A stretch of 63,382 bases of DNA, filler included, from Rhabdomonas costata (taxonomy: Eukaryota): assembly GCA_019059605.1 (NCBI GenBank). It is 40 parts of 40 records of this genome, joined end to end, with 100 filler letters (N's around TTAATTAATTAA, not from the genome) between each part and the next. Parts side by side here need not be neighbours in the genome. Positions count along the whole stretch, not along the records: positions 25,394 to 26,880 come from JAHMHO010014708.1; 39 more parts are not named here. One strand, 5' to 3'. The position numbers and the translations under genes are program-made. Position 1 is the first letter of the stretch; the number at the start of each line of letters is the position of its first letter. Of the stretch, positions 1 to 63,382 are shown piece after piece. Under the pieces are notes generated by a model. The model did no database searches. It was given only the letters and a program-made list of their open reading frames with translations, and was not told the origin of the DNA.

Positions 1-1488
1 TGTGTGGTGTCCACATTTCGAGGACCCCCGCCACAGACTCGGATTAGGGGTTGGAACCCCTCCAACAGAGGGGGAAGGGCTGAGCAACACAGCGCGTACT
101 CGAAATGTGGACACGACACCGTCGACGAAAAGCGATAGCAGATAGCAGCCCTCTTTTTGTTTTTCATTTGCTCTTCGGAACCCATATTACACAAACCGAG
201 CCCCCCTTCCTTTTGCCACCCGAGCGGTAAGGGGGCAGTGTGAGTGAAAGGGTGCACTCATCATACGAGGGCCTTCGTCGTCGAGCATGTCATCCTCGTC
301 ATCGACCGAAGCTAAACAGCAAAAAAAAATACACCCAATCCCCTCACTCAAATACAAGGTTGGTACAAATTGCAACGCAATGTGTGAAAACTAATCGACT
401 CCCACTGTGAAGGTGTGTGTGTGTTGGTGTGAGCGCGTGCGCGCTCCGCAGAGCCGATAAAACAAATTCTGTAGCAGCTTGATACTACAGAAGTAAGTGC
501 ATTCTCAACACTGCAAAGACAGCAATACCATCCGCGCGCATGCATGGCTGAACCTCACGTCTTGCTTCTCACAGCACCAAGGAGCGAGTGATGAGTTATA
601 TACGCCAGCATGTGCACGCGCGAGTGGTTCATATTTATTTGAGCGGTTCGTCAGGATCAAGGATGTGACATTCTTGCGGTGAAAGAGCTTCGCTTAAAGC
701 GAGGCAGAGCGTCCTGCTGGGGCGGTTTCAATACCGACATATGGGAAAATGCAGTATAACCAACGCGGTACACCCCAACCCCCTCAGAAATACAAAACTG
801 CTAAAAAGGTGCGAGCCAAGGAAGAGAGAAAAGTGACATCCGGTTCTTCTCATGATTGTGTGTCTGCGAGCAGCTTCTTTGCCTAACATTTCGTGAGCAA
901 AGATCACTGCCGGCTTATTCTTCAAGTTTTTCAAATGTCACTTTCTTTCACGAACCTGCTGACTGCACACCTGCCGACTCAGGAGGCCCACGCAAGGCTC
1001 GGGAAGGACTTCCCAGCGGCCCGTCACCCACAAGAACCAAATCTGTCAGGGAAAAAAGGGGTGACGCGGGATGGGACCGCAACACACAGCCAATGCGATA
1101 TGGGGAAATTCCGGTGAGCGGTGGTCGAACCGAACCTGACCGGACTGGACCGTAATTCCTCTCTCCTGTAACTCATGACCTTAGCACCCTCTTCTCCAAA
1201 ACAAACACAAAAACTGTTGTATCTCTGTCCCTCTTCTTAATTTTCGTGTTTGGTCAACCTCAATGACGGAGGATTCCTTTAACGAAGGCAAGTGAGTTCT
1301 CGTGGTGGGGAAAAACTGTTTTGGTGTCAGCTGCCACAATGATACATTCCCAACTCCTGCGATCATCGTTGCTGCGTGGCTCGTGCGGATAAAAGTTTGT
1401 GGACTGAAGGCAGTGGTAATCCTCGTGTTCTGTCAAAAGCCATTTGGTTGGCCGAAGCGCTAGAAGCTTTTGGTTCGTCAATAAGCCA

Positions 1489-1588
1489 NNNNNNNNNNNN
1501 NNNNNNNNNNNNNNNNNNNNNNNNNNNNNNNNTTAATTAATTAANNNNNNNNNNNNNNNNNNNNNNNNNNNNNNNNNNNNNNNNNNNN
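1489..1588. other. Artificial contig spacer N44-TTAATTAATTAA-N44 (first of 39, recurring about every 1.59 kb to 61896)
   Basis: Identical 100-bp unit carrying stop codons in all six frames, separating similar-length contigs. Confidence 0.99.
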
Positions 1589-2383
1589 TTGTGTTGGTGA
1601 GCCAAGGACAGGGATCCCCACGTTTGATTCGAGGTAATTCGCACTTTTTCGGTTTTTCGTTGAATTCGTTAGATTTGAAATTCATCCTCTTAGAGATTTT
1701 TTTGGCATCACTCCACAGCTCTGTTCTGCGGGCATTGAGCCCTTGTGGCACCAGATGCCGCAAACGAAATTCCGGGAACACAAGTCACAAATATTCGCAA
1801 AATCCATAGCTCTCCTAACTTTGACGGCTTTGACACGTAAAAATACGTGTCAAGTGTACAAGTGTAACCTTCAGAAAGAAAGCAAAAGGTAAGACTTGAC
1901 AACTTGCTCCCTCACCATTGATTGAAAACCCGGTCTTTGTCGAAAAGTGGGAAGCTCAAAAAGTGAACGCAAAAAGAAAACAGAAGAATTCCTGAAACAA
2001 TGACAAAACTTGGGGGGGAGGGTTATTTAGGGCCATCAGGGACAGGACTGGATCGTGCATGAATATAAGTGTGTGTGCGGCCAAATAACATAGTGTTTCG
2101 CGCGGAGTTACAGTTTTCAGAAAACGATTCGACCGCAAATGTGCGTAAGTTGATCAGTGCAGACAAACACAGCAAATAATGTAGGGTGTTTTGACTACGA
2201 CGGAATGGGGCCTCGCACACTTTTCCCTGTTCACACATAAATAGCAATGATATTTCGTAAACTGTCAACTAGGGAAAGAACCGTCAAGTGAACCCAAATT
2301 ATCGCAGGTGCTTTTTCCTTTATCCCGGTATCCTTGGTTTTTGCAGGTACGCGCAAAGACATGCCACTGCACTCCTCCGCACC

Positions 2384-3076
2384 CTAGCATCGTCATCGTA
2401 GGCGTGAAGACGCTACGGATCAAAGTCCTCGAGGCTGAGGAAACAGAGGAGCTCCTCAGCCGCCCTTTGTTCTTCTGAAGCTGGCCTAGCTCCACTGTAG
2501 CACATCCACCAATCGCCACCATTTCCCCCACCGCGAGGACCACACCAGGTGGAAAAGGAGTGTGTGTGTGTGATGTGTGTATGTGAGTGTGCTCAGTTTT
2601 GGTGGTGGCAAGCGTCGTACACCCAAAGCATACGAAAAAGAAGAAGAAGAAGAAGGAGAAGGGAGAGAACGTTTGGTGCACCTGGGCTGCTTGAACGCTT
2701 CGAGGGGGACGAGTGACGTCCCTTGGGCGGCGATGCGGGAGGGCCATGGCCCAGTCCCAGAAGCACGGAGTAGTAGTCCGGGGACTGGGCCCGCCCGGCG
2801 GAGCTCAGCTGGCCCTCCAGAAGCGTAACCTTCGCTTGCAGCAAGGACTCCATCCGACCAGCATCGAGGAGCTTCAGCTTTTGGATAGCGCACAAAAGGT
2901 AGCAACACAAATCAGCAACACACACATGCTTTCGGAGGCAGGGGACACATCGCCACCTGACAGTCAGCTTGCCGACCACTGCAATAATAGCAAGCACGGT
3001 AGAGGAGATAGTGGTAGTCGAGAATGCACACACACACACCTCCAGCTCATGCAGTTGGTTCATCAAAACGACACAC
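2384..3076 (-). CDS. Unknown coiled-coil/Ser-Pro-rich protein, partial; exons ~3076-3040, 2877-2682, 2494-~2384
   Basis: GT-AG junctions with consistent phases give NQLHELE|LKLLDAGRMESLLQAKVTLLEGQL...SSSP|VELGQLQKNK. Confidence 0.5.
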
Positions 3077-3244
3077 NNNNNNNNNNNNNNNNNNNNNNNN
3101 NNNNNNNNNNNNNNNNNNNNTTAATTAATTAANNNNNNNNNNNNNNNNNNNNNNNNNNNNNNNNNNNNNNNNNNNNGTTGGTTGGTCGAAAAAGAGAAGC
3201 TATGAAGGAACCCTTCCTCCCTTCCTTTTACTTACCTCACATAC

Positions 3245-4603
3245 GCTGAAAATGCATCAGCCTCTGCTTCGAAAGAGATCTGCTGCACCAGCAGCTCATC
3301 AATCTTGCTCTGAATCTGCCGTGGAAAAAAGGAATGTGAAGTAAGTAAAAGGAGAAAGGGTTCCTTCATAGCTTCTCTTTTTCGACCAACCATAGCAGTC
3401 TTATTCACGTCATGGAAGTTGGTGCACGTGTGGGGTCATGATTAATTTGTAGTAATCATGCTTAGAGGCCACCGAACGTGCAGAATTGCAGTTGGGAACC
3501 TCTGCGGAGAGATGACCAATGGACGTCAGCCAGTACTCTGCGGTGTTGACGATCAGGCACAGCAGCCGGTCGTCCTTCTCGGTCACCTTCCTGTGCAAGG
3601 ACATCCATTCCACTACCAAACACACCTAAAAATACAATCCTCCCAGGGGGCAAAATCCATGCACGAAGCCAGAACATAAAGTTCGCTTCGAAACAGTGAG
3701 AAAACGCTCAACAATAGACCCACGATGGCTAGAATCTTTGCAGCACCAGAAGTTTAGTAGTGACGGTCGATTCTGGAAGGTTGGAAGACGTTTGCGAAGT
3801 CCGAAGCACATGTACGCAAGACGGAGGGACGAACACACACACGTACGCCGGGATTTGTGCACTGACTTTCGTGGCGTAGGACACCAGGTGCTTCCCCCAA
3901 ACCTGCCAAATGAAGGGATGCAGAAATAAAATGACAGGCAGAGAGAAGAGAAGATAAGGAGGCTGCCCCTCACTCCCTAACAGCAACAGAATCAGCCTCA
4001 GGGGCAACCCATTAAATAAAGTGTGGGGTGGTGCTGCAGTAATGAACGATTGAATCATCCACGTAAGGCCGAGAGTTCGCCATTCCTGAGAATGAAGACG
4101 ACCCCAAGAAATGCGGCACCGTCGTTAAGGGGCACACCTTGTGCATGGCACAGAGCGTCTGACCCCGCGAAAGCTCACTGCACCTGAGAAAGGAAGGTGT
4201 ATTTTACCATAAAAAGGAAGAGGTGACGTCCCAACAATGAGCACCCATAATTTCATATTAAGCTAGTGCAACTCTCTTGATTGTTGGTCGCAAAGTGCAG
4301 CTGCGAATAAACGCGAGTCGCCCACAGAGCAACCACAAGTTCAGATGCTTTGTGCCAGTGGCGACCACCAAATCAACCTCTCTGACACACACACACACAC
4401 ACACACTCACTCACTCACACAAACCCACCCACACACGCACACACGTTCACAGAGACCGCTTGAGGCTGCCCCGAATGTAGATCAGCAGGTCGACTGCGGA
4501 GCTCAACACCTCTGTGTTGTCGACCATGCCCTCAGAGGAGTCAGCAGAAGAGGGTCCCCAGGTCTCCTCGCTAAGCAGCTTCTCCACAGTTTCTGCCAAT
4601 TGG
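3245..4603 (-). CDS. VPS53: GARP complex subunit Vps53, partial; exons 4603-4457, 4183-4138, 3902-3847, 3590-3500, 3315-3245
   Basis: Five phase-consistent GT-AG exons splice to EKLLSEETW...VLSSAVDLLIYIRGSLKRCSELSRGQTL...HKVWGKHLVSYATK...DDRLLCLIVNTAEYW...IQSKIDELLVQQISFEAEADAFS, matching Vps53 motifs (EETW, LKRC, IxNTAEY). Confidence 0.9.
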
Positions 4604-4884
4604 CTGACAGAAGCACACACAGTCCGCTTGACCCAATAATCCCCATAATAAAAAACAACNNNNNNNNNNNNNNNNNNNNNNNNNNNNNNNNNNNNNNNNN
4701 NNNTTAATTAATTAANNNNNNNNNNNNNNNNNNNNNNNNNNNNNNNNNNNNNNNNNNNNTGGTGGTACGACGTGGATAATGAGCAGCGCAGTGACGCCGG
4801 ACTGAAGGCACACCGAGGTCTCACGGGGTAGTCTCCCTGCTCAACGAGTTCATTCTTTTACGTACAGGCATGTGTGGTTTCTCA

Positions 4885-5727
4885 ACTGGTGGTACGACGT
4901 GGATAATGAGCAGCGCAGTGACCGGGCTGAAGGCACACCGAGGATAGGTCCTCTGAATGCTTCGAAACCGCGAAGCCATCACGGGGTTGGTGTGCCCCAC
5001 GGCGTAGTTCACTGGTAAGGCCAGGTCTAGTGCCTCCGCAGCCTTCGAGGATACCGGCACCGCGACAAAGATAAGGTCAACAGAAGCCGAGACTTTGTCC
5101 ACTATTGAGAGAGAGTGAAAGTGAGTGAAAGGAATAAGGCAAAGGCAAAGGCAAGCACGATAGCGCTGGCGCTGAATTATCCCACGACACATAGAAATTC
5201 GTTACTCCAAAGGCCAAAAGATGCGCATACAGTTAGCGAGAGACTGTGATCTGCCGTGGGCACTTTCTCGCTTCTTGCTGAGAGTACCACTCTAATTTTA
5301 AAAACGATTCATCAAAGGCATCCCCAATTAAAGGAATTAAAGGGGGGTCAATGTCCAGTGTCAAGAGTCCTCCACGCAGAACAGCAGCACAAAAGAGCGA
5401 CAAAGAAAAAGTGCGAGGCAGGAAAAAATGAATGGGGGACGGGGAAAAAAGCTTGTTCCAAGGTTGTTGACGCGGGATCTTCATCTTGTATTTCTAGTAT
5501 GTACCCATAAGACCGGGTGCGGCCTCTAACGTGACTCGTGAAGGGGGGTGAACAGGAACCAAACCTGCGTACTTCAGCACGCAGGAGTGGGCCGCCAGAG
5601 TGGACTGCACCGCAGGACTCTCCTTCTCATCTGCAGGGATGCCCAGCGGCCGCACCGCACTGGTGAGCTGCCCCACCGCAGGGCTGCTGAGCAGCAGGCT
5701 CCACCCACGTCGCGCCAGCGAGCTCGC
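4885..5727 (-). CDS. Unknown protein, partial; exons 5727-5565 and 5101-~4885
   Basis: AG/GT-bounded GC-rich exons join in phase 1 (KYA|VDKVSASVDLIFVAVP); no family recognised. Confidence 0.5.
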
Positions 5728-8109
5728 CTACGGGGGAAAAGGCAGCACTATGGCCAGCGCTCAGAGGATGCACAAAGCGCCGTGTAAGCAAGCAGCCCAG
5801 CCCAGCCCAGCCCAGCCCAGCATTCCCGAATGTGTGCGCTACACCAACGGCAGTCTTTTTCGTTGTGAATAGGTACGACATTCGATCGGAAGACTGGAGT
5901 TGCCCCTCGCGAGACAGATTAAGTGAAGGACCATCAAAGCCTGCTTAGACCCCCAAACCTGAGAGATTAGTGCATCCCATTTCAACAGTCTTCACCCCGT
6001 ATTTAAGCCACTGGTCCCGAAAGTGTGCATGCCTTCTTGAGTTTCCGATGTAGCCTGGTATAGGTATCTGCTGACCAACCAACCCATCGGTGCATCGCTC
6101 CGCAAGTTCGGCAGTTTTCCCGGGGTCGAAAAAACAAGGAGGCATACTGCCATTGCCTCGCCTTCGCAGGCTTAGCAGCTGAAGGGCAGCCTTTGGACCG
6201 CGCAGAACCGAAGGAAAAGGTTCGAAGTACGCCGAAGAACAAAAACCNNNNNNNNNNNNNNNNNNNNNNNNNNNNNNNNNNNNNNNNNNNNTTAATTAAT
6301 TAANNNNNNNNNNNNNNNNNNNNNNNNNNNNNNNNNNNNNNNNNNNNGTGGTTGTGTGCCTCTAACAAGAACACTGCGGTTCAGCTACTATAGTGATGTC
6401 TGATTTGCCCGCTTTCCTTCTTTTGCCTTCGGAGTTGGGTGTGGCTTTGAATGCACTTATGGGCTCGTAATATATGTCTGTGCTTCGAGTGGAATGGTGC
6501 GCAGTGAGGGATGAGTGCTTCTGTCTCTCAATTCTGGACAACTGGCCTTTGACCTGGAGCACGATGGATTTCATCTGACTGCTCGGTTCGTTCGTGGTGT
6601 GCGTATAGGTGGGTGCTTTGCAGTAGCATGTTCTCCTTTCCATGTGTCCCTTTTGTCGCCTTCCTTGTCTTTTCCGTTTGGTTGCTGGTACGTTTGCCGG
6701 GGTGTTGCATGGAGAACGCGTTTTGCAAGAATCTTTATGCCCTCTCGTTGGACGGCTGGATTTCTTGCAAAGAGAGCAGTCTCCACTGAACCATTACTTA
6801 CTTTGCACAGATACAGTTTGGTGCTGTGTGATCGATGCATCACAGGCTTTTTTGTATTTGAATTGGCGAGCCTTGAAAGTGAGTGGTAGAAGGCTGCCTG
6901 ATAGATGTGGAGGATAATAGCGTATATCTTCCTGCATAGCTGCTTAGAATTTGCGTAGAATTTGCTGGTGGTGCTTGGTTTATTCACACACACACACCAC
7001 CCCGCTCCGATTTCTTCGCAGCCGCTTCCTTCGTGAAAAGATTGTCCCATGGACTTCCATCACGTGTGCATCAGCATTGATGCAAAGCGGAACACTCCCG
7101 AGTAGTAAGCCTCCGGGACAGTTTTGGTTCATCATTCATGGCTAAAGCGGTGTGGCTTTCTCCTCATAGGAAGAGGAGGATGAGAAAGTGGAAGCGTGTG
7201 GGATGCCGCAGAGATCCTGTTGTACTTGGTGAGTGTACGGGGTCTCTGAGTTTAATTCAAATTTCAGGTCATTCAGCTTCACATGACAACCTGTTGGAAG
7301 TTTTCTGGGGTTAAAGCAGTCCCTCTTATTCAGGTTCCCCGACTCCGCGAAAAGAATGCACTGAACGAAACTGTGCCTGAGGTCAGCGGTTAGCCTCTTT
7401 TGGGCAGCAGAAATATGGCAGTGATCAAATACTTAAAAAGGGCTGTTGGGGAGGAATCCCAATCTTTTTAGAGTGGTGGTTACTCTCGAATTTCCAGGAA
7501 CCCCAATTTCGCAATTCCTCCTTCACAGTTTTTATGAATAGGATGTGCTGCGAGTGAGTGCTGTCCTTCTCTCTCTGGTGCAGCTGCTGTCTTCTCTTTG
7601 TCGCTTTTTTGTTGCCTCTTTTCTTTCCTGTGCGGTGTTTACATACTGCCTTCAAGAGCCTTCTTCGGCTTTCTCTTTGCTCTGTTACTGCGCTTTTACA
7701 CTTTTTCCTTGCTTCTTGCTTGGGCTGTGTGGGATGGACGGACTTTCGTCTGCTTTCCTATCTCTTTGCGGAGAGGAGGACAGGACTGTGGTGGCTCAGC
7801 TCTCGGCCAGGGGGCTGGCCAAACTAAACCACCACNNNNNNNNNNNNNNNNNNNNNNNNNNNNNNNNNNNNNNNNNNNNTTAATTAATTAANNNNNNNNN
7901 NNNNNNNNNNNNNNNNNNNNNNNNNNNNNNNNNNNGGTTGGTTTAAGCCTCAGGGTAATGCCTAGGGTTGATGCCATGGGTTGATTCCTACTCCGATGCC
8001 TAAGGTATAGCGTAAGGGTGCACCCGGCAGTGGTGGGTAGCGAGGGACCGACAGTGGAGTAACCTGCTGATGCCCGCAAGGGGTAGTGGGATGCGACCCA
8101 ACGGGGAGC

Positions 8110-8790
8110 CTCTAGGGGTAAAAGAAAGCTTAGATGTCGGTCAGTCGATGCTGCGCATCTCCTTCCCTCCTAAATGCTGATGGTTCATGCATTCCACCGG
8201 CATAAGCCGCTTGCATGCATTCACTACTCCTACTCGCTACGCTCGTGCTAACCCCAAGCCTCGTCGCTGATGGCTCCTCGACTTGGGGGCACTTACCCTT
8301 GATGCATGATGGGGTGTAGAGGGGTGTATTCTTGATGCTAGGGGGGTATTTTGTGTTCTTTGCTGGTCGTGAGATCCTTGCGGTCTCTCACTCCCTACAT
8401 GCTGAACTCAAAGGCTGATACCCCATGCCCATTCGCTGCGCTCATGGTCATGGGGCCCCTAAGATGTATTTGCTGGTCGCATCTCCCTTTGGTCGATGCT
8501 CCCTACATGCGTTCTTCGGTCTCTCCACCGCCCTAAGGCGGCTACGAGACCTCAGGTGTAATACAGAATAAAGAGATGATGTCTTGTCGGGAATCGCTAC
8601 GCTCATCCCTCCTATTCCTTTACGTCGTCGCTGCGCTCCTCCTTCTATCCCCACTCCCTGTCGGTCGTGGGGGCCTAAGGTGGTAAAAGAATGCTTAGAT
8701 GGTCGGGATGTCCACGGTACGCTTCGCCATCCCTCCTAAATGCGTTCTTCGGTCTCTCCGCCGCCATAAGGCGCTTACGAGACCTCACCT
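8110..8790. repeat. Three diverged ~100-115 bp direct repeats (~8110-8220, ~8455-8555, ~8672-8790)
   Basis: Shared blocks GGTAAAAGAAwGCTTAGATG and CCCTCCTAAATGC (copies 1 and 3), and ATGCGTTCTTCGGTCTCTCCrCCGCC...CGAGACCTCA (copies 2 and 3). Confidence 0.65.
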
Positions 8791-9682
8791 TTACCCTGAG
8801 GGTATTCTCTTCGTGTGGCTACGCCTGGTCGGACTGAGCGTACCGACGTAAGTCGGGGAGCGAGGGGAGTGACAAGTGGGGTTAAAGAGAGTGGAGGGAT
8901 TCGAGAGGACGTGAGAATCCCGACAGTGGGGTTACGGTGCCAGACAGTGGGGATGTGCAGAAGAAGGATCTTCCAAAACCAGAGTGGTCACCCGAGACCA
9001 AAACCACGAGGGAACAAAAACCACAGCCAGAATTACAACAGCCCCAACGACTCAATCCAACTCAACCCCTCAACCCAACCACACGCAACTAACCACCGAA
9101 TGCTACCATATTCCACTATCAATCGGGTGTCAGACGGCACGGCGGGCTCGGACCAATTACGTGGCTCTAGCGTCCGCGACCGCTGTCGACGCGGGCCCTG
9201 CCACCCCAAAAGCGTCACAGCGTTGCCCCATTCGTCACCCCAGTTATCCGGAAGTTTGGTCACCCATCGAATTCTGATCGCGTTCCCACTTGCAACATGG
9301 ATTTCGGTTTTAGCAGTTTCGGAAGAGGACAGTAGCCGTGACGAATGTTGTTGTGAGAGCTCCTTAAATGCGTGCTGCAATCGATCTTGTGGACGGCACT
9401 TAAGGAGCTCTCACAACAACCCCNNNNNNNNNNNNNNNNNNNNNNNNNNNNNNNNNNNNNNNNNNNNTTAATTAATTAANNNNNNNNNNNNNNNNNNNNN
9501 NNNNNNNNNNNNNNNNNNNNNNNAGGCCCTCAAAAATTAAAATCGAAAAGGCCCGAACTTCATCGACCTTCCAGAGGTCAAAGTTCGGCGTACGCATGAA
9601 AACGCAAGAAGTGAAGCGGCCTACCGACTCATCAGGGAGAGGAGCGCTACAGAGGACCCAAGCGGTGCAAAGAGAGGCATGC

Positions 9683-10908
9683 CTCGGCTGGCGAGGGCCA
9701 AGTGGTGCAGCTTGAGCGCCTCCGATGCGTCACTCAAGCGCTTCTGGTCAGTCCAAAACCCAAGCAGGGCCTCGTACTCGTCTTGCATACAAAGAAGATG
9801 AAGAGAGAAAGGACCACTTGACAATTGGTTTCGTGGTCGTTCATGCCACGAAGAAAAAGCCAATGCGCTGAAGCCAAAAAGCGACACCTCAGGTAGAACT
9901 TACACGAACTGATGGCTTTCATTTCCGCCCAGCGTGAGGAAACACGACCAAGCATGGAACTGGCGGTGGCAATCGATAGGTGTGGGAGTGCACGGAGGGA
10001 AAGAGCCTCACGAACTAAGCACTACACTTCAAATCCGGGGTTATTTTAGGTACCTCCCTTACTATCGCGCCAGGATATTTTACAAATAGAGTTCAATCCA
10101 ACTTTCGGCACAGGGATGGGATGCAAGCTCTCGAAAAATGGCAGTAGACTGATAATTGGTCGTTCGGGGTTCCGAGGCGAGACACGTGCCACTTACTCTT
10201 TGCCCCAAATATTCAGGCCACAGAGTGTGGTGGTGCCGGACAAGACCGTGAATGCTCTCCTTCAAATGAAATACAATGGAGGGAGTCATCTCGTAAAACC
10301 CGTAACTCCAGGACAAGGGAGTGAAGGAAACACCTGTGGAGCGGCTGGGCAGAGCCTGCAGAAGCCAGCAGCTGAGAAGGAACCTCAGCACAGTGTTGCC
10401 GTGCAGCACAAAGGGACCCCAGGACTGGCTAAAGCAAAAGGAAAGGCGCCACAAAAAAGCACCAAAATCGACACAATACAAATCTTTGCGGAAACTCGGC
10501 GAAGCCTATCCCACAACGTTGCCACTGAACCAATGACGAAGCGGGAAACGGGATTTTGCCTCTGGAGATCTGCGCACCTTCCCCCCTTTCACGGCTGTGC
10601 AGCAAATAAGTAATGCTTCTTTCCGGCGACTATTGCTTTTTCCCATTTCTGCTTCAACGGTAAAAACCGGTCGTCTCTGAAAACATCACTTATATTGGAA
10701 CAGCGGGCCCCGCAGAACACCAAAGATGATGGGATGTGGCCATACCGGAGCCTATCCTGTTCGGTGCCGTGCTTCAGGTAGGAGGGATGGGTAAACGCTT
10801 GCACCAGAAGGTTGGGGTCACTGATTTGGACCCCACACTCCTCCTGCAGGAAGGCCGCGGCCTGGCTCCGGTAGCCCGGGAACGTTCCGGCCACCCCGTG
10901 CGAGCATA
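9683..10908 (-). CDS. RNase III-fold protein with a degenerate catalytic signature, partial; exons 10908-10746, 10428-10334, 9781-9683
   Basis: Spliced product ISDPNLLVQAFTHPSYL...DRLR|QSWGPFVLHGNTVLRFLLSCWLLQALPSRST|DEYEALLGFWTDQKRLSDASEALKLHHL follows the RNase III helix order; phases are consistent. Confidence 0.75.
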
Positions 10909-11110
10909 CTACACAAAAACACTACCAGCAGCAAAGGCGAAAAGATGCGGCGTGCGGCCTCAAAGAGTGCGTTGGAGAGCTTCTGTGGCCACAGATGCTC
11001 TCCAACACGCNNNNNNNNNNNNNNNNNNNNNNNNNNNNNNNNNNNNNNNNNNNNTTAATTAATTAANNNNNNNNNNNNNNNNNNNNNNNNNNNNNNNNNN
11101 NNNNNNNNNN

Positions 11111-12198
11111 GGTTGGTGGTGCTACCTAAGAGGGGAAGAGAGATGTCATTCCAAAGTTCCAATTGAGCGAGACCTTTGGACAAGGACAAAAAACAACATT
11201 GACAGCAACACTGAAACAATGAATTGTTCAACTGAGCAGGCAAGCATGCGGGGAAAAAAAACAGGGATTACTGCCGGAAGGGGAAGGAAAGGAAGGAAAA
11301 GTGTAACGAGAACAATGAAGTCGAGGGGTGAGTAACTGCGAGAGTATGCAAAAGCTGTGTGCGTGGGTTTTTGAAGCATTGGGGAGAAAAGGCGGAGGGG
11401 AAAAATCTTTTTTGTTCAATTTCCTTGAAATTGTACAAAAACACCATGATTTCAAAAGTTGTCCAGCGCGAAATTTTGTCGCATGAGACAATTCGTCATG
11501 GATCAATGGCAATCGTTCTGTACAGAGTAGAACCAGAACTGTAAGGAAGAAAGGAGGACCGCGGGCGCCCGCCCAGCACACGGCATGTGCCATATCCTCT
11601 TCAGACAATCTTTCGTTCGGACTTTTTGTTGCTGAAGCTGATATAGCCAAAAGTGCACAAGTACACAAGCTGGGGAGGAAGAGAGGATGAGGGAAGAAAG
11701 GCACCAGTGGCGTTTTCGGACTGGACCTTTCGCATTGTCTTGCATTTGACTCGGTCACCTGCACCCAACCCCCAAGAACCTCAAAATTGTCCCCATACAC
11801 AAACGGAGGAGAAAAACAATGACAAAGCAGAAGAAATGGAACATGGATAAGTCAGTCATGATGCCGGAACCGCACGTAAAATCTCAACGAGTCATAAAAA
11901 TGCGGCGCTCTGGCAGCCTTCAGATACAATTGTTTAGTGGCATTGCCAATCAAAAAAGGAGGACGTCCCCACCGCAGGAAAAAGTCAGGACATGCACATG
12001 TGAATGCGTGAGACACGAAATCGGTTTACCCTGACGTTTCAATTTCACGCAAACACGCGCAGCCATTGCAATTTCCTTCACCAAGCTCTGACCTGTGACA
12101 ATGAGATTGTATAGATGCCACAGATCGTCCACATCCTCAGGGATAACATCCACGTGCCCAGCCCCGTCCTTCTCAATGGACTTCCCCAGCAGCTTCAT
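11111..12198 (-). CDS. PELO: Pelota/Dom34 ribosome-rescue factor, N-terminal part; exons 12198-12093, 11758-11705, 11125-contig end
   Basis: MKLLGKSIEKDGAGHVDVIPEDVDDLWHLYNLIVT|GDRVKCKTMRKVQSENAT|GS is the typical pelota N-terminus; GT-AG phase-1 introns. Confidence 0.95.
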
Positions 12199-14862
12199 CT
12201 GGTCGTCTCACAGGTGGGCAGGGGCTTTTCAAAGAATGCCTCCACTCACACCTCCGACATTAAAGTCAAAAAGAATTTCAGTTTCTCATTTCGGTTACTT
12301 ACCGTACAAAAGCGCAAAAAAATAATAAGCCGATTGAACACAACACCTGCACCATATAAAAAAGAAGTTTAGATTGAAGTCGAGTTCGAGTCTACAACAT
12401 TTCCAATGAGTCGCACAACTGAAAGGTTAGTACATCAGCAAAATGCAGACTCCTGGTGCACTCCCACAGCAGGAATGGAATATTAGCTTAGCCCTGCCCA
12501 TACGCATTTGCTTCGCTTTACTCCGAGTGTCACAGCAATGCAGCGGGGTGGCAGAGGATTGTTTTCTGCACAGTTTTTGAATTGCTCACACCACCCCCNN
12601 NNNNNNNNNNNNNNNNNNNNNNNNNNNNNNNNNNNNNNNNNNTTAATTAATTAANNNNNNNNNNNNNNNNNNNNNNNNNNNNNNNNNNNNNNNNNNNNGG
12701 GGGGTTTGTGGGTGACGGTAGTAGCTTCCAATGATTTGATCTTCTTTAAGGACAGAAATGGGGTGCTTCCTGCCTTCGTCGCACCCATTTGGGACCCCTA
12801 TCGCCTGTCGCCACGTCCGATGTTTTGTTGCCAGCATTTATTTTCGCTACAAAGGAACGGTTCTACGTTGAAGCCCTGGAGTGGCGCACAGGAGCTGAAC
12901 AGTTGTGTGACTCCCATCTGCCAGGATGGGGGCCACAATCCTGGAGGGCAGTCAACCAGCTGCACAGAAAAACCCGAGAGCGCCCAAAACGAGGAGAAAA
13001 TGAAAGGATATAAAATATGGGAGCCTATTGTGCCAGGCAACAACACACGTATCCTGCATACGGAAAGGCATCGGCAGATTTCGCAACGAAAAGTGGCTTC
13101 GCAATTTACTGACATAAAAGTAAATCGCTGTGACATGGTCCACACAAAAACACGGATTAACGAAGTTCCGGTTTTGATTTGCTGCACTTCAAATCCGGAG
13201 GCTAAAAACCTGCGCTGCTATAAAGGAAATGAACATACGCTTACGAAGTACAGCGGCAAAACCACAGGACAAAAGACTTTTTCTGAACGTCACGTATTAA
13301 ATCCTCGATTAAGGGTCTTGACGCGAACATCAACTCAAAAGACCAAAAAGATTTTACCGTTAGAAACATTGGCGCATTTCATACCAGGAAGCTTCCATCT
13401 GGGTTATTTTTGGATCCTGTTCAAGTGCATTCACCATTTCATTCGTCTGCTTTAACACTCCCACGCCATGCCACAACTTCGATGTGCAAGATCAATGAGG
13501 CTAAACTGGGGAAATATTTGGAGAACCTCCTCTACCCACTTGATGAAGTGTTGCTTTAGTGAAGGGGGGATACATATCGGACCTACACGAGCATCCAGGA
13601 ACTTGACCCAAAGAAAACCAAGAAAAACGCGGGACACGGACATCGCTCCGTCATGGATGGAGGGGGATCTCAAAAAACAGTTGAGGAGGCCCAAAGTCCT
13701 CCAACTATAGTTGAAACTTTAGTTGGAGGATGCCGAGGAAGAGGTTGGGGAATAGTGCCTGCTCTCGCAGACGAACGTTCTCGACCTCCAGTTCGCGCAG
13801 CCGCAGCTGCACCTTCAGGTAGTCCTCGCTGGAGGTCAGCCGCCGCAGCTCTGCGCTAAGCATCGAGATCTATGAAGGTCCATAAGAAACCTACCACTAA
13901 TGAAAGCGGAAGGAAGCGATGAATCTTCAGAGTAAAGACACGCTAAATCCCAAGATCCTAGGTTTCTTCCGTTTCATGCGAAATTTCGACAGCCGTGCTC
14001 ATCTGCAAAACCCCCAAACACCGCCGTTCTCTCTTTCTTTTACTTGCCCGGAGGTACACCATACTCTCATACCACAGTTTCCTCCTATTTTGAATCTGGA
14101 TGCGATGTGAAATGACGAAAAGTATGTCTCAGTAATTGTAATCGGCCGATGACTATCTCAAGGACACCTAAGCCAACCCCACACCNNNNNNNNNNNNNNN
14201 NNNNNNNNNNNNNNNNNNNNNNNNNNNNNTTAATTAATTAANNNNNNNNNNNNNNNNNNNNNNNNNNNNNNNNNNNNNNNNNNNNAAAGATAAAATTTTA
14301 CCCCGGATTGTCCATTCCTTCAAGACACGAAATTAAAGCACACCCCGAGGTGCAATGACGTCAATCACGCGATTCTAGGAAACTTCAGTTACCAATTGCT
14401 TCCAAGCGCGACTTCATCAGTCGGTTCCCGCAGGTGCCACGACCACAACGAGCTGGTGTGTTCAATACAAATACAAGAAAGCCCACAAAAAATGGACCAC
14501 TATGAATTCTTTTTTTTTTTGACAAAATATCGAACCCAACTTTGGGCATGGCATCTCCCTCCGGGTGGCTTTTTTTTTTCGTCTTTCGTTGTCGTCAGAG
14601 TTCAGCTAAAGGGTGCATAGAGTAGGGAAGTCGCCCGTAGAGCGTGAGCCTCCCACCAGTCCCACCAGTCTGCTTTTGAAGAGAGAAGGAACCCGTCGAA
14701 GACGGTCAATATCCACTCCACTCCGCTGCATCAATCGGCAACACAAGGGCGGACGTGTCCAACAAGCGATCGTAACCTTATGAACTCTAATTGCACAACT
14801 CTGACGTCAACACAACTTCGTACATGAAATTGAAATCGGAAGACTGGGAGGGAGAGGGAGAC

Positions 14863-14933
14863 CTCCATCGTGCCTCGGAGACAAGCGAAACGCAGCCGTG
14901 CCCCAGCGGACGAAGGATCTTCATCTCATCGAT
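14863..14933 (-). CDS. Possible protein-kinase subdomain I exon
   Basis: AG/GT-bounded 71-nt exon IDEMKILRPLGHGCVSLVSEARWR (GxG loop); the following VAxK exon was not found. Confidence 0.4.
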
Positions 14934-15890
14934 CTAAGGGTAGCACCACCGCGCGCAGCAGAAGAAAAAGAACAGGCAGCTGTTAAATAGGTTGCGGGTT
15001 TTCTCGCTTTCGAGTTTTTAAAGCAAAGTTTCTGTTTCTCACTCTGCGTCAATCTCAACATCACAATAAGAATAACAAGAAGAATAAGTAGATTCTGCAT
15101 CATCCCTTTCATTCGTGGGCGATCCGCTGCCGAAAAGAAAACAAAAGAAAAGAAAAGTGCCCAAGTGTTCGAGAATTCGAAACGAAGGTGCTGCCTAGGC
15201 AGTCAAAATGATTTGAGCTTTGAGATTTTTATTAGAGAACAGAGCTCCTACCCGGTACCGAGGAACGCCGCGCGCGCCATGGGGTGGAAGGAGAATTCGG
15301 TTCCGTGAATGATTCGCAATTGGGCGTTTAACTGCTCAATCAATCAATCAAAAGCTCCAACAAACACTTCAGTAAGGTCAAAGTTCACAGTGAAAAGAAA
15401 ACCCCTTCCGGCAACATATCACCGCAACTTTCACGCTCAAAAACTTGGCAGACCTCACGGCAACCGAGGAAAGGCCCGTTCACTTCCAGATCCACTGGTT
15501 TTGTGAGCGAGAGGGATAAATTTTTCACAGCAGATGGGCTTCGCCGTGATTCGCCTGATGGTGGGCGAACGAAAAAGAAAAGTGCACGAAAAAGCAATGT
15601 TTCAAGCTTGAATTTCAGAGCAGGAAATCAGATTACCTTTCTTGGCTCTTGTTTCTCACGAGATTAATTTTTAATAGTTTTTTCACACGGGGTCACCACT
15701 CCCCATTGGGCAACCCTCAGATGTCCACTTGAACCAGCGCCAGCCCACGCCTACGGAAACGAAGATGGTAANNNNNNNNNNNNNNNNNNNNNNNNNNNNN
15801 NNNNNNNNNNNNNNNTTAATTAATTAANNNNNNNNNNNNNNNNNNNNNNNNNNNNNNNNNNNNNNNNNNNNGTGGGGTGGGGTTCGAAGC

Positions 15891-15989
15891 CTGAAAGCCC
15901 CGGGCCAGCAGCTCCTTCACAATAAATGAGCCGATAAACCCCGAGGCGCCGGTCACCGCCACCACAGCCCTGTCCGGCACCACTGACAT
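15891..15989 (-). CDS. NAD(P)-dependent epimerase/dehydratase (extended SDR, CCR/DFR-like), first exon
   Basis: ATG at 15989: MSVVPDRAVVAVTGASGFIGSFIVKELLARGFQ, containing the TGxxGxxG Rossmann motif. Confidence 0.88.
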
Positions 15990-17621
15990 CGAGGAGCGTC
16001 CCCTTTCCGGTTTCCCTAGCTAGAAACCTTCCCTGTCCCCGCCTATCCCCGCCTCGACTGCCCGCCTCTGATTCCTCAGCACAAGCCGGAGGCAGAAAAG
16101 ATAATGAGACTGAGGCTGAGTGACAAAGAAACGGCGTGGAGCTGAGAGCATTCGCTGCAGTTCGGCGGATTTTCACCGTTACGTTCAGCTCAGATGCGGT
16201 ATCCCACCCTGGAATCGATACAAATGGGCGAGAGCTGCGCAATGCTTGCAGACTGCTTTCTTGCAGTATACGCCTTCAGCGTCCGATGCCCCACGTCCAC
16301 CGAACATTCCGACAGCTCTTAAGTAGGCTTCTGCTGAAGGTGACCTGGTTGTGTAGAATTCCGTCAATCCATCAAATCCGGACTCACTCATTTCGCAAAA
16401 ACGAAAAGGTTTTGGGGCCAATGATACCAATCTCCAAAAAGGTCTAAACAGGCACACGCCAGCACGCCGACACTGTCCCAGTCACGCAAACCGAAATTAA
16501 TAGGTACGGAAAGAAGGAAAGCCGAATGGATGCCTGCCCAAGTGATGCGTTGAGTCGTACTACGTTCCCTGTGTTGAAGTAGGAATGCCAACCAACTGCG
16601 AATACACCACGGACGTTCCATTTGTTTTGGGTACTTTCCCACAAGCCCCGGTGACAGCGAGCAGCGTAAAGTGTTCACCACGGGACCGCAGGCAGAAGGA
16701 GGGCCACTCTAGACTCCTACCCAGAGAAGCAGCTTCCAGCCCAGCGAGCTGGAAACGTTTCGCTGTTCTCCCCATGCTCCTCGGCCGCAGGGCCCCCGAA
16801 GTGTCGCAGCAACCACGCTGTGGAACCCGCGGGCAGAGCGGTGGTCCCACCCTCACTGGTCAGTGAAGGAGCAGCTGCAGAACGAGATACATCAGGTCAA
16901 AACCCAGAAACAGCCAGACAAAAAGGGAAAGTGATACGGCTTCCATTTGCTGTCGCATTTCATGGATGCTTGAGGCCTGGGGCGGGGGTGGGGAGTTTTC
17001 CCGTCAAGTGGGTATGTGGGTGGCGGTGACTTCACTATGGGAGGAGAGGGAAGGAGAGTGGTGTAGAGGAGAGAGAAGAGGAGAGCTCCCCTCCAACCAG
17101 GTCTGGGCGAAGGGCTCCCCTCGGGTAATCTCACAGCGCATCCACCACTCTGGGAGCTTCGGAGAGCCCACAACTGCGAGGAAGGGGTTGCCAAACACAT
17201 GCACCATAGCACACGTCGTGAACAGAGAAAAACTTCCAGCGTTGGGCACAAGGAGGCCAGAAGTGTAAACATGGTTTGCGGAGTTATACTAGGAGCAAAA
17301 GTTCAACAGATGCAGCGAATGGGGGTACAGTGAAAAGAACCCACCAAAAAAATCAAAANNNNNNNNNNNNNNNNNNNNNNNNNNNNNNNNNNNNNNNNNN
17401 NNTTAATTAATTAANNNNNNNNNNNNNNNNNNNNNNNNNNNNNNNNNNNNNNNNNNNNGTGGTTTTGGTTCTGAGGAGACAATTCCCACTCCCACTCCGG
17501 AGAGGAGGGGAGGAGGTTGACCTGCAAAGATTTTGGGGCTATTGCATTTTTTGTATTAGCGCCGTAGGCGATCAAAAATTATTTACCCTTAAGAAATTCT
17601 CATCAAACAAAGAGCGAGATA

Positions 17622-18525
17622 CCGGCCCGGGGTCATCGCGGCCCTCGCGGAGTTCACGCGGCACCTCCACGGGCACCGTGACCACCCGCTCCACGACGCG
17701 CTCCACGGGCACCTCCCACAACACCTCCACGGGCACCGTCTTCACCCGCTCCACCACTCGCTCCACTGGAACCTAGAGAGAGGTGCCCCACAGTAAAAAG
17801 TGTGCGAATCTGTGATGTTGTGTTTGTTTTGTGTGGGTGGGCGCTGTTGCGGACCACTGTAGAATGACGGGCAAACGCGCGGCTCGCCCCCAGGAACTTC
17901 TCTGGAGCGAACGGTGCTGTGGGGTGCCGGTCACCGTCGCGGGTTCCACAAGCGGTCCCCTCCCTTCCCTTGCCTCACGAATCCCGGGCCATTGTCGCGC
18001 AGCTATTATTTTTCACAGACTGCCCGCGCTGCTCTGCATTGGCTATTATATGACTGGTTGCAAATTGACTGACGGGGGCTCTCGGGAGGTATATGGCCAA
18101 TATCTTCGAAGTGAAGGGTGCCGTGGGGCACAGGCTCACCGCTGAACGTTCCACATATGGTAACCTTCCTTCTGCCCCACGGGCCCCGGGCCTTTGTCGC
18201 TGCTCTCTTGCTGCTCAGGTCTCCGAGGCTTCGCAGTCCATCTACGGGTAGCTGGGGCCAAGACTTCCTAACTGCCTGATGTGCATATGTATGTTTGACC
18301 ACATAGCGCTGGGAGAAGTCAAGGGGCCGTGCCACTTGCCTTCTGAGCTTGTGCGTTGAGTCAATGGAAAAGAGAAGAGGGAAGGAGCGGAGGGGAGGGG
18401 ATGAATAAGGGGGTACTCACCTCAATCTGCTGCACCTCAGGGACACGCACCACTCTCTCCACGATCTTCTCCACAGGGACCTCCACAGTGCGCTCCACAG
18501 ACACCGTCACCAGCTTCTCCACAAT
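17622..18525 (-). CDS. Articulin-like (VPV-repeat) membrane-skeleton protein, partial; exons 18525-18421 and 17772-~17622
   Basis: IVEKLVTVSVERTVEVPVEKIVERVVRVPEVQQIE|VPVERVVERVKTVPVEVLWEVPVERVVERVVTVPVEVP; GTGAGT donor, phase 0. Confidence 0.85.
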
Positions 18526-19053
18526 CTACACCAAACCCACAGATACAACGGCCAGGTCCATTACGCCTAATGGACATCCGGTCTGCGACGGAGCAAGCGC
18601 CCATCAGGCCTCATGCCCCGAAAGGTCTATATGCACGCGCACAAGCTTGCACACACATGCATCCACAAGGTACAAGTTCGTTTGGAGTTATCTTCCAGAG
18701 CTTCGTGATCGCTGCTTTGGGGAACAATCACCTTCCTCATCTGGTGGGCGGGGGTCCTCAAGAGCCCTCACTGGTGCAGTAGAACCGCGGTTTGATGGGC
18801 GCCCAACCTTTTTTGCGCTAGCCCAGCGCAGCTCCTCGAGGATGGCTCTCACACATATGCACACACTACGGGCAAAAGCATTGCTTTGGTAGAGGTTTTC
18901 AGCCTTCAAAATTTCAATCTTCAATTCACTCCCACACATGCATACNNNNNNNNNNNNNNNNNNNNNNNNNNNNNNNNNNNNNNNNNNNNTTAATTAATTA
19001 ANNNNNNNNNNNNNNNNNNNNNNNNNNNNNNNNNNNNNNNNNNNNGGGTTTGG

Positions 19054-19158
19054 GGAATTCCCACTGTCATCATTCTGGATGGGAAGGGCGAAACTCTTGC
19101 AATGGACGGGCGTGGCAAGATTCAGGCCCAAGGTGCTGCCGGGTACCCGTGGCACTGA
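19054..19158 (+). CDS. Nucleoredoxin/tryparedoxin-like thioredoxin-fold protein, C-terminus
   Basis: GIPTVIILDGKGETLAMDGRGKIQAQGAAGYPWH* has the GIP cis-Pro loop, DGR and terminal (F/Y)PW motifs. Confidence 0.85.
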   Translation, partial: GIPTVIILDGKGETLAMDGRGKIQAQGAAGYPWH

Positions 19159-19803
19159 TGCCGGAGGCAGTGGACTTCTGAGCGATACCTTCACATGTTC
19201 ATGTTCATGTTGTTAATTTTGACATGCACCTTCGGTGGTGAAATGAATGTTTCGTTGACATCGTGTTGCAACAACGTTGTTGTTCCTGTTCCCTCTTTTG
19301 AGCAGAAGTGTCACAACAGCTGGTTTGTTGGGTGTAAAACAATTAGTTTGCCATGCAACCGAATGTTTGCGCAGAGCAGCTGTGGCACTGCAGATTCATT
19401 GCCGTTACAGAACATGGGAACTTTAGCAGGGTGCGAGCCCGGGAAAAGTGACACACACACTGTCATTGTTGACAAGAGTAACCCGTTTGGGCACATTGAT
19501 CTCCCCGCTTTGGAGCCAGCTGCGAGACGGTAGAACATGCTGGACCAGATGACATCATCCCCCTGGTCAACATCGTGAAAGGATGCCAAACCATCCACAC
19601 AAATCAGTGTGTTGGGAGATACGGATCGACTTCGGTGCCTGACAGAAAATCGTACAGTGTTCTCCCCTCACACAGCTTAGTGTGTGTTGGGAGAGGAAAC
19701 TGCAGTCTCATTCCGGGCGTCGCAGATTTTTTTGTTTGGATCCGCTCTTCTTCCATTTTTACGTGTGCAACCCCTGAACCTCACGCCGGGAAGCTTTCCG
19801 AAA

Positions 19804-20496
19804 ATGGCTTCCTGTGTCCGCCTTCTGGTGGTTCTGTTGTGCTGTGTGGCGGTGTCTGGGTACTACCTCCCTGGGGTCACTCCTGTTGAGTTCCCGGTGG
19901 GTGCCCCTGTGAGGATCAAAGTGAACAGCATCACCTCGACCAAGACGGCAATCCCGTACGACTACTACAGCTTGCCTGTTTGCATGCCCTGGGCGAGGAT
20001 CCCCAAGCCACAAGTGGAGAACTTCGGCGAGATTCTCTGGGGAGATGAGATCAAGCCGGTACAGACATCCTTTCATCTGAGAAGAGCTTTGGGAAGAATG
20101 TTTCCTTCATGTGGACTGGTTTTGGTACTTCTGCTGTCAAAACGCACGCGCAGGTGTAGTGCGATGACCTTTTTTTGCAGTCTCCGTACACCGCCTACAT
20201 GGGGGTGAACATCACTTGCCGCCGGCTTTGCACCCGCAACATCACGGAGAAGGAGATGAAGAAGTTGGCCAACCGTATTGACCTGTTCTACCGCGGCCAC
20301 CTGATTGTCGACAACCTCCCTGCCACAGAGATCTTCAACCAAAAGGTCCGGGGGTTCCGTACGTTCATGCTGGGGTACCCCCTTGGCGTCCGGAAGCAGA
20401 AGCAGTCCGGGTTTCTCCCCGAGGTTCCAAAGCCCCTCATCAACAACCACCTCGCCCTCACCATCAAGTACCACAAGCCCTCCGACTTCAGAACTG
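19804..20496 (+). CDS. TM9SF/EMP70 nonaspanin, N-terminal part; exons 19804-20058 and 20181-20496
   Basis: Signal peptide followed by YYLPGVTP, VNSITSTKT, PYDYYSLPVC, ENFGEILWGDEIKP|SPY and YRGHLIVDNLP; GT-AG phase 0. Confidence 0.95.
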
Positions 20497-20785
20497 GTTA
20501 ATGGGGGTTAAGCAAAAACTCGACCCCCCCCCNNNNNNNNNNNNNNNNNNNNNNNNNNNNNNNNNNNNNNNNNNNNTTAATTAATTAANNNNNNNNNNNN
20601 NNNNNNNNNNNNNNNNNNNNNNNNNNNNNNNNGGGGGGTGTGACGACCTAGGAAGGGAAAGCACGACTCTGACAATGATGTTCAATCTCTGTGGAAGCGG
20701 AGTTTTATGTCAGTGATTTTCTTAGCCCGGGGGCTGGATGCACGCGTTGGTGAGATCTCGCTTCCATACCTGATTGCGTGCTCAG

Positions 20786-21710
20786 CATGCTCGGCAAGGA
20801 AGGCCAGCCGGGCATCATCCCGCTGATCTGCGACGCTATCTTCAAGGACATTGAAGAGCAGAAGAAGAAGGGCCCGCCTCGGCCGGGGGCCACCATAGAC
20901 CACAAGGTGGACATCCAGGTGTGCCTTTCTATCCCTCAAGGGCGAAACCCTCCGCCAACTGGCTTGTATTCAGAGTTTAGGTTCCAGTATAATGCAGGCA
21001 GCACCAATGCCAAGCGAGAGAGAGGAGGTGGGGGGGCGGGAAATACAGAAGAAACTTTTGTTTGCCTTTGTGTCCATGTCGTGCAGCAATCGTGCAAACA
21101 TTCCCTGCCCTGCAGCAGTGTTCTGATGCCCCCCAAAAAAACAAAAAAGCCTCCGAAGAATTAAGAAATCAGGGACGGAATACCATTCACAGGGCAGAAA
21201 GCGGGTGTGATATCAGTAACGAAGGGGCCATCTTTCTGGAGGGTCTACACATAAGAACAACCCGTGAAGAGGGAAAGCGGTGGACATAGATAACAGTAAC
21301 GCGAAGTGGCGGCTCCTTGAGGAAGACTGAGAAATGGAACACCGCATAAGGATTCTCCGCATTGCTCTGGGTCCATCTCGTTGCGGCGGAATAAGGCACC
21401 AGCACATCCTGGATGCAGGAACGCGGAGATTGGAGGTCACCTGCCGCTGCGCATGTCAGCCCTGGCTGATTGAGTTCTGTTGTTGCTTCCCACCTTTTTC
21501 AGCTGATATGGATCACGAGCACACTCGGGGCGGGGTTCCTTTAGGTTGTGGAGATCTACTGTGAGATGGTTCGGGACCTTCTGGTGGACCGAAAGACTTG
21601 GCCCCCAGGGGGGCTAGAGATCAAGCAGCTTCCCACTGGAATCGGGGTGAAGGCCCTGCGGCGACCCTGTACGAAGTACGCTCATATCGCCGAGGCCATC
21701 AAGACCGCCG
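20786..21710 (+). CDS. Kinesin motor domain, partial; exons 20786-20918 and 21545-21710
   Basis: MLGKEGQPGIIPLICDAIF...KVDIQ|VVEIYCEMVRDLL contains the kinesin GIIP and EIYxExVRDLL motifs. Confidence 0.92.
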
Positions 21711-22219
21711 GTACATGTCTGTGTGTCTTTCAATGCGTCATTGCTTACTACGCGCAAGGCAGCGCGACGATATTCGAAAACCCACTGGAGGCAGAAGTGT
21801 TTAAGTGTGTGTTAGTGGCGCGTGTGCGTGCGTGTTATCAAATCCTAGCTTCCTTGAATTTAGACGTAGGTTGACTCCGTGATCGTGCTGGGCGGAGGTT
21901 CTTCAATGGTACACTAAACCCACGTTCTGGGGATTTCCAACCCTCTGTGCTCGACCATTTTTGTGACAGCTCAGCTCCACACACACTCACACAAAGTGAG
22001 CTGTCTCTTGCCCACGCTCCTCAACACATAACCTACCGTCTCTGAAAGCACGCTCAAGCTGGATGCATCAGAAAGAAAAAGGCGTGACAGGCCAATCCGA
22101 AGAAAAAATCCAACAAAAANNNNNNNNNNNNNNNNNNNNNNNNNNNNNNNNNNNNNNNNNNNNTTAATTAATTAANNNNNNNNNNNNNNNNNNNNNNNNN
22201 NNNNNNNNNNNNNNNNNNN

Positions 22220-23206
22220 GTTGGGGCGGAGGGCTGGGTGAAGTACCGCGCGGCGCGAACCCGAAAGGCGTAGTCGGAGATCGGGCGCTCGAGCCGAAGC
22301 CGGGCAACAGGCCGCTCCTGCAGCACCACCACGCAGTGTGAGGACCCACCCACCACAAGCTAAATTCGCAACAGAAACGGAATTGCAGCGAACTGGTAGA
22401 ACGAATGGAAGGGGATATAGAGGTGAAGAAAGGTGCTCCTGAAGAGGGGAGCATCACATCTTCCCGTGAGTTGGCACACATTGCGAGCTCGAGGCAAATG
22501 CAGTCGAAAAGTCTTTCTGTATTCAGCAGGATTTTAATCTTTCTCTTAGTTCCTGGCCGCTTCTGCAGGGTGGCAGACAAACCTGTACCGCAGCCACCTG
22601 CCACTCCAGGTCAGCCGGTTCCACATCGGCAGCTTCTGGGAAAAGCTGCAGAAAAAGAGAGTCAGAAGCAAACCAGTTATACGTTAACTATCTTTTCACT
22701 TATCAAACCCCAACGTATCCCTTTCATCATCCTTTCATCTCATTGATTTCTGCAGTCAAAAACCGCAGCTGTGCTATAGCCCTGAGATTCCGTCAAACTT
22801 CATCCGCGTTCCTGTGCTCGCATTCTTACGCCAACTGGGTTTGTCCAGAAGCAGCAACTCGCGCTTCGCCGGGGCATGGGTCTTGGGGAACTTTTTGGAG
22901 CCTTATGTGTTGCCAATTTCAAAAGACATCATGAGACGTCCCTGCCTCTCGGACCACCTGGAAGCACCTGTCACGCACCTTGAACTCCACGCAGTACAGG
23001 AACTCCAGGGGCACGGCATTGGGGGGTACCACGCGACCCGGGTCAGAGCCTAGCACCATGGACCACGTAAACGCCGCCAGCCCGGCGCGGCACTCCACCA
23101 GCTCCCCCGGAATAGGAGCGTATGGGAGGGTGTGCAGGGTGCACAGGTGGGTCCAACCGGAGCCCAGGCTGCGGCTGGGGTGCTCCCGAAGGTACACTGA
23201 GTACTC
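22220..23206 (-). CDS. Fibronectin type III repeat protein, partial; exons 23206-22979, 22645-22589, ~22359-contig end
   Basis: EYSVYLRE...GSGWTHLCTLHTLPYAP...AFTWS...YCVEFK|...EWQVAA|...DYAFRVRAA is the FN3 W..Y..W..YxFRVRA pattern; three phase-0 GT-AG exons. Confidence 0.7.
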
Positions 23207-25393
23207 CTACCGTCCAACCACGCCACTCATCGCATCACATGGGAGTCTTGGTCATGGGAGTCCCACGTAACCTCTCTTTTTTTAGTGGGAAGTTAAAAGA
23301 CTGCCTTTGAATACCTGTGTGTCGCTTGGGGAGCACAAAAACTCGTGCTGACCCATCGTTTACAAATAACGTTTCCATTTGGTGGGATTTTCTTTCATCG
23401 AGCATGATTTCCTGACAACGAGGCCGAGACAGGAGCCTTCGGGTTCATCCCATGTGACATTCTGAGAGTGGAGAACTGACGCGAACTGAATCCGATGCGC
23501 TGCGAATACTACCTCCCGGAACTGGAGGAGGGCGTTTTAGGTCGCAAAAGTCACCTCATATATGGAGATCTTTGGTCATACTGCTGGCTCAGACGACGCT
23601 ACTGACGCGAGGATGACGGGCGACTACCAATGGGCGGCAAATGGCCTCGAGTGTCATAAAAGGGCAGACTGTCGCCCACAATCTTTCGCAGTTTACACCA
23701 CCCCCCNNNNNNNNNNNNNNNNNNNNNNNNNNNNNNNNNNNNNNNNNNNNTTAATTAATTAANNNNNNNNNNNNNNNNNNNNNNNNNNNNNNNNNNNNNN
23801 NNNNNNACGAGACAAGTGGAGGAATTCCTGGTGTCACCCTGAACACACCTTCATATCAGAGATATGGACCAAACATCCTCACCTGCAAATCGCGAATTCA
23901 TTGCCCAGCGCTGTACCTACTCATGCGCTCCTTCGGTTTCATCAATTCATTCTCTCTAATTCCATCTCTTCCCTTTTAGATCGCGGCAATGCGTCCCTAT
24001 CCCTTCCCCCTCCCCCCTTTCCCGATGCTTTTGAGCTTACTTTCAGAGCGCTCTCTCCGTGCATGCGTGCAGTCTTTCTCATTTCCCTGTCCTGATTCTC
24101 TAGCTTTATCGTACTCTCGTGGCTATCCGTCCGTCCGTCACGTATTTCTGTTTTTTTATTCTTTCAAGAAGGCTGGTCCCATGAACAGGGAAGAAGCTGA
24201 AATGATAACCGAAAGCCGCCTTCTTTTCTTCCCAGATATCGTTCTTTGGCTTTGACTTGGGACGCCTCCTTACCCCCCGCCTGCACCTGTGCCACCACTG
24301 CCCATCCCACACACCGCTCCCGTCTGTGTTTTGCTTGCTTCGTTCTTTCTTCACGCGTGTGCCGTGTCTTCCACGGTGCGCTAGAGAGGCGACTGACATT
24401 CACCTCCCTTCGTTCACCTTGTTCACCTCCCTCCGTCCTCCGTCTCTCCATGAGCTCTTTCCATTGCGTTTGTTGTTTGTAATTGCGTTTTTTATGCATC
24501 CAGAGGTGCTCCCCTTTCCCCACGCCACCCGCAACCTGCGCTTTTATATTCCTGACCCTTCTCCGCCCTTTTATATACTTCAAAGGCGTGGTCCCGATCA
24601 AAGGTCCTGGTTTTTCTTCCTTTTCGGCTCTGCACCGAGTAAGGGGTGCCAGATGCAACTGCAGCTTGGAGAAAGGCCACAGGCGTACGCTTCCTAACGG
24701 CTCTCCAGAGCTCTGATTTGGGCTGCCGCTTGGCTGCATTGCTTTAGGTGGGTAAACGAGGTTATCTCAGCCGGCGTGGTTTCACAGGCACTCAAGAGTC
24801 CAAAAGTTCTTCTATCGGCTCTGCGGCAGTAGCACACGTGGGATCGCGATACATTGCAATGCATTGGCGTGATCATGGCTCAGCGCTCAGGGCTTAGGAC
24901 CAAACAATTTTGCGTGTGTTACTGATTGAAGTGCGTGCTCCTCAACGAAGCCCTCAAGGCTTCCGCTTTCTGACCTGCCCGTTGACCCACTTCGCCGCGA
25001 TTCTCCCAGCGCGAGCCACGGCAATGTAACCCACGGTTAAGTTTCATGCTAGTAGGTCTGGTATCACCGCACCCTGCCCTCCAACTCCAGCTCAGTATTT
25101 CATGCATTGGCTTTCCCAGAATAGGATGCCAGCAAGCAAGCAAGGGGTGTGTCTCATGTTGTGCCACGCGGTTGTGATCCCGCGTGCTTTGCACCCGTGG
25201 TGAGTTCTGTGTCTCACTTCCGCACGTCTGCAGTTCGCCGCGCTGGAACTATTCTCCTCCTCGGGTGCAAAGCACGCGGGATCACAACCCACANNNNNNN
25301 NNNNNNNNNNNNNNNNNNNNNNNNNNNNNNNNNNNNNTTAATTAATTAANNNNNNNNNNNNNNNNNNNNNNNNNNNNNNNNNNNNNNNNNNNN

Positions 25394-26800
25394 GTGTTGG
25401 GTTGGAGTGCTTGACCACGATTACCGATGGAATTTGAAGATTCAAGTTCAACCACTTAATTAGGGACTACCACGTCAATAAGGGTGATCGTGTGGCTCAA
25501 TTGCTTTTGGAGTACATTGCGACACACCACGTGTGTGGTTACACAACTGCAGTGGAGTGTGCGATGTGAAGGCGTGTTTGGATCCTCTGAATTTGGTTCG
25601 GTTTCGGAACCACAGGCCGCTTCCGGTGTTTCAGAGCATCCGAACTCAGAAGTTATTGACCAGAATCAGACCTTAAACCGTAGTTGGACAAACAGAATGC
25701 TGCATCTTCCATTATGACGCTCCGTTAATAGAAAATGCTTATGTATCCATTTCAAAAAAAGTTTCCTGCACAAGTCGACTCATCAGCTAACATTTTGATA
25801 GCGCAAAGCGAATGCTTCGCCTCTACATCCTCAGTTAGCACCAAGAACACCTGCGGTAATCACTCCCAGATCAGTGAAGAAGCCGCTCTCCCATATGTCT
25901 GGCCTCCACAGTCTGAAAGAGGTGGAATACTCTGATCGCGACAGGCGTCTGCTGCTCGCCGCCGACCACGAAATAAAGATGTGGAAGCGGAAGAAGCTGT
26001 CTGCTCGCAATTAAGTTCAAAACCAAATCAAGCCCTCCCGTTCAGACAGATTTCACCAGAGGTGCTCAAGCTCAACGAGGAGTACAAATATTTCCAGAGA
26101 AGCTTCCACCATTGTTACCACCAGCTAGTCCTACAGATCACCGCATTGACTTCCCATAGAAGTTTCGAATACCATCTACGCGCGTAAACAGATTGACCCC
26201 CAGCTAAGATGCCGAGTTACAGCGTCAGCTAAAGGACTTGCTGTATCATCAGTACATCAAGAAGGTCACGTCTTCATACGGCTCGTCCCAAAAGTCAGCG
26301 GGAATCTGCGGATGGTGGTGAACTACAGACCCATCAACAATCTGACCATGATGAGCAAGTACAAACATTCCACTCATTGACGAGATGCTACGCCACTGCT
26401 GCAGCTCCATTGACAGATCTGATGCAGAAGGGGCGTGATTGCCCAAACCGCAGCACGCTTTTGAGTTGCTAATGTCGCGCCTTCTCCAAGCACCAGTTCT
26501 CTTGGTCTGGTAGACTGCAGCTTGAGGAAACTGAACGAGGCGCAGAAGAACTACCAGGGGCATGAAAATGATATGCTCGCCTTGGTTGATGCGCTGGAGG
26601 ATTTGAGGCACTATCTACTGAGCTGAGAGTTACACATCTACACCGATAAACCCTCTCTGCGGTACCTCCAAAACTCAGCTTATCCTTCATAGCGTCAGGT
26701 GAGATGGCCGGAAAAGCTGCAGTTGTACAGCCTCTGAATATCGCTTATATCCCCGGCAAAACTAACACTGCAGATGAAGCGTTGTACATAATCCCGCTGT
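25394..26800 (+). mobile_element. Decayed Ty3/gypsy LTR retrotransposon pol (dUTPase-PR-RT-RNase H), internally deleted
   Basis: PR-like FPAQVDSSAN (~25762-25791); LPPASPTDHRIDF; RT start PKVSGNLRMVVNYRPINNLT...IPLIDEML (~26288-26390); RNase H RKLNEAQKNY..HENDMLALVDAL..LRHYLL...IYTD...RQVRW...YIPGKTN (~26525-26770); many stops and frameshifts. Confidence 0.9.
25404..25590 (+). pseudogene. Decayed trimeric dUTPase domain within a retroelement
   Basis: Motif 3 GVLDHDYR (25404), motif 4 KGDRVAQLLLE (~25480) and motif 5 RCEGVFGSS (25562), separated by frameshifts. Confidence 0.85.
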
Positions 26801-27326
26801 TGCGTTGACGACAATTCCAGTTCCAGTTGTCCAGAAAACACCGTGCTAAAAAAGGCCGCTCGGTATCATGCGTCTGTGGTNNNNNNNNNNNNNNNNNNNN
26901 NNNNNNNNNNNNNNNNNNNNNNNNTTAATTAATTAANNNNNNNNNNNNNNNNNNNNNNNNNNNNNNNNNNNNNNNNNNNNTGGGGGGGCTCCCTTAACAG
27001 TTTGGCAGGGAGCCCATCCGGAACCACGTGTCTGTCTACAAGCAGGAAATTACAGTCAGCTTCTTGGCGCACCCGTGTAAATGAGGTTCCATCGAGGGAC
27101 CTCTGACTCATGAGATGAATCAAAATAGTGGTTTCGTGCAGGAGGTCTTTCTCCCAATTTGTGTTCTCCATTGAGGTCTTGAGAAGTATCTCATTTTATC
27201 TGGGGATGTGAGTATTAAGTGAATATAAAGGCTGCTGCTTTGCTTTCTCCTTTGTATTAGCAGCCTTTATTGTTTCGGTTTGTTTGGACCATGCTTTTCG
27301 CCAACCACGGGTGGGATCTCCCTCAG

Positions 27327-28249
27327 GGATAGTGCTGAAGGTCGACGAGGAGGAAGTTCTCCAGACCTGTGAGAACTTCACCGTGGGCTACGCCGACGAC
27401 AGCAACGCCAAGTCCAACAATGGCATGGAGCTTCTGTTGGGGCAGCCACTGAACTCCTCCCTTGCCTCCTCCGCGCAGACCTATGCCGACCTGCGGGTTC
27501 TCACCGCGCCCCTCATCTCGTGCCCGGGCAGCTACTGCTGGGCCAGCTCCGGCTCCGGGCCCTTGGTGTGGGCGGTACAGGGGCAGACCGGAGTGGTTGA
27601 GACCTCGGGCTACCGCGGGAAGGTCCTGGCCGCAACGGCATACTCCACAGGGCTCTCGCTGGGCTTTGCCCTGGAGATCAGCCTGAGTGTGGTGCAGAAG
27701 CCCTTGTTTCAGGTGGACACCCCTTTTCCTGCTTTTTGCATCTTCTGCTTTTTGCTTCTTCTCTTAGTGTTCGTGTTTTGGAGGAGGCAAGCGCGAAGGT
27801 GGCAGGGTTCAATCCTGCTGGAGGCCAACAGCAGGCTGGCAATAGCCCCAAAAACCGTTGCGGCTGCAGGAGATAGGATAGGAGGAAAGGGGCAAAGGGG
27901 GGGGGGGGAAGAGAAAGGCGATGTGGTATGTGTGACGAGTGGAGACTTCGGGTAATCTCACTTTAGCGCTCGAACCTTGATTTCCGCGTGCGAGCCCGGA
28001 CCCGGAGGGGGCGTGGAATCCGTACGCTGCCGCTCTACGTCACCAACACAACCCATGACTGACGAGTTGTGTGCACGTATCCTCTCCGCTTCACAGGTGT
28101 TGCTGATTCTGGTGGGGACAGCGCTGGGCACGGTGCTGCTCGGGGTTGTGGTTCTGGGTCTCTCTGCGCGCTCCATGCTCCGCTCCATGACTGACACCTG
28201 GCAGCGTGGCAAGATGGCTGTGCAGCAACAGAAGGAGCAGTTCCAAGCG
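27327..28249 (+). CDS. Membrane sensor with a Cache-like extracellular domain and TM helix (probable receptor cyclase or kinase), partial; exons 27327-27712 and 28097-28249
   Basis: GQTGVVETSGYRGKVLAATAY...LGFALEISLSVVQKPL resembles the Cache motif DYRGxxVLAAY...WGLVxxId; then a 23-aa hydrophobic helix and a coiled linker. Confidence 0.6.
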
Positions 28250-28569
28250 GTACGCTCCTTCGACCCCTCCGCCCCAGGTTCTCGCCCGCCTCCACGGGTT
28301 TAATCTGTTTGGTGACCCCACACACACACAATCCAGCAGGTTGGGTAGGGAGACCTCCCCTAATTAGCCGAGGATCGTCACCCAGAGGGTGATCAGTCCA
28401 CCAGTGCTTCCCGTTCGGCTCGCCCGTGCCCGAGCACCGGCTTTGGGCGCTTCTGGGCCCTGGGAACNNNNNNNNNNNNNNNNNNNNNNNNNNNNNNNNN
28501 NNNNNNNNNNNTTAATTAATTAANNNNNNNNNNNNNNNNNNNNNNNNNNNNNNNNNNNNNNNNNNNNCA

Positions 28570-29960
28570 GACTCTTCTAGTCCACTTGATGACTAGATAG
28601 GGCATCCGCAGCGACATTTTGCCTTCAGGGAATGTTGGCGATCTGAAAAGTAAACCACTGTAATTTCTCCAACCACCGTGACTTGGAAAATGACTGGGGT
28701 TCTTCTGCAAATACATCTGAACACAAAAGATAATTCCTCCATTCTTCTGACGTGTACACTAAAGCTAGAATCTACTTCTCATGAACTGGGTAGTTTTTCT
28801 CAGTGTACATCTTTCTCGAACTACACGCCACCAAAGGCATCTTGACACCTTCCCATTGCTGTGAAATCGTGGCTCCAATTCCCACCTCTGAAGCATACGT
28901 GTGAAGCACAATTGGATTTTAAAGTCTGGAAGAACCAAACTCTTCACATTTGTAGGGTTACGCAACTGCGGCCATTTATGTACGGCCACACGTTTCATCT
29001 GCTGTGGTCTAGTCCAATTTCTCCAAAAAACAAATCAACAATACTCGACTTCTGGTTGTGCAAACATACGCTTCTCTGGATTTGCAAAAAGCTTCTTTTA
29101 TCCAACCTCTGGTATAAAACCAGCAACGCTTCCGCATGGTCATTGTATGCACCTGAATGTCGTCCACGTACGAAATTGTAGTCTCTCGCAGATCCTCAAG
29201 AACAAAGTCCATGGTTTTTTGTAACCCAAACGGCATGACTCTGAATATTAACTAACCGTAATCTGTCATAAATGCCGTTCTATACACATACTCTGGATTA
29301 ATGCTAATCTGATGGAATACCGCATTCAAATTTAGTTTGTAAAACAACTTTCCCTTCAACGCGTGATCAATCATATCGCCAATTCGTGGTAATTTGGTAC
29401 GCATCTGTAACAGTGATTGCATTCAGCGGTCTGTAGTCAACGCACAGCCGCAACTACATTTGTAACAAAAAGCACTCTTGCTCCACAAGGATAGTTAGAT
29501 GGCTCTATAAAACAAATCTACGTGAGACTTTTCAGTTGCTACTGAAATTCCTCATCTTCCTCATGTGACATTAGGTACAGCCTCTGGGCTGGTACCTTAC
29601 TGTCCGGAATCAAATCAATACTGTGATCCGTCCTCACAGAAACTGTAACCGACGAAGGAAAGATGTGCGCAAATTATTGATTCAAGTTCTAGATTTTCGG
29701 AGGTTTTGGTGTCACAGCGCAAGGGGCGCCAAAAATGCTGTGGTCAAGCTCCTTAATTAACTTATCAACTTCATTTCTAGGCGAATCTTGCAACTTCCTT
29801 TTGAAATTCCACTTATGCCCTGAGCACTAGCTATAGTTCGCTGGACCTGCTTAGTCGGAGTCACCTCTTCAACCTCCACTTTGGAAATAACAACATCTGA
29901 AATCAACTCTGGAAGGGATCCGCACACTCTCACCACCATGGTCTCGCTTCTTTCTGCAAC
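28570..29960 (-). mobile_element. Decayed Ty3/gypsy RT-RNase H
   Basis: HSIDLIPD, RLCVDYRPLNAITV, LPRIGDMID, FHQI, VMPFGL, SYVDDI, EEWRNYLL, RWLEKLQ and NVAADALS in order, with stops and frameshifts. Confidence 0.92.
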
Positions 29961-30733
29961 CAAACTACATACAGCTTTTTAACTACTGGGTCATTTGTGG
30001 TGTCGCTACCCTCATTCCCTGCTACTCTGGAACCAGAAGGGCACAACACCAACANNNNNNNNNNNNNNNNNNNNNNNNNNNNNNNNNNNNNNNNNNNNTT
30101 AATTAATTAANNNNNNNNNNNNNNNNNNNNNNNNNNNNNNNNNNNNNNNNNNNNTTGTGGGTGTGTTTGGGGGGGGGTTGGTGGTGGTGGTGGTGGGCCA
30201 CGAATACTTTGTTCACTGCGTACTGTGTTCGGGCAGTGTAGTGCTGCACAGCACCTGCCCCAACTGATTTCGATCTGATCCCATGGAAACGTCACCAGGA
30301 ATTGACGATATGCATTAATTCAACGCAGCAATGTCTTGGGACCAGGACTAGGATGTGTCGAATTCCCCGTCCTGGAATGGAGCGGGAAATATTGTCCCTG
30401 AGGAGGTTAAGGAATATGGAATGTAACCCCCATCGTATTATTCTTCTAATTGTATCTGATTGGTGCCATATGGCATCATGGTGCCCAGAGGGCAGCCTTT
30501 CACACCTGGAGCTTGAGCCGAGGCACAGGAAACGGCTGCACGCTGGTCCTTGCACGGCTCGCGTATATTATGCAATCTTGTGCCGCTTCTTGCCAGTAGC
30601 AGCCGGAATGTTTGACGGGGGCACCCACAACTCAGACGAAAGCCAAAAATCATGAAAAACATTAAGAGAAAAAAAGAAAACAAAATTAAAACGAAGTCAT
30701 GGGCTTAACACTCACCCACACGGTCACACGTAG

Positions 30734-31640
30734 CCTGAGAATCTGCTGATGACCCGCGATGGGGTGGTGAAAATTGCTGACTTCGGGGTGTCCTCGCTGG
30801 AGGAGGACGCCAGCCGGTGCGTGGGGGGCACTCCGGCTTTCCTTGCCCCAGAGCTGTCCAGCGCTGAGGGCCCGGACTGCGCCACCCTGAACTGGAAGGC
30901 CGTCGACGTGTGGGTATGTTTCGGAGCTCATCGCATGCAATTATTAAGCGGTGAACGCGGCAGATGGGTTGGGTTGTCACAAAGTCTCCTCATGCCATTC
31001 TGCGTCCAAATCCACCTTAGTCGCCAGAGAACCTTGATTCCTCCGCACTGTCCGTCTCCCAAAGCTAAACTTTCCCTTTCATGCTTCAAATAGTGGTTTC
31101 GATGCAACAGAGGTTGCAGCATGAAGATGAACCGAGCTCAAACGACACATCATTAAAGATAATGGTTTTGGATTGCCGATATATGAACTGACTCGCAATT
31201 CCTAAGTGGAGAGTATTTCGAGGGCCAAATTGGTGCGCAGCGGGGACCTTTTTTATATACATTTTTACGCGACAGACCCAACTGCGATTATTCGTTATTT
31301 CTGCCCTTTTTGCCCTTGCTGCAAAAAACCCCACACAAACTGACCCAGACACGATGGTTTGGAGTACGCCAGAGAGGGTGGTAGAGATCGCACGGGCTCC
31401 ACAGTGCTCTCTCAGCACGCTTTGCAAATACACATTGGGTTGAAAAAACTCGTGAGCGCCGGTTATTTTGCGGTCTTTCCTAACTTTGGTGGTAAAACTT
31501 GGGACTGGGAAGGCCCTCGGGGTGACCACCTTCGTGCTGCTGCTCAACCACCTTCCCTTCAATGGCAAGAACGTCGCTGAGCTCTCTCACAGCATCTGTC
31601 ATGACTTGTACGTGTTGCCGGACGACGCCTCGGCAACACC
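30734..31640 (+). CDS. Ser/Thr protein kinase, CaMKK/GRIK-like, partial; exons 30734-30913 and 31513-contig end
   Basis: PENLL...KIADFGVS...GTPAFLAPE...KAVDVW|ALGVTTFVLLLNHLPF covers subdomains VIb-X. Confidence 0.92.
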
Positions 31641-31988
31641 NNNNNNNNNNNNNNNNNNNNNNNNNNNNNNNNNNNNNNNNNNNNTTAATTAATTAANNNN
31701 NNNNNNNNNNNNNNNNNNNNNNNNNNNNNNNNNNNNNNNNTTTTTGTTCAGGACAAATTCTCCAACGACACCTAATTTGCATACGTTTTCTTGAAAGAAG
31801 TCCATCTTGATCTCGATGCAAAGGCATGCCATTCGTGCGTCAAATTCCATGCCTCTTTTCTCCGTTCCCTAGTTTGAGGCTATTCGTGAGGATAATGTTT
31901 CCCATACATGGCGTACATTTCATTTTGTAGAGTCGGCAGTATTCCTGAGACGCCCCGCTCCACACTCGCCATAACCCTACTGTCGCAG

Positions 31989-32835
31989 AACTATGAGAGT
32001 GACGAGGACACTCCGACGTTTGCGCAGTACTGGGAGGCTCTCCGGGAAGGAGTCCCGGACCTGTCCAACTTTCGCCTTGTCACCGAGATGGGTCGCTCGT
32101 TGGTTCTCTATCCTCTCCACCTTCAACCGCCCCCTTTGCCTTTTCGTCTACCCGCGTCTGTAAAAGGCGGGGCTGTTGTATGGGGGTGGGGGTTAAGCGT
32201 TTAACGTGGTAAAACCACCCAAAGAATTTCATACTAAGACATACTAAGACATACTACCCTTGCGCCAAAATAACGTCCTATGGTGGCTACATGCACCCCC
32301 CGTGCTCGAAAAATAACTTCACCAATGGTAAATGTCAAGAGTCAGTTTTTTGCATGATCCCCCCCCCTCAGGGGAGGAACTTTTTTGGAAGAGCGCCTTT
32401 ATTCCCCTTATTTGCCCTTAACACATCGCGTTGAGTGTGCTTGGAAGCGTAACGCGCTTGTCTGGCTCTATCCCAAAAGGGGGTAGCTCTATTATTTCTG
32501 TTTAATCCCTTGGTGTGTGTCCACCCTCGATATGCGTCTGTGGTGCTTCAGTTTCTTTTGGTTTGATTGACTACACTGTCGGCAAAACGTTCCCAAGTAA
32601 CGTGGCCCATAGGAGCGTCGTGGTGGAAAATGAATTTAAGTGATATAGTTATGCAAACACATGCGACTTTCTCCACGTTGGTGAATGCACTGCGTGTGCT
32701 GGTGTGGCCGCCCAGGTTCAGAAGACGGGCTTCTTTGCCTCGGTTGTCCAGTACACGAAAGAGAACCAGGGCCGCAGGATGGCTGTGATCATGGCAGGCG
32801 CGGACCTCTTCCTGCGCACGGCCTACCTCCCAGAG
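31989..32835 (+). CDS. PLP-dependent Orn/DAP/Arg decarboxylase family (diaminopimelate decarboxylase-like), partial; exons 31989-32102 and 32716-32835
   Basis: NYESDEDTPTFAQY...RLVTEMGRSL|VQKTGFFASVVQYTKENQGRRMAVIMAGADLFLRTAYLPE contains the ExGR PLP-binding motif of fold-type III decarboxylases. Confidence 0.8.
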
Positions 32836-35127
32836 GCACTTCCCCCCACTCCCTCCCCCGACGCTCACCTTCCTCTTCTGTTTTTTGCCACCGGTCTGAT
32901 TTGATATTTTTTGGATTTTCACGCTCACGCACTGATGCTTCCACAAAAATACACCCAAAGAAGATCACTTTGTGCTTCACTCTAGTCCGTGCTGTTGGAT
33001 TGGAGAAACACGGATACAGTCTGGTAGGACAGGTGTGTGGATTAGTTGCAGTGATGCCCCATGCCCCCAATTCCAACCTCTCGCGTTTTAGAGAAGGGTG
33101 TGTGTGTGTGTATGGGCCATTGCCCTTCCCTTCTTTATGCCGAAAATTCCGAAGATTTTTTCTCCCTGGTGGTTTGGTACCTCGACGAAGCGTTGTTGTT
33201 GTTTGGTGGCGTGGAAGCACCAAACCANNNNNNNNNNNNNNNNNNNNNNNNNNNNNNNNNNNNNNNNNNNNTTAATTAATTAANNNNNNNNNNNNNNNNN
33301 NNNNNNNNNNNNNNNNNNNNNNNNNNNGGGGTGGGTGTTGATGATTGTTCCCTGGCATCAGCTTTTGTTGCCAGCGATAGCCACCTGGCTTGTCCTCAAC
33401 TCAACCTTCGCGTCTGGCGCCTGACTATGGCCCTTTTCGCAATGGTGGATTTTGGGCTTCCCACAATATAAATGCAGAGTGATGGAGTGCCCACTTGTCC
33501 TTGTAAGTATTGTGATATTTTGTTTGTTTACTTGCTGACACCTACCTGCTTATGTGTCGCCTTTGTTGTGCGTGCGGTGGGGCGGTTTGGTAGACTCAAT
33601 CCGTTCCCCTGTGAGGCCCCTGAGGCCCACTGCGGGGTCTGTGGAAACTCCATCTGCGACTGCGCGGCGGTCGCGCAGTGCTCCGTCTCGAGAGGGAAGA
33701 ACCCCTCGCGTGCGCTCGCCTAGACCCGAGAGGTCCGAAGTGTACTCTTATAAATTGGCTGTGACTGACACTGATGAGGTGGGAGGAAACGCGACCGGGT
33801 GCCCAAGATTGCTCCCCGTGCATATTTCTTTCTTTCTCTTTGACGCTCTTATTCTTATCCAACGTGCTCCGGTTGCGAGTTGCTTTGGCTGCTGTTTGCG
33901 GAGGCATGGCCCATGACATTGTGTTCGTTAGGGGCGGTCTTTTTTTCTTACGTGCTGGTGGGCAGCAGTTATGCTTGAGGTGTGCGGTCCACCACAATTC
34001 TGCCGCTCTAGAGAAGCTATTGTTTTCGTTTGGGCTGCGCCTGTACAGGTGTACGCGCTGCGGGAGTGTCGGGCCGGCCACGACCCGCCCAGTACGGACA
34101 AGCACAAAGCTGGCCGCAGTCTTTTTCAGGCATGCCGAAGAGTGGGCCCACTGTAACTGTGGTGATCCGGAACCCAAAAATATGCCCTTTTCCTTTTTCC
34201 AACTGGATTTTCCCGCTGCACAATTATCGCTTTGCCCTACTCGGCACAAACGCTCGTCGAATGTCCCCCCCTCCATACGTGATACTCGGATAGCTCTCGA
34301 AAATTCAGTGTGGACAAGTGATAGAAACGCGGTGTATTGATGTGTCCCAATCCGTTCACCCTTGAAGCAGATGGACGGAGTGGGGAGTGGGTAGCCATGC
34401 GGTCGCGACAAAGCTTTTGACAAATGGTGCGGATCCAGAACTCCTGGAACTTTCGTTTTGGATCCTGCACCGTGACTGTTGCGGTGAGGTGTGATGAGGA
34501 TTCTTTTTCCGGTTCTGCGGGTGGGGTCAGCCATGCCCTGGGTAAGCCTTGGAAGGAGAGGACCGCCCGGCCCGACGCAGCGTTCTCGTCGACCAGCGCG
34601 CGCACGGATATCTTCCGCACCATCCCTTGGATCTCCGACAGCTATCCTCCAACCACTTCCAGTGCGCCGCATCCCACCCAACACACTTTCTCACACCGTG
34701 CGCTGCGAAGTAGAGAAAATGTTCACCTTCCGTGGTGAATCAGAAGATCTGCGTTCTAGGTGCATTAGCTGGTTGAATATTTTCCTCCTAACCAGAGCCT
34801 TCACCCACCACNNNNNNNNNNNNNNNNNNNNNNNNNNNNNNNNNNNNNNNNNNNNTTAATTAATTAANNNNNNNNNNNNNNNNNNNNNNNNNNNNNNNNN
34901 NNNNNNNNNNNGGACACGCCACCATTCAAGATTTGAGATTTGCACTTGTTTGCAGCAAACATTAGAATAAGCAGTAACCGATGGTGACAAAACCTTCAGT
35001 TGAGCCGTCGCACCTAATTTGAGAAAAACTCCGAAGTCGTACCCATACTGGGGATTTGCAGCACATGATACCGGTTCTCTCACACGCTGTTCCCCATCGG
35101 CACATCACATGTCGTCGGCGCAAAAAG

Positions 35128-36093
35128 GTGAACGGCAGCAGCGGTAACTCGTCTTCCGAGGGGGACCTTACCCGGGGCTTCACCGTGGTCACCAACCCGC
35201 TGGAGGAGCATCGCCGCGGTGGGCAGTGGAACCAGAACGCATTGCTGGGCCGAGTCAACGCCACGGCCCATGCCCTAAACTTCATCGCGGATGTTGCCAT
35301 TATGTCGAAGGTACTCCCTCATGCACAATCATACTCGCACTACTGCTAGCAACAGTATTGACAGCACTGCCACCATAACCACCACCACCACATCCACCAC
35401 TGCCACCAGCACCAGGCCAGAGCCCTCGTGGAGGCGGACTCCAGAGTCCCCTTGTCGTCGCAGTGGTCATGATTACCGCAAACAGCACCGCGTGGCCAAC
35501 AAAGAGCACATCTGCCGCACCAGCGAGAATGGAATTCCAGCCACGGGCTCTGCGAGGAACACGAATTCGCACTCTTGCCTGAAGTAACCCGAACCGCAGC
35601 ACTGACCTCCGAAGCCTTGTCCGAAACTCATTCTTCCACTTAGTTGGATGCCTGTTTTACCAATAGTTCACACGGAGTGCGGTGGCTGTACCTTTCTCTT
35701 TCGCTGTGCAGGCTGTGTACTTCGTGGGCACGCAGTCCTCGAACGTGGGCAACACCATCCTCTGGCTGATGTGCGCCCGGCGTGGCACCACCAACTGGCC
35801 GGTGTGGATATTTTTAATGGTGGGTATCTACCCGATTGCCTTTGCATAGGTTGGAGCCTGACATCCGGAATGGATTTCTTGGCTCTCGTCGTTGCGTTTG
35901 GTATGAGCTGGTGCTCTCCTCGCCCTCGTGTCTTCTTTTGAATTGCCGCGCGCGTTAGGGGTGCTTCGCGAACACTCTGGACGGGCCCAAGTTCTCATCC
36001 GCCAACCACCCCCTGCTGGACGGGCCCTTGTGGAACGGGCCTCGCAAGCTTTGCGACTGGCGCTTCTCAACCAAGTCAATGGGCGGCCCTTGA
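35128..36093 (+). CDS. Alpha-1,6-fucosyltransferase-like (GT23/NodZ/O-FucT superfamily), C-terminal part; exons 35128-35310, 35712-35801, 35959-36093
   Basis: FIADVAIMSK|AVYFVGTQSSNVGNTILWLM...|GCFANTLDG matches fucosyltransferase motif III (DxxxLsxxxxxvgTxSSxv); phase-0 GT-AG; stop at 36093. Confidence 0.75.
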
Positions 36094-36498
36094 ACTGCGA
36101 GCGCCGTTCGACGTCAGGGAGATTTTAGCAGCCCAAGTCTGCTGGTAGCCCTTCGGCGACTGCCACGGGCATGCTCAGACTCGCAGGAGATGAAAGTTGA
36201 GTCTGGACCGCTCTCGCGTCAAGCTGAGGTCCGATCCCAAGTTTGCAAGATTGTATGATGATGCTGGACCGATGCGGCCTTGCTGTGAATGACACTCGTT
36301 CGGTCGGCCGTACCGTGTTCCGCCCTTTGGTGTGGGTCCGCTGGGATGTGCTGCCTCTGCTCAGCAGGTATAATGGAGAACGCTCCATAACAACCACCNN
36401 NNNNNNNNNNNNNNNNNNNNNNNNNNNNNNNNNNNNNNNNNNTTAATTAATTAANNNNNNNNNNNNNNNNNNNNNNNNNNNNNNNNNNNNNNNNNNNN

Positions 36499-37985
36499 CT
36501 GTCCGGGAGCTACCCCACCCGGTGTACACCAGGGACGGGGATGATCTGGCTGCCACGGTGTGGCTGGGGTGGTTCTCGCGGAGCCATGCAGTGATGCTTC
36601 CCTTCCTTGATGGGTATTCCCTTTGGGTTTATTCGTTGGATTTTGCCTGACTCATCCTTTTTCAATATGTATATGCAAAAGAATCGTGTGGAATGTCGAA
36701 AAGCTTGGCGCAACCAACAAATTAAAGGGTCCGAAAAACAATGCACGAGCTTCGAGCTTCAGCTTGAGCCTTTTATACACACCTTTTATTATGAATTTAA
36801 GGTTTATGGTAACGACAACACGTCAATGCGAACATCCGAAAATTCAGGCACGGCACATGCGCAGAGTCATCGCTTGCAAGAGGCTGACTGAAACCTGGAT
36901 TCCGACTGATCCGGCAATATAAAACCAATATAAAAGTCGCTTTCACGATCTGTGTGATTCGGTTTGCGCAGAGTGATTCTGCGTCCACGTATCACCTAAG
37001 AAATTAAAGAGCATTGAATACGGATGATTTTATTTATAGCTAGATTCAGTTTTCATTGAATCCTCAGCTCGAAAGTTCCTGCAAATCCCTGACAATCCCA
37101 ACAATCACGTTAGCGTCTGATTCCCAAATTTGTTGCCCCCCTCCCTCACCCTTTTGGAGATTTAAATGGCTTTACTTCGGCTGTGTACCCAGACTTTGTA
37201 TTCGTATTGCAAGGGGTTAGGGAGCCATGCCTACCACCCATAGGAGCCTTCAAAATGCGTTTAATGGGGTTAGGAAGCCTTCCCAGGGGGCGGGAGAACC
37301 TACCCTTTTTTCTGCTGCCGAAGTAATGCCATTTAAATATTCCACACCTCATGTTTTCAGATATAACGCAGCAAAAGCCGTCGACAGGGAAGAAAAAAGC
37401 TGCCGCCAAGCCAACGTTTATCGACCGCGGTGACATAGGTGGACAATCGAGTCCAAAAATACGGACTCGGAAGCGCATGCCACAAGGTAACAGCCGTAGG
37501 ATTTCCTGCGCTTAGGCAGGCCCTTCTCAGCGAGTGGGCGGTGGTTTTTAGTTATGTTCAAGCTGGCATCTGCACGGTCACCAACGTTTCCGAGATTGGC
37601 ATGTTGTCAGGCTTCGTTTGCAATGCCCTCACTTCTCATACAGGACGACTCTCACGGTGTGGAAAAAAGGCGAGCCCAGAAACTCCATCCGGGCATTGCC
37701 TCAGCAAGGCATGCCTAACCCTCGCACAGGGACGCGGGGCACTCTCACGGTCCGATTTCGGCACCGCTTCCCCTGGTACCCCGTGAATCGGCTATCCAGG
37801 GCCTCAGGTCTGGTCAGCTTGCTGGGAGGTCAGGAGCTACTGTCGGAGCTCATTGTATTGGGGACTGTTCCAGCGGCCCTGCTCGCCGTGCTGCTGATGC
37901 TGGGCTTCGGCAGGAGGACCCCTCCCATGGTCACGGCAAGGGTCCTCAACAGGGCTCCACCTGATTCCGATTACATCATCCGAAT
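36499..37985 (+). CDS. DnaJ/Hsp40 C-terminal domain followed by a hydrophobic segment, partial; exons 36499-36613 and 37644-contig end
   Basis: VRELPHPVYTRDGDDL...VMLPFLD|GTTLTV...QQGMPNPRTGTRGTLTVRFRHRFP contains DnaJ_C motifs; phase-2 GT-AG. Confidence 0.8.
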
Positions 37986-38793
37986 NNNNNNNNNNNNNNN
38001 NNNNNNNNNNNNNNNNNNNNNNNNNNNNNTTAATTAATTAANNNNNNNNNNNNNNNNNNNNNNNNNNNNNNNNNNNNNNNNNNNNGACTCCTTGCACGCA
38101 CCACCCAAGGCAAGGGTGAAGAAGTGAAGAAGTGAAGTAAGGGCAAAGAAGTGAGGCTACAAAGTCAAAGGATGCACCATGCAGCAAAAGCAAGCAGCAA
38201 AGATGCGCTTCCCAAAGGGCCCACAGCCAACATCAAGTGAACCAAAGCAGGCAGGCACCGGTATCTGCGGACCGGGGAGTGCGGAATGGGGAGGGAAGGG
38301 AGGGGTCAAATGAGAACGATATATTCGAGAGATACGGCAGCACACCGTTGAGCATTCTGCCGCAGGAAGAAGCACCTGAAAAGCAAATCAAGTCAAACTT
38401 CTAATGAGCGAGTGCGATTGGCAAACAAGCCAAAATGAAGTAGCTCGACGCCGACCCAATCTCAGGCCACAGCACGGCCGCCCATTGAGACCCCAGCGCC
38501 ATGCGCTTTTTGTTTGGAAGAGTTTGCAACCTCATTCTAAATTCGAAAAAGCCGCACCAAAAAACTAAGCATCGTAGAGGTATTGGTAGAGAAACACTGT
38601 GGCGCGGATACAAAAGTCGAGCCTGGCCCCCAGCCTTTGCACCAGCATGAAGCTTGATGACCTGCGGTTACATGTTTGGGTCTCAAAACCGCAACCGCAA
38701 ACCCACCTACACAGTTATCCACCTTCCCCCTCCATCGAAGATCAAGAGAAAACGGATCAAGCAACGTATCAACAGCCGCCACTCTGCCTGGTA

Positions 38794-39025
38794 GGGGTAC
38801 CTGGTGGGGGACGGAGGTGTACACGGTCGGGAGGAAAGCCAACGAGAGCACGCAGCCCAGACCCGAGATCCCGGCCGAGGGCACCAGCCTAGGCTGCGGC
38901 GCGGAGGGTGCGGCGGAGGCGTTCCCCGCGGTAGCCCCGCCAGAGAAGATAACAGTGACCCCCGCGGGAACCCCGCAGGACGACATCGCGCTGCCCACAG
39001 ACCTTTGCAGCGGACGAGGAGACAG
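38794..39025 (+). CDS. Probable exon of an unknown low-complexity protein
   Basis: GC-rich open frame bounded by TAG and a GTAATA donor. Confidence 0.4.
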
Positions 39026-40399
39026 GTAATACAATATTCACAAAAAAAATGGAGAGGAGTTTCTCTGACACCTCCTTAAACCTTTTGAAGTCCACCAGTC
39101 CGTGGTTCCAATGGTTCGAAGCATTTGAACCAGACGACAGTGGCGCGAAAACTGAGAAGAAAAAAGCAGTGGGAAAAATCAACGACCATTTTGACCTCTT
39201 TTTCGATGTGGTATCTCTTTGCCACAGTGCCCATCCTCCTGACTCTCCCAATGACTTCGGTTCCACTGCCCCCCTGATACTTAGCAGATTCTTCTCCGCC
39301 TGGGCACCCACGTGTAATTTATTGCATTGTCTTTCGCCGGAACAATGGGCACCGCGTTTGTGCGGGCATGCCCTGCTGGACCCCATTTAAGCACCCCTGT
39401 TCCATTGTTTTTTTTTTAAATAAGCAGAATGAAAAGAAAGAAAAAGTAAGGAACGCCAAACAAAGCACCAGTGCACAAGAAAGTCATGATGGGGACACAA
39501 GGGACAAGGGCACAGGTCAGCAACACTATTCGACAAGACAATGGGACTGGCTTCACCGTGGGAACAACAAACNNNNNNNNNNNNNNNNNNNNNNNNNNNN
39601 NNNNNNNNNNNNNNNNTTAATTAATTAANNNNNNNNNNNNNNNNNNNNNNNNNNNNNNNNNNNNNNNNNNNNGTTGGTGTTGGATAAGAGTCCAAACGTA
39701 GGGTAGTAGTCCAAACGTTCTCGCGTACATTGCAAATTTTTCCAGTGCAAGCCCAATTTTTGGTTGCATAGGCGTTGAAAAAATGAGTCCGGCGTCAATT
39801 TGGGAAGCCTGAAAGTGGAAAGACCCCGAAATTCTCACCTGAAAAAACGCCGATAAATCAACTTAATAATAACAACCCACCAAGCCTCTCAAAATCTTTT
39901 TGATCGAGTACGTCAAGCGCGCACATGACTGAATAAAATAGTACCAAGTGCGCGCGGACCAACCGACAGGCTACGGACAGGAGTTGATAGCAATACCTCC
40001 CCCGCCAAATTAAACATACTAAACGCACGAGGCGGTTGTTCCATCTCCTCCTGTTTTTCTCTCCATCGTTCGCTTGCTTTGTTCCTCCGCCTTCGTCAGT
40101 AGCATCGGTCCATCGCAAAACATAGTGGAATACGAGCACAGTTGGCACAGTTTTCCGTCTGTTTCTCCGCGTTCTTCCAGTTACACTCCGTCGTTTAATC
40201 GAATCAACTACATGACCATGTCTCGAGGACGTTTGGACTACTACCCTACGTTTGGACTCTTATCCGAGACCAATCCATATTCATGACCAATGTCTTGAAG
40301 ACAGTCAATTACCAGAATCTTGAATCAATCTCGGAGTCGAGAACAAGCGGACCGCAGCCAAAAAGTGACACATCAGCCGCTGGCCACCATCACCCTACA

Positions 40400-40760
40400 G
40401 CTGGAATATACGCCGAAAATGACCAGCACTTTCTTCAAGCAGCTGCCAGACCAGTTTGCAGTCCGCTTCGACCAACATGCGATGGGTGTAGGCGCATAGG
40501 GCCATTTCGACGAAGTCCCAATCAGAAACTGGGATGATTTTGTGCAAATGCTGTGGGATCGATTCCTGACTGCGGACATCTAAACAAGACTAATTTATCA
40601 ACTTAAGATGTCTAACGGAGATTTCAATCTCTTTTTCTCCCAAATTCAGGATTACCGACAACACCTAAAAGCAGTCGATGAAAATGCACTCCTCATTGCA
40701 TGATTAAAGGTTTGGATGCGCATATTGGTTTTCCGATTGCACAAGACAAGATGTAAAGCC
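40400..40760 (+). mobile_element. Decayed LTR-retrotransposon gag
   Basis: WDDFVQMLWDRFLTADI*TRLIYQLKM...FNLFFSQIQDY...DENALLI..IKGL fits the Retrotrans_gag pattern WxxFxxxLxxRF...FxxGL, with stops. Confidence 0.6.
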
Positions 40761-41259
40761 TATAGTTGGCTTGGGTGGACATCAGGAACCGACCACGCCA
40801 TTGAACAGCTACTTCAAACAAGCGAGCCCAAAGCTACTAACCCATATTAACAAAAAGTTCGAAGTTTTCTGTTGGGTGGCAGGCCAGTTCATCACAAGTC
40901 AGAATCGGCAGTTTCTCGAAAAGAAACAGAACCTATGGCAACAGCAAACGTCAGAGAAGTCCCCACTTTCATGCAGCAGCACTCAGTTGCGCACCTGAGT
41001 TTTGTGGACAGCTTTTGTCGCACTAGTCGAAGAAGTCAACCAGCTTACCCAATACACAAATTGAACCCGATGGCCGGTCACCCTAGGACAAGTCGACCCA
41101 CGAGTGGTTCCAGCATCGCGCCACACCAGTAAATTGGACAGCTTTTCCACCACACAAAANNNNNNNNNNNNNNNNNNNNNNNNNNNNNNNNNNNNNNNNN
41201 NNNTTAATTAATTAANNNNNNNNNNNNNNNNNNNNNNNNNNNNNNNNNNNNNNNNNNNN

Positions 41260-42061
41260 AAGCGGGCTGCTTCCCTTTCGTCGTCGCTCCATTCGATCTG
41301 CAAGGACCAGGACGCAGTCGGGGAGAGAGAGAGAGACGGTTGTGGACATCGTGTCCCTTATCCGTTGTGATGATGATGAAGCGAAGGGTTTTCATTTCCG
41401 AAAACAAAACCGCAGTATTGCCCTTTCGCTGTGCCGAGCCCGCGCCTTGTGCTGAGCGGAAAGGTGAGTATTTGACTTCGGTCGCCATCTGTCGTCATCT
41501 GTCGCCAGCTGAATTTTTTGGTCGGCTGTGACGCACGCACGGGCATAAGGAAAACGTGATGACACCCCCACACACACCTTCTCATCTCCGCGCTGCCTTT
41601 TTTCTTGCTGGCTGTCTTCTCTACATTTTGTTTTCTAACTTTGTTAGTTCGACCACTGGCCTGTGGTGCCCCCCGCCCCCGAAGGAGGCACACTCCACAC
41701 AGAAAATCACTGCCAGTTCCCGATCGCACCTTATCTATGAGAGGATGCACTTCCGCCCTCTCTATTTGAAGGAAGGTTTCGCCTTTAGACATTCAAAAGG
41801 GGGAACCAGAACCCCTCGGACTGTGGCTCAACATCACAGCCATGCCATCGCTGCAGCCCTTGGGTCCACCGCACGGACTTTTGTGCACATGTGCACACCG
41901 GTGCCCAGACAAATCGAAGGGCGTTGAGGGTTCCCTCAGCTCGGCCTCCCACCGCCAGCAGCATGCCCCCTGAGGAGTACTTCCACGTCCCGGAATTGCC
42001 GTTGGACTGCGTGTAGAACACTCGGCCTGTGCAGAGGCGGGGAGAGAAAATCAACGAGTAG

Positions 42062-42111
<50 letters not shown>

Positions 42112-42754
42112 TCGATTTCACGGTCTCAAACACACAGAGAGCCTTGGTGCGGTGTGCTGTGGCGTGTCTTTGTGCTATTGTTCTGCACACCTGTTGGTGT
42201 TTTGGCGTGTTCACGATGCTGATGTTCACGACGGGTGAGGGTGTGCGCCGTGCCCATCCACACACACGCACACGCACGCACACTTGGGGGAGTGTGCTTT
42301 CTTGGGGGCCGGATGGCGACCCGAGAATTGCTCCCGTGAGAGCGGTATCCTTGATAATGACGATATTCAATCACCGTTTTTAATGGATTGGATTAATAAT
42401 GGATCAGCCCGGAAAAAATGGATCAGAGACTATGCCTAAGGAGCAAAATGAGACCAGGGGCAAGGTGTGCCCGAAAATTTAGGAAATGATTTCCTTCTTA
42501 AATTCTGTTTTGTCAAATTCCAGTATGTCTACAGATGACTTTTGCGTAATGAGACGTCCTCCGGGTCCCACGTTCGAACCACAGAGAAGCCAACATACAT
42601 ACATACACACATACAAAGCACACCGGTGTTGGTCTCCAGAGAGATGTTCTGGATCACATTGTTTTCGACCTGCACCCCCGCCTTGCAGATGAACTCCACT
42701 TCCGGGTTCAGGGTAAATCTCCGCTCCACCGCCCCCTGACCCCCGTGGGGAGCG
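41260..42754 (-). CDS. Jacalin-like lectin domain protein, partial; exons 42754-42624, 42026-41899, possibly 41297-contig end
   Basis: HGGQG...FTLNPEVEFI...IQNISLETNT|GRVF...MLLAVGGRAEGTLNALRFVW is the jacalin beta-prism pattern; phase-1 GT-AG. Confidence 0.8.
42063..42108. repeat. (CA)n microsatellite in an intron
   Basis: About 23 perfect CA units; shorter imperfect CA tracts occur in many other introns (e.g. 4386-4444). Confidence 0.97.
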
Positions 42755-43901
42755 NNNNNNNNNNNNNNNNNNNNNNNNNNNNNNNNNNNNNNNNNNNNTT
42801 AATTAATTAANNNNNNNNNNNNNNNNNNNNNNNNNNNNNNNNNNNNNNNNNNNNTTGTGTTTTTTTCGTTGCTGCCTGTGCTCACCGTGCTGTTTCTTGC
42901 ATCTGTTGCATGTGAACGTGCACGTGAACATGCATGAAGTGCTTTTGAAAGGTTGGAAAAGTGCGGAGACGGATCCCCACTTCTCAGTTCCCGCCTTACC
43001 TACTTTTTTGTGTACTGCGACGTTAAGTATTGCTTTTTGATTGCGTCTGCCCTGTACTGCCCTGTATTCACGTTTCTGTGACCTATCGAGAATTGTGTGC
43101 GTGCGCACTTGCATCTGTGCGTCTGTGGTGACGTACCTTCAGATTCATTTCAGATTGCCCGCGAAGTTAATTACATCCGTGCAAGTCTATGCAGGGATGC
43201 GTGCATTCCGGTTTCCTACTTATGATTTGCGTGCATCCGTGCCACCTTCCACGTGTCCCTGGAGAGCTTATTCGGTCTCGCAGGGGGGTGTCCCCTAGGA
43301 GGTCTCACGAGAGATTTTTCGAGGATGTCTTGGACGCTCCGCTGCGATCCGCGGCCCAAGAACCTGGGGGCTAATCGGTGATCCCAAACTAGCTTGTCCT
43401 CCTTGTCTACATAGCGTGGAAGTTGATCCAGTGTTAGATGCTGCCTGTGCCTGTGCCGCAGTGCCGTGAGGTTTTCTTCTTTAAAATATCCATTTAAATG
43501 ATCCAAAATTTCCGTTCCCAAAGATGAAAGGGACTGGTGTGGACATCCTCCTTGATTCATTTTTGGCTGAGCTGACCCATTATTATTCTTCACTAAAATA
43601 CGTTGAAAAACCATTACCAATCCACTTTCGGCAGCAAGCCAGGCCATCAGCGTACAACAGATAAGGTGGGCTTGCAAACTTTTAAGATTATCTGCACTTC
43701 CCTCCTTATTTTATTGTTGGACCCTTTTCTTTCCCCGAATCTTCTCCCTTCGTCTTTTCATAAGTAAGAGGCCTTTCCCGTCACCCCATCCCCCATTTAC
43801 TCCATGCTTCGCTTGGGGTTTCTGTGGTGGTGTATTTCAATAGGTAGTGTGTAAGCACCTATCCAAAGCCCATCCCTTCTTCTGAGCGGCTTTCTTCGAA
43901 A

Positions 43902-44099
43902 ATGATCCGGCCGGGGCTTCGCTTGCTGACAGCTGCGGTCGCGGTATTATTGGTGGTGTTTCTGGCTCCTGAGCTTGTGGTGGTCCTTCGCTCCGCGGCC
44001 TCACAACTCAGGATGCTTCCCGGGGAGTGCTCTGAAGGGAATCGCCCTCAAGGCACCCTGGTGCAACTTGACTTGATTTCACGTCACCTGGACCAGCGG
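43902..44099 (+). CDS. Probable first exon of a type II membrane or secreted protein
   Basis: ATG in AAAATG context, hydrophobic anchor LLTAAVAVLLVVFLA, candidate GTGCGA donor. Confidence 0.45.
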
Positions 44100-44529
44100 G
44101 TGCGACCCCACCTACCCCAAGGGTGTTTTTCTTCACAAGCTGGGCGGAATTAGGCCCGAAATGGTTCTGGCGTGCCTTTGTCTCGTGGTATTCAGATGGA
44201 TCTTGGTGTGGCTGCTCTCTCTCTCTCTTGGTCTCCGTGTCTTTTGTTTTGTTAGGTTCTTGAATTCTCCAAAGCACAGTTCATCACCTCCGGCCCGAAC
44301 AGGGAACAACATACGCCATGAGCAACACGACGTAGCAAAAGNNNNNNNNNNNNNNNNNNNNNNNNNNNNNNNNNNNNNNNNNNNNTTAATTAATTAANNN
44401 NNNNNNNNNNNNNNNNNNNNNNNNNNNNNNNNNNNNNNNNNGGTGGGTTGACGTAAACTTAGCAAAACAATACTTCTTTTTTGAAGAACCACAAAAACCC
44501 ATCCCGACTCCTTTCAAGCCGAGGGAAAC

Positions 44530-45312
44530 CTGCAGGGGAGTTCAGCACGGCGGTGACGGAGAGAGCCTGGTTGGGGTCCAGGCTGGGTCCCAGCCGGACA
44601 ACAGAACAGCCGCTGAGGACGTCCTGGGAAATGGTCTCCAAAATGGCGGGCTCGACGGACGCCACGACGCATGTCCGGGTGGCTTGGCGGTACGGGAACC
44701 GGAACTCCGTCAACAGCGCAGGGTCCCTAAAAAAAAAGAATAGCGAGAAACTCTCACGAGTTTAGAAAATAAAATGTCAAAACACAGGCCCTGACGGGCG
44801 GGAAGGCGGTACACACCAGTTCCTTTACACTCTGCCCGCGCTCCTGTCCGCTTCTGGTCAAAGAATGCTTGGCATTTGGGAAAGGATACCGCCCTGAAGG
44901 ACTGAGGAGAGAAGACTGCACGTGAACGGTGGGGCTATTCGGGGTCGGTTCGGGGTCGTTTTTCAGGTGTCTGGGAAGGCAGAAGCTCACTGATCAATTG
45001 AGAAATTCTTTTATTTCCACATGAGGAAGAAAGGAACGAAGGGAGGGAGGGCCGGTCCCCAACACACGCCGAAAAAGACAACAGGGCAAACAAATAGCAT
45101 ACTGTGGCGGAGGCCAGTTCCCCACAACCCCCGCAATCTGAGGCTGTAAAATTCTGCAAACGCACCAAACAGGAAATGCCGAGAAAATGGAGGTAGGGGG
45201 GGGGCCTTACCGCAAGTCCTCTAGCACGACCATCACATGGGCAAGATGCTGTATCACGAAGCCCTTTGCCTCCTCTGCGGTGTGGAAGAAGCCCTCGTAG
45301 CCCATGCTGAGC
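44530..45312 (-). CDS. Unknown protein, partial; exons 45312-45211 and 44726-44530
   Basis: GTAAGG donor and poly-T/AG acceptor join in phase 2 (VLEDLR|DPALLTEFRFPY). Confidence 0.55.
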
Positions 45313-46491
45313 CTGGATGAAAGCACACCCGTGTCACAAGCATGCACAGTGCTTTGTCAATAACCATTTTGCTACGAAAAGCAATTCCATTTCCACCCAG
45401 GTCGTTAAAAACAATGACCCAGGCCTTTGAAAAAGCCAAAAACGCTCGAATATTCACATAAAACTTGCATACATCGTTATATACGGAACCAAGCCTCTTC
45501 ACAGCTGCGCGCGTATATCTGAAGCATTGCCACACTGATACCAGACCAAATTGTCACACCAAATAATTATGGTGTCGTTCGGCACTTCAGTTTTTGTCCT
45601 TCATGCAACCCCGTACGGGCTGTTGTTCTCTGTCCCCATGGACGCGAGAGGCAGTAATACCCGGAAAGCTGCTGCAAGTAGTAGAGCCCATTGCGACGGT
45701 TGCTCACGGCGAGGACAAACACGCCGTCAGGAAAGAAGCTCAGAACTTGCGGATCCCTAACCATAGAAGTACCAAGGAACAAATCAAAACACTGAACCTT
45801 CTGATGCACAGATCCCTCGAAAAAGCAACGAAAACCACATACCAGACTCAAAACCTAGTGTCTTCAATGCACGACTCCGCCAGAATTCAACGTTTGGCTC
45901 CTCTTCCCTCGGTCTTCACACAACCCCCNNNNNNNNNNNNNNNNNNNNNNNNNNNNNNNNNNNNNNNNNNNNTTAATTAATTAANNNNNNNNNNNNNNNN
46001 NNNNNNNNNNNNNNNNNNNNNNNNNNNNGTGTGTGGGGTGCCCTGTTTTTACTATAAAAAATGTGCCAATTTTTCCAATTTTCTGCTGATAGTGATTGCC
46101 AATATGCCAATATGAAACTGAAAGAAACTCTTCATTTCCTCGGAGTTTTGTTGGTCGTTTGCGTGGACTTTTTGGATGAACATGCCATACATATGGGGGG
46201 CTATCTCTACACATATTTGGAATCCGGCAGCGACCGAGGTTTTGAGATTGGAGGTCCTTGCGTTCCCCAGAAAACAAGAATGGATGTGCGGGTCGGACAG
46301 TGGGTGAAGTCGACACGCTTTCCCTGTTCCCTACTACTTCCCCTGTTGTCAGACACTTTCGAAAGCCAACGCTGTAAAGGCATTCTGATGGAGGCGGGGA
46401 AAGGAGTGAGTTGGGGTCTGCATCTTTTAAGCTGAGGCAGAGAGAGAGAGAGAGAGATTGCCAGGGCATGCACCGCGTCTAGGACAGACAC

Positions 46492-46791
46492 TTGTCCCTG
46501 CTGCCACGGCTCAAAGGAGGGCCCTTGGCTGGAGTCAAGCCCGTGCCCCTCTGGGGGAAGCTCCAGCGGTTCCTCCCCCTCATCCACCGGGAGCTGGCCA
46601 TCGTCATCCAAGCCGTCCACGGGCACCACCTCCCTCTCCGCAGGGCCGTCCGCGTAGCTCATCCCGGCCTCACCCACCGCAGGCCACCGCGGCCTGCCGT
46701 CGTCTTCCAGCTTCACAGGGGCCAGCGGTAGCGTAGGCTCCTCGTTTTCGAGCTTCACTGGGACTAGCTCGGGCTGCTCGTCTTCGATGTT
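46492..46791 (-). CDS. Acidic Pro-rich exon of an unknown protein with two VKLE motifs
   Basis: 300-nt CAG/GT-bounded exon with strong GC3 bias. Confidence 0.55.
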
Positions 46792-49388
46792 CTGCGCGCG
46801 TACACACACAGACACACGGACAAACTTGGTGCAGTTGGTGCAAGGGTGTATTTTCTGGGCAACGTTGCACGTGGGACCTTAGGAACCCCCGATTGGAGGG
46901 TTTAGAGATCTTTTTCTGTGTGGCTGTTCAACCTTCCGCGCTCGTACACTGCCCAGTCTGCCCTTATGGAAATTATCCTGACTCTCACTCCAAGCTCGGG
47001 TGACTCTTGCTTGCCTGCTTGCCTTGGTTTCTGGCTCTCCCGCAACTCGCTGCAATACTAAACTACCCGAGTTGGCAATTCTTCGGGTTCCTTCAGGACC
47101 TTCTCCTCGTCAACCTCCGAGCCGCTCACTTTTGAAAGTTGCGGATTGGCTTCGCCGCTTGAGCCAGTCCTCCTGTCCATTCAATGCCCAGTGAACCTGC
47201 TTGCTTCTCAGACCAGCACCTGAGCATCGGCGATGGGATAGTCGACGCCAAGTTTCCTCTGGTCGATCACCCCCCCCCCGGAAATTTTGCCCTGCGCACG
47301 AAAGTTGATTGCCATCCCGGGACCTCGTGCAGGCAGTGTCCGAAATTTATATACGCCATTTAACTCCAATCAAAACGGACACCGCCCCAGTTACCGATAA
47401 CCTTACCCACCACAGTATGTGCCTAACTTCCTATAAAAAAGGGTTCGATAACCGATGCTTACAACATTATACGACATTATAACACAAACAGACACAACAA
47501 TAGAGCAAACCACACNNNNNNNNNNNNNNNNNNNNNNNNNNNNNNNNNNNNNNNNNNNNTTAATTAATTAANNNNNNNNNNNNNNNNNNNNNNNNNNNNN
47601 NNNNNNNNNNNNNNNTGTGGGGGGGCACACAAATCCATGTATGGCTCCCGATGAAATAGGCGAAATATTCACGCCATCGCGGTGACGCTATTTCATCGGG
47701 AGCCATACATGGATTTGTGTGCCCACGCACCAAAAGCTGAGAACAACACGCTGGTATGCAACGTTGCGGTCACAAAGCAAAAACAGAAAAAAGGAATGTT
47801 GACACACAAACAAGATGGTGGCAGAGAGAAGAGCGAAATCTCATCGCTTCTTCATTTGGTAAGTCTAGGCTTATCCCTGAGCATATTCCTCGCACTCATA
47901 GCATTGCTCGAATCGAACTGCAGAAATGTCATGAAAGATCACCAGAAGCCGTATACCAAGACACAACCCTTGACCATGCAATGTGGGAAGAGCGTGCACC
48001 GCGGAGATTTAAAATGTGTGCAAGTTCATGCCAAAATGTGTGCAAGCCAATGCGCCGCACATGAGTTGGTTGGCGATGGCAGCAGAGCACACAAACAAAA
48101 CAATCGCAAGGAGAAAAAGAGACAGTGAACACATTCCCTCACAGAAAGGGATGCCTGACACAACATGAGTAGGAGAGTAGGAGAGTAGTTTCTTGAAAGT
48201 GTGTGTTGCGCTAGCACGCGGAGCTTGCGGCGGAGCAGGGTTGGCCGGAGAAGTGCATTCCGATAACAACATCAAGTTGAACACCTCTGGGTGGGTACAA
48301 ATTAAACCGAAGACGTAATGATACGAAGGTTTTGTGTGGTATTTTCCACTTCGTGGGCAGGATGATGTAAAACACCCACTCTGAGCAGGTTACCATCTTC
48401 GCGTGCCGCCTGACCCGCGACTGATGAGCAACTGAGGCGCATCACCAAAGTTAGTCATGCCCATACTCTTTCACCGTATATATGTGAAGTCATGTCAAGT
48501 ATCGCACGTCATAACGAAAGTTATAGTAGTGTTTACCGTGCAAATGGCGACGGATCCCCTTACCTTGCGCATGATCTTGAACGCAATTCTGCTCGGATTG
48601 CGGTAAATGAGACTCAGCCAAACCAGCTACGTGCAACCTAAATATACAGCACATAAAGGTGAACGGCTGAACTCGAAGAAAGCCCAAAGAGGAAGAGCCC
48701 AGCAGAGAACAGTAGTCCTTCTTCCCATCTACCGTCACAAAAACAAGAATGACAACGGCAAGAGATTGGTTCAATTCAAAAAGCAGCGCAAAGTCTGAAT
48801 CATCTCACTTTCCGTGGAAAAAAAAGGCGAAAAAAAAGATAAGCCAAAAATGGGGGTGTCCAGGGTCCGAGCAAATGGACACGGGCAAGCCAAGGCAACA
48901 AAAGTGTAAAAGAAAACAAACATGCAGGGGTAAAAGGAAAGGGAAGGGAAACATATCCCTTCGGGGGGAGGGAAGACATAGCTCACAATGAGCTGGCGAG
49001 GGAACCATGCTGTGGCGCCAAGTAGATGGCAGAGCCCCCGTGGACGCTGAGGAAGGAGGCCTGGGCCTGGAGGCTCTGCCATCTACTTGGCGCCACACCA
49101 CCNNNNNNNNNNNNNNNNNNNNNNNNNNNNNNNNNNNNNNNNNNNNTTAATTAATTAANNNNNNNNNNNNNNNNNNNNNNNNNNNNNNNNNNNNNNNNNN
49201 NNGTGTGTGCTGCACTGCCACCTCTGTCTGGTCTCCCTCTCTCCTTCAGTGCGCCTGGGTCCCTTATTCTGGAGAAGGAATGGCTCCGTGGGCACCAAGC
49301 GCACTGAAGGAGAGAGGGAGACCAGACAGAGGTGGCAGTGCAGCACATACCCATCCATCAGTGTAAAAGAAAGTAATACAAAGCATAC

Positions 49389-50689
49389 CGCCGCAGCCCG
49401 AGGCCGACGTGTCGCAAGACGTCAGATACCTGCCAGTAAGAAGGGTATGAGAGGTAAGTGAAGCGCGAAATCGGGGAAATGCAACCACAAGACGCATTCA
49501 TAGATTAGCCGTGGAAAGAACGCACGTCCTTTTAAGTCCTCAACGCTGCCACTCCCCATGAGACAAACAGCACACTTCAAGAGAGCCGGGGTTCAGCGTC
49601 TGAAACATCCCAAAGAAATAAACACCGCAAAAAAGCGGAATCGGGTGCAATCCTGCAATCTATTGACATACTCAAACGTTCCGCAAAAACAAAATCAGGT
49701 TGCAGCCGAGAACAACAAGGGAGCACCAAAGAGGAGAGGGGGCAGGGAAGGGAGTAAGGCGTACTGCTCCGACAGCGAGAACGCTTTCTGGTAGACCGCC
49801 GCCAAGTACACCTCCAGCTGCCCCACCGTGGCGAACGCCCAGCAAGACCCGCAATTGGCCTGGGCAGCACGCGTGCACACACACTTAGTACACACGCACA
49901 CATGGGACTGACGTCTGGTGAGTGTGATATCACATAACAACCACACCGCACATGCATGCTCACCCCACCTTTGTACTTTCCTTGTCACACTACAGACACG
50001 ATGCGTGCCCCTGTCGGTGAACTGTTTCTCTCCTTCACCATCTCCTATCTCCTCTTCCTTTCCTTTGTTGACTGCTGTGCCCCGAAACCCCTGTTTCTTG
50101 CAGGTTGCTTTTTGCAAATTGCCTGGTGGTTGCGTTTTTGGTGGTTGAGGTGGTTGCGTTTTTGTCTCCGCAAAAAGGCAGTCTTGCTTATGTGTGTGTG
50201 TTTGTGGCAAAGACGGTACAATAGCTAGCTACCACACACATGCAAACAGGGGAACAAGTAAAACGGCCATAAATGCTCTCTCCACATGCAGACGTGCAAG
50301 AAAAATCAGCTGAGGCAGCAAGATCCAAACAGCAGTCGCAACCACCACGCGAGCAGCTAACGTGCCAAGCCTGCAGCGTCCAAATACTGCGAAAAATATC
50401 ACCTGTGGTTTGGTCAGTGTGACTTTCACCCGTAACTTCCTGCATTGACTTCAACATCCGCCCCCTGCATCGCAACCCGTAAACTCTCCTGTGGCAGTGC
50501 ACAAAAAATAACTCCAAGATGAAGCAATCCTCAACTTTTCCAACGTGTTTCGGGATGGGTAGACACAGAAAAACGCGCACATGCACAATCATGCTCGACG
50601 ACTCGAGGCACACCTGGTTCTTAATAGGAGGGAAGCCCGTGGTCGTCCGGGGGTCGTAAACCGAGGGGTACGCCTGGGGAGCCACAAAC
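49389..50689 (-). CDS. Papain-family (C1A) cysteine protease, partial; exons 50689-50614, 49859-49765, 49429-49389
   Basis: YPSVYDPR...PPIKNQ|ANCGSCWAFA...LSEQ|YLTSCDTSASGCGG; catalytic Cys motif intact and phases consistent. Confidence 0.95.
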
Positions 50690-53600
50690 NNNNNNNNNNN
50701 NNNNNNNNNNNNNNNNNNNNNNNNNNNNNNNNNTTAATTAATTAANNNNNNNNNNNNNNNNNNNNNNNNNNNNNNNNNNNNNNNNNNNNGGGTGGTTTGA
50801 ACCTTGTTGGAACCCTTCGGAAGGTCAGATGGACGCAGGAACTTATCCAATATGTGTGAAGCATCGCGTGTGGAACAAACGGAACGGTCGGTTGGTGAAT
50901 AGGGTGATATGAATCCTCGGGCGAGAGAGAAGATGAATGCATAAGTGGGACGAAGCGAAGGTTTTGGCCCGAGGCAAGGAGGAAATGTCGTTGCTCTTCG
51001 AATTGGCCCACTGGGACAAAGTCCTCTCCGTCTGTTGCCCTCAGTCCATTCTCAAACATCTCCTATCATTCGTGGGCAGTGGCCGCGGGTAGACCACACT
51101 CGCTCTGTTGAAAGCTAGATCATTCAAACCACTGTCAAACATGGCATCGGGTCACGGGGGTTTGGTGGGGCCTCGCCCAGGTGGTCGCAACGCGACCGAA
51201 GGATTCCTCGGAAGAATCCTTCTAATCCCCGGACGAGCGGCAAAAGCTCCACGGGGGGTTGGCTTGATTTTCTGATGTGCTGATGGAAATGGAGTTGTCT
51301 GAAAGTTGTGTTAATAAAGTGGAAGGGCACCAGTTTCTCACGTTGTGCTTCTGGTTGGAAGGTTGGTGCTTTGCAAATGTCTCACGGGCTCTGCGGGTTG
51401 CCCCTTCCTGATTTTTTCTGTACTCTTTTTTTTTACTGTGTGCGTTGTTTACGTGTTTGTCGATAGAAACTGCAGGCTAGGCCTGAGTTCCTGTTGTTGT
51501 TGCTCTGATGGCCCTGCTCAGTGCACTGTTCTCAGATTTTTCTTCCTGAAGGAAAGAGCAGGTTTTATTGTTCCCGCAGCTGCTCTCAGTTGCACTCCCA
51601 ACTCCCGCCGAGCCCATCATATGGGATCCTCTTAATAGTTTACGGTGACGGTCTCCACCCAAGCGCCACACACGAGATGTCCCCCTGGGGGTGCTTCCAG
51701 TTGCCAACTAGCATGAATTCCCCATTTTTTGTCGGATAAGCCAAGCTCCGGATGACTGGACAAATGCCGAACTTGCCCTTGTATGTCACCGATGGCGGGT
51801 ACAAACGGGAGCATTCTAACCCCTTCTGCCCCTTCCAGTGCCAGCATGAGTACTCCTGGGCTCCGCCCTTCGTTATTCTCAGCAGTTCCTTAGGAAAGCT
51901 TTGGCAAAGCATGCTGGCAAAGGTGCACATGGGCCCTTCCCAGCAATCGATGTATGGAGGGGTGCTGCCACAAAAGGGGTGTTTCAGCCATCTGTCCCCC
52001 AAATCCAAAGCTGTTGGAAGATCCTCTGAGCGACAAAAGCAGGAAGCAACTTCCCCGCACACATTCTGTCGTACGCACCGGCACTCTGTGTCTTGTGTCT
52101 GCGTAGGGGGTTATTTTTATTCTGTTTCCCCTCTCTTGCAATGTCTTGAGCTGAAGGGCCTTATCTAGTGCCTACCGCCCCCGCCTTCTTTTGCCATCAA
52201 CCGATTGCCACCAGCCGGTCACCAATGCAAAGCGCAGGCATGCGACCGTTTTTTTTTTTGCCATTTTCTTTCCCTCCCNNNNNNNNNNNNNNNNNNNNNN
52301 NNNNNNNNNNNNNNNNNNNNNNTTAATTAATTAANNNNNNNNNNNNNNNNNNNNNNNNNNNNNNNNNNNNNNNNNNNNTGTTGTGGGGCTAAGGCAAGAA
52401 GCCGCATAGGGGGGTGTCACCCGCTCCCCCCTCTCCCCGCTCAACACCTGCACGAGTCTTCTTGGACTTCCAAAGTCATATGACGTCATATTGTTTTCTT
52501 CGAAAACTACTGTTTTCCCGCGCCCGCGCGCACGTCAACACAAAAGCACGGTCACACAGTCACGGTGTAGAACGGTCAGCGTCAATGTGGCCACGGAGAA
52601 TGGTTTCATGCAGGCACTTCACATTTGGGAGAGCGGGAGAATAAACTGGCTGTGATTCATGCGAGACCGGAAAAGAACGAGAAAACATCAGATCACGCTC
52701 CTGATTGGGCACTGGGCCACATCGACAGCTCATCACTTGCCGATTCCTCTCTGTATTGGGCAGCCCCGAAACATCAGCACAGCCACACACACATACACAC
52801 CGCCTGGCTTAGGGTCATCCGCGAGGCTGTCGCAGACTCCTGAGCTGCCACGGAAGGGCGTAGTGCGGTCAGTAGGCCTCTGCCCACGAGGGAGGAAGGA
52901 CTCATCCATGCGTCGGGTCCCGGATTCTCTGGAAAAACGTAAAGCGCACACAGTTCACACCCACAAACACCCACCCGTCGAAGTCACGATGTCGATGTAT
53001 TTGGGTTTGGTTGCTGTTTGACATTTGCCGTTGGTCGGACCATACACTGACCTGTGTCATGGGAGGGGTTTACGACACAAAATGAAGGGACTACCATCCT
53101 ATCCCCTTTCTCTTTGCGTGCCAACTTGCTTGGAAACTCACTCACGCACGCACGCACGCACGCATGCACGCTTGACACAGACAATTTCACAGCACAGGCA
53201 GACACCCGGTCGACCTAATCCTGGGAGCGGCAAGCCAAAGCAAGAAAATTCAATCAAAAAAGCACAAAAGGCGTCGTGCGTAAGACTTCAGAAGAGCAGC
53301 AGCAGCAGCAGCAAGCTAATGATCATGGAATGCTGCGAGATAAAACATGAGATACATGCATAAAAAGACCATCCCTATACCCAATCGGATGATCCGTGGG
53401 AAAGGAGCGTGGGAGGGTTGGTCCAGATATGTACCCTCCAGCGGAGATTCCAACTTGGTGGACATAGGTGCAGTCTCCGCGACGCTTGCAGCCCTCCGGA
53501 GTGTTGTTGTAGTGGCAGAGGAGCCTACAGCGACAAGCAAGCAAACTGGGATCCAACCAAACCTCACAAGAAGCGCACCGCTTGCAGTCGGACGTCCCCC

Positions 53601-55950
53601 ACGTAGTACTTCACAGGAGCCGAATTATTGGGGCACATTCTAATCTCTCATTCATCCTCCCAATAACCTACAAACCTCCCTCACCGCCGTTTCGCAGATC
53701 ATCGAAACGATCTCATCAACATGCGTGCCAAATTACAAAAACAAACACCTTCGCAGAAAACGCGCCAATCGATGTCAGCAGCAGCAATCATCCTCAAAGC
53801 AGTGAAGCTTAATATTTCCGAAAAAGAACCTGATGCACGCACGGATGATCCATGGGGTTCTCGACNNNNNNNNNNNNNNNNNNNNNNNNNNNNNNNNNNN
53901 NNNNNNNNNTTAATTAATTAANNNNNNNNNNNNNNNNNNNNNNNNNNNNNNNNNNNNNNNNNNNNGTACATATCAAAAACTCTTATTTTTAAGGTGGCCC
54001 CGACAATATAAATCTCACAATCGCCCCCTACCGTCTCAGTGGGAACGGTCTTATTATAGTATGTCTGAGGTAAGAGTTCCATGTTGCATTGAGGATTTTC
54101 TTTCCCCTTTTCGGTGCTTTGCTGTGGTCAGGTCCTCACGGCCGCCAACCTCACAGTCTGGGCTTCTGGCGGAGTCCTTGCGGAGCCTTCCCGGGCGCGT
54201 GCCCCGGAAAAAGCCCCGCTTCTTTCAGGCCACCTTGGCCTCTCTGCTGTAAAATGGGAGCTGGGAGTGGGGTTTCTAACAGTGCCACGGGAGGCGGTGA
54301 CGGGGAAGGGGAAATATTAACCCCCCACTTCCTTGTCACCGTTTCTCGTCTCTTGTGTCGTGCTCGTTTTTTCTCCGAAATATTTGGCGAACCAAGGTAC
54401 GAGGTGCTAGGTGGTGTGGTGCACCTAGTGGTTGCCGATGTTGCTGTGGTTTATGTACGTCTTTGGACCCGTTCTTACATGCCCCCACTCGCTTTGTTTT
54501 TTCGGGGGCTACTCACTCAGTGCTGCGGTTGGTGGTCCATGCCGCTGTGCTTCTGTAGTTCATTGCACACGTGGTTTTGCGTCAAGTCTGGGAATGGGTT
54601 TGAGGGAATCATGCTGTCACACGTTGATCATCACCTCTGCCTTTCCCCGATACTTGGGCGCCAGACAACCCATTCTCCAACTTTTTCTAATTTTTTCTAA
54701 GGGCAGATGGTATGCACCGATTGTCGGTCTCGGTGTTGGAGTGAGGAAGTTGTGGGTGTCTCTCTGTGAAATTTTCCTTTTACCACGTTAATGTCAGGCA
54801 ATTTTTTTAAGAGAGCTGGTAAGAGCTCCATTCATTTTGTGTCTGTGATAACTTGAAACAGGCGATACGATCGCATCAACCTTTTGAACCCCTTTAGCCG
54901 AAGCTCCTTTGCTTTTTTCCCCAGTGCATGCCCCATCCAGCCTGTACTCGACGAGCCGTGAGGCTTGCGGTGGCCATCCTCCTGCCAGTATTCATGGAAA
55001 ATCGCCATACCTTTGGGCTGTCGGGGTATGGGGCGGATAAGCCAAGCCTCTTTTGGCCTCACCGATGTGTGCGGTGGTGGCTGGTTCTCATCTTCCAACG
55101 GGCGGGGAAAGGGGTCCACGTAAATCAATGACTCGATTCCTTGACGCCCCAGCTTCTTGGATTTTCTTCATCTCCACTCTTTCCTTTTTCCCTGATCGCC
55201 CAGCAGGCTACCTCCCTCTCTATTCCCCACACCGTATTGTGCCTATACTGTGCTTCGACGGGTTTGGGGTCCATACCTTCGACGGCGTTGGGGCATCTCT
55301 GTGCAACCCTCCTCCTCTCCTATTCCCCGACGCTTTGATCCTTCCTCCTGTGCACCCCACTTTCGAACCCATATATCGCGCACTCACACACACACCACTC
55401 CGGAATGTCTACCTCGGAGCGCAGGGCGGACCTCGGCGAGAACACCCCCACANNNNNNNNNNNNNNNNNNNNNNNNNNNNNNNNNNNNNNNNNNNNTTAA
55501 TTAATTAANNNNNNNNNNNNNNNNNNNNNNNNNNNNNNNNNNNNNNNNNNNNGTGGTGTGCACAGCACACCACAGCACGGCACAGCAGAGGTGGAGGTGG
55601 AGGGCAGCCCTCCGCTCATGCCTGTGCTGTGCACACCACTAAATACCAAATGCCGGGGAGCCAACCGTGAGGCATGCCCAGCACACGTGCAAAAGCAGTT
55701 TTGCAAAAGCTCACTTGGAGAAGCCCGTTGCAGGGGTCCTCCTCACACACACACACTCTCTCTCCAAAAGGTTCGGTGCATTCGTATGGGAAGAAAGAGG
55801 TAAGGTCAGAAAAAGAACCCCCACCTGAACTTCCGACTGTTCTCTGGAGAAAAAAAACAGGCAAGACAAACATTTCATGGGCAGAGGGCAGACAATTTCT
55901 GCTTCGAACACGGACAGAAAAATCACGAAGGATAGCCACACATAAATACA

Positions 55951-57038
55951 CCAGAGCTTAGCATCAGCGGCGAGGGTAGACAGGAGTTTGCCCAGGAAAT
56001 CCCTCAGGTACGCCTCAGCAGTGGGCTCGGAACCGCATGGCGAAGCGCTGAATTCACAGCGAACGCACGGAAACGTATCGAAGAACAGAAACAGCAATGC
56101 GGTTACTGAAACGGCACCGTGAAGCGTAGCTGCTCATATACACCGTAAAAATTACCCGCACAAACGAGGTGCCGTACCTACGATGGTTCAAACCTACCAC
56201 GACCTACCACGACTCGGGACCTTTTTTTACAATAAGCGCGTTGACTTCAGCACAAAGGGAAAGTTGGGTGAACCTTGGGTGAGAAACGATTCATCAAAGA
56301 CAGGTAATGCTCATGTGGATATGCCAGGAGCAGACGTCAGCGTTAGGTTAGCCTCACCAATGCGAGGGAGGAGAGGGTGGTAACAGCCTTAAGGGGACGT
56401 TTTCACTGAGCTACTCAACCTCTATATTGCGAGGTGCCCGATGCGCTCCCGGCGACAAGAGTACTGACCTCGAATTGGGTTAGAAAGCGAATTACTTGCC
56501 GCCTTGAACGCCATGATGGAAGGCACATTGCGATTGGAGTCAAATTGCGATGCACTTACCTCCTCAAACGAGTCCGGATTTTCGAAAGAGCTTAAAACGC
56601 TCATCATACCTCCAGTTCCAGTTTGCAAGGATCCGATGGCGGTGCCCTCAAGCCACGGCTACCCGCTTGACCCGGACATGCTTCTGGCGGTGCGGCTGAG
56701 CGCGAGCCCCGTGTAGTGCCCCACGGGCATCGCGGGGCGTATCGTTCCGCCCAACCAACGCAGTGCCAGCAGCAGCGTGGTCACCGTGACCTGCACCTCC
56801 ATTTCCGGGCTGCTGCCACTGCTGCACCGCGAGGGCTGCTGGCGGGGCGGAGGCATGAGGTTGAACTGCGAGGAGGACGCCGCCGAGGAGACATTACTGA
56901 GGCCCCGCGTGGGGTTCGCGGAGAGGGCAAGGCCGGAGGTGCCGTGGGTCATGGAGCGGGAGCCCGTCGGGGGGCTTAGCGGGGAGCCCCCTGGCGAGAC
57001 TTCTGTGATGGAATACGGGAAATAGTCTCACCCCCACA
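55951..57038 (-). CDS. Unknown Ser-rich protein, partial; tentative exons 57038-56791, 56658-56465, 56047-55951
   Basis: A phase-consistent GT-AG model is possible; low complexity and no recognisable family. Confidence 0.35.
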
Positions 57039-57138
57039 NNNNNNNNNNNNNNNNNNNNNNNNNNNNNNNNNNNNNNNNNNNNTTAATTAATTAANNNNNN
57101 NNNNNNNNNNNNNNNNNNNNNNNNNNNNNNNNNNNNNN

Positions 57139-58610
57139 TAACCTTTGCCCACTGCTGGCGAAGCAAGACTATCTCGTCGTCTCTATCCTTCAGGGTTGAG
57201 GCCAGCTCCACTGCATAGGCTTCAGCCTGAAAAAGCTTCTTCTTCAGAATGCCCAACTCCTGCTCCATCCGCCAACTTTCAGACATGGTTGTAGCGAAAG
57301 GGGCGTGCTTGTCATCGCCCGGCACTGAGGAATCGCATCTCGCAGACGCTGGCTTTTCCTCTTCGGTTGCAATCGAGGACGGATGCGTATTTTCAGAGAT
57401 TTGGCAGCGTGAGAAAGGCGATAAACCGGGAACATCATCCCGGAGCCGTAAACTCCGCAATTGCGTGCCACTGGCAGCGGAGGACGCATTGCTAGGGGTG
57501 GCGCTGTCACTGGTTTTTGAGGCGTAAGCTCTGTTCGGCGTATCGTCAGAGGAGCTTCCATGCCCGAAGCTCAAGCAAGGCGGGTCTGCATGCCCGATTC
57601 CGCAGCTCTGCAGCTCTTTTTTGAGAAATTGAAACACGCTAAACCCTTCTTCTGTTTGAGTGCACGCTTCGGCACGACTAAGAATGCTGATGGGCTGGAC
57701 AAAACGCGCCGATACAGAGGCAGGGACTGAGCCCAAAGGAGACTTTTCAGCTTTCCTGCATAAGCTACTGACAGCTTCCGTGATGGCACTGACATCCAAT
57801 CCTGACGGTTCCTCAGACCCTGGACCTTGCCAGACTTCAACGGACCCATCGCTTGCAATTGGTAACCGCTCAACAAAATCTTTCACTGCCGCCACAACTT
57901 CATCACATGCGGTCTGAAGCGATGGACTGGGGAAATCCCCAGGATAGACGCAGGCAGGGTCGCCACCGGCTACAGGCTGTTGTCCCTCAGTTTCAAGGGA
58001 AACTGAAGTCACAGTATTCAGGAGACCCTGAAGTTTGAGTGCACTGGAACGAACACCAGCCAAAAAGTCCAAGGGGAGACAAGACAGAGACGAATACTCA
58101 GAAGATGGGAGATTTAGCCGAACATCGTTTGGCTCATCGCTCCCAACGCTCGGAAGTCGCTCTACAAAGTCTCGCACTGCGGCCACAACCTCATCCCGAA
58201 CCGCCTGAAGGGTCTGCGTGGATGAGTTCTGGCACGCTTGCTCTCGATCTCCCACGTCCGTCGTGGTACTCACAGAGGCTTCGGTGGCTCGTGCTTCCGA
58301 GGGAGGAGCTGCTACACTCTCGCGAAGCAAGCTTTGCAGCTTCATCGCACTCGTTCGAAGCTCCCCAAGACAAACGGCCGAGAAGGGGCGTCGGACTAAA
58401 CGCAACGCCGATTCCACGACAACTTTGCCTTCCGGGAGGTCCGATGGCAGCTGCGCCAGCTGGGCTCTCAGACGTGCATTTTCCTGCTGCAGGGTAACCA
58501 GTGCAGCATTCGGCTCCGTTTCTTGGCTACAACGCCCTGCAGGTAACTCCGAAGTTGCTTTCACACACGCACTGGCCTTGCCTTGTCGAGGGCTATCCGC
58601 TGCGATGGCG
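57139..58610 (-). CDS. Long uninterrupted exon of an unknown coiled-coil protein with two ~100-aa internal repeats
   Basis: More than 470 open codons; LRTSAMKLQSLL...QAVRDEVVAAVRDFVERLP recurs as VRSSALKLQGLL...QTACDEVVAAVKDFVERLP. Confidence 0.7.
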
Positions 58611-59213
58611 GCCTAACCCAAAAANNNNNNNNNNNNNNNNNNNNNNNNNNNNNNNNNNNNNNNNNNNNTTAATTAATTAANNNNNNNNNNNNNNNNNNNN
58701 NNNNNNNNNNNNNNNNNNNNNNNNTGTTTGTTGTTTGTCCCATGCCTTAAGTCTGAATTTCGATTGCGATGTGGGCCCAAAGCTGTGCCAAGCAGCGATA
58801 ACTTGAGCTTGGGTGGAGTTCTTGATCTTTACCTCTATGAGCCCCGTTGTAAACGCCGCATCGACCGTGTATGCAACTGTTTGGAAGCCGACCAACGCTT
58901 TTCTCTTTTCCATTTTGTTTTTGGTTCTCTCTATCTCTTTACTTCTTCCTTTTCAGTTTCAGAATCATTATAAATAATAAATAATTGCTATCCCAAAACG
59001 TAAGAAAAACGGAAAAAACGTGAAGAGATTTCTTTTAAAAAAACGTGTAACAAATATGTGAACATGTGAGCATTTTTTCTGAAAAATGATTTTAAAAACT
59101 TTCAACACTGGAGAAAACAATCAATAGAGAAGCAAAAGAAGAATATTAACTGTGAAAATGGGGACAACGCCAATGTGGTTGATTGACCGATGGAGAGGGG
59201 GGGGACTGCTCAG

Positions 59214-59934
59214 GCTGTGGGCGCTATGGGGTTCCTCCTCCTTTGAGGAGGCCCTGTTCCGCACGGTGAATCTCCTGGGGGCCGCTGACAGTACAGGGGC
59301 GATTGCCTGCCAAATGGCGGGCTCGTTGTTCGGCTACTCCCAAATTCCTGCAGGCAAGCCTGTCCCTGTTGGGCGCGAGGGACAGCCGCAGATGACCCAT
59401 GGCCTCTGCTGGCTCAAACATCTGGAGGTGCAAAGATTGCTTCAATGCGAAGTTAGGGTTTCAAAATTGCAATTGTGATGTCGTTCATGCTGAGGTTGGT
59501 ATGGAGCTGACACATCCGATGATGATGGCAGGCTGTGCCCTTGCCCGTAGTGGGTTATTTCTAGTGTGTCATACCGTATTCTGTATGCCTTATATACCCT
59601 ACCTTATATGCGTAGGTGCTACTGTCAGGAGGCGTGAATGCATATTAACCAGGTTGATGTGCCGCTGTTGTGGGTTGTGGGATGAATGGGGAATCCATCG
59701 GGTGAAGAGAGACCCACGCTGCAGCTCTGAATCCCGGTGGCGTCAGGTGTGTAAAACGTTTTTGTGTTATTTTTTACTTCTTTTACTAATGAGGTGTGAT
59801 CGAGCGTGTTCTCTGTGGTACAGCAATGGGACCCGTTCCTGGAAATTCCCCTGCGCGCGGTGCTGCTGTTCTCCCTTCAGCCCGTCAGCCATGTGCACCA
59901 CAGTGCACATAGTCAAGCCTCCGCCCCGAAATAG
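59214..59934 (+). CDS. ADP-ribosylglycohydrolase (ARH/DraG family), C-terminal part; exons 59214-59427 (possibly split by a 54-nt intron) and 59824-59934
   Basis: LWALW..SSFEEALFRTVNLLGAADSTGAIACQMAGSLFGYSQIP...WLKHLE|QWDPFLEIPLRAVLL; stop at 59934. Confidence 0.88.
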
Positions 59935-60001
59935 CGTCTCTCGCATGAGGTAAGGGAGGTGTACCAACCCACCCCGGGCTCCCGAGGACTTTGTCTCGGA
60001 C

Positions 60002-60115
60002 GGGACTTCCTTGACGACTTTTGTAGAGTCAATCGTTGTTTTGTTTTTCTGAAATGTTGGGACTTCTTTGACGACTTTTGTTGAGTCAATCGCTGTTCTG
60101 TTTTTCTGAAATGTT
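60002..60115. repeat. 57-bp tandem duplication (two copies, 4 mismatches)
   Basis: GGGACTTCyTTGACGACTTTTGTwGAGTCAATCGyTGTTyTGTTTTTCTGAAATGTT twice. Confidence 0.95.
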
Positions 60116-60325
60116 ATTCTGAATCCGTACTTAAACGGAGCCACGGTTTGTTAGTTGTAAATTATGCACTAGCTCAATCGCGACTTCTCCAGCGGTGCAT
60201 TCTGCTTTTGTNNNNNNNNNNNNNNNNNNNNNNNNNNNNNNNNNNNNNNNNNNNNTTAATTAATTAANNNNNNNNNNNNNNNNNNNNNNNNNNNNNNNNN
60301 NNNNNNNNNNNTTTTTTGTGGCCTT

Positions 60326-61240
60326 TTGTTGAACCGAAAAACATCATCCAACGACGGTTCATCTGTGGTTGTGCACCAGGAATGGCAGGGTTGCTCAAGC
60401 GGGGTTGGTCAGGAGTCAGAAGCGAAAAACCCCAGCCTTCGCATTATTTTTTTCAGACAACTTCCAGCGCTTCCGGTCCGTCTTCCTTCTGGCGTGGATC
60501 TCAATCAATCTGCTGTTTGTCGGGGTCGTTCTGCAATTGACCTCTTCGTACAAAGGCTTCGCTAATGTCTTCCTGCGGTATGTGTTGGGAAGAGGACAAG
60601 AAGTGTTTTTGCAGTAATGAGCGTACCAATGCCTCGTCTCTCTCTCTTCCAACGGAGCCTATTCACGATGTTTTGTCCTGATGTGCTTTTGGGATGGCGA
60701 TGGCGAGGGATGTGCTTTTGTATGGCGCGAAAGAAAGGAAAATTCTCTTGCCCGCCTCCGGAAGATCTCTCCGATTTCTGTCGTCCGCGAAGCTGCACTG
60801 AAGAAATGGGCTCTTGAAACCGGCTAATTGTGTCTGACCGACTGGACCGCGTGGGGATTAGAATATATTTTCCCTTGAATGAAAGGCGCTTTCGTGGATT
60901 CGATGTGTTTGCCCGAAGTTCTGGGTACCTCCCACCACCTCCCCACACGCTATAAGACCTAATGTGAATATGCCGGTTTCCGTGGGGGCGGGAGGCTGTT
61001 CCAGCATTGACCTGCTACAGAAGTTGATGCTGCTAGAGATTCCTGCAGAAGGCTATGGTCATGCCTCGCTAATGCTAAATGATAAGGATGCTGCCGTGTG
61101 ATAGGCAGTGACGGTCGCTATGCTGGCTTCCCTGCTCTGGTATGCTTGGTCGTCTCTCGCGGTTTGACGCGGTTGTGATGTCTGCGGATCACAGGATTCT
61201 CTTCTACTTGGCCGGAGGGATCAACCTCTTCCGCACGCTT
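60326..61240 (+). CDS. Chitin synthase-like C-terminal transmembrane region, partial; exons ~60326-60389, 60457-60577, 61195-~61232
   Basis: QEWQ|DNFQRFRSVFLLAWISINLLFVGVVL...FANVFLR|ILFYLAGGINLFR parallels the CHS C-terminal consensus DxYxxFRtxlvlxWxxsN...fllwxvaxlsxxR; phases are consistent. Confidence 0.6.
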
Positions 61241-62245
61241 TGCCTGCTACAGCTTCGTGCAAGTCAGATGTGCTGTTTTGGGACAGTGAATAACCGGTAC
61301 GCCTCTTCACGCTGCACCTCCTCACCCCGTTTGTAAATATGATGCGTTTTGTCTTTTTGAAAAAGTCAACAGTGTTCGGCGAAGGTACCTTTACACCATG
61401 CAAGTCCTCTTAACCCGCTATGCAGCCCCGGCTCAGCTGATGGGACAACTTTTCTCAGCCCTCCACACCGGCATGCACGAATGCAGGAAAGTGAACCATC
61501 CCCCCACCCCCCGCTCATGCTTGGTGCTCGTTATGTGACCCCCTCGCGATTAGAAACTTCTTGAAAATGGCCTGTGCGTTTGAGCTACACGCGGAATCAG
61601 TAGGCGCTTTTTATGTCGTCTGCTTGCTCTCATCCTACGAATCACCTGAGCCAGAAAAAGCAAACACTTTGAGGTTTTCACAGCGTAAAAAGTGCCCCGG
61701 GAGATCTCTGTCCGTTCTGGAACGGGAGCCCCGTTGCAAGCCAAGACGTCAGACGTATCCTGAAAACTTTCGCTATCCTTCTCCGTCACCACCCCCNNNN
61801 NNNNNNNNNNNNNNNNNNNNNNNNNNNNNNNNNNNNNNNNTTAATTAATTAANNNNNNNNNNNNNNNNNNNNNNNNNNNNNNNNNNNNNNNNNNNNGTGT
61901 GGTTGTTGATGTGTAGTCTTTGTCATGGAATGTGAATTGAGGGGACCGGGGGGGCATTGGGCAGGGTGGAATGCACCGAAGCTGTGCTCCAAACCTGACC
62001 TCACCGACCTTTCCCTCCACGGCTGAATCCCCTGCGCCACCCTACGCGGGTGTGTTACTTTCCTTTTTTTCCTGCGGTGGCATTATCCCGCATCCAGCCC
62101 ACCTAAAAGTCTATTTGTTCTGAGGGGACCTATCATAGCAGCGCAGTGTGCATCATGTTTTTTTATTTTGCCGCTAAAATGCGCAACCTCACTTGACGCA
62201 TGTTGATCCCCACCATACTCCCTAGAGAAACCCTCCAGATCTCAC

Positions 62246-63163
62246 TCACAGTGATTTCGACCAAGTCGTACGAACCAAACTTTTAAGTGTTGCTGTCCTG
62301 CCTTCGTTCCGCTTCCCCACAGGACAGCAGTCACTGAACTCTTCGGAGAAGCTGATGTCGCAGTCCCGCGTGTACTGGAACAAGGCCGAGTTCAACTTGG
62401 TGAGGTATTGAACGTGCGCGTTGTGAGTGAAAGCAAACAGAGAAACCGGAAACAAGAAACTGGGAACAAGAAAAAGGAGCCAGGAATCTGTGTGGGAGGG
62501 GGGCGGTGCCGTTGCGCGCAGTGCTGTAATTTTGACATCGGACGAGTAAGGAAGTGCTGCAGAGGGAGCCTAGTGTTAAGTAGTATATAAGGGGGGAAAG
62601 TGTGTGTCGGGCACCACCACGACTGCCCCTCTCCACGGGAACACTGCACAGGTTCCTGGGGAGTTGCCCCGCCTTCTGACCATGTACAGACCTTCTATTC
62701 AATGCCATGCAATGTTTTGCGAATTCGCCATTCACCGTTTCGGTGTTGGTGGTGGTCGGGGAAGTGGTGCCCCGTGCCCTGCCCACGCGTCGTTGCACAG
62801 AGCCGAAAAAGGAACAATTAATGCCCGTACGCTCGCGTGTGCGTGTGGGTGGGTGAGGCCCGCTGTGCCCGTGCCCCATCGAGGGTGGGGAGCCCAGGGG
62901 GAAACAGAAACGCGAGTCTTCCCCGGAAAAAAATCGCCTTGGCCAAGTGCACACAATATGTGTGTGGCCGGTGTGTCCCATGTTACTGATGTGATGTTTT
63001 TCATCGCATTGCCCTTTCTGGACGACCGGGGAGCGGGGGGACACATCCAATAAGTTGTGTAGAAGACTGCACCGCAACAAATGCATGGGAAGACTCGAGA
63101 CGCTCAGCTTTGGATTTGTAAAAATAAACTCAGCTTTTGCAATGGATTTCACCCTGACTGCTG
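62246..63163 (-). CDS. Unknown protein, partial; tentative exons ~63163-63072 and 62459-~62246
   Basis: Phase-2 GT-AG join HLLR|FLFPVSLFAFTHNAHVQYLTKLNSALFQYTRDC. Confidence 0.4.
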
Positions 63164-63382
63164 ACATACAGAGCACCCGCACACACTTTTCACATCACAC
63201 CACCCTCATGGATGCACACCCTGGTCGTTATGGCAGATACCCCACAAGGCAAGAATGAGGAATGAAGCGTCTTCTTAGCTAGCGCGTACTCCTTGCACTC
63301 ACGCATAGCACCCACATCAACTCAAATCCACAGCCCGGGCACCCCAGGCTCCCAGGGCCCCTCCCCCTCCGTCACCACCACC

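Follow-up and report, generated by a model that had tools for sequence, protein, structure and literature searches.

Trimeric dUTPases are defined by a set of five sequence motifs (motifs 1-5). The occurrence of a dUTPase domain in the Pol polyprotein of Ty3/gypsy LTR retrotransposons, even ahead of the protease (PR), is already known, and the novelty of the locus described here is below what the initial annotation of this DNA implied. In the account of Postia placenta given by Novikova et al. 2010 (PMC2864245), the gypsy dUTPase lies at the N-terminus of Pol, as in PosPlaTy3-3, between PR and RT, or at the C-terminus; elements of Phanerochaete and Tuber are described there as carrying the domain as well, and independent acquisition from different sources has been suggested. 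According to Rodriguez et al. 2017 (PMC5408684), who describe the domain as rare among retrotransposons, the order is PR-dUT-RT in three lineages of bdelloids; in the giant gypsy elements of planarians, Arkhipova and Yushenova 2019 (PMC6431247) place a dUTPase in that same position. PR-dUT-RT is the usual order in the known dUTPase-bearing gypsy elements (PMC5408684, PMC6431247). In the literature searched, at the level of titles and abstracts, no retrotransposon with a dUTPase was found described for Euglena or any other protist.

The locus considered here is a contig of 1487 nt in which a remnant of a dUTPase precedes a relic of gypsy pol. Like this contig, the fungal elements (PosPlaTy3-3, -4 and -5, the elements of Phanerochaete chrysosporium and Tuber Tmt1) are described as having a trimeric-type dUTPase beside a chromovirus-like pol; in them PR, RT and RNase H (RH) adjoin the dUTPase, whose position within Pol is variable and includes the N-terminus (PMC2864245). 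The two are likened by description only, and the contig, in contrast to the fungal elements, is one dead fragment with no intact ORF or LTRs within its length, from a host that is probably not a fungus. In Juno, Vesta and TelKA of bdelloid rotifers and in the planarian giant gypsy elements, the dUTPase lies inside a retrovirus-like Ty3/gypsy Pol (PMC5408684, PMC6431247). Their PR-dUT-RT order would suit the contig, provided that a protease is located upstream of its 5' end; as described, however, their dUTPase is intact and common to whole lineages, whereas the domain was found in none of the 26 long relatives of the contig. The betaretrovirus layout, the order of domains that the initial annotation had proposed for the contig, has the dUTPase directly N-terminal to the protease and released from the polyprotein; the contig, by contrast, has no demonstrable protease, its RT and RNase H are of Ty3/gypsy and not of retroviral type, and no chain with a retroviral name is found among the 12 PDB matches to its dUTPase piece. 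The chromoviruses, which have a chromodomain integrase (P0024, P0082, P0141 and others), match the contig in the RT N-terminus, the tether and RNase H at 30-49% identity. The long relatives of this kind are without a dUTPase, whereas the contig is without an RT core, and its integrase and chromodomain would lie beyond the contig end.

The dUTPase and pol relics

The window, that is, the whole 63,382-nt stretch of DNA that was analysed, is made up of 40 separate contigs of 1483-1495 nt each and 39 artificial linkers, which are runs of N around TTAATTAATTAA. Since the contigs are joined by artificial linkers, readings across any linker are artefacts. The dUTPase and gypsy finding is confined to one contig (Table 1) and therefore has no wider genomic context; this contig starts at dUTPase motif 3, its cut 5' end, and ends inside pol on both sides. 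Across the window, dUTPase-like sequence at E<0.01 occurs in this contig only (1 of 40), and gypsy relics occur in two of the 40. The second of these, 28568-30054 on the minus strand, is a different Ty3/gypsy pol relic with RT (YVDD box) and RNase H. Its identity to the metagenome ORF P0006 reaches 50%, its similarity to contig 25394-26880 is distant, and no dUTPase-like sequence was found in it. On another contig, an open frame on the plus strand (30734-31093) resembles a portion of the catalytic domain of a protein kinase and contains VKIADFGVS. A scan of the whole window against Rfam matched no family.

Table 1. Features of the contig, in coordinates of the window
Feature	Position	Strand	Basis or remark
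Contig with the whole finding	25394..26880	+	1487 nt; N/TTAATTAATTAA linkers on both sides
dUTPase C-terminal-half remnant, trimeric-type	25396..25609	+	Frameshift-aware alignment, Pfam, PDB, Atlas
dUTPase motif 3, GVLDHDYR	25404-25427	+	Forward-frame translation
dUTPase motif 4, KGDRVAQLLL	25480-25509	+	Forward-frame translation
dUTPase motif 5, RCEGVFGSS	25562-25588	+	Forward-frame translation
Spacer	25610..26033	+	424 nt; no detectable protease homology
Pentapeptide VDSSA	25774-25788	+	Proposed protease active site
RT N-terminal part and region just upstream	26034..26390	+	5 frameshifts, 2 in-frame stops; alignment to L005
RT-core deletion junction	26389..26390	+	~504 nt / ~200 aa missing; comparison with Ty3 and L005
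RT-RNase H connection (tether) remnant	26389..26504	+	13/16 residues identical to L005 over YATAAAPLTDLMQKGR
Second deletion, ~97 nt	~26504	+	Removes RNase H start; comparison with L005
RNase H remnant into start of integrase-proximal region	26503..26822	+	3 frameshifts, 2 in-frame stops

The three dUTPase motifs that had been reported on one strand (3, 4 and 5) were all found, at 25404-25588; they follow each other in proper order and spacing within 185 nt, each in another forward frame, with motif 3 reading DYRW and motif 5 RCEGVFGSS. Motifs 1 and 2 are not seen because the contig begins at motif 3. In Pfam, a 43-aa piece that surrounds motif 4 from stop to stop matches PF00692 with E=0.0014 and 18.8 bits and the whole frame with 13.6 bits, so that the gathering cut-off of this family (22 bits) is not reached, and the pieces with motif 3 or motif 5 alone have no Pfam match; so low a score is to be expected of a domain that frameshifts have broken into stretches of 20-30 aa. 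Among the PDB sequences matched at E<=10 by the frame 3 query, 11 of 12 are trimeric dUTPases. The top match is 3p48 (E=0.0077; 3p48 and 3f4f both at about 0.008), which together with 3f4f we take to be yeast dUTPase, followed by 3c2t, 3c3i and 3ca9, presumably the chlorella virus enzyme, a chain named shrimp dUTPase, and 4oop and 2pc5, assumed to be from Arabidopsis. The dUTPase piece thus resembles, at the level of sequence, cellular and large-virus enzymes, and such matches, none of them named retroviral, fit a separate acquisition of the dUTPase.

Comparison with phages and with the Atlas feature search points to the same family. All seven tblastn matches to phage records at E<=10 fall at dUTPase positions; four of these records are annotated as dUTPase, three are unannotated Staphylococcus phage records, and the trimeric dUTPase of Mollyvirus is the top match among the phages. 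The Atlas search groups the piece with clusters of dUTPases (0.94). When contig nt 1-260 are aligned with the Mollyvirus dUTPase and frameshifts are allowed, the score is 98, whereas shuffled sequences give 30.6+-4.6 (maximum 43; 0 of 200 reach the observed score); two Staphylococcus phage dUTPases aligned in this way give z=9.8 and z=7.1. The traceback against the 201-aa Mollyvirus reference covers its residues 125-198, with 33 of 75 positions identical, and puts frameshifts at about 25447 and 25526; a third, at about 25401, is doubtful (two to three in all). The sub-threshold PF00692 match, the PDB matches and the alignment score together uphold the trimeric type originally assigned to the domain. 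To judge by its sequence, the remnant is a dead pseudogene, not an enzyme, and represents the C-terminal half of a dUTPase of trimeric type.

The contig as a whole is best explained, from the homologies of its pol part, as one dead copy of a Ty3/gypsy LTR retrotransposon, chromovirus-like in type and with internal deletions. RNase H is recognised by Pfam (RT_RNaseH, PF17917) at 26507-26728 in frame 1 with 57.4 bits (cut-off 24.8) and E=1.8e-15, by the Ty3 RT/RNase H structures 4ol8 and 7q5b among PDB sequences (E=6.5e-8 and 1.6e-7, frame 1), and by a profile built from 134 relatives, which scores 97.5 bits on the contig. Two stretches of the contig that match Ty3 are 250 residues apart in Ty3 (residues 129 to 379) and 48 codons apart in the contig, which indicates that about 200 aa of the RT core are missing. 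In the environmental contig L005, the nearest relative, nt 403 to 934 correspond to contig nt 969 to 996, and the ~504 nt missing between them are the RT core, which bears YIDD in L005. No YxDD box was found in the three forward-frame readings of the contig, and there is no Pfam match to RVT_1. Of the gypsy RT and RNase H reported by the initial annotation, RNase H and the RT N-terminus are therefore retained, the former on PF17917 and the Ty3 matches, but the RT core is deleted and its YxDD box is absent. The alignment to L005 places eight frameshifts and four in-frame stops in about 790 nt of pol. The decay by frameshifts and stops described earlier is real and goes further, since at least 10 frameshifts, four in-frame stops and two internal deletions are counted in the contig.

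The spacer and the order of the domains

A protease had been placed between the dUTPase and RT on the strength of the pentapeptide VDSSA, about 190 bp behind the dUTPase motifs. The distance is accurate, VDSSA beginning 186 nt after motif 5, but the protease is not sustained: apart from the pentapeptide, Pfam, a profile of relatives and frameshift-aware alignment all leave the spacer without protease homology. Pfam protease families match no frame or ORF of the spacer, and no retropepsin was returned by the PDB sequence searches of the contig frames. The best score of a protease profile built from 20 relatives is -0.5 bits, and that match lies outside the spacer. When the protease regions of 12 relatives were aligned with contig nt 190-700 in a frameshift-aware manner, z ranged from -1.2 to 0.9, and 11 to 56 of 60 shuffles reached the observed scores. 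By chance, the relaxed pattern D[ST][GS]A appears in 87 of 5000 spacer shuffles (1.7%) and, when a hydrophobic residue has to come before it, in 24 of 5000; this low rate is suggestive, but for a pattern that was picked post hoc. VDSSA lies 104 codons ahead of the RT anchor, and D[ST]G[AS] lies 144-167 aa ahead in seven of the eight relatives having the motif. A protease recognisable by Pfam is present in 20 of 26 long relatives, against none in the spacer. Comparison of the spacer with the region upstream of pol in the second gypsy contig (28568-30054) gave nothing above noise (best E 0.6). A second RNase-H-like stretch at contig nt 490-600, suggested by weak tblastn matches, was rejected, as it scores -2.1 bits with the RNase H profile and has no Pfam match.

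The forward frame remains open for 42 codons beyond motif 5 into the spacer, and three phage dUTPases end 1-9 residues past the GFGS(T/S)G (or GWGSSG) motif. An open run of such length past motif 5 arises in 561 of 5000 shuffles, and at this chance rate the open frame lends slight support to a dUTPase that was part of the element.

As for the order dUT-PR-RT-RH proposed at the outset, the dUTPase does lie ahead of RT and RNase H, but no protease is detectable between them. Two orders thus have to be considered, and they appear roughly equally probable: dUT-PR-RT, in which the protease would have decayed until unrecognisable and probably have become shorter, and PR-dUT-RT. In the latter, which fits as well, the protease may be situated upstream of the point at which the contig is cut, and this order would directly explain the missing protease signal in the spacer.

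Relatives of the element and the origin of the proposed linkage

A search of the representative library with the frame 1 translation yielded 1990 proteins at E<=0.001, the best 150 of which all match through the RNase H region; the query was frame 1 only, so the ranking is by RNase H, motifs 3 and 4 and the spacer lying in frames 2 and 3. When these best 150 were aligned back onto the contig with tblastn, the matches were collinear in shifting frames (contig nt 629-892, 883-969, 975-1043 and 1132-1341), and none was significant before contig nt 600. The 26 long relatives are, by Pfam, ordinary Ty3/gypsy polyproteins with retropepsin in 20 and a chromodomain in 13. Two proteins that are chromovirus-like relatives by RNase H have accessory domains of other kinds: P0141 has a Dam adenine-methyltransferase-like stretch before the protease (residues 39-109, E=5.1e-6, under the Pfam cut-off), and in P0135 a SET domain (residues 961-1058) separates RNase H from integrase. 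The Dam-like stretch recalls the DAM-LTR elements presented in a 2026 preprint.

Scanning of metagenome contigs with the RNase H alignment gave 16 loci, of which seven short ones are 42-69% identical to the contig. These environmental contigs (L004-L010) belong to the same retrotransposon family, the identity being that of amino acids over the RNase H segment. From contig nt ~654 on, L005 (1733 nt) runs collinear with the contig at 55-69% amino acid identity; the frameshift-aware identities are 72 of 120 residues in the RT N-terminus, 13 of 16 in the tether and 65 of 107 in RNase H. L005 keeps the RT core (YIDD) but is itself broken by one frameshift and one stop. Because this nearest relative starts at contig nt ~584, the dUTPase region is not covered by it. 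Viral contigs scanned with the RNase H alignment and the L005 RT contained no relatives.

Among these relatives, dUTPase was found neither by PF00692 in the 26 long proteins, nor by motif patterns in the top 150 representatives, nor in the 16 metagenome loci, where the best match had E 0.13 and lay on the opposite strand. Likewise, the protein, viral-contig and metagenome searches found no second copy in which a dUTPase is joined to RT or RNase H, the metagenome relatives being too short to reach this region. Word-index searches with frame 1 against longer proteins, and with the dUTPase piece against longer and shorter proteins, were empty, which is weak evidence, and an exact look-up of five contig ORFs in a collection of 15 billion proteins found none present.

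Whether the dUTPase belonged to the element has to be judged from its arrangement with pol. The claim that dUTPase and gypsy pol form one unit holds in so far as both relics lie on one strand of one contig, but ownership by the element rests on adjacency in one dead copy, and a single dead copy cannot prove that the dUTPase belonged to it. The end of the dUTPase and the first detectable pol homology are collinear on the same strand, 424 nt apart, and the density of decay is alike in the two parts (two to three frameshifts in ~215 nt of dUTPase; eight frameshifts and four stops in ~790 nt of pol). Given the common strand, the collinearity, the open frame past motif 5, the like decay, the restriction of dUTPase-like sequence to this one contig of the window and the precedent in other elements, the remnant was probably, with moderate confidence, once a domain within the Pol polyprotein that the element itself encoded, and dUTPase and pol presumably once formed one reading frame.

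Two other explanations place the dUTPase outside the element. The remnant may instead be a pseudogene of a host dUTPase, or of one from an integrated large DNA virus, that came to lie beside a 5'-truncated gypsy relic by nested insertion and deletion and was never the element's own. The cellular or large-virus character of its PDB matches, the Mollyvirus enzyme at the top of the phage matches, the lack of a dUTPase in every set of relatives examined (0/26, 0/150, 0/16) and a spacer without homology of element type are all in keeping with such an origin. So are the deletions, at least two in this copy, since a contig with two internal deletions could have undergone a further rearrangement that joined unrelated DNA; giant-virus-like integrations and chimeric or nested elements are, moreover, described for Euglena gracilis in a preprint, which is relevant only if the contig is of euglenid origin, as initially annotated. 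We nevertheless regard this explanation as unlikely, because it requires the coincidence that the pseudogene of a single-copy gene came to lie exactly at the site that an accessory Pol domain would occupy. The remnant is also on the same strand as pol and just 424 nt from it, its density of decay is similar, and its frame stays open for 42 codons after the position at which the three phage dUTPases end. Fusion of a dUTPase fragment with a repeat-derived gypsy fragment by a short-read assembler, somewhere at ~25590-26034, would account for a spacer without recognisable homology. Fragmentation of the assembly is extreme, every one of the window's 40 contigs being ~1.49 kb long, and gypsy relics are repeats, present in two of them; however, no repeat common to other contigs of the window marks the join, the comparisons giving self-matches and weak protein-level matches to the second gypsy contig, and a chimera of this kind is considered quite improbable.

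If the dUTPase was indeed borne by the element, the contig could be the fossil of a protist, possibly euglenid, chromovirus-like family that captured a dUTPase of eukaryote or giant-virus type in an event separate from the captures in fungi, rotifers and planarians. This fuller reading is possible but doubtful; an independent capture is not contradicted by the 26 long relatives, none of which has PF00692.

Predicted function and meaning of the proposed linkage

The contig copy itself does nothing. In a live copy of the element, the dUTPase domain would, by analogy with retroviral dUTPases, hydrolyse dUTP to dUMP and pyrophosphate in or near the reverse-transcribing particle. The lower dUTP level would reduce the incorporation of uracil into the cDNA, and with it the breakage and mutation driven by uracil-glycosylase, and the benefit would be greatest in cells with little dUTPase of their own. 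The function of the dUTPase in a live element is inferred from the retroviral case.

As one dead fragment on a 1.5-kb contig, the locus neither opens nor tests a new question. Kinetoplastids, which would be close relatives of a euglenid host, use a dimeric dUTPase that is unrelated to the trimeric type, and if the host resembles them in this respect, the element would bring in a class of enzyme that the host may lack. If the linkage of dUTPase and pol is true, a protist lineage would join the short list of organisms (fungi, rotifers and planarians) with dUTPase-carrying LTR retrotransposons, and the view that uracil-free cDNA is a recurring need of retroelements, repeatedly met by gene capture, would be strengthened.
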